Below are positions 1-64,000 of a stretch of 64,000 nucleotides of DNA, in pieces. Both the position numbers and the translations under genes were made by a program. The notes beneath the pieces were generated by a model. The model saw only the letters and a list, made by a program, of their open reading frames with translations, made no database searches and was not told the origin of the DNA. Source of the DNA: Arenicellales bacterium (lineage in GTDB: Bacteria > Pseudomonadota > Gammaproteobacteria > Arenicellales > JAJDZL01); NCBI GenBank assembly GCA_965116205.1, contig OZ220493.1, forward strand, positions 2,613,072 to 2,677,071, in the 5' to 3' direction. Each line of letters begins with the position of its first letter. Within the stretch, counting starts at the first letter, position 1.

Positions 1-347
1 GTGGCGCGGAACGATTGAATATTTTCGAGCTGTCAGTCATGAGTTTCGAACCACCTGACTATGAACGATTTCCGAGCTTGCAACTGGCTCGCGAAGTCGC
101 GGAGTGCAAAGGTACGGCCGCTACAGTGATGAATGCGGCGAATGAAGTTGCCGTCGCAGCTTTTCTCGCCTCTAAAATTAGATTCACCGAGATCAGTACC
201 ATCATTGCGCACTGCGTCGAGCGATTGGGTAACGAAGCTTGCGATTCTATTGATGTGATCATGGAAGTGGATCGGTCGGCTCGTGAGACTGCCGCGCAAA
301 AAATCAAATGCCTGACCGGCAACTTCAGCGTGGCAAAAAACCTGTAG
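1..347 (+). CDS. dxr: 1-deoxy-D-xylulose 5-phosphate reductoisomerase, C-terminal fragment; the gene starts upstream of the window
   Basis: The frame is open from the window edge. The translation ...FEPPDYERFPSLQLAREV...TVMNAANEVAVAAFLASKIRFTEI matches the conserved Dxr C-terminal domain. Synteny dxr-rseP-bamA supports it. Confidence 0.9.
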   Translation, partial: GAERLNIFELSVMSFEPPDYERFPSLQLAREVAECKGTAATVMNAANEVAVAAFLASKIRFTEISTIIAHCVERLGNEACDSIDVIMEVDRSARETAAQKIKCLTGNFSVAKNL

Positions 348-643
348 CGCCGCAATGATCTCAAATTGAAACGAAATAATTCCGCTCGGCGCGTGTAAAA
401 TGACACTTATTGGGTTGAGTAGCGATGACTTGTCGTGGCTGACGGTCCGATATGTCAATGACCGGAGCGGAAAACCAACGCGCGAGGCCGACCGAGTTTA
501 ATCGTTCTGCTAGCCATACGAAGGCCAGGTAATCATTGGTGTTGATGGAGCATGGGCAAAAAATCATGGTTCCATAAGTAATCTGATCCGGTTTTCTCTC
601 GCGTGACTGTGTAGTCGAACCCTAACAAGTTAAAGATGAATCT

Positions 644-2008
644 ATGTCCGAAATTCTGAACAACATTCTGTTTTTCATCATTGCGATCGGCGTGTTGATT
701 ACGTTCCATGAATATGGACACTACTGGGTCGCCCGGCGAATGGGAGTTGCTGTGCTTAGGTTTTCCGTCGGGTTCGGGCCAGTTTTATGGAAGTATGTCC
801 CAAAGAACTCTTATACGGAGTTTGCAGTATCCCTGATTCCACTCGGTGGTTATGTAAGGATGCTTGATGAAACGCAGGTAGAAGTTCCCGAACAGCTCTT
901 GCCTTTAGCGTTCAATCGTCAGCCGCTCTACAAACGCTCGGCTATAGTCGCCGCTGGACCACTGGCTAATTTTCTACTTGCTGTTGTTCTCTACGCGCTA
1001 GTTTTCATACTCGGGACGGAGGGACTACGGCCGGTCGTTGGGGCACTTTCGGAAAATGGCCTGGCGCAAAAATCCGGCATACTCGTGGGTGACGAACTGA
1101 CGAGTATTGACGAAAAACCTCTGCGCAGTTGGAGTGAACATCACTTTTACCTGTTCGACAAAATCATGAGTCAGGAGGCCGTGCACTTCGGCATTCTGAA
1201 CAACGGTCAGACACGGTCCGTACAGATCGATTTCGCAGAAGTTGAAGACGTCAACCTTGAATCAGGTGGCATAGACTTCATCACGGGAATGTTTCCGGAG
1301 ACACCAACTGTTCGTCCGGTTGTGGCGCAAGTTATCCCTAACTATCCAGCTGCAATTGCCGGACTCCAACCGGGTGATGAAATTATCCGGGTCAACGGCA
1401 CTCAAACGGCCAATTGGAATGATTTAGTTCAACTCATCAGTGAAAGCGATGCATCACTGCTGACTATTGAGTTCACTAGAAACGGAACGAATCAGGTGGT
1501 AGTGCTTGAACCGCGCGTTGTTGAGCGTAATGGCCGGCAGAATAAACAGATCGGTATTACTGTCGACGCTGACCAGCAGAGGAATGATGCTGGTGCCACG
1601 GTAACGATACGATATGGTGTAGTGGAAGCATTACTGAAGGGCGTCGAAAGTACATGGTTGACTACGGCATTGACGGTAAAATCAATCATTGGCATGTTCA
1701 CCAGAGAGCAATCGACCGATTCAATTGGTGGACCGATTGCCATCGCTGAACATGCCGGGTCGGCGGCGGAAGCCGGGATCAACTCCTACCTGGTTTTTCT
1801 CGCACTGCTCAGCATCAGTCTGGGAATACTAAATCTGTTGCCCATTCCCGTATTGGATGGTGGGCACCTGATGTTTCATCTCTATGAAGCCATATCAGGT
1901 TCACCGCCAACGGAAAAAATGTTGGCGACCGCCAATCAGATTGGACTCTTTCTTATTATCTGTCTGATGGGTTTTGCGTTTTATAATGATTTATCCCGAA
2001 TATTTTAA
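644..2008 (+). CDS. rseP: RIP zinc metalloprotease RseP (site-2 protease)
   Basis: HEYGHYW (HExxH) lies in the first TM region, PDZ-like sequence in the middle, and the NLLPIPVLDGGH motif near the C-terminus. The position between dxr and bamA fits. Confidence 0.95.
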   Translation: MSEILNNILFFIIAIGVLITFHEYGHYWVARRMGVAVLRFSVGFGPVLWKYVPKNSYTEFAVSLIPLGGYVRMLDETQVEVPEQLLPLAFNRQPLYKRSAIVAAGPLANFLLAVVLYALVFILGTEGLRPVVGALSENGLAQKSGILVGDELTSIDEKPLRSWSEHHFYLFDKIMSQEAVHFGILNNGQTRSVQIDFAEVEDVNLESGGIDFITGMFPETPTVRPVVAQVIPNYPAAIAGLQPGDEIIRVNGTQTANWNDLVQLISESDASLLTIEFTRNGTNQVVVLEPRVVERNGRQNKQIGITVDADQQRNDAGATVTIRYGVVEALLKGVESTWLTTALTVKSIIGMFTREQSTDSIGGPIAIAEHAGSAAEAGINSYLVFLALLSISLGILNLLPIPVLDGGHLMFHLYEAISGSPPTEKMLATANQIGLFLIICLMGFAFYNDLSRIF

Positions 2009-2037
2009 AATATTCTAAATTCTCTAGTTTTTGGTTC

Positions 2038-4509
2038 ATGATGCGTAGATTTGCTTTATTTATTCTCCTGACGCTGGCGTATCCAATTTACGCCATAGAA
2101 ACTTTTGTCATCAGTGACATTCAGATCGAAGGGCTACAGCGAATCTCTCCGGGTGCCGTGTTTGTCGCGTTGCCAGTTCGTGTGGGAGACGAAATGAATG
2201 ATCAGGTGTCTTCAGCATCGATCGAAGCGCTGTTTGGCACCGGATTTTTTGATGATGTTCGACTGCAGCGGGATGGCGATATTCTGATCATCTCAGTCGT
2301 CGAACGCCCCACTATTTCTGAAGTCAATTTTGATGGCAATCGAAAACTGAAGGATGATGCCATTGAAAACGCATTGCGGGTTGCCGGTCTATCAGCTGGT
2401 AACGTCTACAATCCGGAACTCGTTGATGCATTCAAACAGGAGTTGCAGACTTCATACGTTCAGGTCGGACATTTTTCAGTACAGATTTATTCATCCGTTG
2501 CCCCCCTTGACCGCAACCGAGTGGAATTGACGTTCACCATCAGCGAAGGGCAAGTGGCATTGATCAAAGAGATTAAATTGGTTGGTAACAGTCAGATTTC
2601 AGATAAGGATATTTTCGAAGAGATGGGGTTGAGCACCAAGAAAACTCTCGGTTTTCTGAATCGAAAAAATCGCTATAACCGAGAACAGTTGCGGGCCGAC
2701 CTGGAGAGCATATCGTCGTTGTATCTGAATCAAGGGTATATTGAATTTTCTTTACTTTCGGCGCGTACGTTCATTGCCGACGACCTCGAAAGCATTCTGA
2801 TCGTCATTACGATGGAAGAAGGCAACCAATATGAGTTTGGTGAACTGTCCATTGAGAGTTCGGAAGAAGTCATGCCGCCGGAAGAGTTGGAAAAACTGGT
2901 ACAGCAGCCCGAAGAGGAGATTTATTCGTTCGAAGAAGTCAGTAATACCAGAAATGCGATATCCGACTCATTTGCAAATATTGGTTACGGCCGGGCCGAG
3001 GTCGACGCCCTGCCGACCATTCACGACGATGAACAGAAAATAGATGTGCGGTATGTCGTTAAGCCCGGCAAATTAACTTACATTCGTAACATCACGTTTA
3101 AAGGCAATTTCAGTACCTCCGATGAAGTTCTAAGGCGCGAGATGCGCGTCTTGGAAGGGGGGTTGTATACGGCTAGAGAAATTCAACAGTCGAACAATCG
3201 ATTGAATCGACTAGGTATCTTCGGCAGTGTGAATTTCGAACTGTTACCCGTTGATGGTACCGAAGATCAGGTTGATCTCGTCGTTACGGTACAGGAGCGT
3301 TTGACTGGTTCACTGCTGTTTGGTGTGGGTTACAGTGAATCTGAAAAAACATCATTCAACTTTAGCATATCGCAGACTAACCTGTTCGGTACCGGTAAGA
3401 AATTGTCGGCGGGTGCCACTTATGGTAAGATTGAACAGTCGTTGAATATGGAGTACACCAATCCGTACTACACGGTAGATGGAGTGTCAAGAACCATCAC
3501 GTTCGAGTATCGAGAACGCGATACGTCAGAATCGGACACCACACTGATTTATGAGATTGATTACTTCACCGGCGGTATGGATTTTACTTACCCGGTTTCC
3601 GAAGAGGGTGCGGTTGGCATTGGATTCGACGCTTCGCGGCAGGAATTTTCACTGCTGGATGCGACCGCCACTGACTATGCAGTGCGAGAATACATTGGCG
3701 GCGGTCGAAAAAATCAGAACCTCAGTGGCACGATCAGTTATCGCAGAGACACTCGCAATCGTGCATTTTTCGCATCAGATGGAAGCGATCTGTATGTGGG
3801 ATTGCGGACGACGGGCGGTGATGAATCCAATCTGGCACTCACTGCAAGTTATGCGCATTTTTTCCCCATCGGTGATAAGATGACACTGCGTCTAAGCACG
3901 CAGTTGGACGTTGCATCCGAAGACCTACCATTTTATCGGAACTACTATATGACGGGGTATTCAACGATACGTGGATTTAACAGTGGTCAACTGGGTGCCA
4001 AACAGATGTGCCGACAAGAGCAGGAACCGACCGCCATTCAAGTCCCGACGGGAGTCACCAAGCAGGGAGACGAATACCGCTATGATGACAGTGACAAACT
4101 GTGGTCTAAACAGTATACCAGTGTAAATAGTGAAGGTAATGACGTGACCCATTGGTATCGTGGCTGCAATTCCGATCGGTCACTGGGTGGTAACGTTCGC
4201 ATGCTTAACCGTGCGGAACTGTTCTTCCCATTTTTCGGTGCTGATGAAATTGATGACAAACGCATCTCCATTTTTGTTGATCTCGGTGGCACGTTCCTAC
4301 ATAAGAAAGGTGTTTATGGAACGGCCAGCCAAGCATTGGGTCTGCGAGAGAAATTCAGTTTCAGCAACATGCGAAGTGCAGCCGGCATCGGCTTTGAATG
4401 GTTATCACCGATCGGCCCATTCGGCGTACACTACGCCATCCCAGTCAAAGAGAAACCGGGTGACGATGCCGATCGATTTCAGATTACTCTTGGTACATTT
4501 TTTGAATAA
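2038..4509 (+). CDS. bamA: Outer membrane protein assembly factor BamA
   Basis: Signal peptide, POTRA-type N-terminal repeats, a C-terminal barrel with the RGF loop motif (STIRGFNSG) and a Cys pair in the long loop. Followed by skp-lpxD. Confidence 0.95.
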   Translation: MMRRFALFILLTLAYPIYAIETFVISDIQIEGLQRISPGAVFVALPVRVGDEMNDQVSSASIEALFGTGFFDDVRLQRDGDILIISVVERPTISEVNFDGNRKLKDDAIENALRVAGLSAGNVYNPELVDAFKQELQTSYVQVGHFSVQIYSSVAPLDRNRVELTFTISEGQVALIKEIKLVGNSQISDKDIFEEMGLSTKKTLGFLNRKNRYNREQLRADLESISSLYLNQGYIEFSLLSARTFIADDLESILIVITMEEGNQYEFGELSIESSEEVMPPEELEKLVQQPEEEIYSFEEVSNTRNAISDSFANIGYGRAEVDALPTIHDDEQKIDVRYVVKPGKLTYIRNITFKGNFSTSDEVLRREMRVLEGGLYTAREIQQSNNRLNRLGIFGSVNFELLPVDGTEDQVDLVVTVQERLTGSLLFGVGYSESEKTSFNFSISQTNLFGTGKKLSAGATYGKIEQSLNMEYTNPYYTVDGVSRTITFEYRERDTSESDTTLIYEIDYFTGGMDFTYPVSEEGAVGIGFDASRQEFSLLDATATDYAVREYIGGGRKNQNLSGTISYRRDTRNRAFFASDGSDLYVGLRTTGGDESNLALTASYAHFFPIGDKMTLRLSTQLDVASEDLPFYRNYYMTGYSTIRGFNSGQLGAKQMCRQEQEPTAIQVPTGVTKQGDEYRYDDSDKLWSKQYTSVNSEGNDVTHWYRGCNSDRSLGGNVRMLNRAELFFPFFGADEIDDKRISIFVDLGGTFLHKKGVYGTASQALGLREKFSFSNMRSAAGIGFEWLSPIGPFGVHYAIPVKEKPGDDADRFQITLGTFFE

Positions 4510-4515
4510 AAAGCA

Positions 4516-5061
4516 GTGAAAATTCAATTTAAAAATATTAGTTTCGGACTGGCGCTTGTGGTCAGTATCGGTGTGTTTCCCACTTTGGTTTTTCCACAGA
4601 ATGAGGTTGGTCCACCGCTCAAGATTGGCTATGTGAATGCGCAGGAAGTCGTTTCCAATGCGCCACAGGCGAATATCGCGCTTGAGCAGTTAACACAGAA
4701 ATATTCGGCACGAGAAGCAGAACTGCTTGAGATGCAGAATCAACTCCGAGACCTCGAAAATAGATTACGTGACCCTCAAGCCGCTGAATTGTCGGAGGTT
4801 GAGTTGGCTGAGCTGCGGGGTGAAGCCCGGTTAATCAGTAGAGAACTCGAACGGGCGTCGACTGACCTCAATGAAGATTACAATTTTGATCGTAACCGGC
4901 GGTTAGAAGAGTTACAGAGCATGATCAGTGAAGTCATTTTACAGATGGCCAGAGAAGAAGGTTTTGATCTCATCGTGCAAAGTCCGGTGGTTTGGGCCAG
5001 TCAGCGGATTGATATAACGAATGCCGTTCTGGAGCGACTGCAAGAGATTGCCAGACAGTGA
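4516..5061 (+). CDS. skp: Periplasmic chaperone Skp (OmpH family)
   Basis: 181 aa with a signal peptide and a charged coiled-coil-like body. GTG start. Canonical slot between bamA and lpxD. Confidence 0.85.
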   Translation: MKIQFKNISFGLALVVSIGVFPTLVFPQNEVGPPLKIGYVNAQEVVSNAPQANIALEQLTQKYSAREAELLEMQNQLRDLENRLRDPQAAELSEVELAELRGEARLISRELERASTDLNEDYNFDRNRRLEELQSMISEVILQMAREEGFDLIVQSPVVWASQRIDITNAVLERLQEIARQ

Positions 5062-6059
5062 GCCGTGCAAGTGCAGTGACCCGAGAATGGACACTTGCGA
5101 GGTTGGCCAAACTCGTTGCCGGTCAGAGTGAGGGGAATCCGAATCGAATTGTAACCCGAGTTGCTGAACTGAGTGATGCGACACCCGACTCAATCACTTA
5201 CTACTCTTCCCGGGCGCATGCGCAGCAGCTGAAAAATACCCAAGCCGGCATTGTCATTCTGCGGGCGCGGGACCGGGCCGTCTATGTCGGTGACTGTATC
5301 ATCTCAGAACAGCCGCGTCTTGCCTTTGCGCAGGTTATTGAAGTTCTCCATCCCAGCGCTCCGCACGGCGCCGGCATTCATTCGACTGCGGTCATTGGAG
5401 AACATTCCCAGATCGATGCTTCCGTTGTCATCGGTCCCAACACCGTGATTGGAAATCACGTCAAGCTTGGCGCCAATGTTTCCATCAAAGCTGGCACAGT
5501 GATCGAAGATAGTGTTGAAATTGGTGAAGGCACTCAGATTGATTCCCAAGTCGTCATCTATCGGCACACGACAATCGGTGGCCACTGCCGTTTCTCGTCC
5601 GGTGTCATTTTAGGAGCACCGGGATTCAGTTTCGAGTGGGATGGCGAGCGGTGGGTATCGGTTCGCAACATTGGCACTTTAGTCATCGGTGATGACGTTG
5701 ATGTCGGTGCCTGCACCAGTATTGATCGAGCCTCGATCAGCGCCACCCGGGTCCATGATGGAGTACGCATTGACAACAACTGTCATATCGGTCATAACGT
5801 TGAGATCGGTAAACACACGCTGATCATCGCCGGCGTCGGAATTGGTGGCGGTGCACGTATCGGTAAACGATGTATTATCGGTGGGCATTCCGCCATTCGG
5901 GACAACATTCTGATTGCCGATGATGTGACAATTCTTGGCACTAGTTTAGTAACCAAGTCAATTACCAAGGCGGGAGAATATTCTTCGGCAGTTCCAGCCA
6001 GAGAGGCGAAAGAATGGAATCATTCACTCGCAATGCTGAATAAATTACAACCTGCCTAA
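5058..6059 (+). CDS. lpxD: UDP-3-O-acylglucosamine N-acyltransferase
   Basis: Left-handed beta-helix hexapeptide repeats after an LpxD-type N-terminal domain. 4-nt overlap with skp. Synteny skp-lpxD-fabZ-lpxA. Confidence 0.93.
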   Translation: MSRASAVTREWTLARLAKLVAGQSEGNPNRIVTRVAELSDATPDSITYYSSRAHAQQLKNTQAGIVILRARDRAVYVGDCIISEQPRLAFAQVIEVLHPSAPHGAGIHSTAVIGEHSQIDASVVIGPNTVIGNHVKLGANVSIKAGTVIEDSVEIGEGTQIDSQVVIYRHTTIGGHCRFSSGVILGAPGFSFEWDGERWVSVRNIGTLVIGDDVDVGACTSIDRASISATRVHDGVRIDNNCHIGHNVEIGKHTLIIAGVGIGGGARIGKRCIIGGHSAIRDNILIADDVTILGTSLVTKSITKAGEYSSAVPAREAKEWNHSLAMLNKLQPA

Positions 6060-6099
6060 TACGGAAATTGCCGCTCGAAATCACGCAAGGAAGATAATT

Positions 6100-6540
6100 A
6101 TGCCGTCACTTTCTATCAATGAAATTAGAGCTGTGCTACCGCATCGTTACCCTATGCTGATGGTTGATAAAGTGGTCGATTACACCGATGACTGGTTGCG
6201 GGCGACGAAAGCTGTTTCGGTCAACGAACCGGTCTTTCAAGGTCATTTCCCGAGTCACCCTATTTTCCCTGGCGTGCTCATCCTAGAAGCCATGGTACAG
6301 GCATCGGCAATCCTAGCCAGTCAAACGCTTAACGCCAAGGCTGACGACAATCGACTGTACCTGTTTGCCGGGGTGGATAAGGCGCGGTTCAAGCGGCCGG
6401 TATTGCCCGGCAGCCTGATAGAAATTGAAACTCGAACGGTGCGCAAAGTCAGCCGCTTATGGAAAACTGCAACGACGGCACATGTCCATGAGCAGCTGGT
6501 TTGCTCGGCAGAAATGCTGTTCACCTATCAGGAATTATAG
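6100..6540 (+). CDS. fabZ: 3-hydroxyacyl-ACP dehydratase FabZ
   Basis: LPHRYPMLMVDKV and GHFPSHPIFPGVLILEAM hot-dog motifs. 146 aa. Confidence 0.95.
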   Translation: MPSLSINEIRAVLPHRYPMLMVDKVVDYTDDWLRATKAVSVNEPVFQGHFPSHPIFPGVLILEAMVQASAILASQTLNAKADDNRLYLFAGVDKARFKRPVLPGSLIEIETRTVRKVSRLWKTATTAHVHEQLVCSAEMLFTYQEL

Positions 6541-7308
6541 ATGATTGATTCGACCGCGATCGTTTCTCCACTAGCGACTATCGGTGACCAGGTTAGAATT
6601 GATCCTTATGCAGTAGTTGAGGCGCACACTGTCATCGGGGATCGGACTTGGCTGGGTAGTCATTCGGTAATCCGCAGCTATACGGAACTGGGTTGTGACA
6701 ACCGCATTCATGAATTTGCGGTGCTCGGTGGGGAGCCGCAGTCCACCGGATTTCACGGTGGTCGGACCCACCTTAAAATCGGTGACCGCAACAGTATTCG
6801 CGAAATGGTCACGATCAACCGCGGTACCGAGTCCGGCGGAGTAACGCGTATTGGCAATGACAACATTTTCATGGCGTATTCCCACATTGCCCATGACTGT
6901 CAGGTCGACAATCACTGTGTTTTTGCCAATGGTACGAATATTGCTGGACATGTCGTGATCGGCGACTATGCTTTTTTAGGTGGTTTTACGTTGATTCATC
7001 AAAACTGCCGAATCGGTGCGCATTGCATTACCGGCATTAATACCATTCTGCGTCAGGATGCACCACCTTATATGATGATCAATGGCCATCCGGCACGAGT
7101 CGTGTCGGTCAACACGGTGGGTCTTAAGCGGCGCGCATTTGATCCGGCCACCATCATCGCACTGAAAAAAATCTACAAACTGTATTGCTTAAAGAATCTG
7201 AAAACTGATCAAATTCTGCTGCATTTGGACGATGAGACGAAGCAGAATGATGCCGTGCAGAGTTTTTTTGCTTTCATGAATGACAGTGAACGAGGCGTTC
7301 TGCGCTAA
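6541..7308 (+). CDS. lpxA: Acyl-ACP--UDP-GlcNAc O-acyltransferase
   Basis: Hexapeptide-repeat protein of 255 aa with an LpxA-type C-terminal helical domain. Starts directly after the fabZ stop. Confidence 0.93.
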   Translation: MIDSTAIVSPLATIGDQVRIDPYAVVEAHTVIGDRTWLGSHSVIRSYTELGCDNRIHEFAVLGGEPQSTGFHGGRTHLKIGDRNSIREMVTINRGTESGGVTRIGNDNIFMAYSHIAHDCQVDNHCVFANGTNIAGHVVIGDYAFLGGFTLIHQNCRIGAHCITGINTILRQDAPPYMMINGHPARVVSVNTVGLKRRAFDPATIIALKKIYKLYCLKNLKTDQILLHLDDETKQNDAVQSFFAFMNDSERGVLR

Positions 7309-7380
7309 CCACCGGGGCCGTCGTTTCGAGTCTGTTACGCAAACTTTCGGGCGAGCTCACGAACCTATTGCCGAGGCGAG

Positions 7381-8517
7381 ATGTCAATACGTGTTGCCAT
7401 AGTCGTTGCCGAACCTTCGGGTGATAACATTGCCGCTGATTTGATTCGGGAATTGCAAGTACATCAACCGGACATTCAGTTTTCTGGCATCTGCGGACCC
7501 GCTATGATACAGGAAGGTGTTGATGCCATCTACCGCATTGAAGATATCAGCAGTTTGGGTATTGAAGGATTGTTGAGGCGGATGCGACAGATTCTTAAAG
7601 TTCGAAAAAAGTATGTCGAATTACTGCTTGCGAAGCCGCCTGATGTGTTCGTCGGCATCGATGCCCCCGATTTCAATTTGCCAATTGGCATGCAGTTGCG
7701 ACGCGCCGGAGTCCCCACCGTCCAGTACGTAGCCCCAACAATTTGGGCTTGGCGCCAATATCGCGTGCATAAGTTGAAACGAGCGGTTGACCAGTTGCTG
7801 ACCATCTATCCTTTCGAAAGCAAATGGCTTGAACGATTCGGAATTTCCCATCGTTACATTGGCCATCCACTGGCTGACCGGATTGCAAGGCGCACTCAAC
7901 TTACCGACCGAAATGATTACAATTTCAGTTCTGACAAAACCATCGTTGCGGTTTTACCCGGTAGCAGAATCAATGAAGTCAGTCGACTCGCAGCCATTTT
8001 CTCGGGCACCTTGGCTGAGCTTTTCAACTCTGACTCAAACCTGAGATTTATCGCGCCATTTGTCGATGAACCAACGCGCCGATTGTTTGAACAGATTCAC
8101 CGAGAAGTGACTCCACAGGTGCCGATTCGTTTGGTCATGAAGGATTCTCTGAATGTCATTGAAGCCGCCGATGTCGTTCTGGCGGCGTCGGGCACCGCGG
8201 CGTTAGAAGCCGCGCTATGCGGAAAACCGGTCGTAGTTGCTTATCGGCTGTCAAAATTGTCTTACTGGTTGGTCAGACTGCTGTCGAATACTCAATATTA
8301 TTCAATGCTCAATCATTTTGACCAAGGAGTCATTATCCCAGAGTTCATGCAAAGTCAATGTACCATTGAGAATTTAAGTCGAGAAGTGCGGAAAATATTG
8401 AGTGAATCCGACTATCGGCACCGGATGCTCAAGAACTTTTCGGCGATCGCACGGCAGTTACAATGTCGCGCGAATCACCAGGCAGCTGAGGAAATATTGC
8501 AGGTGGCCCGATCTTGA
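7381..8517 (+). CDS. lpxB: Lipid-A-disaccharide synthase
   Basis: N-terminal VAEPSGD motif, a GT19-like sequence of 378 aa, and synteny lpxA-lpxB-rnhB. Confidence 0.92.
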   Translation: MSIRVAIVVAEPSGDNIAADLIRELQVHQPDIQFSGICGPAMIQEGVDAIYRIEDISSLGIEGLLRRMRQILKVRKKYVELLLAKPPDVFVGIDAPDFNLPIGMQLRRAGVPTVQYVAPTIWAWRQYRVHKLKRAVDQLLTIYPFESKWLERFGISHRYIGHPLADRIARRTQLTDRNDYNFSSDKTIVAVLPGSRINEVSRLAAIFSGTLAELFNSDSNLRFIAPFVDEPTRRLFEQIHREVTPQVPIRLVMKDSLNVIEAADVVLAASGTAALEAALCGKPVVVAYRLSKLSYWLVRLLSNTQYYSMLNHFDQGVIIPEFMQSQCTIENLSREVRKILSESDYRHRMLKNFSAIARQLQCRANHQAAEEILQVARS

Positions 8518-9107
8518 CTGCAAATTTTATTGCTGGTGTTGATGAGGCTGGCCGTGGGGCACTCGCCGGGCCGGTCGTAGCGGCGGCGGTTCTGTTTCAA
8601 GCGTCGCCACGCATTGGTGGATTGACCGACTCCAAGCGACTGACGGTGGCATCCCGGCGCAACCTTGAAACAATAATCAAACGACAGTGTACTTGTTGGG
8701 CGGTCGGTCTTGCTAGTGTTACCGAGATTGATCAGTTGAATGTTCTGCAGGCGACACTGTTGGCAATGCAGCGGGCAATAAACCGATTGACCACTCGCCC
8801 CAACCGTGTACTCGTTGATGGAACTCACCTACCGAAAATCAATATTTCCGCCGAAGCGATTGTTAAGGGCGATCTCACTGAACCGGTCATTTCTGCCGCA
8901 TCAATCATCGCGAAAGAAACGCGAGATGCAATCATGCTCGACTACTCGACCCGTTATCCTGAATATGGATTCGATCAACATGTGGGTTATGGGACACCCA
9001 TGCACTTGCGATCTCTAGCGGAACATGGTGCGACCGGCATTCACCGGCAAACTTTCGCACCGGTTCGAAAACTCCGGCAGACACATAGTCCGCGAGGTGA
9101 CTTTTAG
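8514..9107 (+). CDS. rnhB: Ribonuclease HII
   Basis: AGVDEAGRGALAGPVV catalytic motif. 197 aa. ATGA overlap with lpxB. Confidence 0.93.
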   Translation: MTANFIAGVDEAGRGALAGPVVAAAVLFQASPRIGGLTDSKRLTVASRRNLETIIKRQCTCWAVGLASVTEIDQLNVLQATLLAMQRAINRLTTRPNRVLVDGTHLPKINISAEAIVKGDLTEPVISAASIIAKETRDAIMLDYSTRYPEYGFDQHVGYGTPMHLRSLAEHGATGIHRQTFAPVRKLRQTHSPRGDF

Positions 9108-12100
9108 ATGAGCTTTGTCCATCTCAGAGTGCATACGGAATATTCGCTGTCTGACAGCATTATCAAGATTGACGCACTGGCGGCGCGAGCTGCTCAGTAT
9201 GCAATGCCGGCGGTTGGCATTACCGAACGGCTGAATGCATTCAGTACCATCAAGGTCTATAAAACCTGTAGAAAATACGGTATCAAACCCATCATTGGTA
9301 CCGAAATTACAGTTGAAAATTCCCAAGCGGCAGACACACCGTTCCTGTTAGTGCTGATCTGTCAGAACCATGAAGGCTTTCAGGCGATGTGCAGGCTGCT
9401 GACCAAAGCACATCAGCGACTTAAGACTGAGGGGCGAATGGAGGTGAAGCCTGCATGGCTTAAGGCGTCTGACTGTCAAGGTCTGATCGCTCTGTCTGGC
9501 GGCCAGCATGGTGAAATTGGACAGCACCTGCTGGCCAACCAATTCGATCTGGCGCGTCAGACGCTCGGTCGGTATCAGAAGATTTTTCCGCAGCGGTTTT
9601 ATCTAGAGATTTCCCGTATTGAAGAGCAATTAGAGACGGTGTACAACAATTCGATTCTTGATTTTGCTGACCAAACCGGTATCCCGTTGGTGGCAACACA
9701 TTTGCCATGTTTCCTAGACCGTAATGAGTTTGAATACCATAAACTGAAAGTCATCATTCACAAGCAGCAGACCGGCAGTGGTAGTCAAGTCAATGCTGAC
9801 ACTCATACCCCGGAACAGTATTTCTGTTCCGGCGCGGAAATGAAAGAAAAGTTTGCCGATTTGCCGAATGCCCTGGAGAACACGGTTGAAATTGCCAAAC
9901 GCTGCAGTCTGCAGCTCGAATTGAATCGTACCACGCATATGCCTCCTTACCAGACGGAGGCAAAAGCTCTAAGTATTAACGATCATTTGAAACAGTCGAG
10001 TTACGCGGGCCTCAACGCCCGTTTCCAAGGACAACATGATGCGCGATACACCGATCGCCTTGAGCACGAATTGAAGATTATTGCGGCAACCAACTTCGCC
10101 GGCTATTTCCTGATTGTATCGGACATCATTCGATGGGCAAAATCACAGCATATATCCGTCGGGCCAGGGCGAGGTTCCGGTGCCGGGTCATTAGTGGCTT
10201 ACTGCTTGGATATTACTGAAATTGATCCGATTAAACACAGCCTCATTTTTGAACGATTTCTGACTCCGGACCGAATTTCACCGCCTGATTTTGATATTGA
10301 TTTTTGCATTTGGGAACGAGACCGGGTCATTGAGCATGTAACTGCTAAATACGGAAAAGAAAAGGTTGCACAGATCATTACTTATCAGACAATGGCGGCG
10401 CGTGCCGCAGTCAAGAATGTGGGGCGGGCGCTGCGGCCTGATTATCTTTTCTATGATCAGTTGGCCAAGTTGATACCGGAGGAATTGAACATCACCTTAG
10501 ACCGGGCCTTGACCAAGAGTAGCGACTTAAAGAGTCGCTATGACAATGAACCACGGGTTAAGGAACTCCTTGACAGTAGTAGAGTACTTGAGGGAACAGT
10601 GCTTAATGTCAGTAAGCACCCGGCCGGCCTGGTCATTGCGCCGACTCAAATTACCGATTTTTCGCCGTTGATGGCGGACACTGAAAGTAGTCGAGATACA
10701 ACTCATTTTGATAAAGATGATCTTGAAGACATTGGATTGGTTAAATTTGATTTTCTTGGACTCCGGACGTTGACTATCATTGCTTTGGCACTGCGTACGA
10801 TCAATGAACGGCGTAAGGATTGCCCACCACTGGCTGAGCATCAGATTCCTGACGGTGACCCGTTGACTTATGAGTACATCAGTAGCGGTCGTACCGCCGG
10901 TATATTTCAACTGGAATCGGGTGGTATGCAAAGACTGATTGAGTCAATCAGACCGAAGCAATTCAGCGACCTTGTGGCGCTGCTGGCGCTGTTCAGACCC
11001 GGTCCGCTCCAGAACAAAATGGATCAGATGTATATCGACAATCAAAATCGTCGTCAGTACGAAGTTCCACACCCGGATTTGCGAGAAGTACTTGATGAGT
11101 CACATGGTGTGATACTGTATCAAGAGCAGGTGATGAAGATCGCTCAGATCATGTCGGGATATTCACTGTCCGAAGCAGATACACTGCGTAAAGCGATGGG
11201 TAAGAAATTGAAACAGGAAATGCAGGAACAGCGTCATCGATTCGTGAGTGGTGCTACGGCGAGAGGTTATGAGGAAAAACTTGCCGGCAATGTTTACAGC
11301 CTGATCGAAAGTTTTGGTGGATATGGTTTTAACAAATCGCACTCGGTGGCTTACGCTCTGCTGGCTTATCGAACAGCATATTTGAAAACTCATTTTCGCG
11401 CCGACTACTTGGCCGCATTCATGAGTGTTGACATGGATATAAAAACCATTGTCAAACTCTGCGCCGATGCAAAAGCGCAAGGCATTGAGATCATTCTTCC
11501 GGACATCAATCGTAGCGTCAGTAATTTCTTAGCACTCAGCGATAAGCAGATACTCTATGGGCTAGGTGCAGTCAAGCGGGTCGGAAAAATGGTGGTTGAT
11601 GCCATTATTGAAGTCCGTGAAAATGGTGGCGAATACACAAATTTTATGGACTTTTGTCTGAGAAACAATAAACAGATTGTAACCAAACTGATATGCGAGG
11701 CGTTGATCCATGCCGGATCATTTGACAATCTACATCCGAATCGTCGCGAACTGCTCAATCAGTTTGAATACATTCATAAGACTGCCCAACGCCGCACGCA
11801 GGATGAAAAAACCGGTCAACTGAGTCTGTTTGGTAACGAAACGGAACATGAATATGAGGAATCATCAAGTGAAGTTTCGGTATCATGGTCGAAAGTGCAA
11901 CTGCTTGCCAAAGAACATGAAATTCTGGGACTGTACGTGAGCGGACATCCCAGTGAAATATACGCTGATGAACTGCGCACCTTGAATTTGGTTGAACGAA
12001 TTTCCGCAATCGATCAGAAAACGCCGGAAACTTTAAAAGTCGCCGGTTGCGTATGCAATCGCACTATCGTGGAGCGGCGAGGTGAAATGGTCGGGTATTT

Positions 12101-12554
12101 TGAGCTCGAAGATGCCTCCGGGCAGTTGTCTGTCGCCGTCTATTCAGAAGTGCTGGCCCAGTACCGGGATTTTATCCAAGACAACCAGATGGTTATCATC
12201 GCCGGTCGCTTGAATCAATCGAATGGCGAAGCGCAGAAAAGGATGCACGCCACCTGGGTATGGAGTATTGAAGAGATTAGACGTTCAAAATGGGCGAAAA
12301 TTGTTTTAATTCTCAAATCGGAACTTGTTGCACGAGACACAATCGTAGGAATTAAGAAACTGATGACCGATCAAGATGGCGACCGACATCACGTGGACAT
12401 CAGATATATTTCGAAAAACGGTGCGCTCGTCCATTTTAATTTGAACGATAGCTGGCGTGTTACGATCACTGATGAACTGATCTTTCAGTTCAGAGGATTA
12501 CTCGGAGAGGATGCAGTATTGGTGGATTACTCTGACGTACAGCTGCCGAATTAA
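9108..12554 (+). CDS. dnaE: DNA polymerase III subunit alpha
   Basis: PHP domain start [12 protein letters not shown], 1148 aa, polymerase core motifs ([24 protein letters not shown]) and an OB-fold region. Confidence 0.97.
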
Positions 12555-12570
12555 CTTGATCCAAAGTGAA

Positions 12571-13560
12571 ATGAATCGAACCAGTCCTTCAGATACCAAT
12601 CCATCTCAATTTCTTGATTTTGAACAGCCGATTGTTGAGATTAAGGCAAAAATCGATGAGTTGCGGCGATTCGATAGTGAGAATGACGTTGATTTTTCGG
12701 ATGAGATCAGTCGACTGGAAAAACAACGAACCAATCTGGAGCGGTCTATTTTTTCGTCGTTGACGCCATGGCAGATCACTCAGCTAGCGCGTCATCCTAT
12801 GCGACCTTATACGCTTGATTACATTGATCAGATTTTTACAGACTTCCACGAACTGCATGGTGACCGCGCGTATGCTGATGATGCGGCGATTGTTACCGGT
12901 CTAGCGCGATTCAACGACCGGGGAGTAGCACTCATCGGCCACCAGAAGGGACGTAACACCAACACCAAAATCAAACGAAATTTTGGCATGCCTCGTCCTG
13001 AGGGTTACCGCAAAGCACAACGGCTGATTCAATTAGCTGAACAGTTTTCACTGCCTATCTTTACCTTTGTTGATACACCAGGCGCCCATCCGGGATTTGA
13101 TGCCGAATCGCGCGGCCAAAGTCAGGCGATTGCAACCAGTATGTTGGCTTTGATTCGGGCGCGATGTCCGATCATTTCCACCGTGATTGGTGAAGGCGGT
13201 TCGGGCGGTGCGCTGGCCATTGGTGTAGCTGATGAAGTCATCATGCTTGAATATTCCATCTATTCAGTCATTTCACCGGAAGGCTGCGCCTCTATTCTAT
13301 GGAAAGATTCAGGCAAAGCTGCAGATGCCGCTGAAGTATTGGGGTTGACATCGGCCGCACTTGCGAAGCATGGATTGATCGATGTCGTGGTAAAAGAACC
13401 ATTGGGTGGTGCCCATCAAAATCTTGGTGAGATGGCCGATCGACTGAAGCAGCAGTTGCAAACCAGTCTCGAACATCTGTCTTATCGTTCAATGGATGAA
13501 TTGTTACAGTTGCGAGAAACCAGACTTCGATCGTACGGAGAGTATCTACCGGCTCATTAA
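12571..13560 (+). CDS. accA: Acetyl-CoA carboxylase carboxyltransferase subunit alpha
   Basis: [18 protein letters not shown]..., [12 protein letters not shown] and [12 protein letters not shown] motifs. The ATG at 12571 was chosen because the ORF-track start at 12511 lies inside dnaE. Confidence 0.93.
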
Positions 13561-13570
13561 AGTTCATACG

Positions 13571-14923
13571 GTGAATCTTGAACCTCAGCAGCTATACTCG
13601 CGATTGACTGATATCGCTGAGTGCCAAGTGTGCACCACTTATCTGGTCGGTTACAGTGGTGGACTCGATTCAACAGTATTACTCCATCTACTTTACCGCC
13701 TGCGCCAAACTGTTGATTTCTGCTTGGTGGCATTGCACGTTGACCATGGTATTGCATCGAAGTCGGCACAATGGGCTTTTCACTGCGCCCGTAACTGTGA
13801 ATCCTTGGGAGTGGATTTTCGTACCACGAAACTCAACCTCAGTCATATGAACAGCGGCCGGGTGAGCGAAGCTGAAGCGCGAACTCATCGATATGCCTGG
13901 TTCAGTCAACAGTTGCAGGCCGGTGAATATCTACTCACTGCGCATCACCAGAATGATCAGGCAGAAACCGTGCTATTGAATCTGATGAGAGGTGCCGGAG
14001 TACGTGGACTTGCGGGGATCCAACCGAAACAGGAATTTTCATCAGGCTGGTTGTTACGGCCACTGTTGGATGTTTCTCAAGCAGAAATCAGAGAGTATGC
14101 GAAGGTGTGGAATTTACCATATATTGAAGATTCAGCCAACATGGACCTACAGTACGATCGAAATTATCTGCGACATGTCATCATCCCGGCATTCAGTGAA
14201 CGGTGGCCGACCGCCAGTCGACAGATCAGTCAAACTGCTGAACATCTTGGTCAATCAAGACAAATGCTGGCGGCGCTGGCTCAGCAGGATACTGAATTTT
14301 GTCAATCAGCCGGATCAGGTTTTTTGAGCATTGGAACACAATTGTGTGTTGAGAATCTGAAAAGTTTAGATGATGCCCGGCAGATCAATCTGTTGCGTCA
14401 TTGGACCCGACAGTGGTTGCAGAGTGAACCGAATCGGCAGGCACTCAATGAGTTTATTACAACGGTAATAAAAAAAGATAAAGAGTTTGCCGAACTAGCT
14501 TGGTCGAATTACCGGCTCTATCGTTATCAAAATAAGTTCTATCTGACCTTGGCGGCCGGTGCCGGTGAGTCGCCACAACCCCTCGCATGGAATTTACAAA
14601 GCTCCTTAAAATTGAAAGAAAAAGGTTTTGTTCTGTCGACTCATTGTGTCACGGGTTACGGATTGAATCCTAGCAAATTATCGGATGAAATAACCGTGCG
14701 CTTCCGGCGGGGTTCTGAGCGAATTCGTCTGCCGAATCGTCAACATGCCACTTCACTCAAAAAATTGTTTCAGCAGCATTTCATTCCGCCTTGGGAACGC
14801 GACCAGTTGCCACTGATCTACTGTCAGAATGAACTGATTGCTGTCGTACCGTGGCTTATATCTGATGAATTCAAGGTTGGTGAGGGTGAGGATGGAATAT
14901 CGATCTCGCTGGACCGGTTATGA
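13571..14923 (+). CDS. tilS: tRNA(Ile)-lysidine synthase
   Basis: PP-loop YSGGLDS motif about 27 aa after the GTG at 13571. The ORF-track ATG at 13496 overlaps accA. The start is uncertain within this range. Confidence 0.88.
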   Translation: MNLEPQQLYSRLTDIAECQVCTTYLVGYSGGLDSTVLLHLLYRLRQTVDFCLVALHVDHGIASKSAQWAFHCARNCESLGVDFRTTKLNLSHMNSGRVSEAEARTHRYAWFSQQLQAGEYLLTAHHQNDQAETVLLNLMRGAGVRGLAGIQPKQEFSSGWLLRPLLDVSQAEIREYAKVWNLPYIEDSANMDLQYDRNYLRHVIIPAFSERWPTASRQISQTAEHLGQSRQMLAALAQQDTEFCQSAGSGFLSIGTQLCVENLKSLDDARQINLLRHWTRQWLQSEPNRQALNEFITTVIKKDKEFAELAWSNYRLYRYQNKFYLTLAAGAGESPQPLAWNLQSSLKLKEKGFVLSTHCVTGYGLNPSKLSDEITVRFRRGSERIRLPNRQHATSLKKLFQQHFIPPWERDQLPLIYCQNELIAVVPWLISDEFKVGEGEDGISISLDRL

Positions 14924-15097
14924 GGAATGAAGACGAAAAAACTTGGAAGTTGCTCATGTTGGCGCAATCGTCTTGAGTTTAGGTTTCAAGCGGATGCGCG
15001 ATAACCTCCAGTTACAACAAGTACAGAAGAAACTTCAGATCTTTTGGAAGCAATAAAATTGTCTGAAAAATTTGTTCATTTTCTGATAATCTATTAG

Positions 15098-17646
<2,549 letters not shown>

Positions 17647-17656
17647 AATTCAAGTT

Positions 17657-18925
17657 ATGACTACTCCTGTCATCAGCAGCATCCGCGGGTTTGAAATTCT
17701 AGATTCGCGTGGTAATCCAACCGTTGAAGCAGAAGTGGTGCTGAGCGACGGTGCTGTAGGTAGTGCGAAAGTTCCCTCCGGAGCATCGACCGGCATGAGG
17801 GAAGCCAATGAACTGCGAGACAATGATTCAACTCGTTTCTCGGGTAAGGGCGTTCTCTGCGCGGTAGATAACGTGAATGTGCAAATTGCTGGACGACTAC
17901 GGGGAGAAACACCTTTTGAGCAGGCCGTAATAGACCAGACAATGAATCAACTGGATGGGACGAATCGAAAAACCCAATTGGGAGCTAATGCCATTCTTGC
18001 TGTATCCATGGCAGTTGCCCGCGCCGCCGCTCATTCTCTCAAGTTGCCTCTATATGAATATCTTTGCAATCATGAAACTCTGCAACTACCGGTACCGTAT
18101 TTCAACATTCTGAATGGTGGCGCGCATGCCAACAACAATATTGATGTACAGGAATTCATGATTGTACCGCAGCGGGCTACCACTTATCGTGAAGCACTGC
18201 GAACCGGGGTTGAAATCTACCATGCGTTACGGATGTTGCTAGATGGCCAGGGGTTCAGTACGGCAGTTGGTGATGAAGGCGGCTTTGCCCCGAATTTGGA
18301 GTCTAATGAGCAGGCACTAGAGTTGATTATGCAAGCTATTGAAACCGCCGGATACGATTCACACAGCGAGATTGGTATTGCGCTCGACGTCGCCAGTTCG
18401 GAATTCCACGCAGATGGTGATTATTTTTTGGCTTCCGAAAATAGACACTTAACCGCCACACAGTTGATTGAACGACTGTCGTCTTGGGTTGATCGGTTCC
18501 CGATCATTTCGATCGAAGATGGCATGGCAGAGGAGGATTGGCGTGGCTGGCGGGAGCTGACACGACAACTTGGCGACCGGGTGCAGTTGGTGGGTGATGA
18601 TCTGTTTGTAACCGATGCCGAAACTCTGCAATTGGGAATTGATCAATCCATCGCTAACGCAATACTGATCAAACTCAATCAGATTGGTACGGTCACCGAG
18701 ACGCTCTCAACGATTTCAGTTGCAAAGGCGGCAAACTATGGCGTCCTGATTTCACATCGTTCGGGAGAAACTGAAGACAGCATCATTGCGGATTTAGCCG
18801 TTGCGACAGCGGCTGGACAAATTAAGTCAGGGGCACCATGTCGCTCAGATCGCACTGCGAAGTACAATCGCCTGCTGAAAATTGAAGCTCAGCTGGGGGA
18901 CCGGGCGGTCTATGCAGGTGGTTGA
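17657..18925 (+). CDS. eno: Enolase
   Basis: [25 protein letters not shown]-terminus at ATG 17657. The ORF-track start at 17591 overlaps kds[10 protein letters not shown] motif. Confidence 0.96.
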
Positions 18926-18944
18926 ATTTTAAGCTGTAGAGAGC

Positions 18945-19280
18945 ATGACCAAGCGAAACAAACAGATTCTGATCACTGCCGCACTGCTGATTGCGGTGAC
19001 AGTTCTTCAATACACATTCTGGTTTGGAAAAAATTCGGTGACGACACTCAAAGAAACTCAATCGCTGATTGCCGCGGAAGATACACACATTACCGAGTTA
19101 AAAAAGCGAAATGAACGATTAAAAGCTGAGATTATTGACCTTAAAACGGTTGGTGAATCCATGGAAGAAAGAGCTCGAACGGAACTCGGACACGTTAAAG
19201 AAGGCGAGGTTTTTTATCGAGTCGTTGAAACGGATGCGGCACAGATGTATACTCAACCGGCGACCGAAGAATCTGATTAA
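18945..19280 (+). CDS. ftsB: Cell division protein FtsB (septum formation initiator)
   Basis: 111 aa with a single N-terminal TM and a coiled coil. Canonical position after eno. Confidence 0.85.
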   Translation: MTKRNKQILITAALLIAVTVLQYTFWFGKNSVTTLKETQSLIAAEDTHITELKKRNERLKAEIIDLKTVGESMEERARTELGHVKEGEVFYRVVETDAAQMYTQPATEESD

Positions 19281-19307
19281 GCGAATTTCAACACATTTTA
19301 GCCAACC

Positions 19308-19327
19308 AATCAGTTTTTCAACTGATT
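19308..19327. terminator. Weak hairpin between convergent ftsB and ygfZ
   Basis: AATCAGT-ttttca-ACTGATT, a 7-bp AT-rich stem with no clear U-tract. Confidence 0.2.
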
Positions 19328-19335
19328 GATTTGAG

Positions 19336-20271
19336 CTACTGATCTTTCAATTCTGGAATCGGGTAGGGTGGTTCTTGGCTTTCCAATTGCAGAGGGTATT
19401 GATCAGCTATCAGTAGACTTTTGTGATTGATGAATTTAAGTGGTACGGAAACCAGCATTTCAGCTCGCTGACCATTTTTTTGAATCAGCGAATTGATGAC
19501 CATTCCGGTCTGGCTGCCAACGATATCCGGGCAGGTGATGACATCACCCGGCTTCGGTGCCGCTCTCGCGTTGCAGTATGCCTGAAACATCCGTCGATTG
19601 ATGCCACCTCGGTAATGCAATCTGGCAACAATTTCCTGTCCTGGATAGCAACCTTTGGTCCAGTTGATTGCATCAAGCAAGTCAAGGTTAATGGCTTGGG
19701 CAACCATAGTTTCACTAGTATCTGGAACCACCCAAGGTATACCGGCGGCAATGTCCTGCGCCCACCACATTTCTGCAGGGCATAAGTTTTCCGAAGTTGC
19801 GGCCCCTTGTACCTGACCCAGTGCCGTCAATATTCCGTGTCGTCTGTCAACTCCAGGCCATCGAAGCACAGTTGACTCATCAATCAGTTCGGTTTCCCAT
19901 ACAGATTTAGGTAGGCTCGAATCAACCATTCCGGAAGCACCTATGCAACTGCAGAATACTAAATCAGGTCGAATGTCAATGGCCACTTTTGCTCTCAACC
20001 TATAAAGTTTCAGGCGTCTTGTCAAAATTTCAGCCAATTCCTTCGTGATCACCAGATAGTATTTCTGGTATCGCATCATCAAAATGAAGTTGGCAATCAC
20101 TCGCCCCTTAGGATTTAAATAAGCGGAAAACTGCGCTCGTTCATGAGTAACTTCCGAGACATCGGAAGTTAGCTGGCGCTGTAGGAATGATTGTGCATCG
20201 TTTCCTGCAATCTCTATGATGGCCAAGTGTTTCAGAATGTATGGATTTAAAAAACTAGATTTTGATTCCAT
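19336..20271 (-). CDS. ygfZ: Folate-binding Fe-S cluster repair / tRNA-modification protein YgfZ
   Basis: GcvT-like fold and the signature KGCYPGQEIVAR. 311 aa. Confidence 0.88.
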   Translation of the reverse strand: MESKSSFLNPYILKHLAIIEIAGNDAQSFLQRQLTSDVSEVTHERAQFSAYLNPKGRVIANFILMMRYQKYYLVITKELAEILTRRLKLYRLRAKVAIDIRPDLVFCSCIGASGMVDSSLPKSVWETELIDESTVLRWPGVDRRHGILTALGQVQGAATSENLCPAEMWWAQDIAAGIPWVVPDTSETMVAQAINLDLLDAINWTKGCYPGQEIVARLHYRGGINRRMFQAYCNARAAPKPGDVITCPDIVGSQTGMVINSLIQKNGQRAEMLVSVPLKFINHKSLLIADQYPLQLESQEPPYPIPELKDQ

Positions 20272-20326
20272 GTTAATAATTCAAAGTCAACGGAAATTCA
20301 GAAGATGGTGGCATTGTGTGCAGTCA

Positions 20327-20334
20327 ATTGGTTT
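20327..20334. repeat. Left copy of the 8-bp target-site duplication ATTGGTTT of the composite transposon
   Basis: Identical octamer lies immediately outside the left IS (20327-20334) and immediately outside the right IS (25287-25294). Confidence 0.85.
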
Positions 20335-21349
20335 GGCTCTATTCTAAAATTGTATGCGCAGGCGATCAGCAGAAATTGACCGCGGCCCTCAGACAGACCT
20401 GGGGACGTCTCCGCCCGCCCTGCCGATTAAGCAGGTGATTCCATCTCAGATAGCTGTCCAAATAGCTGGTGGCGATGCCTCGGAATGGTTTCAGGAACAG
20501 TTTGAACTCGCGGGGCCGGCTGTTCACCGTCTGAATGTGCAGGGCCCCGCGCACCCGCTCGCCGGCGGACTGGTTAATCGCCTCATGACCGACGCCGAGT
20601 GCCTGTGCCACGCGCGGGTAGCAGGGGTTGGCATCGGACACCAGCAGCGCATCCGGCTGAAGCATGGGGCGTAGCCGTTCAATCAGATTGGCCACATTGA
20701 CGGTCTCCAAGCTATGGCTGGCCGCCGCACCACTGCGGTCGGTGGCGAACAGCATCGGCACCAGTTCGGCGGACCGCCCGCGGGTTGTGCTGGCCCTTGA
20801 AGCTCCGTAGCATGAAGGTTTCATCGGCCTCGACGATGCCATCCAGCCGGTCCGGCGACTGCGCGACGGCGGCCAGGAAACGGTGGCGCCATTGAAAGGC
20901 CGTACCGACCGCAATGTCACACTGTTCGGCCGCGGTGCGCACACTGACACCTTGGTCCAGGCAGGCCCCGAAATCCAGCCAGCGTTCCTTGTGATGCAGA
21001 CCTTGCAGCGGCGTGCCGGTGACCGCGTTGAACGTCCGCCGGCAAGCCTTGCATTGGTCGCGGCGAAGACCATTGTTTCGCCCGCGCGCGATCGCCCCAG
21101 GTGCTTGGCAGTGCGGACAGATGCGGGCTTCATCGACACTCATTTCGATGGCCGTAATGGACGCCTGACCGGTGTCTGAGGCGGTGACCGCCTCGACCAC
21201 CTGACGCTTTTGTGTCTGGGTCAACTCCTCCAGTTGCGCGAGCAGATCCCGAAATTGTTGATGTTTCATAAGGTGAATAACTCCAGTAAAATATCCAGTT
21301 TTTTAAGTATCTGATATTATACCAAAGCATATATTTTTAGAATAGAGCC
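20335..21349 (-). mobile_element. IS1595-family insertion sequence, copy A (1015 bp, internally deleted)
   Basis: Terminal IRs are GGCTCTATTCTAAAATTGTATGC (left) and the reverse complement of GCATATATTTTTAGAATAGAGCC (right). It lacks 53 bp that are present in copy B. Confidence 0.9.
20366..21269 (-). pseudogene. IS1595-family (ISXO2-like DDE) transposase, frameshifted by a 53-bp deletion
   Basis: The N-terminal zinc ribbon (CPHCQ...CKACRRTFN) and IVEADETF DDE segment are in one frame (20712-21269). The C-terminal part is in another frame (ending 20366). The deletion junction is near 20786. Confidence 0.88.
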
Positions 21350-21880
21350 AAACTCTTCTTATCAGGTGCTGACCTGAGTCAGATTCTGCCTGCCCCGGAC
21401 AGCGCCGAACTCGTAATCAAACTAGAGAAACAACTGAGCAGAGGTATGAAAACAGCGAATTGAATTTCAAAGTTCAGATTTGAAACCCAATCCATCTGCC
21501 ACGACGATTCGCCACCTGCAATCGAACATTTACAAACTGATTTGATCACTATGGATTTTTACAGATCTCTAACCCCGGTAATTAAACCCGAACACCGTAA
21601 AAAAATCTCCAAAACCGGCTCTTCAAAGAATGTTTTGTCATTTCATCCTGCATCGTGTCTGTCAGTTTGACGTCATTGATCACCTAGGCATAGGTAACAA
21701 AAAATCTTTTCAATACAACAACCCATTCAGCACTTTCATGAAAAATATTCAACTGTGACTTGATTGAAAAGTCAATCCATATCTTTAAAACAAACAACTT
21801 TCTGCTGTCTGCTGGTCAAGGACATTACTCCGGTCGACGGATAATTAAACCGTGAATGAACACATCCTGGGTTGCCGAAT

Positions 21881-24211
21881 CTAAAACAGCCGCCGCCAGC
21901 CGGCCGTCACTTCAAACTCGGATGGTGCATGCGCATTATGGCCGGGATGGCGCCGATACACGCCTTCTAGCATGAAACCGGCCGTGGCCGACGTTTCATG
22001 CCGCCAGTTGACGGATACATCAATCTGTCGGCCCGTCGGCCTGAGGTCCGCATCCACCTGGGCTCTTAGCACCCTTCCCTCCGGCGTCCGACCCACCGGC
22101 ATAGACATCACCAATGATCCCTTTTCCACGCGCATCGGTTGCGCGATACCCAGTGTGACCCAATTGTTTCTGTCAATCTGACGACTCCCCTGTACCGCAA
22201 AACCGCCGGTCCACACATCACTCATACCAGTGATCACTCCACCACTCACCTGTGGTGTCGATCGACCGATTTCCACCTCAGCCCGCAGACGCCAGTCCGA
22301 CCAGTCGAACACAGTTGTGGCACCGGCCGTAATGGAATGGGTTGCAACACGACCGAACGCCCCGGACGTCTCCGAACCGAGTATCGACGCGCCTTCTCCT
22401 AGCCATGCAATACGAAATGCCAAAGGCAGCGAACGAGTCCTCCAGGACAGCGCCAATCCGGTCATTGGCTGGAATTCTCGAATCGGTGAAGTGGTATACG
22501 CACTCAGTGAAACCCGACTGCTACCTGCGTAGGTAAAACCCATGGCATTTTCCGCCAGAGATAGTGGTCCGATGCCTGAGCCATGGCCGGTTCGCAGAAA
22601 ACCGATCTGCAATTGACCAGCTGACTGATGACCGCCAGCCGCCATGCCGGAAATATCGGTGGCGAATGACAGTATGGACTTCTCATCCGTTCGCGTCTGC
22701 ATACTCCGATCCCATCGGTGCAGACGCTCTGACAGCCGACGGGAGGACCGTTGATGTTGAACAAAAGCGGACAGTTCATGCCAGAAAGGCGCACCCAGTC
22801 GGTCGAACGTCACGATTTCATGATTCATCAGACCGGAACGAAATCCATCGCCGAAGGCCATGCCCAACTTCAGTTGACTACTCTGCAGACTGAAGCCACC
22901 ATCATCAACAGAGTTTCCCAAGGCCAGCGTCTGTTGACCTTGAGGGGAAGTGGCCGCGCCTAAATCCATCAACCCCTGACCATAGGTATCACTGTCCGCA
23001 TAGATGTCGGACTTCTTCGCCGTCGCATACAGTCTCTGCAGCAGTGCGGTGTTGGACAGCTGACCGCGAAAGATGTGCTTCATGACGGCTAGTCCGCCGG
23101 TAACAAAAGGCGCCGCAAATGAAGTACCAAGATAATTACCGTTCGTTGTGCCGCCGAGTACTGCTGCCCTTATATCTCTACCCGGAGCGGCAATACACCA
23201 TTGTGCCGCGATTCCGCAGCGATTCGAAAAATAGGAAATCTCACCCGCCGATGGCCCCTTTGAATCCACCGCAACCACCACGACCGAATGGCTGCGCAAT
23301 TCGGCAATCCTTACCATCAACGCATTACTAAAATGAGGTGAAGATGCAACTATTTTTCCAGAAACACAATTGACAGTGCCAACAGCGCATACGGCTTCAT
23401 TTGCGTTACCGGCTGAGTAAACCAAAATAGTCTTTTCTGAACGGTCGGCCTGCGCTAGAAGCTGGATTCGTGGGGAAATATGTTTTCTCAATTCTGTTTC
23501 ACTGTACTTGGGGTTATCGATCAGTCCACGAGAAGAAAAACTCATATTCAAGAAATCCACCCCATCATTGAAGGCACGGACAATCCTATTTAAAGCACTT
23601 TCAGGACTACTGTAATACACCTCAATGTCCTCATGAGAATACGGCGGAGGAGCTGGTGGTTGTGTCGGATAGGTAATGGTATACATCGTAAAATCAGCCC
23701 CCCAAGCGATGCCACCAAATTTCTTCATCAAGTCCAAACTGGATTGAGGATTCGAAGCCATCACACTGATCACCGCGGTCCCATGTCCAACATCTTTCCT
23801 GCCGTTCGCGAAGTATGCGTTCTTCGAAACGTGTTCGAATACCGTATGGTCCAGATCAATACCATTATCAATCACACCGATTTTGATTCCTTCACCCGGC
23901 CGCAACGTCGGAGTGCGCGCCGGGTCAGATGAACCACCACCTCTGGAGGACTCCAGATTGACATAGGCTTCATCAGCCTTGATCAAACCCAATGCCGGTT
24001 GATTGGTAAATCTCATTTGTGTTCGATAATTCTGCCTGATCGTGTTGCGCTGGGCCGAAGTCAGGGGTTGAAATACCAGCAACGTAGACGGATTCACCTG
24101 GACGGGGGGGGGCACCGGATCGGGGTTGGCTTGACCCACACTGGAACCACCACCGCCTCCGCAGCTGGTGACCAGAGAACTCAGAATAACAATGATAGTA
24201 AATCTGCTCAA
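21881..24211 (-). CDS. Subtilisin-like (S8) serine protease lipoprotein with a C-terminal outer-membrane beta-barrel (autotransporter-like)
   Basis: Lipobox LVTSC followed by GGGGGS. Catalytic D (GVIDNGIDLDH), H (GHGTAVISV) and S (GTSFAAPFVTGG). The C-terminal ~270 aa have alternating hydrophobic pattern and end in ...GWRRLF. TTG start. Confidence 0.85.
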   Translation of the reverse strand: MSRFTIIVILSSLVTSCGGGGGSSVGQANPDPVPPPVQVNPSTLLVFQPLTSAQRNTIRQNYRTQMRFTNQPALGLIKADEAYVNLESSRGGGSSDPARTPTLRPGEGIKIGVIDNGIDLDHTVFEHVSKNAYFANGRKDVGHGTAVISVMASNPQSSLDLMKKFGGIAWGADFTMYTITYPTQPPAPPPYSHEDIEVYYSSPESALNRIVRAFNDGVDFLNMSFSSRGLIDNPKYSETELRKHISPRIQLLAQADRSEKTILVYSAGNANEAVCAVGTVNCVSGKIVASSPHFSNALMVRIAELRSHSVVVVAVDSKGPSAGEISYFSNRCGIAAQWCIAAPGRDIRAAVLGGTTNGNYLGTSFAAPFVTGGLAVMKHIFRGQLSNTALLQRLYATAKKSDIYADSDTYGQGLMDLGAATSPQGQQTLALGNSVDDGGFSLQSSQLKLGMAFGDGFRSGLMNHEIVTFDRLGAPFWHELSAFVQHQRSSRRLSERLHRWDRSMQTRTDEKSILSFATDISGMAAGGHQSAGQLQIGFLRTGHGSGIGPLSLAENAMGFTYAGSSRVSLSAYTTSPIREFQPMTGLALSWRTRSLPLAFRIAWLGEGASILGSETSGAFGRVATHSITAGATTVFDWSDWRLRAEVEIGRSTPQVSGGVITGMSDVWTGGFAVQGSRQIDRNNWVTLGIAQPMRVEKGSLVMSMPVGRTPEGRVLRAQVDADLRPTGRQIDVSVNWRHETSATAGFMLEGVYRRHPGHNAHAPSEFEVTAGWRRLF
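24104..24112 (-). repeat. C9 homopolymer (G9 on the + strand) inside the S8 protease coding region, encoding PPP at codons ~34-36
   Basis: The direct read is gacGGGGGGGGGcacc. On the coding strand it reads GTG CCC CCC CCC GTC. Confidence 0.95.
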
Positions 24212-24218
24212 TGAAAAA

Positions 24219-25286
24219 GGCTCTATTCTAAAATTGTATGCGCAGGCGATCAGCAGAAATTGACCGCGGCCCTCAGACAGACCTGGGGACGTCTCCGACC
24301 GCCCTGCCGATTAAGCAGGTGATTCCATCTCAGATAGCTGTCCAGATAGCTGGTGGCGATGCCTCAGAATGGTTTCAGGAACAGTTTGAACTCGCGGTGC
24401 CGGCTGTTCACCGTCTGAATGTGCAGGGGCCCGCGCACCCGTTCGCCGGCGGACTGGTTAATCGCCTCATGACCGACGCCGAGTGCCTGTGCCACGCGCG
24501 GGTAGCAGGGGTTGGCATCGGACACCAGCAGCGCATCCGGCTGAAGCATGGGGCGTAGCCGTTCAATCAGATTGGCCACATTGACGGTCTCCAAGCTATG
24601 GCTGGCCGTCGCACCACTGCGGTCGGTGGCGAACAGCATCGGCACCAGTTCGGCGGACCGTCCGCGGGTTGATGCTTTGCCACCCCGCTTTCGGGGTTCG
24701 CGTGCGGCGGCTGTCCGCTGGTTGTGCTGGCCCTTGAAGCTCCGTAGCATGAAGGTTTCATCGGCCTCGACGATACCATCCAGCCGGTCCGGCGACTGCT
24801 CGACGGCGGCCAGGAAACGGTGGCGCCATTGAAAGGCCGTACCGACCGCAATCTCGCACTGTTCGGCCGCGGTGCGCACACTGACACCTTGGGCCAGGCA
24901 GGCCCCGAAATCCAGCCAGCGTTCCTTGTGATGCAGACCTTGCAGCGGCGTGCCGGTGACCGCGTTGAACGTCCGCCGGCAAGCCTTGCATTGGTCGCGG
25001 CGAAGACCATTGTTTCGCCCGCGCGCGATCGCCCCAGGTGCTTGGCAGTGCGGACAGATGCGGGCTTCATCGACACTCATTTCGATGGCCGTAATGGACG
25101 CCTGACCGGTGTCTGAGGCGGTGACCGCCTCGACCACCTGACGCTTTTGTGTCCGGGTCAACTCCTCCAGTTGCGCGAGCAGACCCCGAAATTGCTGATG
25201 TTTCATAAGGTGAATAACTCCAGTAAAATATCCAGTTTTTTAAGTATCTGATATTATACCAAAGCATATATTTTTAGAATAGAGCC
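24219..25286 (-). mobile_element. IS1595-family insertion sequence, copy B (1068 bp)
   Basis: Same IRs as copy A. The two are collinear except for scattered substitutions and the 53-bp segment 24671-24723. Confidence 0.9.
24250..25206 (-). pseudogene. IS1595-family transposase with a premature TGA (ORF 24364-25206; full frame would end at 24250)
   Basis: Codon 281 is TGA (complement of 24364-24366). Copy A has CGA at the equivalent position (20480-20482), and its frame continues ~38 codons further. Confidence 0.8.
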
Positions 25287-25294
25287 ATTGGTTT
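25287..25294. repeat. Right copy of the 8-bp target-site duplication ATTGGTTT
   Basis: See 20327-20334. Confidence 0.85.
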
Positions 25295-25568
25295 TATCAG
25301 TCGGTCAAGTCCTAAAACTACTGGGTCAATTGTAACCGAAATAGAATGATGACAACCTGCTGGGCACTCTCGTCAATTTGAGGGTGCGCCTGAATGCTAC
25401 GGAGGACTAAGATAAGCTGTTGAAATAATGAGATTGACTTAGAACTTACACGAAGTGAGGCTAGTGACCGTGTGAGAATGTCTGCATTTTACTTTTTGCT
25501 GTTTCGCGTTACCATATTATGGAGTTCTTCCTCAAGATTGCAATAAAATAGTAAATTTGGAATGAACG

Positions 25569-25763
25569 ATGGTATCAAAACGTAACACCATGAAAAGATC
25601 TTCACCATTTCCTAACCCAGCAGCAACCTCTAAAAGTACGAAAAAAGAAGCGGCGTCTTCCGGTAGGAAAATAGTACCTAGTACGATGCAGTCCGAGTTG
25701 CGACCCGCCGATCCGACTCGGTATGGCGACTGGCAAATTAATGGCAGGTGCATTGACTTTTGA
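25569..25763 (+). CDS. DUF1674 / SDHAF4-like small protein
   Basis: The C-terminus ...DPTRYGDWQINGRCIDF matches the family signature (PEPTRYGDWERKGRCIDF in eukaryotic SDHAF4). It lies directly upstream of sdhC. The start could instead be the internal ATG at 25590. Confidence 0.75.
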   Translation: MVSKRNTMKRSSPFPNPAATSKSTKKEAASSGRKIVPSTMQSELRPADPTRYGDWQINGRCIDF

Positions 25764-25811
25764 CAGTCGATCATGGAATATCTCATTTAATCAGATAAAA
25801 ACGTTTTTTAT

Positions 25812-26201
25812 ATGGATTCAACGGATCGACCTCTTTCACCCCATATCCAGGTCTATCGGCCGCAACTGACGTCGGTATTGTCTATTCTGCACAGAATCAC
25901 TGGAGTGTTGCTAGGTTTGGGTGCAGTTCTGGTGGCTGTAGGTCTCGCTTCAATGGCCTACAGTCCGGAGTTTTTTACCCAAGCCATTCACCTGCTTGGT
26001 AGTGTTTGGGGGCAATTGTTTCTGTTTTTGTGGACTTTAGTTCTTTTTTATCATTTATGCAATGGAATTCGTCATCTCATCTGGGATGCGGGACACGGAT
26101 TTGAGTTGCACCAGGTCTATAAAAGCGGCTGGGTTGTCATCATCGGCGCGTTCGCATTGACAGCATTCATTTGGACGATTGGTTATACGACCGGTGGTTA
26201 A
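25812..26201 (+). CDS. sdhC: Succinate dehydrogenase cytochrome b556 subunit
   Basis: RPLSPHIQVYRPQLTSVLSILHRITG motif and three TM segments. Confidence 0.92.
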   Translation: MDSTDRPLSPHIQVYRPQLTSVLSILHRITGVLLGLGAVLVAVGLASMAYSPEFFTQAIHLLGSVWGQLFLFLWTLVLFYHLCNGIRHLIWDAGHGFELHQVYKSGWVVIIGAFALTAFIWTIGYTTGG

Positions 26202-26208
26202 TCAATTC

Positions 26209-26589
26209 GTGAGTTATCAATCACCACTCGCAAAAGTTATTGGTTTGGGTTCCGCCAAGGAGGGTGCTTCGCATTGGTGGTGGCAGCGGTTGACTGCTTT
26301 AGCTTTAATACCCCTAACATTGTGGTTCACTTACTCAGTTGCCCGATTGAGCGGACACAACGTATCAGAAGTGTATGCGTGGATGGCATCTCCGGTTACG
26401 TCAACTTTACTGATTGCGTTCATCGTTTCACTGTTCTATCATGCGCAGCTTGGCATTCAAGTTGTGTTAGAAGATTACGTCAATCATGAAGGGCTGAAGA
26501 TTATTTCGATATTGATGGTCAAAGCCATAGCGATCATAAGCATCATCCTGAGTGTCATTTCAATACTGCAGGTTGCCGTATTGGGATGA
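26209..26589 (+). CDS. sdhD: Succinate dehydrogenase hydrophobic membrane anchor subunit
   Basis: [17 protein letters not shown] motif, as in the alphaproteobacterial/mitochondrial-type SdhD. GTG at 26209 is the first start after the sdhC stop. TTG at 26179 is an alternative. Confidence 0.85.
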
Positions 26590-28376
26590 GCATCAGCGCC
26601 TACAAAATCCTTGATCACAGTTACGACGTTGTTGTCGTGGGTGCCGGTGGTGCTGGTCTCCGGGCCACCTTCGGTTGCGCTTTCGAAAATCTATCCACAG
26701 CCTGTATCACCAAAGTATTTCCAACTCGCAGTCACACTGTCGCGGCACAAGGCGGCATCAGTGCCGCGCTGGGTAACATGGGTGAAGACGACTGGCGTTG
26801 GCACATGTATGATACTGTCAAGGGCTCGGATTGGTTGGGCGACCAGGACGCTATCGAATATATGTGCCGAGAGGCACCTGACGCAGTTGTCGAACTTGAA
26901 CACTATGGCGTACCATTCTCCAGAACCGATGATGGGCGAATTTATCAACGCGCTTTCGGCGGAATGACTACCCATTATGGTGAGGGGCAGGCTATGCGAA
27001 CCTGTGCTGCGGCGGACCGAACCGGCCATGCCATGTTGCATACGCTATACCAACAGGCACTCAAACATCAAGCTGAATTCTATCTCGAATATTTTGCCAT
27101 CGATCTGCTAATGGACAATGACGAGTGTCGTGGAGTTCTCGCCTGGTGTTTTGAAGATGGCACCTTACACAGATTTCAGTCGAAAATTGTGATTTTAGCT
27201 ACCGGTGGGTATGGACGCGCCTATTTTTCCTGCACTTCAGCACACACCTGCACTGGTGACGGCAACGCCATGATCTTGCGCGCCGGACTGCCTTTACAGG
27301 ATATGGAATTCGTCCAATTTCATCCGACCGGCATTTATGGCTCCGGTTGTTTGATCACCGAAGGTGCCAGAGGTGAGGGCGGCTATCTGACCAACGCGGA
27401 TGGTGAGCGATTCATGGAACGCTATGCACCGAATGCCAAAGACTTAGCATCAAGAGATGTTGTTAGTCGCTCCATGACGATGGAAATCAATGCCGGGCGT
27501 GGTGTTGGCACTGAACACGACCACATTCATCTACACCTTGAACACCTCGGGCCGGATGTGATTCAGGAGCGGTTGCCCGGCATCACGGAAACTGCCAAAA
27601 TATTTGCCGGCGTCAATGCCACCCGGGAACCGATACCCGTCATTCCAACGGTGCACTATAACATGGGTGGCATTCCAACCAATTACAAAGCCGAGGTGGT
27701 CACCCGAAAACGTGGTGACAATGATAGGGTAATTCCCGGTTTGATGGCTATTGGTGAAACCGGCTGTGTCTCGGTACACGGAGCGAATCGTCTCGGCTCT
27801 AATTCTCTGCTGGATCTAGTGGTATTTGGAAAATCAGCTGCTCGGCGTGCCAAGAAACTGCTGAAGAATGATGAGCGCCGCCGCTCACTGCCTCGAAACA
27901 TTGAAGAGCCGGCACTAGATCGATTTGATCGAATCCGTTACAACCAAGGTGGCAGCCGCACTGCTGAAATTCGTCTGGAAATGCAAAAAATTATGCAACG
28001 GTATTGTGCAGTATTTCGAACTCAGGAGCTATTGGAAGAAGGTAGACATCGACTTTTCGAAGTCTGGCAACGACTCGCCGATGTTTCAGTTACCGATCGT
28101 TCTCTGATCTGGAATACTGATCTTGCAGAAACCTTGGAATTGGATAATCTGTTACGCCAATCTCTAGTGACGATCAACTCGGCGGCCAATCGTCAGGAAA
28201 GTCGTGGGGCACATGCTAGAGAAGATTGTCCGGATCGAGATGATGTCAATTGGATGAAGCACACATTGGCCTGGTTGACCGATGCTGGTGAAGTCAATAT
28301 CGAATATCGACCAGTTCACCAATATACATTGACTGACGATGTACAGTTTATTGCCCCCAAGGCGCGTGTCTACTAA
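26586..28376 (+). CDS. sdhA: Succinate dehydrogenase flavoprotein subunit
   Basis: [17 protein letters not shown] fold, SHTVAAQGG (covalent FAD histidine context). 596 aa. Confidence 0.97.
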
Positions 28377-28393
28377 CTGCTCACTTGATAACA

Positions 28394-29173
28394 ATGGCAA
28401 AGATCTCACTGCCCAAAAACTCAGTCATCGGTCGCGGCCGTTCATTCGTAGCTGATCAAACTGTCACCCATCTTAAGCAGTTCAAAATCTACCGCTGGAA
28501 TCCAGAAGATGGTAACAATCCTACCATTGATACCTATGAGTTGGACTTGGATAAATGCGGACGTATGGTACTGGATGCATTGATCAAAATTAAAGATGAA
28601 GTAGATTCAACACTCACCTTTCGCCGTTCCTGTCGTGAAGGAATCTGCGGGTCCTGCGCCATGAACATTGATGGCACTAATACCTTAGCCTGCATCAAGC
28701 CGATTGAAGAAATCAGCGGTGCCGTAAAAATTTATCCGTTACCGCATCTGCCGGTGCTCAAAGACCTGGTGCCTGACATGACGCATTTCTACGCTCAGTA
28801 CGCGTCCATCAAACCATGGTTGCAGAAACGTTCACCTTCGTCAGCCGGCCGGGAACACCTTCAGTCGGTTGCCGAACGCGCTAAACTGGATGGACTTTAT
28901 GAATGCATTCTCTGCGCCTGCTGTTCCACTAGTTGTCCCAGTTATTGGTGGAATGGCGATCGTTATCTCGGCCCCGCCATTTTATTACAAGCGTATCGTT
29001 GGATTGCTGACAGTAGAGACGAAGCCATTGGCGAGCGGCTTGACGAGCTTGAAGACCCGTACCGACTGTATCGATGTCATACGATTATGAACTGCACCAA
29101 TACCTGTCCCAAACATTTGAATCCGGGTAAAGCGATTGCTGAAATCAAGAAGTTAATCGCTCTTCGTTCGTGA
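28394..29173 (+). CDS. sdhB: Succinate dehydrogenase iron-sulfur subunit
   Basis: [27 protein letters not shown] and [12 protein letters not shown] cluster motifs. Confidence 0.96.
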
Positions 29174-29448
29174 TTGTTCCGACGATTGATAACGCCACTC
29201 GCAAGAACAAACTGCGGTGGCGCTGTAGACGCGGAACTCTTGAATTGGAACTGTTGCTCCTGCGCTATATCAACACACACTACGACTCACTGTCGACTGA
29301 CGAAGTTGATCTCCTGCAGGAATTTATTGAGTTGGAACATGGCCGGTTGGATGATTGGCTGCTGAATGGAAAAAAGCTTTATGAAATGAATAAATTCCAT
29401 TACCTAGTACAAGCCGTACTGAATACCGAACCAATAGAAACAAAATGA
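29170..29448 (+). CDS. sdhE: FAD assembly factor SdhE (SDHAF2/YgfY family)
   Basis: [12 protein letters not shown] (RGxxE) motif. 92 aa. GTGA overlap with sdhB. Confidence 0.85.
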
Positions 29449-31097
29449 CCAATCTACCCGCAAAAATAGGCCACGGAAAGTTGTTGTTGGAACTTCCTGA
29501 ATATAACAAAGGTACGGCATTCACGTACCGCGAACGTTGCGAAAATGGATTGTTGGGAATGATGCCTTACAGTCAGGAATCGCTCTCGTTACAGGTAGAC
29601 CGTGCTTACCGTGCCTATACTCGGAAAGATTCTGATCTCGAAAAACATATTTTTCTACGTCAGTTGCAATCGATCAACGAAACACTTTTCTTTCAGTTGA
29701 TTATCGACCACAGCATTGAAATGTTACCGGTCATCTATACGCCAACAGTTGGTCAAGCCTGTGAATTGTTTTCAGAGATTTACCGAAAACCATTCGGTTT
29801 GTTCCTCAACTACATGGAAAAACAGCATATGGAACAGATTCTCAACAATGTAGCAAAAGATGATATTGACATCATTGTCATCACCGATGGTGAGGCAATT
29901 TTAGGAATTGGTGACCAAGGGGTAGGGGGTATGGGCATTCCAATCGGTAAACTGAACCTGTATTCCGCATTGGGTGGTATTGATCCCCAAAAGACGTTAC
30001 CTATTATTTTGGATGTTGGTACGGACAATGAAAAACTACTGAATAGTGGGTTTTATGTGGGGTGGAAGCATCCCAGAATTCGGCATCAAGAGTATGACGA
30101 TTTTGTCGAACTCGCACTGAGTTCGATCCATAAGAAGTGGCCGCATGCCGTTATTCAGTTCGAAGATTTCGCCGCCACCAACGCGTTGAGAATATTAGAA
30201 AAATATGCGCACCGATTGTGCTGTTTTAATGATGACATTCAAGGTACGGCAGCAGTGACCGTCGGTTCCTTAATCGCCGCCAGTCGACGATCTGGGCACC
30301 CACTGAAAGACTCTAACTTTGTTATTCTAGGTGCAGGTGCCGCCGGTGTCGGTATTGCAGGAGGCATCACCGCACAATTGGTGAGTGAAGGACTGGATGT
30401 GCAGGCAGCGCGGCGGCGCATTTACATGCTCAATCGTCACGGTTTGATTCGTCGAGATTCATCTTCTCTTCGCCCCCAGCAACAGCCGTTTGCGCAGTCT
30501 TCAGACCATTTGAATGATTGGCAGGGTGATGATGGATTAATGAGTGTCGTACGTAACATCAAACCCGAAATCCTGATCGGCGTGTCGGGTCAACCTAATT
30601 ATTTTTCTGAAGATATTGTTCGCGAAATGGCTAAACATTGTCAACATCCTTGTATTTTTCCCTTATCCAATCCAACATCAAAAACAGAAGCTGTACCATC
30701 GGACCTTCTCAAGTGGACGGATGGGCGAAGCATCGTCGCGACCGGCAGTCCATTTGAGGCGGTGCATTATGGCGGTGTCAGATATGAAATTGCGCAGTGC
30801 AATAACGCTTATGCCTTTCCTGGAATTGGTTTGGGACTCAGTGCGGCCAAAGTCAAAAGACTCACAGAAGAGATGCTCAATGCCGTTGCCAGCGTCATTG
30901 GCAACGCCCAGACCAGTTTTGAACAGGTCGGCAGTTCCATCTTACCGCCGCTTGATTCGATACGCGATCTCAGTCGGAAAATTGCCATCGAAATCGTGAC
31001 CATCGCCATGCAGCAAAATTTGACTGAGTGTCAACTCCGGGGCACAGTTGCCGAAATGATTGATGGCAAAATATGGCACGCAGCCTATAGAGAATGA
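29445..31097 (+). CDS. maeA: NAD-dependent malic enzyme
   Basis: VIYTPTVGQACE, ITDGEAILGIGDQGVGGMGIPIGKL, FNDDIQGTAAV and LSNPTSKTEA motifs. ATGA overlap with sdhE. Confidence 0.93.
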   Translation: MTNLPAKIGHGKLLLELPEYNKGTAFTYRERCENGLLGMMPYSQESLSLQVDRAYRAYTRKDSDLEKHIFLRQLQSINETLFFQLIIDHSIEMLPVIYTPTVGQACELFSEIYRKPFGLFLNYMEKQHMEQILNNVAKDDIDIIVITDGEAILGIGDQGVGGMGIPIGKLNLYSALGGIDPQKTLPIILDVGTDNEKLLNSGFYVGWKHPRIRHQEYDDFVELALSSIHKKWPHAVIQFEDFAATNALRILEKYAHRLCCFNDDIQGTAAVTVGSLIAASRRSGHPLKDSNFVILGAGAAGVGIAGGITAQLVSEGLDVQAARRRIYMLNRHGLIRRDSSSLRPQQQPFAQSSDHLNDWQGDDGLMSVVRNIKPEILIGVSGQPNYFSEDIVREMAKHCQHPCIFPLSNPTSKTEAVPSDLLKWTDGRSIVATGSPFEAVHYGGVRYEIAQCNNAYAFPGIGLGLSAAKVKRLTEEMLNAVASVIGNAQTSFEQVGSSILPPLDSIRDLSRKIAIEIVTIAMQQNLTECQLRGTVAEMIDGKIWHAAYRE

Positions 31098-31098
31098 A

Positions 31099-32736
31099 TC
31101 AAAGCATTGTACCATCATTGGGTTTTGTATCAACCCGCGGTCGGACCAGTATTGTGTTTTGCGGTGCCCGTGTGGTTTCCGGGTAATCAAGATTAAAGTG
31201 CAGTCCGCGGCTTTCCTGGCGCGTTAGGGCGGAGCGCACGATCAGTTCCGCCACTAGAACTAAGTTTCGCAGTTCAATCAGATCGCGGTTGATGCGAAAT
31301 TGACTGTAAAACTCCTGCACTTCCTCAGTTAACATCTGCACTCGACGTAAAGCTCGCTTGAGTCGTTTGGTGGTGCGGACGATACCAACGTAATCCCACA
31401 TTAATCGTCGCAATTCATCCCAATTGTGAGCGATGACGATCAGTTCATCCGGGTCAGAAACCTGACTCTCGTCCCACAGTGGAATCTGCTCGGCCGAAAT
31501 AACTGACTGCATTGGATTTGCTTGAATATGCCGGAACGCGGCATCCGCAAAGACGATGCACTCTAAAAGTGAGTTGCTGGCCAAGCGATTTGCTCCATGC
31601 AGACCGGTATGGGCACTTTCTCCAATACAGTACAGTCCGGGAAGATTAGTTCGACCGTTGAGATCAACGTTGACACCACCACAGGTATAGTGTGCGGCCG
31701 GCACTACTGGAATGGGTTGCATGGCCATGTTGATGCCAAAATCACGACATCGTCGGTAAATGTTGGGGAAATGGTTTTGTAAAAATTCGGGTGACTTCAT
31801 GGTCATGTCCAAGTACACACAGTCGAAGCCGCCCACTTTCATTTCGCGGTCAATAGCCCGGGCCACAATGTCTCGCGGCGCGAGTTCTTCTTTCGCATCA
31901 TATTTGGACATGAAGGATGAGCCATCTGGTAGAATCAGTTTACCGCCTTCGCCGCGTAGCGCTTCGGAAATTAGAAATGATTTCGCATGTGGATGGAACA
32001 GGCAGGTCGGGTGAAATTGCACAAATTCCATATTTGCCACTTCACAGCCGGCCCGCCACGCCATTGCAATGCCATCACCAGTCGAGGTATCTGGATTACT
32101 GGTATAAAGATAGGCTTTGGCGGCACCACCGGTAGCTAGCACGACAGCACCAGCAATTAGAGTCAGTATCTGTTCCTTTTTGATATCAAGAATATAGGCG
32201 CCAAGACAGCAATTTTCTTTTGTCCGATCGAATTTTGATTGGGTAATCAGTTCAATGGCCAGACATTTTTCATAAATTTCAATATGTGGGTGATTTTGAA
32301 TGTTGCCGACTAGTGTACTCTCGACTTTTCGTCCAGTACTGTCGGCAGCATGAACGACACGGCGTTTGCTGTGACCGCCTTCTTGGGTTAGATGAAAGGC
32401 TTCCGGATGACCGTTCTGGGGCTCGTGACGGGTGAAATCAACACCGTTTTCCACTAGCCACTGGATGGAATGCGGTCCCTGTTTGACGACAAACTCAACT
32501 GTTGCTTGATTGCCAAGACCGGCACCGGCGTTGAGGGTATCCTGTACATGAGCTGCATAGGAATCTTCAAGACTCCACACTGCGGCAATACCGCCCTGCG
32601 CGTAATAGCTGGAGTTTTCAGACAGTGTCTCTTTGGTGATGATGGCGATTTTATAGCCGGCATCAGCTGCTTTAAGCGCAAATGCCAACCCTGCGAGTCC
32701 GCTGCCGATCACGACTAAATCGGTTTGGTTGTACAT
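31099..32736 (-). CDS. nadB: L-aspartate oxidase
   Basis: DLVVIGSGLAGL FAD fold at the ATG at 32736 (the ORF track extends to 32796). Fumarate-reductase/SdhA-like body. Divergent from rpoE as in enterics. Confidence 0.92.
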   Translation of the reverse strand: MYNQTDLVVIGSGLAGLAFALKAADAGYKIAIITKETLSENSSYYAQGGIAAVWSLEDSYAAHVQDTLNAGAGLGNQATVEFVVKQGPHSIQWLVENGVDFTRHEPQNGHPEAFHLTQEGGHSKRRVVHAADSTGRKVESTLVGNIQNHPHIEIYEKCLAIELITQSKFDRTKENCCLGAYILDIKKEQILTLIAGAVVLATGGAAKAYLYTSNPDTSTGDGIAMAWRAGCEVANMEFVQFHPTCLFHPHAKSFLISEALRGEGGKLILPDGSSFMSKYDAKEELAPRDIVARAIDREMKVGGFDCVYLDMTMKSPEFLQNHFPNIYRRCRDFGINMAMQPIPVVPAAHYTCGGVNVDLNGRTNLPGLYCIGESAHTGLHGANRLASNSLLECIVFADAAFRHIQANPMQSVISAEQIPLWDESQVSDPDELIVIAHNWDELRRLMWDYVGIVRTTKRLKRALRRVQMLTEEVQEFYSQFRINRDLIELRNLVLVAELIVRSALTRQESRGLHFNLDYPETTRAPQNTILVRPRVDTKPNDGTML

Positions 32737-32974
32737 TGTTCGTTCCGTATAGATTTGGTGATTAAGAAGGTCGGCGCACGATGAATGATCTTCCAATCAC
32801 CGAAATACAAGTCTGACTGAGAAATCACTGACGCCTTATTTCAAAATCTATAATGAGACTGCGTTTTTCGTCATCATTCGCCAAGACAAGGATGCAGTCT
32901 GATCTTGTATTGATATGTTAGTCCATTTAAGAAGGCAAATTGTCCGTGTCGTTCTGTCATCCATTGACTGGTGT

Positions 32975-33002
32975 GGAACTTTACCTATTCATAGTGGTCT
33001 TA
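32975..33002 (+). promoter_or_regulatory. Candidate sigma-E-dependent (autoregulatory) promoter of rpoE
   Basis: GGAACTT-N16-TCTTA, compared with E. coli rpoE P2 GGAACTT-N16-TCTAA. It lies 17 nt upstream of the annotated ATG. Confidence 0.45.
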
Positions 33003-33018
33003 TTCAAAATAAAAATTA

Positions 33019-33687
33019 ATGAGCACCCGAGAGAAAAATGGTGCAGAAACTGACCGCGCTGTGGTGAATTTTAATGAACGTTCTGAAGATCCGACCGAAG
33101 TGGAACTACTCACGAAGGCACGGGCTGGAAATCAGGCGGCATTTAATTCCCTGCTGGCGGCACATCGCGCCAAAATGTACATCTGGGTTTCCCAAATGAT
33201 TCGAACTTTGAATGTGGAGCATAGTGAAATCCCTGACATCGTACAGGAAGCATCAATAAAAGCGTGGTTGAATATTGACAAGTTTCGTGGCGACAGTAAA
33301 TTCACCACGTGGCTGTATACCATCACTCGCAATCAGGCAATTAACCAGTCCAATCAGAATCGCCGGTTTGCCACCACGAACAATATCAGCGCGATGGAGA
33401 CAGAGAATGAATCCATTGCAGAGGATGGCTTGATTAATAGACTCGCCATTGACACAGAGACTCCTGAAGAAACTCTAGCCGCCAAAGAACTGCACACAAA
33501 AGTTATGATGATCATTGACGAGTTGCCGCCGAAATTAAGAAACACGATTATTCTGCGAGAATTGGGACAACTCAGTTATGAGGAAATATCACAACGCACT
33601 GGCACGAAATTAGGCACGGTGAAAACGCAGATTCATCGGGCCCGTAGCGCCATTGACAAAGCCCTGGAACAGTGGCGCAAAGAATAA
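33019..33687 (+). CDS. rpoE: ECF sigma factor RpoE (sigma-24)
   Basis: Region 2 (DIVQEASIKAWLNIDKFRGDSKFTTWLYTITRN) and region 4 (LRELGQLSYEEISQRTGTKLGTVKTQIHRAR). It has an N-terminal extension relative to E. coli, so the start is uncertain. Confidence 0.9.
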   Translation: MSTREKNGAETDRAVVNFNERSEDPTEVELLTKARAGNQAAFNSLLAAHRAKMYIWVSQMIRTLNVEHSEIPDIVQEASIKAWLNIDKFRGDSKFTTWLYTITRNQAINQSNQNRRFATTNNISAMETENESIAEDGLINRLAIDTETPEETLAAKELHTKVMMIIDELPPKLRNTIILRELGQLSYEEISQRTGTKLGTVKTQIHRARSAIDKALEQWRKE

Positions 33688-33705
33688 ACGCGATCAGAGG
33701 AGAAA

Positions 33706-34284
33706 ATGATGTCTGAAAACCTATCAGCCCTGCTTGATCAGGAAATTGCTGCTGACGATCTTACCGAACTAGTTGAAAGTCTGTGTCAGGATCCGGGGTT
33801 ACAGGAACGCTGGCAACGATATCATCTAATTCGCAGTGCAATACGAGGTGAATGCACGTTAGATTATTACAATGCAGTTTATTCCACTACAAAAATCCCC
33901 GATCAACTGGTTGCTCGGTCATCTTCCGAAGACAAGTCACAAAGAACCATGCCGAAATCACTGTCGGCACGGTTGCGTCGCGGGTGGGGGAGTTGGCCGC
34001 GTGGTTTGGGACTCGCAGCCGGATTGACTGCCGCCCTTGCGCTCGGATTCGCAAGCAGTTCAATATTGGAACTTCAAATCCACGACACCGAGCCCACCTA
34101 CGTCGAAAATGCCAAGCGAAGCACTGCGTTAAACTGGTGGCAAAACGATTCAGAACCAATTCATGCTGAAAGAGACAGCACCAATCATCTCAATGAAACG
34201 TTGCTGGCCCACAGCGAAGACACTGGCTACCCGTTGCTTAATGGGCTATCCAATTACATCAGAATGGTCGCCTATGACTATTAG
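33706..34284 (+). CDS. rseA: Anti-sigma-E factor RseA
   Basis: N-terminal SALLDQE...RWQRYHLIRSAIRGE anti-sigma domain and a central TM. Position after rpoE. Confidence 0.85.
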   Translation: MMSENLSALLDQEIAADDLTELVESLCQDPGLQERWQRYHLIRSAIRGECTLDYYNAVYSTTKIPDQLVARSSSEDKSQRTMPKSLSARLRRGWGSWPRGLGLAAGLTAALALGFASSSILELQIHDTEPTYVENAKRSTALNWWQNDSEPIHAERDSTNHLNETLLAHSEDTGYPLLNGLSNYIRMVAYDY

Positions 34285-35317
34285 TCACCAATGCTCTATA
34301 TGCAAATCTATGGCCCGAGTGTCTTCATTCACAGCACAACCAGGACCCCGTCGATTTTGGTCGATTCTACTATTGGCCGGCATGATTACCACCTTGTCTT
34401 TACCAGCCTGTGGACAGACGATCTCACAATTGCTCAATCAGTCGGTGCAAGCGATCCAAAATGTCAATTATATGGGCACATTCATGTACTCCAGCGGCAC
34501 CGAAATTGAAACAATGCGTATTGTCCATCAAACTGACGTTTCGGGATTCAAAGAACGAATCCACTCCTTGAGTGGTGACGAGTCAGAGATTATTCGTACT
34601 GAAAAAGGAGTGTGGTGTTACTTTCCAGATCGTAAAGAAGGGTTTTTCAAATTTCGAGATAACCAACAGTTTTATCGTATGCCAATCATCCGGGAGGCAT
34701 CGATTCTGCAATTGAGTAAATACTACGCAATCACTAAAAATGGACGTGAAAGAGTCGCCGGTCGATGGACACATCGGTTGAACTTTCGCCCTAAGGATAC
34801 CTTTCGTTTTGGTCTTGATGTTTGGGTTGATGAAGAATCCGGACTCATATTGCGTTCCGACTTGATCAACCAAGGTGGTGATATTCTGGATCAGTATATG
34901 TTTGTCGATATAGCCATTGGTGAGCAAATTCCTCCAGCCACTCTGGTTCCAGCGAATTTGGGCATTGATTATGTGTGGAACTTCAGCACCGCACGTAATA
35001 CGTCATCTCCCGACACCTCGTTTCCCTTAGCAGTGAGAATGATTCCAGATGGTTTTAAGAAAATCAAGCACGTACGCAGCCGGTCTGTTGAGGGTGAAAA
35101 AGAACAGATGGTATTTTCCGATGATTTGACCACGGTTTCACTATTCATGCAGAAACTGAGCGGCAATGAAACGGATGGAATTTTCACTGGGATCAGTCGA
35201 TTGGGTTCCGTCAATGCCTATGGTCGTGTTGTGGATGGGTATCAGGTAACTGTGCTTGGCGAAGTACCTGAAAAAACTGTGCGGGCGATTGGCAATTCAG
35301 TGAAAATGAGACATTAA
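34274..35317 (+). CDS. rseB: Sigma-E regulatory protein RseB (MucB family)
   Basis: Signal peptide after ATG 34274/34310 and a MucB/RseB-like body (NYMGTFMYSSGTEIETMRIVH). The ORF-track start at 34163 lies inside rseA. Confidence 0.82.
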   Translation: MTISHQCSICKSMARVSSFTAQPGPRRFWSILLLAGMITTLSLPACGQTISQLLNQSVQAIQNVNYMGTFMYSSGTEIETMRIVHQTDVSGFKERIHSLSGDESEIIRTEKGVWCYFPDRKEGFFKFRDNQQFYRMPIIREASILQLSKYYAITKNGRERVAGRWTHRLNFRPKDTFRFGLDVWVDEESGLILRSDLINQGGDILDQYMFVDIAIGEQIPPATLVPANLGIDYVWNFSTARNTSSPDTSFPLAVRMIPDGFKKIKHVRSRSVEGEKEQMVFSDDLTTVSLFMQKLSGNETDGIFTGISRLGSVNAYGRVVDGYQVTVLGEVPEKTVRAIGNSVKMRH

Positions 35318-35628
35318 ATGCTATTGGAAAGATTCAATCAGGACAACCGTCTGGAATGGTTGCACAGATATACAGATAGCGGTGGACAATTCAATTTACC
35401 GGTCTGATTGAAAATCTACGCTAAAGCCACTTAGCGGAGTGAAACCCGGCGCAATTGCAACGACCGTCGGGCACTACAGCAGACCCGCGCGCCAATAATG
35501 GTAGTTGAAGTTTCTGATACGGTATAATTCAGGAACTTTCATTTCCTGTTTGTCTACAGCATAATATTCATTGTTACCTGCTGAAATTGACGCGCTCCGA
35601 TTTACACCTATCCGTCGAGTTTTGAGTA

Positions 35629-36438
35629 TTGAACGTGCCAACTGATTTCTCTTTCATTCTAGTCATAGCAGTCGCAGTTACCGGAGTGATCTGGTTATTT
35701 GATACGATCTGGCGGTTGCTGAAAAAACATGTGATCACGGTTCGACACGAATCAGGGACACGCAGTCGGTTTTACTGGATTGTCGAATATGCACGGGTAT
35801 TTTTTCCAGTCTTGCTGATTGTATTCGTACTGCGTTCATTCATTATTGAACCATTTAGAATTCCTTCCGGTTCAATGCTTCCCACCCTTGAAATTGGTGA
35901 TTTTATATTGGTGAATAAGTACGAATATGGAATCCGATTGCCAGTACTGAATAAGAAAATTTATGAAATTGGCGCACCTGACTATGGTGATGTCATGGTG
36001 TTTCGCTATCCACACGATGAATCCATTAATTTCATCAAGCGAGTGGTGGGATTGCCGGGTGATTCTGTCTTGTACGAAAACAAGCAGGTAACAGTTAACG
36101 GTACCATTGTTGCACAGGATATCGAGGGTGAGTATCTGATTAATTCCGGTGCCAATCGAAAAACGCAAGCTCGCATGTTGAACGAAACATTCGTCAATGG
36201 TGAATCACATCAGATCCTACAGGACGAAAATCGAGATTCTCGAACACTGGTGTTTCGGGTACCCGAGAACTCCTATTTTGTTCTAGGCGACAATCGAGAC
36301 TATAGCAACGACAGTCGGTTTTGGGGGTTCGTCCCTGAAAAGAATATTATTGGTCGCGCTTTCTTTATTTGGTTCAGTTGGGATTCGGTGGGCAACACCG
36401 GAGTCAATTGGAATCGTATTGCGGCCGCAATTGAATAG
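35629..36438 (+). CDS. lepB: Signal peptidase I
   Basis: SGSMLPTL catalytic Ser box, IKRVVGLPGD Lys box, GDNRDYSNDSRFWGFV box. TTG start. Confidence 0.93.
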   Translation: MNVPTDFSFILVIAVAVTGVIWLFDTIWRLLKKHVITVRHESGTRSRFYWIVEYARVFFPVLLIVFVLRSFIIEPFRIPSGSMLPTLEIGDFILVNKYEYGIRLPVLNKKIYEIGAPDYGDVMVFRYPHDESINFIKRVVGLPGDSVLYENKQVTVNGTIVAQDIEGEYLINSGANRKTQARMLNETFVNGESHQILQDENRDSRTLVFRVPENSYFVLGDNRDYSNDSRFWGFVPEKNIIGRAFFIWFSWDSVGNTGVNWNRIAAAIE

Positions 36439-36453
36439 CTACACATCATCAAT

Positions 36454-37143
36454 GTGAAAGCCAAAGAATTCGATAGACTAGTAGAAATTCTCGGTTATTC
36501 ATTCGAAGATCAATCTTTGCTGCAACGGGCGCTCACCCATCGTAGCGTCGGTGAACCGCACAATGAAACACTCGAGTTTTTAGGTGATAGCGTGCTTTCA
36601 GCCATTGTTTCCAGTCATCTGTATCAGAATCTGCCGGATAGTGTGACTGAGAGTGAGCTAACCATTCAGCGCATTAAAATCGTCAACAACCATCAGGCGT
36701 TATTTCAAGTCGCCGAATCTATCGCTTTTCAGGACCATATCGTTGTTGACAAATCATTTGTTAAATCAAACCGGAAAGCTTGGAAAAACTTACTAGCCAA
36801 TACCTTGGAAGCATTGATCGGGGCAGTGTATCTTGACGGAGGAATATCGGCGGCAACTGAGTTTTTTAATCGACATTTTTCACCCTTACTGAATGGACTG
36901 AACGATACGGCTCATACGAATTTCAAATCTCTACTTCAGGAGCATTTACAAAGCCAATCTCAGCGCACACCGAGGTATGAAACCATTCAAATTCAAGGGA
37001 AAGATCATCAACCTTTTTTTACAGTGCGGTGCCATGTAGATACGCTGACGCAACCGATCATCGGCAAAGGTCAGACTGTCAAGGAAGCGGAACAGGTTGC
37101 CGCCAGTCAGGCTTATGAATTACTGTACCGGCAAAATCGTTGA
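36454..37143 (+). CDS. rnc: Ribonuclease III
   Basis: NETLEFLGDSVL signature and a C-terminal dsRBD. Confidence 0.93.
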   Translation: MKAKEFDRLVEILGYSFEDQSLLQRALTHRSVGEPHNETLEFLGDSVLSAIVSSHLYQNLPDSVTESELTIQRIKIVNNHQALFQVAESIAFQDHIVVDKSFVKSNRKAWKNLLANTLEALIGAVYLDGGISAATEFFNRHFSPLLNGLNDTAHTNFKSLLQEHLQSQSQRTPRYETIQIQGKDHQPFFTVRCHVDTLTQPIIGKGQTVKEAEQVAASQAYELLYRQNR

Positions 37144-38032
37144 TGCGGATTTCCGTTCCGGTATGATTGCCATCGCCGGCCGGCCAAATGTTGGTAAATC
37201 AACTCTGCTGAATCATCTATTGGGACAAAAAATTAGCATTACTTCAAAAAGAGCCAATACCACCCGACATCGAATTCTCGGGGTGTTGAGTGAATCGAAT
37301 TGTCAATTTGTTTTTGTTGACACACCAGGATTTACAACCCGATCAAAAAGTCTACTGGAGCGAACCATTCACAAAGTTGCGACTTCTGGAATCGTTGGTG
37401 TTGACCTGGTTTTATTCGTCATTGATGGCTTCGGTTGGCATCCACAGGACGACGCAGTCTGGAGACAAATTCAGATAGAAAATCGAAACTGTGTCGTAAT
37501 CGTTTCAAAGATTGATCGTGTGACCAATAAAAATCGACTGTTGCCGGTCATTGAAGAAATCTCAGAGAAAACCGGAGTAACGGAGATTGTTCCTGTTTCA
37601 GCGCATAAAGATGTGAATATTGACCGACTCAAATGGGTGATTACCCAACATTTGTCTTTCGGCCCACCACTCTTTCCGTCTGACTTTGTTACTGACCAGA
37701 GTGAGGCATTTGTCGCTTCGGAAATTCTCCGCGAACAGATTTTTCGATCTTATGGTGAAGAACTGCCTTATTCCTGCGCTATTCAGATCGAAAAGTATCA
37801 GATGGAAGGTATGGTGCTGCACTTCCATGTATTACTTTGGATGGAGTCGGAAAATCAAAAGCGGATGGTTATCGGGTTGCGTGGTAACAAAATCAAGCAG
37901 GTTGGCAGCCGAGTTCGACAGGTCCTAGAAGCAAGGGTAAATGCTAGAGTGTATGTCAAAATTTGGGTTAAAGTACGATCTAAATGGACCGAAGATCGGC
38001 TATCAATTGAAAAATTCGGTTACTCAGAGTAG
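37115..38032 (+). CDS. era: GTPase Era
   Basis: IAIAGRPNVGKST P-loop, DTPG, SKID, and a C-terminal KH domain. Start is ATG 37115 or 37097, overlapping the rnc end. Confidence 0.92.
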   Translation: MNYCTGKIVDADFRSGMIAIAGRPNVGKSTLLNHLLGQKISITSKRANTTRHRILGVLSESNCQFVFVDTPGFTTRSKSLLERTIHKVATSGIVGVDLVLFVIDGFGWHPQDDAVWRQIQIENRNCVVIVSKIDRVTNKNRLLPVIEEISEKTGVTEIVPVSAHKDVNIDRLKWVITQHLSFGPPLFPSDFVTDQSEAFVASEILREQIFRSYGEELPYSCAIQIEKYQMEGMVLHFHVLLWMESENQKRMVIGLRGNKIKQVGSRVRQVLEARVNARVYVKIWVKVRSKWTEDRLSIEKFGYSE

Positions 38033-38134
38033 CGGAAAATGTTTATCAGGATTGATTTTTTATCAACATGTTAGCGGTATTAGCCTGAAATTAAGCACAA
38101 AAGAGCCCTCTATTGAGTACAATCAAATAAGTTA

Positions 38135-38278
38135 ATGGAGGTAATCAAGAAAATGTTTAGATACTTATCAAGTCAGTATGTTGCTCATACTGCACGCCAT
38201 GAAGATGGTGCAAATGTGATGTTCGTTCCGACAACGTCCCCATCTCCCCTGGAATTCCTGCGGGGGGGGGGGGGGTGA
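38135..38278 (+). CDS. Hypothetical 47-codon leader ORF ending in the G-tract (RGGGG-stop); an internal ATG at 38153 follows GGAGG
   Basis: ATG 38135 / ATG 38153 (GGAGG at 38137-38141). The frame runs through G14 and stops at TGA 38276-38278, overlapping ATG 38278 of the autotransporter (TGATG). No homology recognised. Confidence 0.2.
   Translation: MEVIKKMFRYLSSQYVAHTARHEDGANVMFVPTTSPSPLEFLRGGGG
38262..38275 (+). repeat. G14 homopolymeric tract abutting the start codon of the autotransporter gene
   Basis: The direct read is ctgcGGGGGGGGGGGGGGtgatgcag. The last G is the first base of GTG 38275. Confidence 0.95.
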
Positions 38279-40944
38279 TGCAGTCTCTTTCCAAGCTGGT
38301 TTCAGCAGTGGCTACGGTTGGACTGCTGGCCCCGTTGCCATTGTCGGCGCAGATGAAGACCTACGTATGCGGTGCGCCGACCGCGGGGACGCCGCCGACC
38401 GTGGTCTGCGATGAAGAAGACTACGCCCCCGGTGAAAATGCCATAGATCTTCCCCAGACCAGCGACCCGTATCAGTGGACCACAGATGGACTGAGTGTGA
38501 CGGTTGCCGAGGGTGTTAAACTGGATGGTATTGATGTGGGCACCAAAACCATTGGTGGTGTTCCAAATAGTCCATTTTCCCGTTTTCGCAGCGGCATTGA
38601 TATAAGAGCGGATAATGTGGCTTCCGGTGACAAGGGCATCACGGTGCAATCCAAGGGGGATATTGATGCCAACACGCCGATCTGGGTCCGATCGGATCAT
38701 CATAACAATATCAAAATTGAAGTGATGGCCGGATTGTTGCAGAGCAATACCGCTGCCATCGGAATCGAAGGACGTAATCAAGCCGGTAGTGACACTACAA
38801 ACCGCGGCAATATCGACGTGACCCTGAGTGGCACAGCAATAGTCCGAGGTCACCCGAAAACATATCGCATTCAAGATTCCAGTCTCACGACCTATATTAC
38901 GCAGGGCATCGACATCCACCGGCATGTGACTAAAGGCGGGGATGTGAACGTGGTACTGAAGGATACGGCTAAGATTGGCGGTGTGGGTGGTGTCACTGAC
39001 TATGGCATCTACATTCGTGACGAATACGCCCATGAAGCCGGCTCTCACTCAGCCATCAAAGTGACCACCGGAGAAGACACATTCATCGGCGAGGAAGCAG
39101 CCGGCGACGATAAGACCGCTGGATATATTAATGAAGAAGGGATTTACGTGAAGATTAAAAACAACCAAAAACGGCCGGGTGCCGGCTCCGAAAGGACGGT
39201 GACCGTCGTCCATGAGGGCCAACTCTATGCGAAGGGCAACGGCATTAAAATTGAACATGAATCTGACGTTACTCCATCCGCAGCTGCCGGTGCCACCGCC
39301 GACATCACCATTGGTAGCAAGGGTGTGGTGCAGGTTTCCGGCGATGAATATGGAATTTATCTCAACACGCCCGATCGGCTGGCGGACGATGACCGCCGTA
39401 AACAGAGTGTCACTATCAAAGGTGGCAAGGTGGTGGGTAAATTGGATGGCGGGGGTGCCATCCACTTGAAAGGCGGTGGCTTAGTCACCATTGGGCGGAA
39501 AGCCGTACTGGTCCCGACTGGTGATGACATCGCTAACTATCGGACCATCAAGGTCACTGACGCCGATACCGTCGGCGCCGGCAAGTCCAATCTGTTGATC
39601 AGACTGAATCAGAATTTGAATGATATCAAGAATATACAGAATGACAAGGACAAAACCGCCTTCCAGCACAGCATGGATGGTAAGAGTTACACCGAGTTGA
39701 CCATGGGAGTGAAACTGACCGTGACCAATGTTTCGCAGGTTCCCTGTGGTTTCTACAATGACTGTATAAGAAAGTCAACCGATGAGGCAACTCCCAAACT
39801 AGTGGACCATGCTAGTGCTAGTGGCGTTTTTTCGCTGACTTTTGAACGTGATGCGAATTTCCAGTCTAAAAAAGAGCTAACCATACCTGACACCGAAGAA
39901 CGAGAGCTATCGAAACGCGGGCGAGTATACGAAACCTTACCGTCGGTCTTATGGGATATGGCTGGCGACATGGACACCTACCGTCCATTGATGATGGGTG
40001 GTGATACTGCTAGTGTTAGTGCATCCAATCTGCGACAGGTTGCGCAAAACGAAATGATGGGTGCACCCGACGATGGCATGCTGTCTGACCGGAGTGCTTG
40101 GGGTCATGTGGAAGCGGGTAGCGGTAAACGTCAGCTGCGAAAGCCCACTACCGGCAATCAGTCGTATGATATTTCTTATGGTGGCTTTGCAGCGGGGATT
40201 GACCTACCTGGTGCCGACGGCATGATGTTTCGAGTTGGACTCCATCATCGGCAGGGCAAGGCCGATGCAACCAATGGTGGTCGGATGAAAATTTCCGGCA
40301 CCGGTGTCGGCGTCGGAATGACCCGTCAGCATGCCCGTGGCATGACGATTGATGGCTGGCTGGGAGCAATCAAGTTTAATGACATTAAGGTCACGTCATC
40401 GGAGATGATCAATGGAGAGAAAATCAATGTCAATGCGAAAACCAAGGCCACCGGTTATACCATTGCCATGGGCATTGCAAACAGTATGGACTTTCGTGGC
40501 CTGATGCTGACGCAACGCGGCGGGGTGACATGGTCATCGGTTTCGATGGATGATTATGCAGTCCCGTATACGATGACAGTATCCGGCACCGCTGAACAGA
40601 TGCAGGACAAAGTGGCCACGAAAAACAGTTCCGGGATAACCAGCCAATATAGTGTGCTGCTTGAGCAGCTGACTGGGCAGCAGACAGCAAACTGTTGCCG
40701 GCTGTTCGGTTCGTTGGACATTGAGCATGATTTCAGTACCGAACGTGAGGTGACGGTCACCAATGATGACCTGTCAACCACGAGCAAATCAGAAGTAAAT
40801 CCAACGAAAATACGGTTGGGAATCGGTGGTTCGACGAGTTGGAATGCAGGTCAGTCGGTTATTTCAGCAGCAATCTATCATACCGCTTCGGGCAGTGGCA
40901 ACAAAGTCACCAGTGGACAAATTGCACTGTCCATCAGGTTCTAG
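38275..40944 (+). CDS. Autotransporter (type Va) outer membrane protein with a beta-helix-like passenger of unknown function
   Basis: Signal peptide MMQSLSKLVSAVATVGLLAPLPLSA-Q. Gly/Ile-rich repetitive passenger. Linker ...RVYETLPSVLWDM. The C-terminal ~280-aa barrel ends ...IALSIRF. Confidence 0.82.
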   Translation: MMQSLSKLVSAVATVGLLAPLPLSAQMKTYVCGAPTAGTPPTVVCDEEDYAPGENAIDLPQTSDPYQWTTDGLSVTVAEGVKLDGIDVGTKTIGGVPNSPFSRFRSGIDIRADNVASGDKGITVQSKGDIDANTPIWVRSDHHNNIKIEVMAGLLQSNTAAIGIEGRNQAGSDTTNRGNIDVTLSGTAIVRGHPKTYRIQDSSLTTYITQGIDIHRHVTKGGDVNVVLKDTAKIGGVGGVTDYGIYIRDEYAHEAGSHSAIKVTTGEDTFIGEEAAGDDKTAGYINEEGIYVKIKNNQKRPGAGSERTVTVVHEGQLYAKGNGIKIEHESDVTPSAAAGATADITIGSKGVVQVSGDEYGIYLNTPDRLADDDRRKQSVTIKGGKVVGKLDGGGAIHLKGGGLVTIGRKAVLVPTGDDIANYRTIKVTDADTVGAGKSNLLIRLNQNLNDIKNIQNDKDKTAFQHSMDGKSYTELTMGVKLTVTNVSQVPCGFYNDCIRKSTDEATPKLVDHASASGVFSLTFERDANFQSKKELTIPDTEERELSKRGRVYETLPSVLWDMAGDMDTYRPLMMGGDTASVSASNLRQVAQNEMMGAPDDGMLSDRSAWGHVEAGSGKRQLRKPTTGNQSYDISYGGFAAGIDLPGADGMMFRVGLHHRQGKADATNGGRMKISGTGVGVGMTRQHARGMTIDGWLGAIKFNDIKVTSSEMINGEKINVNAKTKATGYTIAMGIANSMDFRGLMLTQRGGVTWSSVSMDDYAVPYTMTVSGTAEQMQDKVATKNSSGITSQYSVLLEQLTGQQTANCCRLFGSLDIEHDFSTEREVTVTNDDLSTTSKSEVNPTKIRLGIGGSTSWNAGQSVISAAIYHTASGSGNKVTSGQIALSIRF

Positions 40945-41201
40945 TTGGCAACGATATCGCAGTTGGTAAAGATCTGACGTCAATCAACATATTTATTGGT
41001 AACTAAGGCAGGTCCGTCCATCGAATGAGGGATTGTGAAAACCTTTCCATAGGCAGGCAGCGTTTATCATTTCATCAATTCTAACTTTTCGGTGTCGTAC
41101 GATCATTTTGCCACTGACGAGATGCTCATTTTATAGAGAGCTGTAATACATGCCCGTGTCATCCATCATCTTCGTTAATTGGTAAAATACACAGTAAAGA
41201 A

Positions 41202-41700
41202 ACGAAGTGGAATGTATTCGGTCTGTCCGCCATTGATCTAGCCACTGCCTTCCAAGTGTCGAATCAGACTATAGCTGACATCCGGCAGTGCTGGGACGAG
41301 CATGGTGAAGCCGGATTTTATGATGCGAGGCACATAAAATTACCTGTTTAGCAGCGTAGTGAAATTAGTCCTGAATTAACACAACAGACGACTGAAATGC
41401 GAGCTGCCGGCATCAGTAAGCAGGTCTGCGCTAAAAGTCTTGGCATTACCATAGGCACATATTCGTAAAGGTTGCATTGTCAACCTGAGCATTCCAGAAG
41501 CAGAAACTGTGGAGCCCCTACCGAAGGATGCGCAGAAATTTCAACAAACCATTCTTGAATGCGTCAGCGATCACACCGAATCGTGATACTGGGTGATGAT
41601 CTGTACCGGTGAAGCGTTCTGTACTCGCTCAGAACAGAAGTGCGATTTCAAGTTTGACGAGTCGACAACTTTCGGCTGAGAGAAAGCAGCATGTTGAATA
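41202..41700 (+). pseudogene. Decayed N-terminal (double HTH) fragment of a transposase-like gene, possibly IS630/Tc1-like
   Basis: One frame reads ...FGLSAIDLATAFQVSNQTIADIRQCWDEHGEAGFYDARHIKLPV*QRSEISPELTQQTTEMRAAGISKQVCAKSLGITIGTYS*, with in-frame stops at 41349 and 41466. No DDE domain follows. No ORF of 60 aa or more occurs across 40945-41996. Confidence 0.35.
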
Positions 41701-41996
41701 AACTGCTATCGGAGCAATCAATCGAAGGACAGTGCTACCATCGTCAAATACTTTTTTGAATTGATTAGATGAATTGAACGTGTCTCTGACTCATGATGTG
41801 ATGCTATGTTCTTCATGACGCAGATACGCATGAGCAATGCAGAAATCTAACCATTAGTACAAAAGTGACTCAGTGATTTCTTTGAATAGCGCTATATTTT
41901 GACTTCTAACTCTCACCATAATTCAATACTAAAACCAAACAACATGTCCTGCTTTTCATAGGTGTAGGAAAATAGGGTTCTGAACTAGACTAGACC

Positions 41997-42704
41997 ATGC
42001 GAGTTCACAACGAAGAGTGTTTTGTACTGCGAACCATTCCGGTGCTGGAATCTAGCCTGGTTGTTGACGTTCTCACGCGCAATCATGGGCGTCTTAGTTT
42101 GATAGCCAAAGGAGTTCGCCGGCTTAAATCTAGGTTCAGAGGAGCAGTTCGCCCGTTTCAGCTATCTCTGGTGAGCTGGACTGGCAAAAATGAACTGCCC
42201 ACCATGACTTCTTTGATCCATAAATCAACCCCCAACCCAATCAATGGGAGACGAGTCTACTGCAGCTATTACCTAAATGAATTGATTATTCGATTTGTAC
42301 GACAATCGTCGCCGAACTCTCAATTGTTTGTAGTGTATCGTGAAGCACTTGAGCGCTTGAACAGGTCAGAAAGCGAATTTCATACATTAAGAGTGTTCGA
42401 AAAGAACATGCTCAAGGTGTTGGGTTATGAATTGTTTTTACAAACCGAGGCAGATGGAATCACCCCTATCCGTGCTGATCGACTCTATCACTTTGATTTT
42501 GAGTCTGGCCCCATACCGGCCACTCATCCCACTGCGAACTCTGTAGCAGGTCATGTTTTACTCGCACTGGATAAAGAGAAATTTGATTCCACTACCCGGC
42601 TGGAATGTCAATTATTGCTTAAACGAGCCATTGAGCATCATTGTGAAGGCAAAACCGATCTGAGTAGGGAAATTTTCAAGCAAACGATCGAAATTTGTCG
42701 TTGA
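41997..42704 (+). CDS. recO: DNA repair protein RecO
   Basis: N-terminal OB-fold sequence FVLRTIPVLESSLVVDVLTRNHGRLSLIAKGVRR. 235 aa. Confidence 0.9.
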   Translation: MRVHNEECFVLRTIPVLESSLVVDVLTRNHGRLSLIAKGVRRLKSRFRGAVRPFQLSLVSWTGKNELPTMTSLIHKSTPNPINGRRVYCSYYLNELIIRFVRQSSPNSQLFVVYREALERLNRSESEFHTLRVFEKNMLKVLGYELFLQTEADGITPIRADRLYHFDFESGPIPATHPTANSVAGHVLLALDKEKFDSTTRLECQLLLKRAIEHHCEGKTDLSREIFKQTIEICR

Positions 42705-42712
42705 TATTGATT

Positions 42713-42994
42713 CTATTTTTTTCTTTGCGCAGAAAATCCAGCTGGCAACTGACCCAAATCACCTTCACCGAACAAAAACCCTAGCATGTGCTGTTCAATC
42801 AATGCGTGAGTTGCGGGGTCGCCGGTAACCATCTGATTTTCGTTGATGATGGTAACCAGTCGCTCAAGCCACTGTTTCCAGCCTTCTTTCGAGACATTTT
42901 TAAATATTCGAATCCCTAGTTTTCCCGGGTAGGGCGGAGCATCTAACGCTTCTGCCTTGGCTTTCAATACGACGCAATTAACGGACTGGGTCAT
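42713..42994 (-). CDS. yggX: Fe(2+)-trafficking / oxidative-damage protection protein YggX
   Basis: 93 aa with PYPGKLGIRIFKNVSKEGWKQWLERLVTIINE, a close pattern match to YggX. Confidence 0.88.
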   Translation of the reverse strand: MTQSVNCVVLKAKAEALDAPPYPGKLGIRIFKNVSKEGWKQWLERLVTIINENQMVTGDPATHALIEQHMLGFLFGEGDLGQLPAGFSAQRKK

Positions 42995-43212
42995 GTGAAT
43001 CAGTGACTAAGTGAAATAATGTGATTTCAAATTTCGTTATATTACACTTCATTTGCTTCATTTGGTCAACGTTTCGCGCAATGGGGGTGAGATTACCGTA
43101 CATGTTGTATCTTGCTTTTATGAGCACAAACATTACTTTAGATAATATTGCGCCAATGTAGGAGGTCACCTGCTTATTGACGGATGAAGATTTTGGTACA
43201 AGCTCGCACTAG

Positions 43213-43239
43213 AAATTCACTTATAATCAAATTCACTTA
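43213..43239 (+). promoter_or_regulatory. Direct repeat AAATTCACTTA x2 (16-bp phase) embedding TATAAT, upstream of the ErpA-like gene
   Basis: Exact 11-mers at 43213-43223 and 43229-43239. TATAAT at 43222-43227. 25 nt upstream of ATG 43264. Confidence 0.3.
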
Positions 43240-43263
43240 CAAAGTTCTTGCAATGGTAATAAG

Positions 43264-43632
43264 ATGACAACAACGTATAAAAAAGAAATTTCAGCGTCAG
43301 AGATTCGGTTGACCGAATCAGCGGAAAACAAGATGTCAGAACTTGTGCAATCCACTGATGAATCGATTATCGGTATTCGCGTCTATGTTTCCGGCGGTGG
43401 ATGTGGCGGCATGAACTATGGCATGACCTATGCCGAAGCGGAGACAGAGTACGACCGTGTTCTTGTTGGCAATAAAATTCGTTTATTTGCTGATGTGGTC
43501 GCACTGCAGTATCTTGCCGGCGCCGAAATTGATTATGTTGACGATGGCATTCAGGCTACTTTTGTTTTTCATAATGTCTTCCAATCGGTCGGTGGCAGTG
43601 GTGCCTGCGGCGGTTGTGGGGGTGCCATGTAA
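43264..43632 (+). CDS. A-type Fe-S cluster carrier (ErpA/IscA/HesB family) with an atypical C-terminus
   Basis: LTESAENKMSEL...IRVYVSGGGCGGMNYGMTY...LQYLAGAEIDYVDD follows the ErpA layout. The C-terminus is GSGACGGCGGAM instead of the usual CGCGxSF. Confidence 0.75.
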   Translation: MTTTYKKEISASEIRLTESAENKMSELVQSTDESIIGIRVYVSGGGCGGMNYGMTYAEAETEYDRVLVGNKIRLFADVVALQYLAGAEIDYVDDGIQATFVFHNVFQSVGGSGACGGCGGAM

Positions 43633-43671
43633 ATTCACTGACTCTGCCTATTCTATCCATTTGCCAGTTCA

Positions 43672-44922
43672 TTGGCAATAACAAAATCTGTTGCATTAAT
43701 CGCTCCTGTTCATAGTTACCGGGCGTCGGTTTACCTGACGGCGGCTGAAAAGCATGGCATTTCGGTGGTATTCATCTCTGATGGCACGGCCGATGTCGTA
43801 CCAGGAATTATCAATGGCATACGAGTTGATTTTTCTGAACCTGATCAAGCACGGCAGGCCATCTGTGCATTTTTGACTCATAACCCAGTTCAGGCTGTTA
43901 TTGCACCTGATGAAAAATACGTTGCATTGGCCGCCCAAATATCAGAACAACTGGGGTTACCACACAATCCGATAGATTCACTGAACATCATTTCGAATAA
44001 ACACCTTGCCAGATTGAAATTGAAGCAAACAGGGCATTCCACCGTTCCTGATTTCCATTTGATCAATCTGCAGGATAATTTAACTCAACAGTTAAAGAAG
44101 ATTAAATTTCCCTGTGTTGCCAAACCACTGAACCTTTCAGCCAGTCGCGGTGTCATTCGCGCCAATAACCGGTCTGAACTGCTCAATGCATTAGCGAGAA
44201 TCCAACAAATTTTACGAACTGAATTTAAGGATCATGAATCCAGGAAAGTAGTCGTAGAAGAGTATATAGATGGCACGGAGTATGCACTTGAAGGTTACCT
44301 GTCCGACAATGATTTGGAAGTCATCTGTATTTTTGATAAACCGGAACCACTAACAGGTCCCTATTTTGAAGAAACATATTACATTACGCCATCACGCCTA
44401 GATGAATTCGTTCAGATAGAAATAAGAAACACCGTGCTGACTGCATGCAGGGCATACGATTTGCAAATGGGGCCGATTCATGCAGAAGTGCGGATATCAG
44501 GTGGAAAGATCTGGATTCTGGAAATTGCAGCGCGTTCCATTGGTGGAGATTGTAGTCGAATTTTTGAACTCGCAACACAGTCAAGTCTCGAAGAGTTTGT
44601 AGTTTGCCGCGCTGTTGGGCAATCCATCAAAACATTGAATTTCCAACATGCAGCAGGGATACTGATGATTCCGGTTTCAACTGATGGTATTCTGAAACGG
44701 GTTGAGGGGGTTACCGACGCACTATCAATTGATAACATTCTTGACGTACGCTTGGACGTCCGAGAAGGTGAAAAACTCGTATGCTGGCCGGAGGGAGGTA
44801 AATACCCTGGATTCATTTATTCTGTAGCCGATTCACCGGAACATGTAGAAACTGCACTTAGACAGGCTCATTCACGTCTTCGATTTGTGTGTATGCCTGA
44901 TTTACCAGTTCGTGTTGGCTGA
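43672..44922 (+). CDS. ATP-grasp domain protein (carboxylate-amine ligase type), substrate unknown
   Basis: KPLNLSASRGVIRANN, VVVEEYIDGTEYALEG and GPIHAEVRISGGKIWILEIAARSIGG resemble ATP-grasp B/C subdomain motifs. TTG start. Confidence 0.7.
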   Translation: MAITKSVALIAPVHSYRASVYLTAAEKHGISVVFISDGTADVVPGIINGIRVDFSEPDQARQAICAFLTHNPVQAVIAPDEKYVALAAQISEQLGLPHNPIDSLNIISNKHLARLKLKQTGHSTVPDFHLINLQDNLTQQLKKIKFPCVAKPLNLSASRGVIRANNRSELLNALARIQQILRTEFKDHESRKVVVEEYIDGTEYALEGYLSDNDLEVICIFDKPEPLTGPYFEETYYITPSRLDEFVQIEIRNTVLTACRAYDLQMGPIHAEVRISGGKIWILEIAARSIGGDCSRIFELATQSSLEEFVVCRAVGQSIKTLNFQHAAGILMIPVSTDGILKRVEGVTDALSIDNILDVRLDVREGEKLVCWPEGGKYPGFIYSVADSPEHVETALRQAHSRLRFVCMPDLPVRVG

Positions 44923-45053
44923 CATCATTTACGTATTACAGATGTTGGCTTTCCGAACAATTCAACCGATCAAATTATTCATATTTCGTTAACAATGGAA
45001 TAAAATTAATGTCTGACGATAAGCGATCGCTTTTTGTCTTCTAATGTTCCTGA

Positions 45054-45130
45054 TCCCCGGTAGCTCAGCTAGGTAGAGCAGGTGGCTGTTAACCATCTTG
45101 TCGGCGGTTCGATCCCGTCCCGGGGAGCCA
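45054..45130 (+). tRNA. tRNA-Asn (anticodon GTT)
   Basis: Cloverleaf folded by hand. Acceptor TCCCCGG/CCGGGGA, anticodon loop CTGTTAA, T-loop TTCGATC, encoded CCA. 77 nt. Confidence 0.93.
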
Positions 45131-45162
45131 TACTAATTCAGCGAGAAGAGTAGGGTTCAGCA

Positions 45163-47622
45163 TTACGCTCTCATCTTGGATGACGACGGATCATATAAAC
45201 ATTCTCGTTCGATTTTTATGGGAATTCTCAAGTGTTCTACTTCAAGTTCGTAGTCACCGTCGAACAGATATTCATCACTCACACCATTGATGTTTCTAAC
45301 ATAGCCATAAGCTATATTCCGATTCACCGTGTATCCCCAGCCGGCGCTGGATGTCCAACCGACACGCTGTCCGTTTCTGTAGATCGCCTCTCTTCCATGT
45401 AGGGTGATGTTTTCATCTGTGTTTGTAAAACAGGTTAATCGACGTTGTAAAGTTTTTTCCTGCTGTGCCAACAGACTTTTTTGACCGATAAACTCAAACT
45501 CACGATCAAAGCACACAATTTTCTCCATACCCGCTTCCAGAGGTGTGTAGTCGGGACCTATATCAGACCCCAATGCTCTGAACCCCTTTTCCAATCGAAG
45601 ACTTTCCAATGCTCGATAACCAAAATTTTGCAACCCCAAATTCCTGCCACTTTGTATGATCTTTCGATAGATTGCCAGTGTATTGGCGACTGGAATATGC
45701 AGTTCCCAACCCAACTCACCCGCAAATGAGACGCGTAGTGCCAGTGCATCCAAGTTGCCAAACTTGACGGTTTGTGATTTGAGAAATGGAAAAGAAGTGT
45801 TTGCAAGATCACAGTCAATCAAGGGTTGTAATAGTGCCCGTGAATTGGGTCCTGAGATTGATAGGGTTGAGTATTGGTCCGTCACATCTTCAAGTGAAAC
45901 ATCTTTGCAATCATGACGGATATGTTTCAGAATGTGATGATAATGATGTGTCGCATAGCCGGTACCAGCGACAATATAGAATTCATTTTCAGCAATACGG
46001 GTTGCAGTGATCTCACCTTCAATACCACCTACTGAATTGAGCATGGTAGTGTAAATCACCGATCCAATGGGCCGGTTCATTTGATTGCAGCAAAGTCGAT
46101 TCAATAGTCCAAGTGCCTGCTCACCTTTCAGTAGAAACTTGGCGAAGGACGACTGATCAATGATTCCAACATTGTCTCGAATCGCTTGATGCTCCATGCC
46201 AACCGGCGTGAACCAGTTGGGGCGACCGAACGAATAGATGTCTTGAGGTTTTTTACTCGCCGGAGCAAACCAGTTGGGACGCTCCCAACCCAGTTTTTCA
46301 CCGAAACATGCGTTGACAGATTTCAGTTCATCATAGAGAACCGAACGGTAGTAGGGGCGCCCGCTTTGGTGCTCTTCATGCGGCCAAGCCATGGTGTAGT
46401 GTTTGGCGCAAAGTTCGACAGTACGTTTAGCAATCCAGTTACTGTCTTGATGAACTTTACCAAATCGTCGAATGTCAATCACTCCCAAATCCATGGTAGG
46501 CGCCCCATTCATGATCCATTCCGCCAGAGCTCTACCGGCACCACCCGCGCTGGCAATTCCAAATGCGTTGAAACCGGCACCGACGAAATAGTTTCTCATC
46601 TCAGGCGCTTCACCCAATACGAAGTTTCCATCCGGTGTAAAGGACTCCGGTCCACAGATAAATTGTTTGATGGCGGTGTCTCTCATGGCCGGCACCCGAT
46701 GCAACCCGGCCCGCATCAGTGGTTCGAAATGATCCACATCAAAATCAAGTAACGTGAAGCCGAAATTTTCTCCAGGATGATTAACGTCCCATCGTAGAGG
46801 GTTGAGTTCATAGCCACCAAATATCAGTCCACCAACTTCCTCTTTGAAATAAATCAATTGATCAGGGTCTCGAACAGTTGGCATGGTAGGAGTAACACCA
46901 TCGACCCGGTCTGTGACGATGTAGTGGTGTTTCATGGGAACAATCGGTACATTGACACCGACCAATTCGCCGACCGCTCGGGACCACAATCCAGTGCAGT
47001 TGACGACGATTTCACAGTTGATTGTTCCTTGGTCCGTGGTGACCGCCTTGACGGTTTGATTCTCTGTTGCGATAGATAGTACACGAACACCTTCAATAAA
47101 TCGTACACCACCTGCTTTGGCACCTTTAATCAACGACTGAGTGAGGTCCGATGGATTGGCTTGACCATCGGTGGGCACATAAGCCGCGCCCTGCAAATTC
47201 GATGTTTCTAGAATTGGGCACAAATCTGCAGTTTCACTCGGTGTCAGAAAGTGCATCTCAAGCCCGAATGAGTGTGCCATCGTGATCTGACGTTTAATTT
47301 CCCGCACTCGTTCTTCACAGCCGGCCAGTCGTAGTCCGCCATTCATTTTCCAACCGGTGGCCAGGCCGGTTTCCTTTTCCAATCGGCCATAGAGTTCAAC
47401 TGAATATTGCAGCAGCTGAGTGATGTTGGCATTGCTCCGCAACTGGCCCACCAGTCCGGCGGCGTGCCAGGTCGAACCATTGGTAAACTTGCCCTGTTCG
47501 AGCACTACACAATCAGTTTCACCGAGTTTAGACAGATGATAGGCGGTGGAGGAACCAATAATTCCGCCACCGACAATCACAATTCTGACGTGTTGAGGAA
47601 TCACACTTTTAATAACCTCCAC
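45163..47622 (-). CDS. Dimethylglycine/sarcosine dehydrogenase-family protein (FAD oxidoreductase fused to a GcvT-like folate-binding domain)
   Basis: N-terminal IVIVGGGIIGSSTAYHL DAO domain. The C-terminal ~400 aa are aminomethyltransferase-like. 819 aa. Confidence 0.85.
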   Translation of the reverse strand: MEVIKSVIPQHVRIVIVGGGIIGSSTAYHLSKLGETDCVVLEQGKFTNGSTWHAAGLVGQLRSNANITQLLQYSVELYGRLEKETGLATGWKMNGGLRLAGCEERVREIKRQITMAHSFGLEMHFLTPSETADLCPILETSNLQGAAYVPTDGQANPSDLTQSLIKGAKAGGVRFIEGVRVLSIATENQTVKAVTTDQGTINCEIVVNCTGLWSRAVGELVGVNVPIVPMKHHYIVTDRVDGVTPTMPTVRDPDQLIYFKEEVGGLIFGGYELNPLRWDVNHPGENFGFTLLDFDVDHFEPLMRAGLHRVPAMRDTAIKQFICGPESFTPDGNFVLGEAPEMRNYFVGAGFNAFGIASAGGAGRALAEWIMNGAPTMDLGVIDIRRFGKVHQDSNWIAKRTVELCAKHYTMAWPHEEHQSGRPYYRSVLYDELKSVNACFGEKLGWERPNWFAPASKKPQDIYSFGRPNWFTPVGMEHQAIRDNVGIIDQSSFAKFLLKGEQALGLLNRLCCNQMNRPIGSVIYTTMLNSVGGIEGEITATRIAENEFYIVAGTGYATHHYHHILKHIRHDCKDVSLEDVTDQYSTLSISGPNSRALLQPLIDCDLANTSFPFLKSQTVKFGNLDALALRVSFAGELGWELHIPVANTLAIYRKIIQSGRNLGLQNFGYRALESLRLEKGFRALGSDIGPDYTPLEAGMEKIVCFDREFEFIGQKSLLAQQEKTLQRRLTCFTNTDENITLHGREAIYRNGQRVGWTSSAGWGYTVNRNIAYGYVRNINGVSDEYLFDGDYELEVEHLRIPIKIERECLYDPSSSKMRA

Positions 47623-47631
47623 ATGTGCTTA

Positions 47632-49659
47632 TTAAAGACCAAGTGCCGCTTTACGTTTTTTAGCCGCTGCTGAGATCAGTCGATCAGTTATGATGGCGAT
47701 GAAAGCCACTGACAGTCCGGCTACCAATCCTCTTCCGGTATCCGCTTTGGTTAGCGCAATGTAAACTTCCTGACCTAAATCCCGCGTACCAACCAATGCT
47801 GTGATAACCAACATCGATAACGCAAACATCACGGTCTGATTCACCCCAAGCATTATTTCAGGCCAGGCCAGTCGGAACTGAACTTTTCTCAACAGCTGAA
47901 ATTTGGTGCAACCAGATGTTTTTGCAGCCTCAACCAAGGCTGGTGAGATCTGCTCAATACCGTATAGGGTGTAGCGTACTGCGGGTGGCAAAGCATAAAG
48001 GACCACCGCAACCATTGCTGAAAAATCACCTACCCGAAACAACATGACAACCGGTAGCAGGTAGACGAAACTCGGTAAGGTCTGAAGAGTGTCAATCAGA
48101 ACCAGTACCGGACGCTTCAATACGGTGAATTGAGAGGCCGCGACACCAATTGTCAAACCGATCAAACTAGCGGTGATGACTGAAATTCCGCACAGATAAA
48201 CGGTGATCATGGCTTTTGTCCATTGCCCGGTAAGCAGAATAAAACTCGCACAAGCCACCACCAGAATGGCCAATCTGAGACCGCCCAACTGCCATCCGCA
48301 GAGTGCTAAAATCAATAAGACACCAGGCCATGGTAAAGCCAATAGAAACAGCTTGATGGGTTTGAGAACATTCAATAACAGAAAAATTTTGATCGCCTCA
48401 AGTTCATCGAAAAAATTAACATTGATCCACTTAATCAGATCATTCCAGAATTGACCGGTTGATATTTCTAATGGTTCAGGCCATTGTGCGAAAAAAGGCA
48501 GAAAAAAACTGATGACAGTCGTGGCCACCAATATCAGTAGGGCGAGTGTCAGATTTCGATGTCGTTGAGAAAATGTCAGCGTGATTTCAGCGTGCGGTCC
48601 TGAACTATTTGATGTCCAAGCCTGGGTGAGGCGATCCAAGACGATAGCAATTAGTGTGATGGCTATACCCGCTTCAAGTCCGTCGCCAATAGCCTGCCGG
48701 CGCAGTGAAGCGAGCACATCAAATCCTAGTCCCCCGGCGCCAATCATTGAGGCAATGATGACCATATTGAGTGACAACATGATCACCTGATTGACTCCCA
48801 CCATCAGTCCAGGCTTGGCGGATGGAATCAAAACTTTCCAAGTCATCTGACGTCGGGTACAACCGGCCATTTTGCCAAATTCCTTGATCTCTTCCGGCAC
48901 TGTTTTTAACGCAAGGACCGTTACCCGTACCATAGGTGGCATGGCATAGATGACCGTCGCCGCGATCGCCGATACCGGACCGAACCCAAACAGGAACAGA
49001 ACCGGTACCAAATAGGCAAAAATCGGCACGGTCTGCATCAGATCTAAAATGGGCGTAATGGCGCGTTCAAACCGTTCGTAGCGATAACCTAGAATACCGA
49101 CTGCAATTCCCAAACAGATACCGATCGGTACGGCAACTGCAATGGAAGAAATGGTAACGGCGGCGCTGGTCCAATGGCCAAATACGGCAAGATAGGTAAT
49201 ACAGAGAAACACCATCAGCGCCAATTTCCAATCTCGAAGACGATAGGCCACCATAGTCAGTACCACCAGCAGACCTAACCATGACACCGGCGGGGTCTGC
49301 CACGTATGGCCATCACCAAGTGAAATGGTGAATCCAGACGCGAAAAGTGATCGAATCATCTCGTAAGGAAATTCTATATAGGCCGCAACCGCACGGGTAA
49401 ATTCTTTGAATGTCCATGGAAAAATGTAGGCTTCGTTATTAACCATGAACTTAAAAAAACTGGTAACACAAAGGCGCACGCTCGTACAGTTGCCTAGTAC
49501 TTCGATATTCCAAGTGAGTTCTTTTGGCGCTTTGATGGCCCATTGCCATACATCACCACCCAACCAGATGATGCCGACGGCACCCAGTGCAGCCATCCAG
49601 GCCAGTGGCCAAGAATAAGTAGACTCAAATCGCATTGTTGAACTAAAGGCAAGTTTCAT
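47632..49659 (-). CDS. ABC transporter permease, tandem-fused ProW/OpuAB-type (two permease modules in one 675-aa chain)
   Basis: Two internally similar BPD-transporter modules (…FGPVSAIAATVIYAMPPMVR… and …VGDFSAMVAVVLYALPPAVR…). Confidence 0.85.
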   Translation of the reverse strand: MKLAFSSTMRFESTYSWPLAWMAALGAVGIIWLGGDVWQWAIKAPKELTWNIEVLGNCTSVRLCVTSFFKFMVNNEAYIFPWTFKEFTRAVAAYIEFPYEMIRSLFASGFTISLGDGHTWQTPPVSWLGLLVVLTMVAYRLRDWKLALMVFLCITYLAVFGHWTSAAVTISSIAVAVPIGICLGIAVGILGYRYERFERAITPILDLMQTVPIFAYLVPVLFLFGFGPVSAIAATVIYAMPPMVRVTVLALKTVPEEIKEFGKMAGCTRRQMTWKVLIPSAKPGLMVGVNQVIMLSLNMVIIASMIGAGGLGFDVLASLRRQAIGDGLEAGIAITLIAIVLDRLTQAWTSNSSGPHAEITLTFSQRHRNLTLALLILVATTVISFFLPFFAQWPEPLEISTGQFWNDLIKWINVNFFDELEAIKIFLLLNVLKPIKLFLLALPWPGVLLILALCGWQLGGLRLAILVVACASFILLTGQWTKAMITVYLCGISVITASLIGLTIGVAASQFTVLKRPVLVLIDTLQTLPSFVYLLPVVMLFRVGDFSAMVAVVLYALPPAVRYTLYGIEQISPALVEAAKTSGCTKFQLLRKVQFRLAWPEIMLGVNQTVMFALSMLVITALVGTRDLGQEVYIALTKADTGRGLVAGLSVAFIAIITDRLISAAAKKRKAALGL

Positions 49660-49695
49660 GATGAGAAAAGAGCGTCATGGGATTGGTTTTTATGG

Positions 49696-50742
49696 CTATT
49701 TGACCAGTACATCAATCACGATTTCACGGTCCAGTTGACCGATAACATTGCCATCTTGATCAACCACATCAAATGGCAGTTCAGATTTGATCACATTCTC
49801 TGCCAGATCTTGGATTTTCGTCGTGCTTAAAACTCGTCTCCCTGATTTAGTAGCGCCATTGGGTTTGACCATCACCGTTTCCGCAGTAAACACCTTGGCT
49901 CGAGACAGGTCGTTGGTAAATTCCTCGACGTAATCGTCTGCCGGATCAATGACCAACTGTTCTGGTGTACCAATCTGTATGATGGCACCATCTTTCATAA
50001 TGGCAATTCGATCGGCCAGGCGCACCGCTTCGTTGAAGTCATGGGTGATGAACACAATGGTTTTGTTCAACATGGATTGAATTCTTAAGAATTCATCCTG
50101 CATTTCTCTTCGAATGAGTGGATCCAGCGCCGAAAAAGGTTCATCCAAAAACCAGATTTTGGGCTCGACCGAAAGTGAACGGGCGATACCGACACGTTGT
50201 TGTTGACCGCCGGATAATTCTCGGGGGTAATAAGATTCACGATCCTGCAAGCCGACCAGTTCAATGACTTCTCGAGCTCTTTTTTCACGTGCGGCGCGAC
50301 CTATACCTTGGACTTCCAGTGGAAAAGCCACGTTACCCAATACGGTTAAATGCGGCATCAGCGCAAAATGTTGAAAAACCATCCCCATCTTGTGCCGCCG
50401 GATCTGAATCATCTGCTGTTCAGATTTTTCAAGCAGATTTTCGCCTTCAAACCTAATTTCGCCGCCGGTCGGTTCAATCAGTCGTGCGAGACACCGAAGC
50501 AACGTTGATTTTCCAGAGCCAGAGAGTCCCATGATGACGAAGATCTCACCTTCGGCAACTTCGATATTGACGTCGCAAACTGCGCCAACCAAACCGTTGG
50601 CAGATAGTAAATCATCCGTGATCTGGCGGTTGCTGGTGAACAGCTTTTCAGCATTTTTACCGAACAGTTTCCAAATGCCACTGCAGGAGAGAATGGCTTC
50701 AGGTACGGATTCCATCAGGTGAGATCGAGGGTAGTATTGCAA
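49696..50742 (-). CDS. ABC transporter ATP-binding protein, ProV/OpuAA-type with a C-terminal CBS-like region
   Basis: Walker A GLSGSGKST, signature LSGGQQQRV, Walker B IWFLDEPFSALD. The start may be ATG 50715. Confidence 0.9.
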   Translation of the reverse strand: MQYYPRSHLMESVPEAILSCSGIWKLFGKNAEKLFTSNRQITDDLLSANGLVGAVCDVNIEVAEGEIFVIMGLSGSGKSTLLRCLARLIEPTGGEIRFEGENLLEKSEQQMIQIRRHKMGMVFQHFALMPHLTVLGNVAFPLEVQGIGRAAREKRAREVIELVGLQDRESYYPRELSGGQQQRVGIARSLSVEPKIWFLDEPFSALDPLIRREMQDEFLRIQSMLNKTIVFITHDFNEAVRLADRIAIMKDGAIIQIGTPEQLVIDPADDYVEEFTNDLSRAKVFTAETVMVKPNGATKSGRRVLSTTKIQDLAENVIKSELPFDVVDQDGNVIGQLDREIVIDVLVK

Positions 50743-50816
50743 ATGACAACGCGCCAGTGTCTATTCCAGACCCTGGCGCGTGAAACGATTAAAACTCAAT
50801 TATTCGATCAGACCCA

Positions 50817-51773
50817 TTACATGGCCATGGTCCAAGCTTTCCAAGTGGATTCATTTTCTTTCAACCACTCGGCAACAACATCCTCGATCGAATGTCCTTC
50901 CAAGTCAACTTTAATGATCAAAGCTGCCATGGTGTCATTGTCAATGGTGAAATTACGGATGGCTTGATAGGCTTTGGGCCATTTCTGTTCGCCGCCAGCC
51001 CAACCGACCGCTTTGATCCAACCTCTGGGTTTGCCGCAATCGTACGCCATGTTTGGATTGCTCCCCCAAGATGGGTCGTTGTAACATTCGTCGGTATAGC
51101 GAGGAAACTCAACCCACTCACCTTCATATTTGGCCGGTGCCCAATGCGGTGCATAGACCCAAGCCAGAATTGGCGCCTGACGTTGGTAAGCCGATTCGAT
51201 CTCGCCGAACAGTGCCGCATCGGTTCCGGCATGCACGACTTCGTAATTCAGTTGCAAAGATTCGGCACGCTCATCGTCATAGCCGCTCCATGTCACCGGA
51301 CCACCAAGGTAGCGGCCTTTCGGGTGTGTTTCGGGAGTGGCAAATGCTTCAGCACAGTCATTCAGTGCAGTCCAGTCGGGTAGACCCGGGCATTTTTCTT
51401 TCATGTAAAGTGGATACCACCATTCTTCGATGGCATGCATACCGGTTTCACCGAGATCAACTGTATTACCGGTCGCCAGCGAGGCTTCAAGCGCATCTTT
51501 ACCGGTTGTTTCCCAAATTTCTACCGCAACGTGCAGGTCGCCGGATTCCAACCCGACGAATTGAGCAATGTAGTCAGCAGGCACATACTCTACACTGTAG
51601 CCCATTGACTTTAGCATTTCACCAACCAAAGTTGCGGTAATGAACTGACCGGTCCAGTCATGCCAGGTGATTTTGATTGGATCGGTAGACTCCACTTCAG
51701 CAGATGTAGACGGAGCATAGGTGAACAATGCCACCGTCGCCGCAAAAATTGTGTTACGGAATATTGTTTTCAT
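50817..51773 (-). CDS. Periplasmic substrate-binding protein, glycine betaine/choline (ProX) type
   Basis: Signal peptide MKTIFRNTIFAATVALFTYAPSTSA-E from ATG 51773 (the ORF track extends to 51800). Trp-rich ProX-like body. Confidence 0.8.
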   Translation of the reverse strand: MKTIFRNTIFAATVALFTYAPSTSAEVESTDPIKITWHDWTGQFITATLVGEMLKSMGYSVEYVPADYIAQFVGLESGDLHVAVEIWETTGKDALEASLATGNTVDLGETGMHAIEEWWYPLYMKEKCPGLPDWTALNDCAEAFATPETHPKGRYLGGPVTWSGYDDERAESLQLNYEVVHAGTDAALFGEIESAYQRQAPILAWVYAPHWAPAKYEGEWVEFPRYTDECYNDPSWGSNPNMAYDCGKPRGWIKAVGWAGGEQKWPKAYQAIRNFTIDNDTMAALIIKVDLEGHSIEDVVAEWLKENESTWKAWTMAM

Positions 51774-51824
51774 TTCAAATGGTCTCCTGATTAGTGACAA
51801 ATAAGACGGTTAATTCTATGATTA

Positions 51825-52778
51825 TTATTCGAACATTTCACGATATCGTTGCCAATTGGTTTCAAAACGGGTACGATTCATGTTAGTATAGCCAGTGTAT
51901 CCGGGTTCTTGATCGGGATAGAGATCAGTCATGGAAGCCGCAACGTTGTCACTATCCAAATCAGAAGTCACTTCCTGCACCATTCCCCACATATATTCGC
52001 GTAGATTCAAGGCTAGTTTGAATGCAGTCAGTTGCCGCCTGATACTGTCATTGACCCGACCATAATACATTTCGAATAGCTCTGCTTCAGACGCCTCGCT
52101 CATGTCTGCATTACAGCTGACGCCGACCAGATCAAACATCGGATGCCCATATCCACCGTAATCCCAGTCGATCAACCAGATTTTGCCATCATCATCAAAC
52201 ATAAAATTCTGTGGCACGGTATCGTTGTGTGTGAAAACCGGTGTGTAGGGTGCCACCGTTGCTTCGATTAAATTGTTCGTGCGGTTAATTCCTGGTAGCA
52301 GGTCAGACAGACGCGACTGTTTTTTCAAGCCAATGGCTACATAATTGCGGATGACTTGAAATGGCCAAAAATAGGTCAGTGCGCCACGCACGGAATTTGA
52401 ACCGCGGTGGAGCCTTTTGAGAGCATCAGTAATTTTCTGTAGATTTTCTGAATTTCCTTGCAAATCTTCCATGCGCAGACATCCGCCTGGGACAAATTCC
52501 ACAATAGCAAGACCAGGTTCGGCATGGCGAATCTGTGGACTGACGTCAATATCGGCAGCAGCGATCATAGCTGCCTGGACTGAAGTCTGGATAATACCGT
52601 GAACCGGAATATCCATTCCGATTCTGGCAACAGCACGACCGTCGCTGTCAGTCACTACAAAACTTCGGTTGCATAATCCGCCAAATAATGGTGTCACCTG
52701 AATGTTACCATTCCAGCATTTCAGGCTACGCAGGTAGTCAAAAATTCTGTCGTCATTCCACTTCGGGTCAAAGCTCAT
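51825..52778 (-). CDS. Choline/ethanolamine-kinase-like phosphotransferase (APH fold)
   Basis: GGLCNRSFVV nucleotide loop and HNDTVPQNFMF...IWLIDWDYGG Brenner/catalytic motifs. Confidence 0.75.
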   Translation of the reverse strand: MSFDPKWNDDRIFDYLRSLKCWNGNIQVTPLFGGLCNRSFVVTDSDGRAVARIGMDIPVHGIIQTSVQAAMIAAADIDVSPQIRHAEPGLAIVEFVPGGCLRMEDLQGNSENLQKITDALKRLHRGSNSVRGALTYFWPFQVIRNYVAIGLKKQSRLSDLLPGINRTNNLIEATVAPYTPVFTHNDTVPQNFMFDDDGKIWLIDWDYGGYGHPMFDLVGVSCNADMSEASEAELFEMYYGRVNDSIRRQLTAFKLALNLREYMWGMVQEVTSDLDSDNVAASMTDLYPDQEPGYTGYTNMNRTRFETNWQRYREMFE

Positions 52779-52849
52779 TTTGGTTTCATTTAGAAGTAAG
52801 CTGTATTGTTTATATTGATGAAAAATAGTTTTCTTGTAAAGACATTTTT

Positions 52850-54040
52850 CTAACGATCAAACAGATTCTGCAGTCGATCCATGGCTTTCTCAATGGTCTC
52901 CATGCCGGTAGCAAAGGATAAGCGAATATATCCATCTCCACCAAATGCACTGCCGGGAACAACGGCGACTTCCGCTTCATTCAAGATGTATCGAGCTAAT
53001 TCAACATCAGAGTTGACACCATCGGTCGAGTCAATGATGGTTCGACAGTCCGGAAAAGCATAGAACGCGCCATCTCCTGTCAAGCAATTCACGCCAGGTA
53101 TTTCGTTCAGTCGGGCAACAATAAAGTCATGCCGTTTTTTGAACTGTTCGGTCATCATCGTGATCGAATCCTGCGGTCCGTTCAATGCTTCTACCGCTGC
53201 CGCCTGAGCAATGGAGTTGGGGTTTGATGTAGTCTGGGACTGAATTTTGCGCATCGCGGCAGTTAACTCTTCATTGGCAGCTGCAAAGCCAATGCGCCAG
53301 CCGGTCATTGCATACGCTTTGGAAACACCATTCACCACAATCGTCCGGTCCTGCAGTTCTGAACAAGCATTGACAATGTTGCAAAATGGCTCATCGGACC
53401 ACAAAATGTGTTCATAGATGTCGTCGGTTACCACGTACACATGCGGTTGCTCAAGTAGCACTTCTGCCAAGGCAAGCAGTTCTCGTTTGGTGTAGGACAC
53501 TCCCGTGGGGTTGCATGGACTGTTGAGCATGACTAACCGTGTGCGACTGGTAATGGCCGCGCGCAACTGGTCCGCGTGCAACTTAAAACCCTGCTCAATG
53601 TTGGACTTTACAATAACCGGCCGCCCTCCGCAAAGCAATGTCAGGTCAGGATATGAAACCCAGTAAGGTGCGGCAATGATCACTTCATCGCCTTCGTCAA
53701 TCAATGCGGTCAATACGTTGAACAGGCTCTGTTTGGCGCCGGATGATACGACGATATTCTTTGGCGTATAAGTCAAACCGTTTTCGCGTTGAAACTTATC
53801 AGCGATTGCTGATTTCAACTCAGGGGTGCCATCCGCCGGTGTGTATTTGGTCTTGCCATTCTGCATGGCTACGATAGCCGCCTGTTTGATGTTTTCCGGT
53901 GTGTCAAAATCCGGTTCCCCGGCCCCTAACCCAATGACGTCGCGACCAGCGGCGCGCAGTTCGCCAGCCAATGTAGATACGGCTATCGTTGCCGATGGTT
54001 TTATCGCATTGACGCGCGACGAAAGTCGTATTGCACTCAT
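52850..54040 (-). CDS. Class I pyridoxal-phosphate aminotransferase (aspartate aminotransferase type)
   Basis: 396 aa with LNSPCNPTG and VNGVSKAYAMTGWRIG (PLP lysine) motifs. Confidence 0.9.
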   Translation of the reverse strand: MSAIRLSSRVNAIKPSATIAVSTLAGELRAAGRDVIGLGAGEPDFDTPENIKQAAIVAMQNGKTKYTPADGTPELKSAIADKFQRENGLTYTPKNIVVSSGAKQSLFNVLTALIDEGDEVIIAAPYWVSYPDLTLLCGGRPVIVKSNIEQGFKLHADQLRAAITSRTRLVMLNSPCNPTGVSYTKRELLALAEVLLEQPHVYVVTDDIYEHILWSDEPFCNIVNACSELQDRTIVVNGVSKAYAMTGWRIGFAAANEELTAAMRKIQSQTTSNPNSIAQAAAVEALNGPQDSITMMTEQFKKRHDFIVARLNEIPGVNCLTGDGAFYAFPDCRTIIDSTDGVNSDVELARYILNEAEVAVVPGSAFGGDGYIRLSFATGMETIEKAMDRLQNLFDR

Positions 54041-54264
54041 AGATAGAATGACCTCGTAAGCTTATACTGAACGAATAATAAAAGTAAAACACAATTGAAT
54101 TTTACGGCATCTACATGTTGATTGTTCTATCCAATTGCGCTGATGTGTTTCAATGAGTATATCCGAGATTTTCCATATTGTTCGCCGCTTAAAATTAAGG
54201 TATTACCAAAAACATTCACATACTACTACATACAAAAATTACAAATTTACAAAAAAGTTAAAGT

Positions 54265-55432
54265 TTATCCACCGGCGGCAACGGTTCGCTGCCGCTGATG
54301 AAATTGTGCTTCATAATCGTTCGGACTTAGGTGACCCAGCGCGGAATGCAGCCGCTCCAAATGGTAACACCGATCGATGTAATCATACCACTTCGTGCGC
54401 ATCGACTCAAAACTCTCCAACGCCCCACCGACCGGCAACTCGCGCTGGATGGTTGTAAACACTGACTCCGCCGCCGCATTGTCATAACTGTTCCCAATCC
54501 GACCCACCGACTGCTCAATACCCTGCTGCTCGCAGTACGACCGATAACGGTCACTGAGGTATTGCACGCCCCGATCCGAATGATGAATCACACCTGCTAC
54601 CGGACGATAACTGCCTGCCTGCCGCAACGCCTGCAGCATCAACTCGGTATCGTGGCTGCGACTGAAACTGCGACCGATGATGCGCCGCGAACCGGCGTCC
54701 ATCACCACTGTCAGATAGCCAAAACCCTCGGTCACCCGAATGTAGGTCGAGTCCGCCACCCACCACTGGTCCGGCTGCGACCGATGGAAATCTCGACACA
54801 CCCGAGATCCGCCGGGGCAAAGGCATCACCCGACCGCGTGGTGAACACTTTGCGCCGCCACGTGCGATCCGCCAGACCACACGCCCGCATCAGCCGGGTC
54901 ACCCGCCGTAAGCCCTGCCCCGGCCACTCATGCCGTAACTGTGCCGCCACCCGCCGAACACCATCACGACCGCCAGAATCTGCATGCACGGTGCGAATCC
55001 GCTGCGTCAGATGCTCGTCCTCAACCCGGCGTGCCGAAGACTGCTTCGCCCGCCATTGGTAAAACGCGCGCCGACAGACCTGTAATACTCGACACATCGC
55101 GGTCACTGTGAATCCGGCCTGATTCTCCAGCATGAGTTGATACACGACTACCTGCTCAGCTCGACTGCGTGCCCCTTTTTCGCGAACCAGACTGCTACTT
55201 TTCCAGGATGTCCCGATCCTCCTGCAACTGCTGATTTTCTTGCCTCAGGCGACGATTCTCCTCTCGCAAGTCCGCGTCACTACCGTTGGTTTCCAACAGC
55301 GCCCGCTTCCACTGGTGCAGCGTCTGCACCGACGGCTCATGCTCGCGGGCCAACTGCAACACCGGCACCCTGGCACGCAACCGCTCCTCAATCATCTTGC
55401 CGGAACTCGGCTGTATAGCGTTTCTTTTTCAT
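54265..55432 (-). mobile_element. Degenerate IS3-family element (orfA/orfB both frameshifted); ends not identified
   Basis: orfA starts MKKKRYTAEF (ATG 55432, preceded by GAGGAGG) and shifts frame after ~12 codons into ...VLQLAREHEPSVQTLHQWKR...LQEDRDILEK. The orfB N-part (54732-55145) and the rve/DDE core (54265-54801, ...WVADSTYIRV...HSDRGVQY...) are in different frames. GC-rich relative to the flanks. Confidence 0.8.
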
Positions 55433-55622
55433 GGCATGTTACCTCCTCACTTTTTAGTTTATCATGTGTGACCCAAAGTGAATACATTCCAAGTGAAAAT
55501 CGCTAGATTTATTTTCAATTCGGAATAAATACCATGACCATGAATGCACCGGGAAAGCACTTTCGCGTTACTGCTGGCGTCGCACCGGAACGAAATGACA
55601 GCATTGCAAGTGAAAGAATACG

Positions 55623-56303
55623 GTGATGCGACTGAATAAAGTGAAGATTGGAGATTATGTTCGTCCGGTGGGTATCATTCCCAATGACAACGGCAGCAAG
55701 GTGCGTTTTATGGGTACCGCATTCGGGGCGCAGAGACCCGGACTCGTGGTGACGGCGAAGCACGTTGTTGGTAACACGCCCTTGGATCGCATCTACCTTG
55801 AAAGCAAGGGGAAGAGGCTTCAAAAGCCGTGCGAAGTCCGATGTCATCCGTCTGAGGACATCGCCGTCCTGAACTTCGCCAACAAGGATGTCACGTCATT
55901 TTTCACTATTGCCTCACCACCTGACGCCATGGAAGATTTTTACCTGGGAACCGATGTTCAGTCCTATGGTTATCCTTCCAAAGTGGAAGGTCCTTGCTCG
56001 GTTTCATTGGAACCGAGCTTGATAAAGGGAAGCATGCAACGCATGGTTGGCAATGAATATGAATTCAGTTTTCCGGTTTACGAGGGTCAAAGTGGATCAC
56101 CGGTACTTCTGGTTGATGACGTCGAAAAGGTGATGGCCATGCTTGTCCGAAATGTTGATCAGGAAAGACCCATTGACTGGTCTAGGGATACGGGTCCAGA
56201 CGACCTCCCTTTAAGAACGACCAGCAGGATTGTCAGTTACGGCTTCGGCTTGGCCTTATGGCGTTTCAGGGACTGGATTCAAGCGGGTGAAGATTCAGCT
56301 TGA
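55623..56303 (+). CDS. Trypsin-like (chymotrypsin-fold, S1) serine protease without a signal peptide
   Basis: Triad in H-D-S order: VVTAKHVV, SEDIAVLNF, YEGQSGSPVLL. 226 aa. Starts GTG 55623 / ATG 55626. Confidence 0.7.
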   Translation: MMRLNKVKIGDYVRPVGIIPNDNGSKVRFMGTAFGAQRPGLVVTAKHVVGNTPLDRIYLESKGKRLQKPCEVRCHPSEDIAVLNFANKDVTSFFTIASPPDAMEDFYLGTDVQSYGYPSKVEGPCSVSLEPSLIKGSMQRMVGNEYEFSFPVYEGQSGSPVLLVDDVEKVMAMLVRNVDQERPIDWSRDTGPDDLPLRTTSRIVSYGFGLALWRFRDWIQAGEDSA

Positions 56304-56646
56304 CCCCAAGTGCAGGTCCTCAATCTGTTCCACCACGCGGTGGCATCGCTGACGCCGGCTGTTCAAGACCGCGCACGCGACCACCTTGGTGTACCGGGGT
56401 CGAAGGCTTGGGGAACGCCACCTGACCGCGCCGCTCCAACTCATTGAGCGCCGACTGGCAACTGCTGGTGCGACAACGACCGCGGGCATCAACAACCCCA
56501 AACTCTCCTGACACACCCGGCGGGTCACCGCCAAACGGCTGTTGAACTGCTCTTGGGCCAACAATGAGATCAGCCGTCGCAGGCTCGCCGGCTGTTTCAG
56601 CGTGGCTAGTATGGACTGTGTCGCAAACATAAAACATAGCATACAT
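56295..56646 (-). pseudogene. GC-rich fragment resembling the N-terminus of DUF4338-type proteins, with two frameshifts and truncated
   Basis: Joining two frames gives ...SRLAVTRRVCQE/FGVVDARGRCRTSSCQSALNELERRGQVAFPKP/RPRYTKVV.... This pattern is recalled from DUF4338 N-termini (..LSRLVCE.L.W....G.LK.MSCRVALL.ME..G.I.LPPP). It abuts the protease stop codon. Confidence 0.35.
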
Positions 56647-56971
56647 CCTGTTTTTTTGTTTTGTTAAGCTCTATTTGTGTGCAAATGGTAGGTCATGCCT
56701 AGACGATGAATGTTCCGTCGACAAGCTGACGAAAGCGCCGAGGTATTCGGGTTGGACAGTGGCAAATAGTGGCCCGTATTGATTGGACAGTAAAATCTTG
56801 GAAAAACCATGGAACCATGGCGTTCAGAGATAATAAATGAATGAAAATAAAAAATAATACAGAAATACTGATGGACTGAAATGAAGACCAATCGGTAGTC
56901 AAGTCAGGAATTCTAAATCAAGACCATGGATTTTTAATCAGTGGAGGTTTTCATGTCGGTATATATTTGAA

Positions 56972-58738
56972 GTGAATTTTGGAGTGACCATAAGCGACGA
57001 TAACATTAGGCAGCGATTGCATTTAGGCGAGGATAGTGTCTGGGAAATTAAGCAACTGGTCTTCAATGGTGACCGCCTGAAGAGTTCGAGTCGAGATGAC
57101 CTAGCGGACGAGATGGCTGCCTTTGCTAATGCAAATGGTGGCTTTCTTCTTTGCGGCATCGCTGATGATGGTCATATTCAGGGAATGACCTCAAAACAGA
57201 TGGTAGCAGTCAGTAACCTGTTGGTTGAGTTAAGCAGGGATGCAATCAAACCGGCACTCACCATAGAAGTTCATCACCGGGAACTTGATGGGAAGAAGTT
57301 TGTACTCGCCAAAGTGCCACGCGGCGACACTGTTCACGAACGAGATGGGCGAGCATTTGTCCGCGTCGGTCCAACCAAACGACCGTTGGGTGACGATGAG
57401 CGTCTGAGACTTGCACAGAAACGTGGACAAAACCGCTATCTGTGGTTCGACCAACAAATCGTACCCAATACAGGTTTCAATACGCTTGATGAGAGATTGT
57501 GGGAACCTTTGCTTAGCGTGGCTGGTGCACGCAACCCTCGGAAAGGATTGTTGAATCTGGGAATTTTAGCCGAAGATGAATTTGAAGTAGAGCGTGCGAC
57601 GGTTGCAGGAGTACTGTTTTGTACCAAATCACCGCAAGAGTGGTTACCTCAAGCTGAGATTATTGCAACCTACTATCGCGGGGAAAACCGTGCATCTGAG
57701 CAATTGGATGCACAGAAAATAGGAGGTCCACTTCCTCTTCAGATAGAAGAGGCTGTGAAGTTCGTAATACGGAATATGCGTGTTGCTGCGCGCAAGTTAC
57801 CAGCGCGAGAAGACATGCCACAATATAGCAGTAAGGCTATATTCGAAGCGGTAGTTAATGCTGTTGTCCATCGTGATTACTCCATGTCTAAACGCCGAAT
57901 TCGACTGTCAATGTTCAAAGGACGACTTGAGATAGACTCACCTGGAGACCTTCCCAGTGGAATGACCATTGAAGGTATGGAAACAAGTCAAGTAACACGC
58001 AATGAAGTTATCGCTTCCATTTTTGGACGAATGCTTGTTGACGACATCCCCGGAGCAAGTACTCGTCGATATTTCATGGAGCTTCGAGGAGATGGCGTGT
58101 CCGTCATCAAGCGGGAGACTCAGAAAGTTGTAGGTGGTCTACCCCAGTACAAAGTCAATGATAAGAGCAATCTCGTGCTGAGTATTCCAGCGGCTAATCT
58201 TGTGTTGAGTCCCGCAGACTCCACAGTAACAATACACTCAGGCGGAATACCTCTTTCAGGCGTTGATGTTTTAGCACTTTTTCCCAACAGTACTTGGCAA
58301 CGAGCGACAACCGAGGAAGGAGGGGAGGCAACTCTTAATTTATACACAACGCATCTTCCGATGATTGTCTTTGCTGCGACACCGGGATATAGCGGCGGAG
58401 TGAAACACGGATGGCTACCGAATCAGGGTGGTCTACTTATGGAACTGAACAGTCTTTCGCCTGGAGGTGCCGCAATCTTTCCTATTTCTGACGGACATCT
58501 ACCTGGGTTACACGGACGACTCAACCCGATACGGGACACCTACGACCGAACCTATATGTATGCCGATAATATTGCCATAGAGGAGGGCCGTCAACAACCG
58601 GTAATCTTCCGTTTGAGTAAACAACTGAAACTGACGGATGCGTATGGTTACGAGTTATACGTAACCGTTATCGACATCGTTGGTCGTTCCGTTTTGGTGG
58701 AGTATCGAAGAGATATTGATCCCGATTCTTCGCAATGA
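56972..58738 (+). CDS. AlbA_2 (Schlafen-like) + HATPase_c_4 domain protein with an uncharacterised beta-rich C-terminal region
   Basis: N-terminus GEDSVWEIK...MAAFANANGGFLLCGIADDGHIQGM (AlbA_2). Mid region AIFEAVVNAVVHRDYS...RLEIDSPGDLP (HATPase_c_4). The last ~190 aa have no HTH-like pattern. GTG start. Confidence 0.7.
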   Translation: MNFGVTISDDNIRQRLHLGEDSVWEIKQLVFNGDRLKSSSRDDLADEMAAFANANGGFLLCGIADDGHIQGMTSKQMVAVSNLLVELSRDAIKPALTIEVHHRELDGKKFVLAKVPRGDTVHERDGRAFVRVGPTKRPLGDDERLRLAQKRGQNRYLWFDQQIVPNTGFNTLDERLWEPLLSVAGARNPRKGLLNLGILAEDEFEVERATVAGVLFCTKSPQEWLPQAEIIATYYRGENRASEQLDAQKIGGPLPLQIEEAVKFVIRNMRVAARKLPAREDMPQYSSKAIFEAVVNAVVHRDYSMSKRRIRLSMFKGRLEIDSPGDLPSGMTIEGMETSQVTRNEVIASIFGRMLVDDIPGASTRRYFMELRGDGVSVIKRETQKVVGGLPQYKVNDKSNLVLSIPAANLVLSPADSTVTIHSGGIPLSGVDVLALFPNSTWQRATTEEGGEATLNLYTTHLPMIVFAATPGYSGGVKHGWLPNQGGLLMELNSLSPGGAAIFPISDGHLPGLHGRLNPIRDTYDRTYMYADNIAIEEGRQQPVIFRLSKQLKLTDAYGYELYVTVIDIVGRSVLVEYRRDIDPDSSQ

Positions 58739-59125
58739 ATATGAATGGTGAATCATACATATCCTACCTAAAGGTGATGCCTGACAGTCATACGAATGGC
58801 TATATTGGCCCCGCTGAATGACATCTCAAATTGATAATATTCTTCGTGGCGAACACCAGTGCGACGAGCACAGTCTCAACTCATCCTTCATTTCGATTAA
58901 AACATCATAAAATCATATATCCTGTCGAATATATTGTCTATCACGAGTTATTGGACATTGATTCTCAACTAAATTTAAAATCAGAATCGTGGATTTCGAC
59001 GACCTTGAACTTTATTAGTCGGCTCATTCAGCGATCATCAAATTCCGATGCTTTCGTTGCCATATTCAGTTCAATGGATATGTCATTCGGAATAATACAC
59101 TCAAGACCCAATCAAATAGTTCAAA

Positions 59126-61159
59126 GTGGGAGAATTTAGACTCGTAGCGGATTACCAGCCAGCTGGCGACCAACCCGAGGCCATTCGTAAGCTCGTCGAA
59201 GGCGTCGAAAGCGGGAAGTCTTATCAGACTCTGCTGGGTGCCACCGGTACCGGTAAAACGTTCACCATGGCCAATGTCATTCAGGAAACTGGCCGCCCGA
59301 CGCTCGTCATGGCGCATAACAAAACACTGGCGGCGCAACTTTATTCTGAATTGCGAGACTTTTTTCCGGCCAATGCAGTTGAGTACTTTGTCTCGTACTA
59401 TGATTACTATCAGCCTGAGGCGTATGTACCGAGTTCAGACACCTACATTGAAAAAGATGCGTCAATCAACGATCACATTGATCAAATGCGATTATCGGCA
59501 ACCAATGCACTGTTAATGCGCAACGACACCATTATCGTCGCAACTGTCTCTGCTATTTTCGGTTTGGGCAACCCGAATGAATACAACAGAATGATTCTAC
59601 ATCTTCGAGTCGGTGCAACGGTAGACCAGCGTGTTATACTCCGACGATTGGCGGAGCTGCAGTACAACCGTAACGACACGGAACTGAAAAGAGGCACCTT
59701 CCGAGTGAGAGGTGATGTACTTGACATTCACCCGTCGGATTCCGCAAAATCGGCGATACGTGTTGAATTATTCGGCGACGAAATTGAACGTCTTTCGTTA
59801 TTCGACCCGTTGACCGGGGAGTTGTTGGATTCAGTTGTTCGCTACACTATTTTTCCAAAAACACATTATGTGACTGCAGAAGACACGCTAAAGAAAGCAG
59901 TCGACCGAATTGACCTGGAATTACAGAACCGACTGCAGGATTTAACTCAGCAGAACAAATTGGTTGAGGCTCAGCGCCTAGCACAGCGAACCCACTACGA
60001 TATTGAAATGATCAAGGAACTTGGTTACTGTGCCGGTATTGAGAACTATTCATTACACCTGTCAGAACGAGACACCGGAGACGCCCCGGACACTCTGATC
60101 GACTACCTGCCCAAGGGGTCTTTAGTGTTCATTGATGAGAGTCACGTTACAGTACCTCAGTTGCGGGCGATGTATCGTGGCGACCGTTCTCGAAAAGAAA
60201 CTTTAGTGGAGTTCGGTTTCCGCTTGCCTTCGGCAATGGACAACCGTCCGCTACGATTCGATGAATTTGAACAACGCGTGAATCAGATTGTTTTCATGTC
60301 TGCAACGCCCGGTCCTTACGAAGCTGAAAAATCACCAGAATTTGTTGACCAGGTGGTGCGTCCGACCGGCCTAGTTGATCCCATCATTGACATCCGGCCA
60401 GCCGGTACTCAAGTTGATGATCTGCTCTCTGAAATTCAAAAACGGGTGCTAGTCAAAGAACGAGTGCTTGTAACAACATTAACAAAGCGCATGGCGGAAG
60501 ATTTAACAGACTACCTGAGTGAGCATTCGGTTCGAGTTCGGTACCTACATTCCGATATTGACACGGTCGAGCGCGTCGAAATTCTACGCGACTTGCGCGC
60601 CGGCGTTTTTGACGTGCTAGTCGGCATCAATCTACTGCGAGAAGGATTGGACCTTCCTGAGGTTTCATTGGTTGCTGTGCTAGATGCTGACAAGGAAGGA
60701 TTTCTACGTTCCGCGTCATCTTTGATTCAAACGATCGGCCGTGCTGCAAGAAATGTGAATGGCAAAGCAATTCTTTATGCTGATGAGATTACCCGATCGA
60801 TGCGCAAAGCCATTGATGAAACCAACCGCCGGCGGGAAAAACAACTACATCATAATGAAGTACATGGCATTTTGCCGGAAACCATCGAAAAAGAAGTCAA
60901 GGACATGATTGACGGGGTGCAGGCGCGAGGTTTACGGAAGAAACGAAAGACCTCACACGCACAAGATTTCACCTCGGAATCAGATAGTACTCTGATTCAC
61001 GTCAATCTGGACGATCAAATGCAGGTGTCTCGAGAACTGAAAAAACTAGAGCGAAAAATGCAAAAACATGCCGCTAATCTTGAGTTTGAACACGCAGCAC
61101 GGCTACGAGACCAGATTAAAGAACTCAAAGATTTGGTTTTTCTGAGTACGTCTGCATAA
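59126..61159 (+). CDS. uvrB: Excinuclease ABC subunit B
   Basis: [21 protein letters not shown] Walker A, DESH box, and a C-terminal UVR motif ([14 protein letters not shown]). GTG start. Confidence 0.97.
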
Positions 61160-61304
61160 GTTGAACCAATTTTCACCGCTGCAAAATTTAAATTGAACAG
61201 ACCTCCCAATAGATTGCATGCGAGAAAAATGTAGCGATTTATGTTATATTTTCACTCTGGAATTTGGCTGGTATCGAATTCATTGACCAATGAATCTGAC
61301 AGAA

Positions 61305-61379
61305 GGGCGCATAGCTCAGGGGGAGAGCACTTGCTTGACATGCAAGAGGTCCCTGGTTCAATCCCAGGTGCGCCCACCA
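61305..61379 (+). tRNA. tRNA-Val (anticodon GAC)
   Basis: Acceptor GGGCGCA/TGCGCCC, anticodon stem CTTGC/GCAAG with loop TTGACAT, T-loop TTCAATC, encoded CCA. 75 nt. Confidence 0.93.
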
Positions 61380-61662
61380 TTCTCAGTTGGTTGAGCCAAT
61401 AAATGAAATTTAGTTCGTTTGAGTGAATGAAAAGACCACGTGTACGAAGCAATTGATGGTGCTTGATTGAGTTGAATCGCTGAGTTCATGATTGGAATGA
61501 ATCAGAATGAACGAGGAAGAACGAGAAGCATGGCTTCGAAAAAAGAAACGGCAGGATATGATTTTGGGGGTTGTGGGTTGGATTTGGATAGGATTCTGCA
61601 TTTGGGTGTTTTTTTCAAATAATGAAATGAACTCAATGCCCTGAAATCTACACTAAACTCAA

Positions 61663-61786
61663 GGCTCTATTCCAAAATCGTGCGCGTGTACATAAAATCA
61701 GATACTTGGAAATCAGTAAATATCACTTTATTTCAAAGCTATACAGCTGTTGATGTTCTCTGCGCATACAATTGTAGAATAGAGCC
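61663..61786. mobile_element. 124-bp MITE derived from the IS1595-family element, flanked by the 8-bp duplication AAACTCAA
   Basis: The ends are GGCTCTATTCCAAAATCGTGCGCG and the reverse complement of CTGCGCATACAATTGTAGAATAGAGCC, which is near-identical to the IS end. The subterminal ATCAGATACTT is shared with the other IS end. Duplications lie at 61655-61662 and 61787-61794. Confidence 0.85.
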
Positions 61787-62420
61787 AAACTCAAAGTCTA
61801 AAATAGATCATTTTCAGTACAAATCGCCAATATAAGAAGTCGTGGCACGAGTTGGTTATCGATCTGTGTTCACCTCAGCTGTGCCTCTGGCAGTTGGCCA
61901 TGAAACTCGGTGCCTTATCTACACAGGTTGCGAAATTCGATTTGAAAACGTAACCGATCAATTTCAACTTTCCCAGACGAGTATTTGCCATAGAGCACTG
62001 GCGATTTAGACCTGAAAATGTCACAAAGTCAGACATTTTTTCTACTGTAGCCATAAATTCCGTCAAGAACGGCCATCATACAATAACACTACGGATCATT
62101 AATCTGACATGGGATATGTTTAATTGATTTTAAGTTCTACTCCAATCAACCGGAAAATGTTGTTTTACGAAGAGTCAATCTTTAGCAACACTTGGCATGA
62201 TGAAGGCAGTGTAACGGTAATGTCAGTATGACTCATCAATGCAATACCAAAACAAAACGTTCGAATCCGGTGGAATGTGAGCAAAATAGCTGACATACTA
62301 CCATTGATTGGCGTTGACTCGACTGTATCACACCATATAATTAGACATCTTCTTTTGGTTCGTCGACAAGGTTGACCGGCGGCCAGTACCAATCCACATT
62401 GAGTATTTTCGACGATTGTT

Positions 62421-64000
62421 ATGCTGACTGTTTCATTGCCAGACGGTTCAACAAAAGAGTATGCCGCCAGCGTGACCATTGACGCGGTTGCTGCAGACAT
62501 CGGTACAGGTCTAAGTAAAGCAGCTGTCGCCGGGCAGTTCAATGGACAGTTGCGCGATACTTCTCATTCCATTGATGAATCGGGCAGTCTACGTATCATC
62601 ACAGGAAAAGATGATGCCGGTCTGGAAGTCATCCGCCACTCGTGCGCGCATTTATTGGCACAGGCAGTGAAACGATTATTTCCAAGCGCGCAGGTAACCA
62701 TCGGTCCGGTGATCGAAGACGGCTTCTATTACGATTTTGCCTATCCACCCGGGTTTACCGAGAGCGACCTGGCGCGTATCGAAGAATGCATGCGAGTTAT
62801 AGTTGCTGAAAATCTGGCGGTGACCCGAGAAATAGTGAGTCGAGATGAAGCCATCTCACTGTTTCGTGGCATGGGTGAACAATACAAAGCTCAAATTATC
62901 GAACAGCTAGACTCCAATGAAACGCTCTCTCTTTACCGACAGGGTGAATTTGTCGATCTTTGCCGGGGTCCGCATGTTCCCAATACCGGATTTCTCAAAG
63001 CCTTTAAATTGACCAAGCTGGCTGGTGCATACTGGCGCGGCGATTCAGACAACGAAATGCTCCAACGTATTTATGGCACCGCCTGGGCAAATCAAGCTCA
63101 ACTGCAGGAGCATCTTGACCACTTGGAGCAGGCGAAGGCGCGTGACCACCGACGCTTGGGCGCTGAGTTAGATCTTTTTCATTTTCAGGAAGAGGCACCG
63201 GGCATGGTGTTCTGGCACGAAAAAGGGTGGATTCTGTACCGCTTGGTTGAATCTTATATTCGTCAACTACTTAGGGAATATGACTACCTTGAAGTCCATA
63301 CACCACAACTGATCGATCGATCTTTGTGGGAAAAGTCAGGACATTGGGAAACTTTTAAAGAAAATATGTTCACCACTGAAATCGAACAGCGCGCTTATGC
63401 TCTCAAACCCATGAACTGTCCTGGTCATGTCCAGGTCTTCAATCAAGGTCTGCGAAGCTATCGAAATCTACCACTGAGAATAGCTGAATTTGGCATCGTA
63501 CATCGTTACGAACCATCCGGCACCTTACATGGATTGATGCGAGTTAGACGATTCACCCAAGATGATGCGCATGTCTTTTGTACGGAGGAACAGATCAAGC
63601 CCGAAGTGGACACCTTAATCGAAATCGCCATGCGTCTTTACAATCATTTCGGATTTAAAGAGATAGAAGTTGGACTGTCGACTCGCCCGGCAAAGCGGGT
63701 CGGCGCGGATGCGTTGTGGGACAAAGCAGAGTGTGCCCTCGAGATGGTGCTCCAGGAACGCCAGATGAAGTTTCAGACCTACGCTGGTGACGGTGCGTTT
63801 TACGGCCCGAAAATTGATTTCGTGCTGAAAGACTGCCTTGGTCGGAAATGGCAGTGTGGCACCATTCAACTGGATTTTTCCATGCCCGGTCGATTGGATG
63901 CCAAATATGTGGATGCCGACGGCACCAAAAAGCCCCCGGTAATGATTCACCGGGCGATACTGGGTTCTTTGGAAAGATTCATCGGCATACTCATTGAGGA
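62421..64000 (+). CDS. thrS: Threonine--tRNA ligase, N-terminal ~526 codons; continues beyond the window
   Basis: [14 protein letters not shown]..., [64 protein letters not shown]. Absent from the ORF track because no stop occurs in the window. Confidence 0.96.

Follow-up and report, generated by a model that had tools for sequence, protein, structure and literature searches.

The gap between ygfZ and the DUF1674-sdhCDAB gene cluster of this Arenicellales bacterium is occupied by a 4,952-bp IS-cargo-IS unit (positions 20335-25286 of the 64,000-nucleotide stretch of DNA analysed, hereafter the window), in which two directly oriented insertion sequences of the IS1595 family enclose 2,869 bp of DNA carrying a subtilase gene. 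The unit bears the structural marks of a composite transposon that inserted as a whole, and these are statistically secure; the history that we favour as probable is that the two co-oriented IS copies and their cargo moved into this gap together. The features of the element and its surroundings are collected in Table 1.

Table 1. Coordinates of the composite unit, its derivative and its neighbours (window numbering)
Feature	Position	Strand	Basis
Target-site duplication, left copy, 8 bp, ATTGGTTT	20327..20334	.	Read directly
Target-site duplication, right copy, 8 bp, ATTGGTTT	25287..25294	.	Read directly
Outer terminal inverted repeat, transposase-downstream end of left IS, GGCTCTATTCTAAAATTGTATGC	20335..20357	.	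Inverted repeats I1, I3, I4
Outer terminal inverted repeat, transposase-upstream end of right IS, GCATATATTTTTAGAATAGAGCC	25264..25286	.	Inverted repeats I2, I3
Left IS copy, 1,015 bp, IS1595 family, transposase pseudogene	20335..21349	-	Pfam PF12762 matches C-terminal frame
Right IS copy, 1,068 bp, full length	24219..25286	-	NCBIfam NF033547 and length of relatives
Non-coding cargo, 531 bp, downstream of protease	21350..21880	-	GC content, no long ORF
S8 (subtilase) cargo gene, 776 aa	21881..24211	-	Pfam PF00082, alignments A1/A2, structure models, fold matches
7-nt spacer TTTTTCA between right IS end and TTG	24212..24218	-	Ancestral coding, codons 3-5 of homologue
ygfZ, left neighbour	19336..20271	-	GCV_T domain; homologues named YgfZ by JGI
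DUF1674 gene, right neighbour	25569-25763	+	
sdhC, right neighbour, start of sdhCDAB cluster	25812-26201	+	
124-bp MITE-like internal-deletion derivative of the same IS, opposite orientation	61663-61786 (with duplications 61655..61794)	.	

The outer IS ends are directly abutted on both sides by the octamer ATTGGTTT; the match does not extend to the following base in either direction, so the duplication is exactly 8 bp long. Two random 8-mers from the window are identical with a probability of 2.3e-5. The octamer is found at four further positions in the window (26239, 30825, 49682 and 51855), against approximately one expected from base composition, giving six occurrences in total and none on the minus strand. 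These extra copies have no common flanking context and the octamer is thus no part of a local repeat; its interpretation as a common repeat of the region can be ruled out, given both this lack of shared context and the absence of minus-strand copies. The inner flanks bear little resemblance to the outer octamer, with AAACTCTT (21350) matching it at 3/8 positions and ATGAAAAA (24211-24218) at 2/8, whilst the two inner flanks match one another at 1/8. Neither single IS copy possesses a duplication of its own; instead, one 8-bp duplication spans the whole unit, whose outermost ends, given the direct orientation of both IS copies, constitute a proper IRL/IRR pair. The first-pass annotation had proposed two direct IS1595-family copies bracketing a cargo, with the octamer immediately outside both outer ends, unrelated inner flanks and a duplication rather than a local repeat. 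The IS boundaries agree with it base for base, and its reading of the octamer and of the inner flanks withstood the comparisons above. What it offered as the simplest reading, that all 4,952 bp moved as one element, is supported by the single outer duplication and by the lack of a separate one at either IS.

The IS is a previously undescribed member of the IS1595 family. Its two copies, each with the transposase on the minus strand, differ by 16 substitutions and one 53-bp indel and have diverged by 1.6%. Each copy carries 23-bp terminal inverted repeats that are complementary at 21/23 positions and begin with GGCTCTATTC (5'-GG), the terminal sequences of the IS being GGCTCTATTCTAAAA. The right copy is matched by Pfam PF12762 (DDE_Tnp_IS1595) at 34.5 bits (cut-off 27) and the reconstructed 318-aa protein by NCBIfam NF033547 (transpos_IS1595) at 147 bits (cut-off 75). 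D149, D230 and K274 are invariant in the transposase alignment (A3), in which N267 is kept in all but one sequence. A zinc finger, CPHC-x18-CKAC, is likewise conserved across this alignment and relatives carry PF12760, the score against NF050000 (IS1_IS1595_Zn) being 26.7 bits, slightly below its cut-off of 28. An N-terminal zinc finger is found in every IS1595 group except IS1016 (PMC8101967), and its presence therefore places this IS outside the IS1016 group. Size and layout (1,068 bp, one 318-codon frame, 23-bp inverted repeats) are also those of the family, members of which are commonly flanked by 8-bp duplications (PMC8101967). The IS has a GC content of 60% overall, with a GC3 of 72% in the transposase gene, compared with a background of 47.5%, and a blastn search of PLSDB plasmids with the IS returned no match.

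A miniature derivative of the same IS, located towards the end of the window, has a perfect 8-bp duplication of its own on its two sides (AAACTCAA, 61655-61662 and 61787-61794), from which it follows that this IS makes 8-bp duplications in this genome. The family mark named at first pass is thus observed twice, as ATTGGTTT on the composite and as AAACTCAA on the derivative. Both octamers are 75% A+T, in agreement with the AT-rich 8-bp targets reported for ISEc69/Tn7052 (PMC7835479) and ISApl4 (PMC12561309).

The first reading requires correction with respect to the transposase genes, both of which are broken. In the left copy, 53 bp have been deleted after 20782 relative to the right copy, between GGTTG microhomologies, and the resulting frameshift leaves ORFs at 20712-21269 (185 aa, identical to protein P0284 of the source genome) and 20366-21139. 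The transposase frame of the right copy (25206-24250, 318 codons) contains a premature TGA at 24364-24366 (codon 281), where the left copy has CGA. Truncation at codon 281 of 318 removes the residues I283, A284, T285, L288, L292, W294 and H296, all invariant in the A3 alignment, and full-length relatives of the transposase are 319 aa long. With a frameshift on the left and a nonsense codon on the right, neither flanking IS encodes a functional transposase and the element is consequently now non-autonomous. The differences between the copies comprise nine non-synonymous and seven synonymous changes, a ratio that is uninformative on the timing of selection loss. A protein search recovered no intact transposase of this IS from the source genome, which is weak evidence as the database also lacks the 280-aa ORF of the right copy itself. 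Scans for promoters and terminators did not rise above background, and an outward promoter in the IS finds no support in them.

The enclosed gene encodes an S8 protease (PF00082, 93.6 bits) with an N-terminal lipoprotein-type signal peptide, in which Cys17, followed by GGGGG, succeeds a hydrophobic stretch. C17 is invariant in the nine-sequence alignment A1 and nearly invariant (at least 90%) in the 60-sequence alignment A2. The catalytic triad D115/H143/S364 is intact and these residues, together with N269, are invariant in 60 sequences. The C-terminal region is predicted to form an outer-membrane beta-barrel ending in GWRRLF, the structure model containing an all-beta domain at residues 533-773. 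NalP and SphB1 are subtilase autotransporters with a lipoprotein-type signal peptide; the protease resembles these, as well as Ssp (Serratia) and EprS, in combining a signal peptide, an S8 passenger and a predicted C-terminal outer-membrane beta-barrel that ends in an aromatic residue. The signal peptide and the S8 passenger with its catalytic triad are features of type Va autotransporter subtilases. HMM matches to EprS and fusolisin are weak, with all NCBIfam scores far under their cut-offs, and a fold match was obtained to the Ssp passenger. The Pfam Autotransporter model, which stands for the 12-stranded C-terminal barrel of type Va, gave no match and the fold matches of the predicted barrel are generic (TM 0.3-0.5), with porins and FapF ranking above both EstA and EspP.

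The cargo had initially been described as a GC-rich protease gene accompanied by AT-rich non-coding DNA. The latter part of this description stands, the 531-bp stretch having a GC content of 40.7%, but the protease gene is only mildly GC-rich, at 53.3% compared with the background of 47.5%. The non-coding stretch contains a terminator-like hairpin at 21456-21494 (minus strand) and resembles neither the remainder of the window nor any of the loci retrieved for comparison; Rfam identified two tRNAs only in the window, both outside this stretch.

The junction between the right IS and the protease gene was not recognised at first pass as the site at which the start codon of the gene has been lost. 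The homologue at locus L005 starts ATG ACG TAT TTT TCA TTG AGC, and the sequence following the IS end here reads T TTT TCA TTG AGC, an identity of 13/13 nt across the junction (ATGACGTA/TTTTTCATTGAGC). The short spacer is thus ancestral coding sequence, which places the right IS 8 nt inside the original protease ORF; the cargo gene has therefore lost its ATG and promoter and, because the ancestral ATG is missing, the earliest possible start is the TTG. The gene is left without its native ATG, ribosome-binding site and promoter, and the right IS is co-oriented with it and lies immediately upstream. Judging from this arrangement, the protease, if expressed at all, would be translated from the in-frame TTG and transcribed by read-through from the right transposase gene.

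The insertion lies 56 bp from the start codon of ygfZ, which is co-oriented with both transposase genes, and its placement between ygfZ and the sdh operon agrees with the initial annotation. In three related Arenicellales genomes (L002, L003 and L004), ygfZ and DUF1674/sdhC are also neighbours and no protease gene lies between them, so that a protease at this locus without IS copies, which the first-pass annotation had named as evidence against its reading, was seen in none of the three. In L003, sdhBADC-DUF1674-ygfZ are contiguous and the junction is empty, whilst in L002 and L004 the junction is occupied by other mobile genes but by no protease. The ygfZ/sdh intergenic region stands out as a place where mobile DNA has landed repeatedly. 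The closest relatives compared share only 49-56% YgfZ identity, limiting the evidence for an empty site to gene order: the search for such a site that had been suggested succeeded at that level, in L003, but yielded none at the level of bases. A first YgfZ-based scan of genome contigs contained no close relative, and neither the reconstructed empty site CAGTCAATTGGTTTTATCAGTC nor the IS end had a hit in scans of metagenomes. A second copy of the IS-protease-IS unit, which it had been proposed to seek elsewhere, was found neither in the metagenome scans nor among 78 homologous protease loci, and this IS is absent from all 78. One of these loci (L025) carries a distant IS1595-type transposase with 25% identity.

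The nearest homologues of the protease are two paralogues in the same genome (66% and 60% identity) and a gene of a 3.43-Mb Arenicellales genome (63%), the last of which is located in an ordinary chromosomal context with an IS1595-type zinc-ribbon ORF ~1.9 kb downstream. The family has several paralogues per genome in this lineage. The cargo thus derives from a paralogous family native to the lineage and only the IS looks foreign, the cargo being no GC-rich foreign gene.

The proposed history, as far as it may be reconstructed from the present arrangement, would begin at a donor locus with the insertion of one IS copy into a resident S8 lipoprotein/beta-barrel protease gene, 8 nt from its 5' end, and of a second copy ~530 bp downstream of the gene. 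Transposase acting on the two outermost ends, a normal IRL/IRR pair, would then have transferred the 4,952-bp unit to the region of divergent promoters, rich in A+T, that separates ygfZ from DUF1674-sdhCDAB, where a staggered cut and its repair would have duplicated ATTGGTTT. Later decay of both transposase genes, by a 53-bp slippage deletion in one and a nonsense mutation in the other, would have left a fossil unit, mobile only if transposase were supplied in trans. The donor locus would be expected to retain a scar, either ...ATGACGTATTTTTCAT adjoining one end of the IS or a lone IS copy bordered by AAACTCTT. The 1.6% divergence of the IS copies and the defects in both indicate that the insertion event is not recent, and mobility as a unit is not demonstrable.

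We infer this order of events, and transposition rather than recombination as the route, in the knowledge that recombination would produce an identical end sequence and that the present sequence therefore separates neither from the other. In the recombination scenario, a solo IS would first have inserted, creating the ATTGGTTT duplication, and a circle comprising an IS and the 2,869-bp cargo would later have recombined into this resident IS, or the IS of the circle would have made a replicative cointegrate. Such a circle could arise where the direct IS copies of a donor composite recombine with each other; the direct orientation needed for circle formation is present here, and a route of this kind has been put forward for IS pairs in direct orientation, among them ISApl4/Tn7560 of the IS1595 family (PMC12561309). 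The divergence between the IS copies would be easily explained if they had been different from the outset, and the genome and the lineage contain further copies and derivatives of this IS. However, two events are needed rather than the one of composite transposition, and experiments have shown that an IS1595-family composite with directly oriented ends transposes without RecA (PMC7835479). We consider the recombination route possible, though rather unlikely.

Far less probable is an ancestral presence of the protease gene at this locus, with a separate IS insertion on each side. Although the protease family is native to the lineage, with multiple paralogues in each genome, independent insertions would each have brought an 8-bp duplication, whereas the left IS is flanked by ATTGGTTT/AAACTCTT and the right by ATGAAAAA/ATTGGTTT, such that only the outermost pair matches. 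This flank pattern already effectively refutes an origin in situ, and protease homologues are located at other loci, with none between ygfZ and DUF1674/sdhC in any of the three related genomes. Repeats of ~1 kb at 98% identity may also mislead assemblers, and the IS-cargo-IS arrangement could in principle be a mis-join across such a repeat. A mis-join would not, however, yield a matching 8-bp duplication at both outer junctions, the IS copies are distinguishable by their 16 substitutions and 53-bp indel, and the protease is found on a single 3.33-Mb contig in the protein database; we therefore regard an assembly artefact as extremely improbable.

Beyond the lineage, the protease family is found at 36-41% identity in genomes named Nitrospirales, Binatia, Acidobacteria, Alphaproteobacteria and Chloroflexi, as well as in others named Ca. 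Porisulfidus, Spirochaetia and Arenicellales. Many genomes with this family bear sponge or coral bin labels. A speculative and improbable extension is that the family represents a host-association gene set spreading horizontally among co-resident symbionts, with the element as a vehicle, an IS1595 composite copying or relocating one member. If this were true, the element would be the first such vehicle caught in the act, and the family member within it would be promoter-less and under IS-driven transcription.

In the nomenclature of IS26, the element would be named a pseudo-compound transposon. The cap locus of Haemophilus influenzae is reportedly flanked by IS1016, as described by Kroll et al.; its cargo is ~18 kb and it is best known for being amplified in tandem through recombination. 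The cargo of the cap locus is therefore far larger than that described here and its IS belongs to another subgroup, the likeness consisting in IS1595-family copies that surround a chromosomal locus for a surface structure and bring about its duplication or mobility (PMC6535587). Together with Tn7052 (PMC7835479) and Tn7560 (PMC12561309), the IS1016-cap arrangement (PMC6535587) shows that IS1595-family composites are already on record. The first-pass remark that such elements are rarely discussed as composite ends carrying a surface protease needs qualifying accordingly, only the protease cargo being unusual.

The closest parallels are in the architecture of these two transposons. Tn7052 (ISEc69-mcr-2-pap2-ISEc69) has directly oriented ends and transposes as a unit in a recA mutant, generating 8-bp duplications (PMC7835479). 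In common with Tn7052, the present element consists of two direct IS1595-family copies, a short cargo and an AT-rich 8-bp duplication around the unit; in contrast, ISEc69 is of the small IS1016 type, with a 217-aa transposase lacking the zinc finger, compared with 318 aa and a zinc finger here, and the cargo of Tn7052 is an antibiotic-resistance gene on a plasmid rather than a 5'-truncated protease gene on a chromosome with both transposases dead (PMC7835479). Tn7560 of Actinobacillus pleuropneumoniae similarly has direct IS1595-family ends (ISApl4) and AT-rich 8-bp duplications, and a translocatable-unit route has been proposed for it (PMC12561309). However, ISApl4 is 712 bp long, active and present in 39 copies, whereas the present element is inactive, and the ISApl4 copies that bound the transposon in that genome lack a shared duplication, which is intact here (PMC12561309). 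Decay of IS1016-type copies by premature stops has also been described in other genomes (PMC12561309).

Although well preserved, the element is an ordinary representative of a known class of mobile DNA; it can no longer move by itself and reveals no new mechanism. Its value lies in providing a clean natural case of a chromosomal gene, unrelated to resistance, mobilised in a composite unit by IS1595-family elements, in which the capture junction is still legible, with the IS 8 nt inside the cargo gene, and the later decay of the element is also documented. The uncultured Arenicellales lineage gains from it a new IS, the miniature form derived from that IS and a related copy that has decayed.

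The flanks of the unit are confirmed as annotated. Its two co-oriented IS copies, which bracket the cargo as the first-pass annotation had described, are distinguished by 16 substitutions and a 53-bp indel, and each is bounded by 23-bp terminal inverted repeats (21/23) that start GGCTCTATTC. The octamer at the outer ends forms a direct repeat of exactly 8 bp, and no match exists between the two inner flanks (AAACTCTT and ATGAAAAA) or between either of them and this octamer; the probability that two random 8-mers from the window are identical by chance is 2.3e-5. Four further occurrences of the octamer in the window have no surrounding sequence in common, so that a dispersed local repeat, a possibility the annotation had itself raised, is rejected.

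Coordinates of the unit, its parts and the miniature derivative in the window
Feature	Position	Strand or orientation	Remarks
Left IS copy	20335-21349	same orientation as right copy	~1 kb
Right IS copy	24219-25286	same orientation as left copy	~1 kb
Outer octamer ATTGGTTT	20327-20334 and 25287-25294		abuts both outer IS ends
Cargo S8 protease gene	21881-24211	-	776 residues
124-bp MITE-like internal-deletion derivative of the IS	61663-61786 (61655-61794 with repeats)	opposite orientation	

The protein of the right IS copy matches Pfam DDE_Tnp_IS1595, and a 318-aa transposase, obtained by reading through one stop codon of this copy, scores 147 bits on NCBIfam transpos_IS1595 (cut-off 75) and aligns end-to-end with 319-aa relatives. 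It possesses a CxxC...CxxC zinc motif, an HTH and residues D149/D230/N267/K274. Its best full-length relatives share only 58% identity; a fragment (P0277) with 77% identity derives from a decayed IS copy (L083:5666-6679, 82.6% nucleotide identity to the window IS) in which the transposase is fragmented, the left inverted repeat is missing and the right end reads ...TAGAATAGAGCC, then ATTTATTT. The contig that holds this copy is 12 kb long and comes from ENA sample ERZ24894574, which also yielded the related 3.43-Mb Arenicellales genome. We take the divergence from these relatives to be large enough for the window element to count as a new IS. Both copies in the unit are defective: a 53-bp deletion, bordered by two GGTTG microhomologies, shifts the frame of the left, and codon 281 of the right is TGA instead of CGA, the lost tail holding seven invariant residues. 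A working transposase, one of the features that define active composite transposons, was sought and is lacking in cis, and the unit is best classed as a fossil composite transposon.

The 124-bp derivative, ~280 bp downstream of tRNA-Val (61305-61379), is bordered on both sides by a perfect 8-bp repeat, AAACTCAA, showing that the IS has made 8-bp duplications in the source genome and was mobilised in trans. The first six bases of AAACTCAA, AAACTC, also open the left inner flank AAACTCTT, probably by coincidence.

The flank pattern leaves no room for independent insertions on either side of the protease or for an assembly error. The simplest account, and probably the correct one, is composite transposition, in which the transposase would act on the two outermost ends of IS-cargo-IS and the 4,952-bp unit would insert whole, leaving one 8-bp duplication. 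Duplications of this length are usual at the flanks of IS1595-family elements (PMC8101967), and Tn7052, a directly oriented IS1595-family composite with 8-bp AT-rich duplications, has been seen experimentally to transpose as such a unit in a recA mutant (PMC7835479). Alternatively, a solo IS may have inserted first, with an IS-plus-cargo circle subsequently recombining into it or forming a cointegrate. This route, already proposed for ISApl4/Tn7560 (PMC12561309), would generate a product identical in sequence to that of composite transposition; we regard it as the main rival, though the less likely of the two.

The unit occupies the divergent region that separates ygfZ from DUF1674-sdhCDAB and is 56 bp upstream of ygfZ. 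The source species is without a close sequenced relative (best YgfZ match 56% identity), so the target site can be compared at the level of gene order only. At that level the protease is absent from the ygfZ/sdh junction in three of three related Arenicellales genomes, identifying it as an insertion at the window locus. In gene order, one of these genomes has an empty site of the kind that the annotation had proposed to seek, with sdhBADC-DUF1674-ygfZ contiguous (L003, 5263-6001). Together with the single outer duplication, this absence supports, in corrected form, the annotation's view that the whole unit moved as one by composite transposition. In the other two genomes, the ygfZ/DUF1674-sdhC junction carries two PDDEXK_9 genes alongside an IS4-type transposase (L002, 300-8000) and two Transposase_31 genes (L004, 2513-6000), respectively. 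These differing mobile genes imply that the region accepts mobile DNA repeatedly and, with two of three relatives and the window occupied, it looks like a recurrent insertion hotspot.

The closest protease homologue in the related 3.43-Mb genome (L005) starts ATG ACG TAT TTT TCA TTG AGC, and the window sequence following the right IS end reads T TTT TCA TTG AGC, identical at 13/13 nt, which puts this IS end within the ancestral reading frame, by 8 nt. The protease gene left its ATG, ribosome-binding site and promoter at the donor locus. An in-frame TTG is the first start that it could use, and predicted read-through from the adjoining upstream co-oriented transposase gene is the only obvious source of transcription; consensus promoter scans lent no support for or against a transcription source for the protease. 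Nothing recognisable was found in the sequence of the 531-bp non-coding cargo.

The predicted protein has a lipoprotein-type N-terminal signal (Cys17, then GGGGG), its S8 domain retains the whole triad, and its conserved C-terminal region forms, in the structure model, an all-beta barrel with F as the last residue. In fold searches the N-terminal half recovered subtilisins and the Ssp autotransporter passenger, and the C-terminal half generic outer-membrane barrels (TM 0.3-0.5), making 'surface protease' a reasonable label for the predicted product. With no match to the Pfam autotransporter domain in this protein and only generic barrel matches, membership of the type Va autotransporters is unproven. 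The annotation's 'GC-rich' subtilase holds as a slight excess (53% versus 47.5% for the window) but not as a sign of foreign origin: its closest counterpart in the related genome is likewise slightly richer in GC than the sequence around it. The nearest homologues are two paralogues within the 3.33-Mb source genome (66% and 60% identity) and a gene of the 3.43-Mb Arenicellales genome (63% identity) that lies between topA and a photolyase gene. The protease gene is therefore not clearly foreign; of the unit's parts, only the IS looks imported, judging from its composition (60% GC overall, transposase GC3 72%). Composition within the protease gene is uneven (window 23300-23900), with 42% GC and 35% GC3 in codons 200-300 and 55-62% GC in the C-terminal barrel region, a pattern suggestive of a mosaic history within the gene. 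In the related genome, a 147-aa ORF (L005:10165-10608) situated ~1.9 kb downstream of the closest protease homologue there encodes an IS1595-type zinc-ribbon domain; it was rejected as a match for the window transposase, being too distant.

More widely, the S8 lipoprotein/beta-barrel protease family (loci L005-L082) occurs at 36-41% identity, often in several copies per genome, in genomes labelled as many phyla. Many of these are named as sponge or coral bins (SB06xx, RHO, COS, APA, Plut), the last four names presumably denoting sponge or coral origin. SB06xx bins of Poribacteria are listed in PMC7883664. This patchy distribution suggests a host-association gene family, possibly horizontally transferred; that it spreads among co-resident symbionts with the window element as vehicle seems improbable.

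The annotation remarked that IS1595-type elements are rarely discussed as composite ends carrying a surface protease. Tn7052 (PMC7835479), Tn7560 (PMC12561309) and the IS1016-flanked cap locus (PMC6535587) are documented composite or pseudo-compound transposons of this family, and the kind of element is thus already known. What is new is the IS itself, a cargo other than a resistance gene, a capture junction that is still readable and at which the cargo gene was decapitated, and an element that has fully decayed yet retains its duplication intact.

What the first reader, a model, noticed from the sequence alone, without database searches (positions are those of the whole stretch)
38135..38280. 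G14 tract at a TGATG stop-start junction: leader ORF coupled to the autotransporter gene, with a tract-length-dependent outcome
Fourteen consecutive G (38262-38275) end in the GTG/ATG start of the 889-aa autotransporter. An upstream ORF (ATG 38135, or ATG 38153 preceded by GGAGG) reads through the tract as RGGGG and stops at TGA 38276-38278, overlapping ATG 38278 by one base. This is the classic translational-coupling arrangement. By direct frame counting, 15 G (or 12 G) would fuse the leader in-frame to the autotransporter and bury its signal peptide behind ~47 extra residues. With 13 G the leader would read across the start in the wrong frame until about 38409. The tract could therefore toggle coupled, fused and occluded states. 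This design differs from the usual intragenic or promoter-spacer repeats. Alternatively the tract may act simply as a variable Shine-Dalgarno or promoter element.
Basis: partly seen in the sequence, partly recalled or inferred. Interest (0 to 1): 0.75.

Follow-up and report, generated by a model that had tools for sequence, protein, structure and literature searches.

The report
Poly-G switch on an autotransporter gene
A run of 14 G's lies between a short conserved leader reading frame and the signal peptide of an outer-membrane autotransporter gene, and is most likely a slippage-prone on/off switch of a well-known kind, found here in a small gene family of uncultured marine Arenicellales-like bacteria.

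Summary
G14 lies at 38262-38275. TGA 38276-78 overlaps ATG 38278-80. The leader ORF starts at ATG 38153, preceded by GGAGG. G12 or G15 fuses the leader to the 888-aa autotransporter.

Ten related loci carry the same cassette: Shine-Dalgarno (SD) site, leader ATG, 27-37 leader codons, poly-G, signal peptide, autotransporter. Five lie in one Arenicellales MAG and four on co-occurring contigs. Tracts are G10, 10, 11, 11, 13, 14, 14, 16, plus one decayed tract seen in two strains. All three frame relations occur.

The fused frame is not an artefact. It is the assembled state in L002 and L006. It is also the state of the decayed, locked allele, whose 928-aa gene is intact. Four more distant family members have no ATG after the tract, so they can make a signal-peptide-bearing protein only from the leader start.

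I therefore read this as classical repeat-mediated translational phase variation. The leader is an N-terminal extension and the fused frame is ON. As assembled, the window copy is out of frame.

A stop overlapping an ATG, T(G/A)ATG, follows the tract in all 8 loci of the window's clade and in no outgroup member. A coupled third state therefore remains possible but untested. Homopolymer length in long-read assemblies is uncertain by about one base.

The parts
38085..38152 (+). Upstream region shared with the paralogous cassettes (putative promoter and 5' UTR), including the SD GGAGG at 38137-38141
   Evidence: The alignment of 8 loci shows homology starting about 70-90 nt upstream of the leader ATG. 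SD/anti-SD duplex energy is -10.7 kcal/mol against a window baseline median of -2.7. The consensus scan called no sigma-70 promoter here.
38153..38278 (+). Leader ORF: 37 conserved codons, then the Gly codons of the tract, then TGA as assembled (41 aa, MFRYLSSQYVAHTARHEDGANVMFVPTTSPSPLEFLRGGGG)
   Evidence: Homologous leaders occur in L001-L008 and L130. It is the only frame without stops in all 8 clade loci. Pairwise dN/dS is mostly 0.3-0.8. The source genome annotates it as a 41-aa protein, P0010.
38237..38250 (+). Pyrimidine-rich stretch (TCCCCATCTCCCCT) predicted to pair with the G tract in the mRNA
   Evidence: A hairpin is predicted in most of the 8 loci, with region energies of -15.6 to -28.6 kcal/mol, but z-scores are not significant. 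Pyrimidine runs of this length are rare in the same genes (background fraction 0-0.02 in the clade loci). Its function is inferred only.
38262..38275 (+). G14 homopolymer: the hypermutable repeat (Gly run in the leader frame)
   Evidence: Homologous tracts of G10-G16 sit at the same position in 9 other loci.
38276..38280 (+). TGATG: leader stop (38276-78) overlapping the autotransporter ATG (38278-80)
   Evidence: T(G/A)ATG is present directly after the tract in 8 of 8 clade loci. It is absent from L129 and L130 (DNA), and P0012 and P0013 have no Met after the Gly run.
38278..38355 (+). Sec-type signal peptide region (MQSLSKLVSAVATVGLLAPLPLSAQ)
   Evidence: Read from the sequence and conserved among paralogs. 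No signal-peptide predictor was available, so the cleavage site is not established.
38278..40944 (+). Autotransporter gene (888 aa from ATG 38278), with the beta-barrel domain at about 40099-40854
   Evidence: Pfam PF03797, E = 3e-17, residues 608-859. The protein ends in ...LSIRF. It is 100% identical to database protein P0001.

Best explanation
The G14 tract is the slippage-prone repeat of a contingency (phase-variable) locus. The gene encodes a long pre-protein: an SD and ATG 38153, a roughly 37-residue conserved N-terminal extension, a Gly run encoded by the poly-G, a Sec signal peptide, a passenger and a beta-barrel. Slipped-strand mispairing during replication adds or removes G's. At G12 or G15 the whole pre-protein is read from the well-placed upstream start (ON). 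At other lengths the upstream ribosomes either stop at TGA 38276 (G14, as assembled) or run across the signal-peptide region out of frame (G13 or G16). The gene is then off, or at most weakly or alternatively expressed from ATG 38278. At least two copies in this genome, and five in a related MAG, carry the same device, so a population would display different combinations of these surface proteins. Shown here: the anatomy, the conservation, the tract-length differences between near-identical copies, and the existence of fused alleles. Inferred: that switching occurs, that fused is ON, and the expression level of the G14 state.
For: (1) The same cassette occurs in 10 loci, with tracts of G10, 10, 11, 11, 13, 14, 14, 16 and one interrupted tract seen in two strains. 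(2) Tract length changes faster than the flanks. L001 and L007 are 174/180 identical upstream, yet carry G13 and G10. L001 and L002 are 169/180 identical, with G13 and G14. (3) All three frame relations occur among assemblies. The called N-termini of family proteins are correspondingly heterogeneous: fused in P0005, P0006, P0008, P0012 and P0013; starting at the signal peptide in P0001, P0003, P0004 and P0007; truncated in P0002, P0011 and P0014. (4) The fused state looks functional. The interrupted, non-slippery tract GGGAAAGGGGG of L003/L005 is locked in the fused frame with an intact 928-aa gene that has a PF03797 hit. L129 and L130 have no ATG after the tract, and P0012 and P0013 have no Met after the Gly run, so only the leader start can give them a signal-peptide-bearing protein. 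(5) Every leader start has a strong SD (-6.5 to -11.4 kcal/mol against a baseline median of -2.7). (6) This matches published translational phase variation: NalP and MspA poly-C (PMC3723659), Chlamydia PmpG paralogs with variable poly-G of 8-19 bp (PMC6740158), and the general rule in PMC4235727.
Against: No read-level or clonal data were available, so switching itself is not shown. Only one locked allele supports fused = ON within the window's clade. The N-terminal extension does not match the known extended signal peptide family (no Pfam hit at E <= 1). A 68-residue pre-sequence would be unusually long. In the window's clade an ATG directly follows the tract in 8 of 8 loci, at the exact start of a canonical signal-peptide n-region, with strong SD-like complementarity from the G run (-10.7 to -14.7 kcal/mol). 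Non-fused states may therefore not be OFF. Leader dN/dS (mostly 0.3-0.8, two close pairs above 1) rests on only about 26 synonymous sites.
Confidence: 0.6

Rival explanations
1. A true three-state switch, in a revised form of the reader's model. The fused frame makes a long pre-protein. In the stop-overlap frame (G14 here), ribosomes finishing the leader at UGA reinitiate at the overlapping AUG and make the autotransporter with its own signal peptide (coupled ON, perhaps at a different level). In the read-across frame, leader ribosomes occlude the AUG (OFF). A hairpin between the pyrimidine run and the G tract keeps the internal start dependent on leader translation.
For: T(G/A)ATG follows the tract in 8 of 8 clade loci despite three different junction sequences: G(n)TGATG, G(n)CAATGATG and G(n)CAATAATG. 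The ATG sits exactly at the start of the signal-peptide n-region. The G run is a strong SD mimic. The predicted hairpin pairs the G run in most loci, and pyrimidine runs of that length are rare elsewhere in these genes. Coupling by termination-reinitiation at TGATG overlaps is established in bacteria (PMC6728339). Three of seven variable clade loci are assembled in this state.
Against: The stop overlap follows almost automatically from an ATG, GTG or ATA codon preceding ATG. Only one substitution (ATG to ATA) is informative, so conservation is weak evidence. Outgroup members lack the internal ATG. Hairpin z-scores are not significant. There are no expression data.
Confidence: 0.25
2. The tract acts mainly at the RNA level, as an SD mimic or structural element for independent initiation at ATG 38278. 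Its length would tune hairpin strength or pairing with a C/U-rich partner rather than the reading frame.
For: There is strong anti-SD complementarity and a cis pyrimidine stretch. [quoted passage not shown]
Against: The 3' end of the tract is fixed 2-5 nt from the ATG, so SD spacing does not change with length. Outgroup members have the tract but no downstream ATG. The conserved, SD-equipped and stop-free leader frame is unexplained by this model.
Confidence: 0.07
3. There is no switch. The out-of-frame state is a homopolymer-length error of a long-read assembly (the true allele being in frame), or the gene is a decaying pseudogene.
For: The sources are multi-megabase or hifiasm-style contigs, and long homopolymers are the main error mode of such data (my own knowledge). 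L006 and L008 carry further frame disruptions elsewhere.
Against: Tracts differ by up to 3-6 bases between copies, which is more than a one-base error. The 888-aa ORF is intact. The tract is retained at G10 or longer in 9 of 10 loci rather than decaying. The passenger dN/dS of about 0.3-0.6 indicates selection.
Confidence: 0.08

Closest known systems
Chlamydia PmpG-group polymorphic membrane proteins (autotransporters with poly-G/C tracts)
   Same: Both are expanded paralogous families of type V autotransporters. Each copy carries a poly-G tract (8-19 bp) of variable length in the coding region. Frameshifted and in-frame copies intermingle, and this is interpreted as on/off phase variation (PMC6740158).
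   Different: In most Pmp copies the tract lies deep in the passenger region, whereas here it is always between an N-terminal extension and the signal peptide. The proteins and hosts are unrelated. No internal restart codon is described for the Pmps.
Neisseria meningitidis NalP and MspA (poly-C); N. gonorrhoeae and N. meningitidis pilC (poly-G in the signal-peptide-coding region)
   Same: A homopolymer in the 5' coding region of a secreted or outer-membrane protein gives translational ON/OFF switching (PMC3723659, PMC4235727; pilC is from my own knowledge).
   Different: Those tracts are typically shorter and lie inside or after the signal peptide (my own knowledge). They have no long conserved pre-signal leader and no stop/start overlap after the tract.
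Haemophilus influenzae lic2A and lic1: several initiation codons around a repeat tract
   Same: These are exceptions to the one-ON, two-OFF rule. More than one start codon lets different repeat numbers give different expression levels (PMC4235727, citing Dixon et al. 2007).
   Different: There the alternative starts lie upstream of a tetranucleotide repeat in different frames. Here the second start lies immediately downstream of a homopolymer and overlaps the stop of the upstream frame.
Translational coupling at TGATG/ATGA overlaps
   Same: In the G14 state the leader stop and the autotransporter start overlap by one base, the arrangement shown to couple translation by termination-reinitiation (PMC6728339).
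   Different: Ordinary overlaps are fixed. Here the overlap exists in only one of three tract-length classes. Coupling was not tested.
Extended signal peptide region (ESPR, Pfam PF13018) of autotransporters
   Same: Both are N-terminal extensions preceding a classical signal peptide of an autotransporter.
   Different: There is no sequence match. The extension here is about 41 residues against about 25 in ESPR (my own knowledge), is not hydrophobic, and is separated from the signal peptide by a Gly run.
H. pylori tlpB G-repeat targeted by the RepG sRNA
   Same: Both have a variable G-repeat in an mRNA 5' region that pairs with a C/U-rich RNA (PMC8295292).
   Different: There the partner is a trans-acting sRNA and the repeat is untranslated. 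Here the candidate partner is a cis stretch inside the leader ORF, and the pairing is only predicted.

Membership tests
Simple-sequence-repeat contingency locus (translational phase variation) | Homopolymeric G/C tract long enough to be hypermutable (about 7-9 or more) | tested here: met
   G14 at 38262-38275. Relatives carry G10-G16.
Simple-sequence-repeat contingency locus (translational phase variation) | Tract placed so that length changes alter the reading frame of a translated ORF | tested here: met
   In-silico tract series: fused at G12 and G15, stop at G14, read-across at G13 and G16. The leader has an SD, an ATG and an open frame in all loci.
Simple-sequence-repeat contingency locus (translational phase variation) | Tract length polymorphic between closely related sequences | tested here: met
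   L001 and L007 have 96.7% identical flanks but G13 and G10. L001 and L002 are 94% identical, with G13 and G14. These are paralogs or strains, not one clone.
Simple-sequence-repeat contingency locus (translational phase variation) | Reversible high-frequency switching of expression within a clonal population | not testable with these tools
   No reads, isolates or expression data were available.
Type Va (classical) autotransporter | C-terminal beta-barrel translocator domain | tested here: met
   PF03797, E = 3e-17, residues 608-859, above the gathering score. The C-terminal residue is Phe.
Type Va (classical) autotransporter | N-terminal Sec signal peptide | tested here: inconclusive
   An n-region and hydrophobic h-region are visible and conserved (MQSLSKLVSAVATVGLLAPLPL; relatives end in ..LQAHA). 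No predictor was available.
Type Va (classical) autotransporter | Passenger domain related to known passengers | tested here: not met
   No hit in NCBIfam or in PDB sequences. Only about 13 close family members were found among 1.8-5.8 billion proteins. This does not affect the membership given by the barrel domain.
Translationally coupled gene pair (termination-reinitiation) | Stop and start codons overlap (TGATG or ATGA) | tested here: met
   TGA 38276-78 overlaps ATG 38278-80 in the assembled G14 state.
Translationally coupled gene pair (termination-reinitiation) | Downstream translation depends on upstream translation | not testable with these tools
   The only support is a predicted hairpin that masks the G run (not significant).
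ESPR extended signal peptide (PF13018) | Sequence match to the ESPR profile | tested here: not met
   No Pfam hit for the leader or for the fused N-termini at E <= 1.

The most novel reading that the evidence does not exclude
In the window's clade the poly-G tract toggles three defined translational states of one surface-protein gene. One state is a long pre-protein read from the leader start. A second is a coupled state, in which the leader terminates at a stop overlapping the autotransporter ATG and ribosomes reinitiate to make the protein with its native signal peptide. The third is an occluded OFF state. A cis pyrimidine/G-run hairpin would make the internal start dependent on leader translation. 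This would be a repeat-controlled switch between fusion, coupling and occlusion, which I did not find described in the phase-variation papers I read.
Probability: 0.25. Interest if true: 0.65.

Novelty: new variant of a known kind. Interest (0 to 1): 0.45.

Why it matters
The finding extends homopolymer-driven phase variation of autotransporters beyond the classical animal pathogens. The closest relatives belong to uncultured Arenicellales, an order that includes candidate families named for sponges. This suggests that stochastic surface-protein variation is also used in such associations. The family offers a compact test case with 2-5 copies per genome. It could show whether a long N-terminal extension ahead of a signal peptide is functional. 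It could also show whether a repeat tract placed exactly at a stop/start overlap gives more than two expression states. For annotation, it explains why the gene models of this family have inconsistent N-termini: 41-aa orphan ORFs, truncated starts and fused forms.

Tried and rejected
- **Promoter-spacer role:** rejected. The tract is about 110 nt downstream of the leader start and 2 nt from the ATG, and no sigma-70-like site spans it.
- **Known RNA element:** Rfam gave only a chance-level hit on the opposite strand.
- **ESPR or any Pfam/NCBIfam family for the leader or fused N-terminus:** none found.
- **Solved-structure relatives of the passenger:** none found.
- **Statistical support for the hairpin:** z-scores against dinucleotide shuffles were not significant. 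Only the rarity of the pyrimidine run gives mild support.
- **JGI metagenomes:** the peptide-pattern scan found no relative. The DNA pattern GAATTYCTGNNG9 returned 120 unrelated stretches, none encoding the leader or the autotransporter by tblastn.
- **Leader-profile search:** it returned only the window's own 41-aa ORF.
- **Exact-protein look-ups:** they failed for P0001, P0002, P0012, P0013 and P0014. As a result the second paralog in the window's own genome, and two fused outgroup members, could not be examined at DNA level.
- **Organism identity:** the window's genome is not in the species-representative genome collection. Its assignment to Arenicellales is inferred only from its closest relatives.
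- **Mis-count corrected:** I first mis-counted the L130 fusing length as G12. The script gives G10 or G13.
Full report
**1. Observation**

The sequence is as described. G14 occupies 38262-38275 and is followed by TGATG, with TGA at 38276-78 and ATG at 38278-80. It is the longest homopolymer in the window. The next is a G9, and nothing else exceeds 7. With 24.5% G, about 2e-4 such runs are expected by chance in 64 kb (my arithmetic).

An ORF from ATG 38135 or 38153 reads through the tract and stops at TGA 38276-78. The 888/889-aa ORF that follows carries a C-terminal autotransporter beta-domain (PF03797, E = 3e-17). The flanking genes are rnc and era upstream and recO downstream. The cassette has 51-57% G+C against 43-45% in the flanks.

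- G12 or G15 fuses leader and autotransporter (929 or 930 aa).
- G13 or G16 reads across the start, ending at TGA 38412-14 in window coordinates.
- G14 stops 3 nt after the tract.

**2. Relatives**

The protein family is very small.
- A word-indexed search of 5.8 billion proteins found 8 members.
- An exhaustive profile search of 1.84 billion representatives added five more. Beyond these, hits matched mainly the C-terminal barrel region.

Some members could be examined at DNA level.
- Five copies lie in one 3.43-Mb genome titled 'MAG: Arenicellales bacterium' (OZ219781.1, the same length as contig ctg6937c of sample ERZ24894574). These are L001-L004 and L130.
- Four copies lie on other contigs of that sample: L005-L008.
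- One copy lies on a 3.8-Mb contig of another sample: L129.

The window's own genome (a 3.33-Mb contig) holds a second copy, P0002, whose DNA I could not reach.

**3. A conserved cassette**

Every locus has the same order of parts: an SD, an ATG, a leader of 27-37 codons, a poly-G tract, a signal peptide and the autotransporter.

In the eight loci of the window's clade, and in L130, the leader peptide is recognisably homologous. The consensus is MFRxSTCRYIAHTAHHEDGSNVMSVPxxSxSSLEFLRGGGG, and L130 reads MYRVASCQHVAEPAVHEAGAAAMTVQAVSPEFLGGGG.

Several observations show that the leader is translated.
- It is the only frame free of stops in all eight clade loci.
- It tolerates only in-frame indels.
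- Its start has strong anti-SD complementarity, -6.5 to -11.4 kcal/mol against a window baseline median of -2.7.
- The source annotation calls it as a 41-aa protein.

Leader dN/dS is mostly 0.3-0.8, based on few sites. Against the window copy, its synonymous divergence (dS about 0.33-0.46 for most pairs) is lower than that of the passenger (about 0.95). This hints at an added nucleotide-level constraint or at gene conversion. In L129 the leader has a different sequence but the same layout.

**4. Tract behaviour**

| Locus | Tract | Frame state as assembled |
|---|---|---|
| Window | G14 | stop overlap |
| L001 | G13 | read-across |
| L002 | G14 | fused |
| L004 | G11 | stop overlap |
| L006 | G16 | fused |
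| L007 | G10 | read-across |
| L008 | G14 | stop overlap |
| L129 | G10 | read-across |
| L130 | G11 | read-across |
| L003 / L005 | GGGAAAGGGGG (interrupted) | fused |

Tract length differs between copies whose flanks are almost identical. L001 and L007 are 174/180 identical but carry G13 and G10. L001 and L002 are 169/180 identical, with G13 and G14. The interrupted tract is the same in two strains whose proteins are 99.8% identical. This is the expected signature of a hypermutable repeat, although it compares paralogs and strains rather than cells of one clone.

**5. Which state is ON?**

The comparative data argue otherwise.
- Fused is the assembled state of L002 and L006.
- The only allele whose tract has decayed by three substitutions, and so can no longer slip, is locked in the fused frame. 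It keeps an intact 928-aa gene with a barrel domain.
- L129 and L130 have no ATG after the tract. P0012 (..FWGGGRVTHSFAQLF..) and P0013 (..KLGGGHSLSQLIS..) have no Met after the Gly run, and both are fused as called. In these four members a signal-peptide-bearing protein can be made only from the leader start.

The most economical reading is that the leader is an N-terminal extension of the pre-protein, the tract is intragenic, and the in-frame length is ON. This is ordinary translational phase variation, with one ON class and two other classes (PMC4235727). Known examples are the meningococcal autotransporters NalP and MspA (PMC3723659) and, closest in logic, the paralogous Chlamydia PmpG autotransporters, which carry poly-G tracts of 8-19 bp and intermingled frameshifted copies (PMC6740158).

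The extension is not the known ESPR motif.

**6. What remains unusual**

In the window's clade, but not in the outgroup members, an ATG follows the tract within 5 nt in 8 of 8 loci. It sits exactly at the start of the signal-peptide n-region, always in a T(G/A)ATG context. One of the two non-fused frames therefore ends in a stop overlapping that ATG.

The G run gives this ATG very strong SD-like complementarity, -10.7 to -14.7 kcal/mol. A pyrimidine-rich stretch 10-25 nt upstream of the tract (window 38237-38250) is predicted to pair with the G run in most of the eight loci. Pyrimidine runs of that length are rare elsewhere in these genes.

Together these features would fit termination-reinitiation coupling in the G14 state (PMC6728339). 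The evidence is nevertheless weak.
- The stop overlap follows almost automatically from ATG, GTG or ATA preceding ATG.
- Only one informative substitution exists.
- The fold z-scores are not significant.

I therefore keep the three-state switch as a rival at about 0.25.

**7. Caveats**

All sources appear to be long-read assemblies, in which long homopolymers are error-prone. The state of any single locus, including G14 here, is uncertain by about one base. L006 and L008 carry further frame breaks.

RNA-polymerase or ribosome slippage on a 14-G run could also blur the states (my own knowledge, untested here).

The organism is inferred to be an Arenicellales relative only from the family's distribution.

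**8. Verdict**

The locus is a real and non-random feature. It is a poly-G contingency switch at the 5' end of a multi-copy autotransporter family, a known kind of system with a local twist: a long conserved pre-signal leader and a restart codon overlapping the leader stop. The functional meaning of that twist is open. Interest is moderate.

Noticed in passing
window 24104-24112 (ORF 21881-24211, minus strand): The second-longest homopolymer in the window is a G9 (C9 on the coding strand). It lies at about codons 34-36 (PVPPPV) of a 776-aa lipoprotein-like S8 serine protease that hits autotransporter serine-peptidase models (EprS, fusolisin). It is in frame as assembled and may be a second phase-variable surface-protein gene.
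   Followed up: partly
window 38200-40900 versus flanks: The autotransporter cassette has 51-57% G+C, against 43-45% for rnc-era and recO. It interrupts the otherwise common rnc-era-recO neighbourhood, which suggests insertion of a mobile or recombining cassette.
   Followed up: partly
window 40945-41996: About 1 kb between the autotransporter stop and recO holds only short ORFs (30-55 aa). Its content was not identified.
   Followed up: no
L001 (3874-3995) versus L007 (5880-5998); L004, L007 and L008 flanks: The leaders of L001 and L007 differ at 1 of 111 nt although the genes sit at different chromosomal positions. L004, L007 and L008 occupy the same position (ctaG-cox3-...-pseudouridine synthase | autotransporter | pyrD) yet differ by 20-40% in protein sequence. 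This suggests gene conversion or cassette exchange among the paralogs.
   Followed up: partly
L006 2844-5686 and 7626; L008 8500-10121: The L006 copy is flanked by IS110- and DDE-type transposase genes and is split into 542 + 377 aa. The L008 copy has an aberrant C-terminus, and the neighbouring pyrD is split. These are either decaying copies or long-read indel errors.
   Followed up: no
window 38250-38255 and the same position in relatives: A GAATTC (or GAATTT) palindrome forms the predicted loop between the pyrimidine run and the G tract. It encodes the conserved E-F of the leader in most loci. Its significance is unknown.
   Followed up: no
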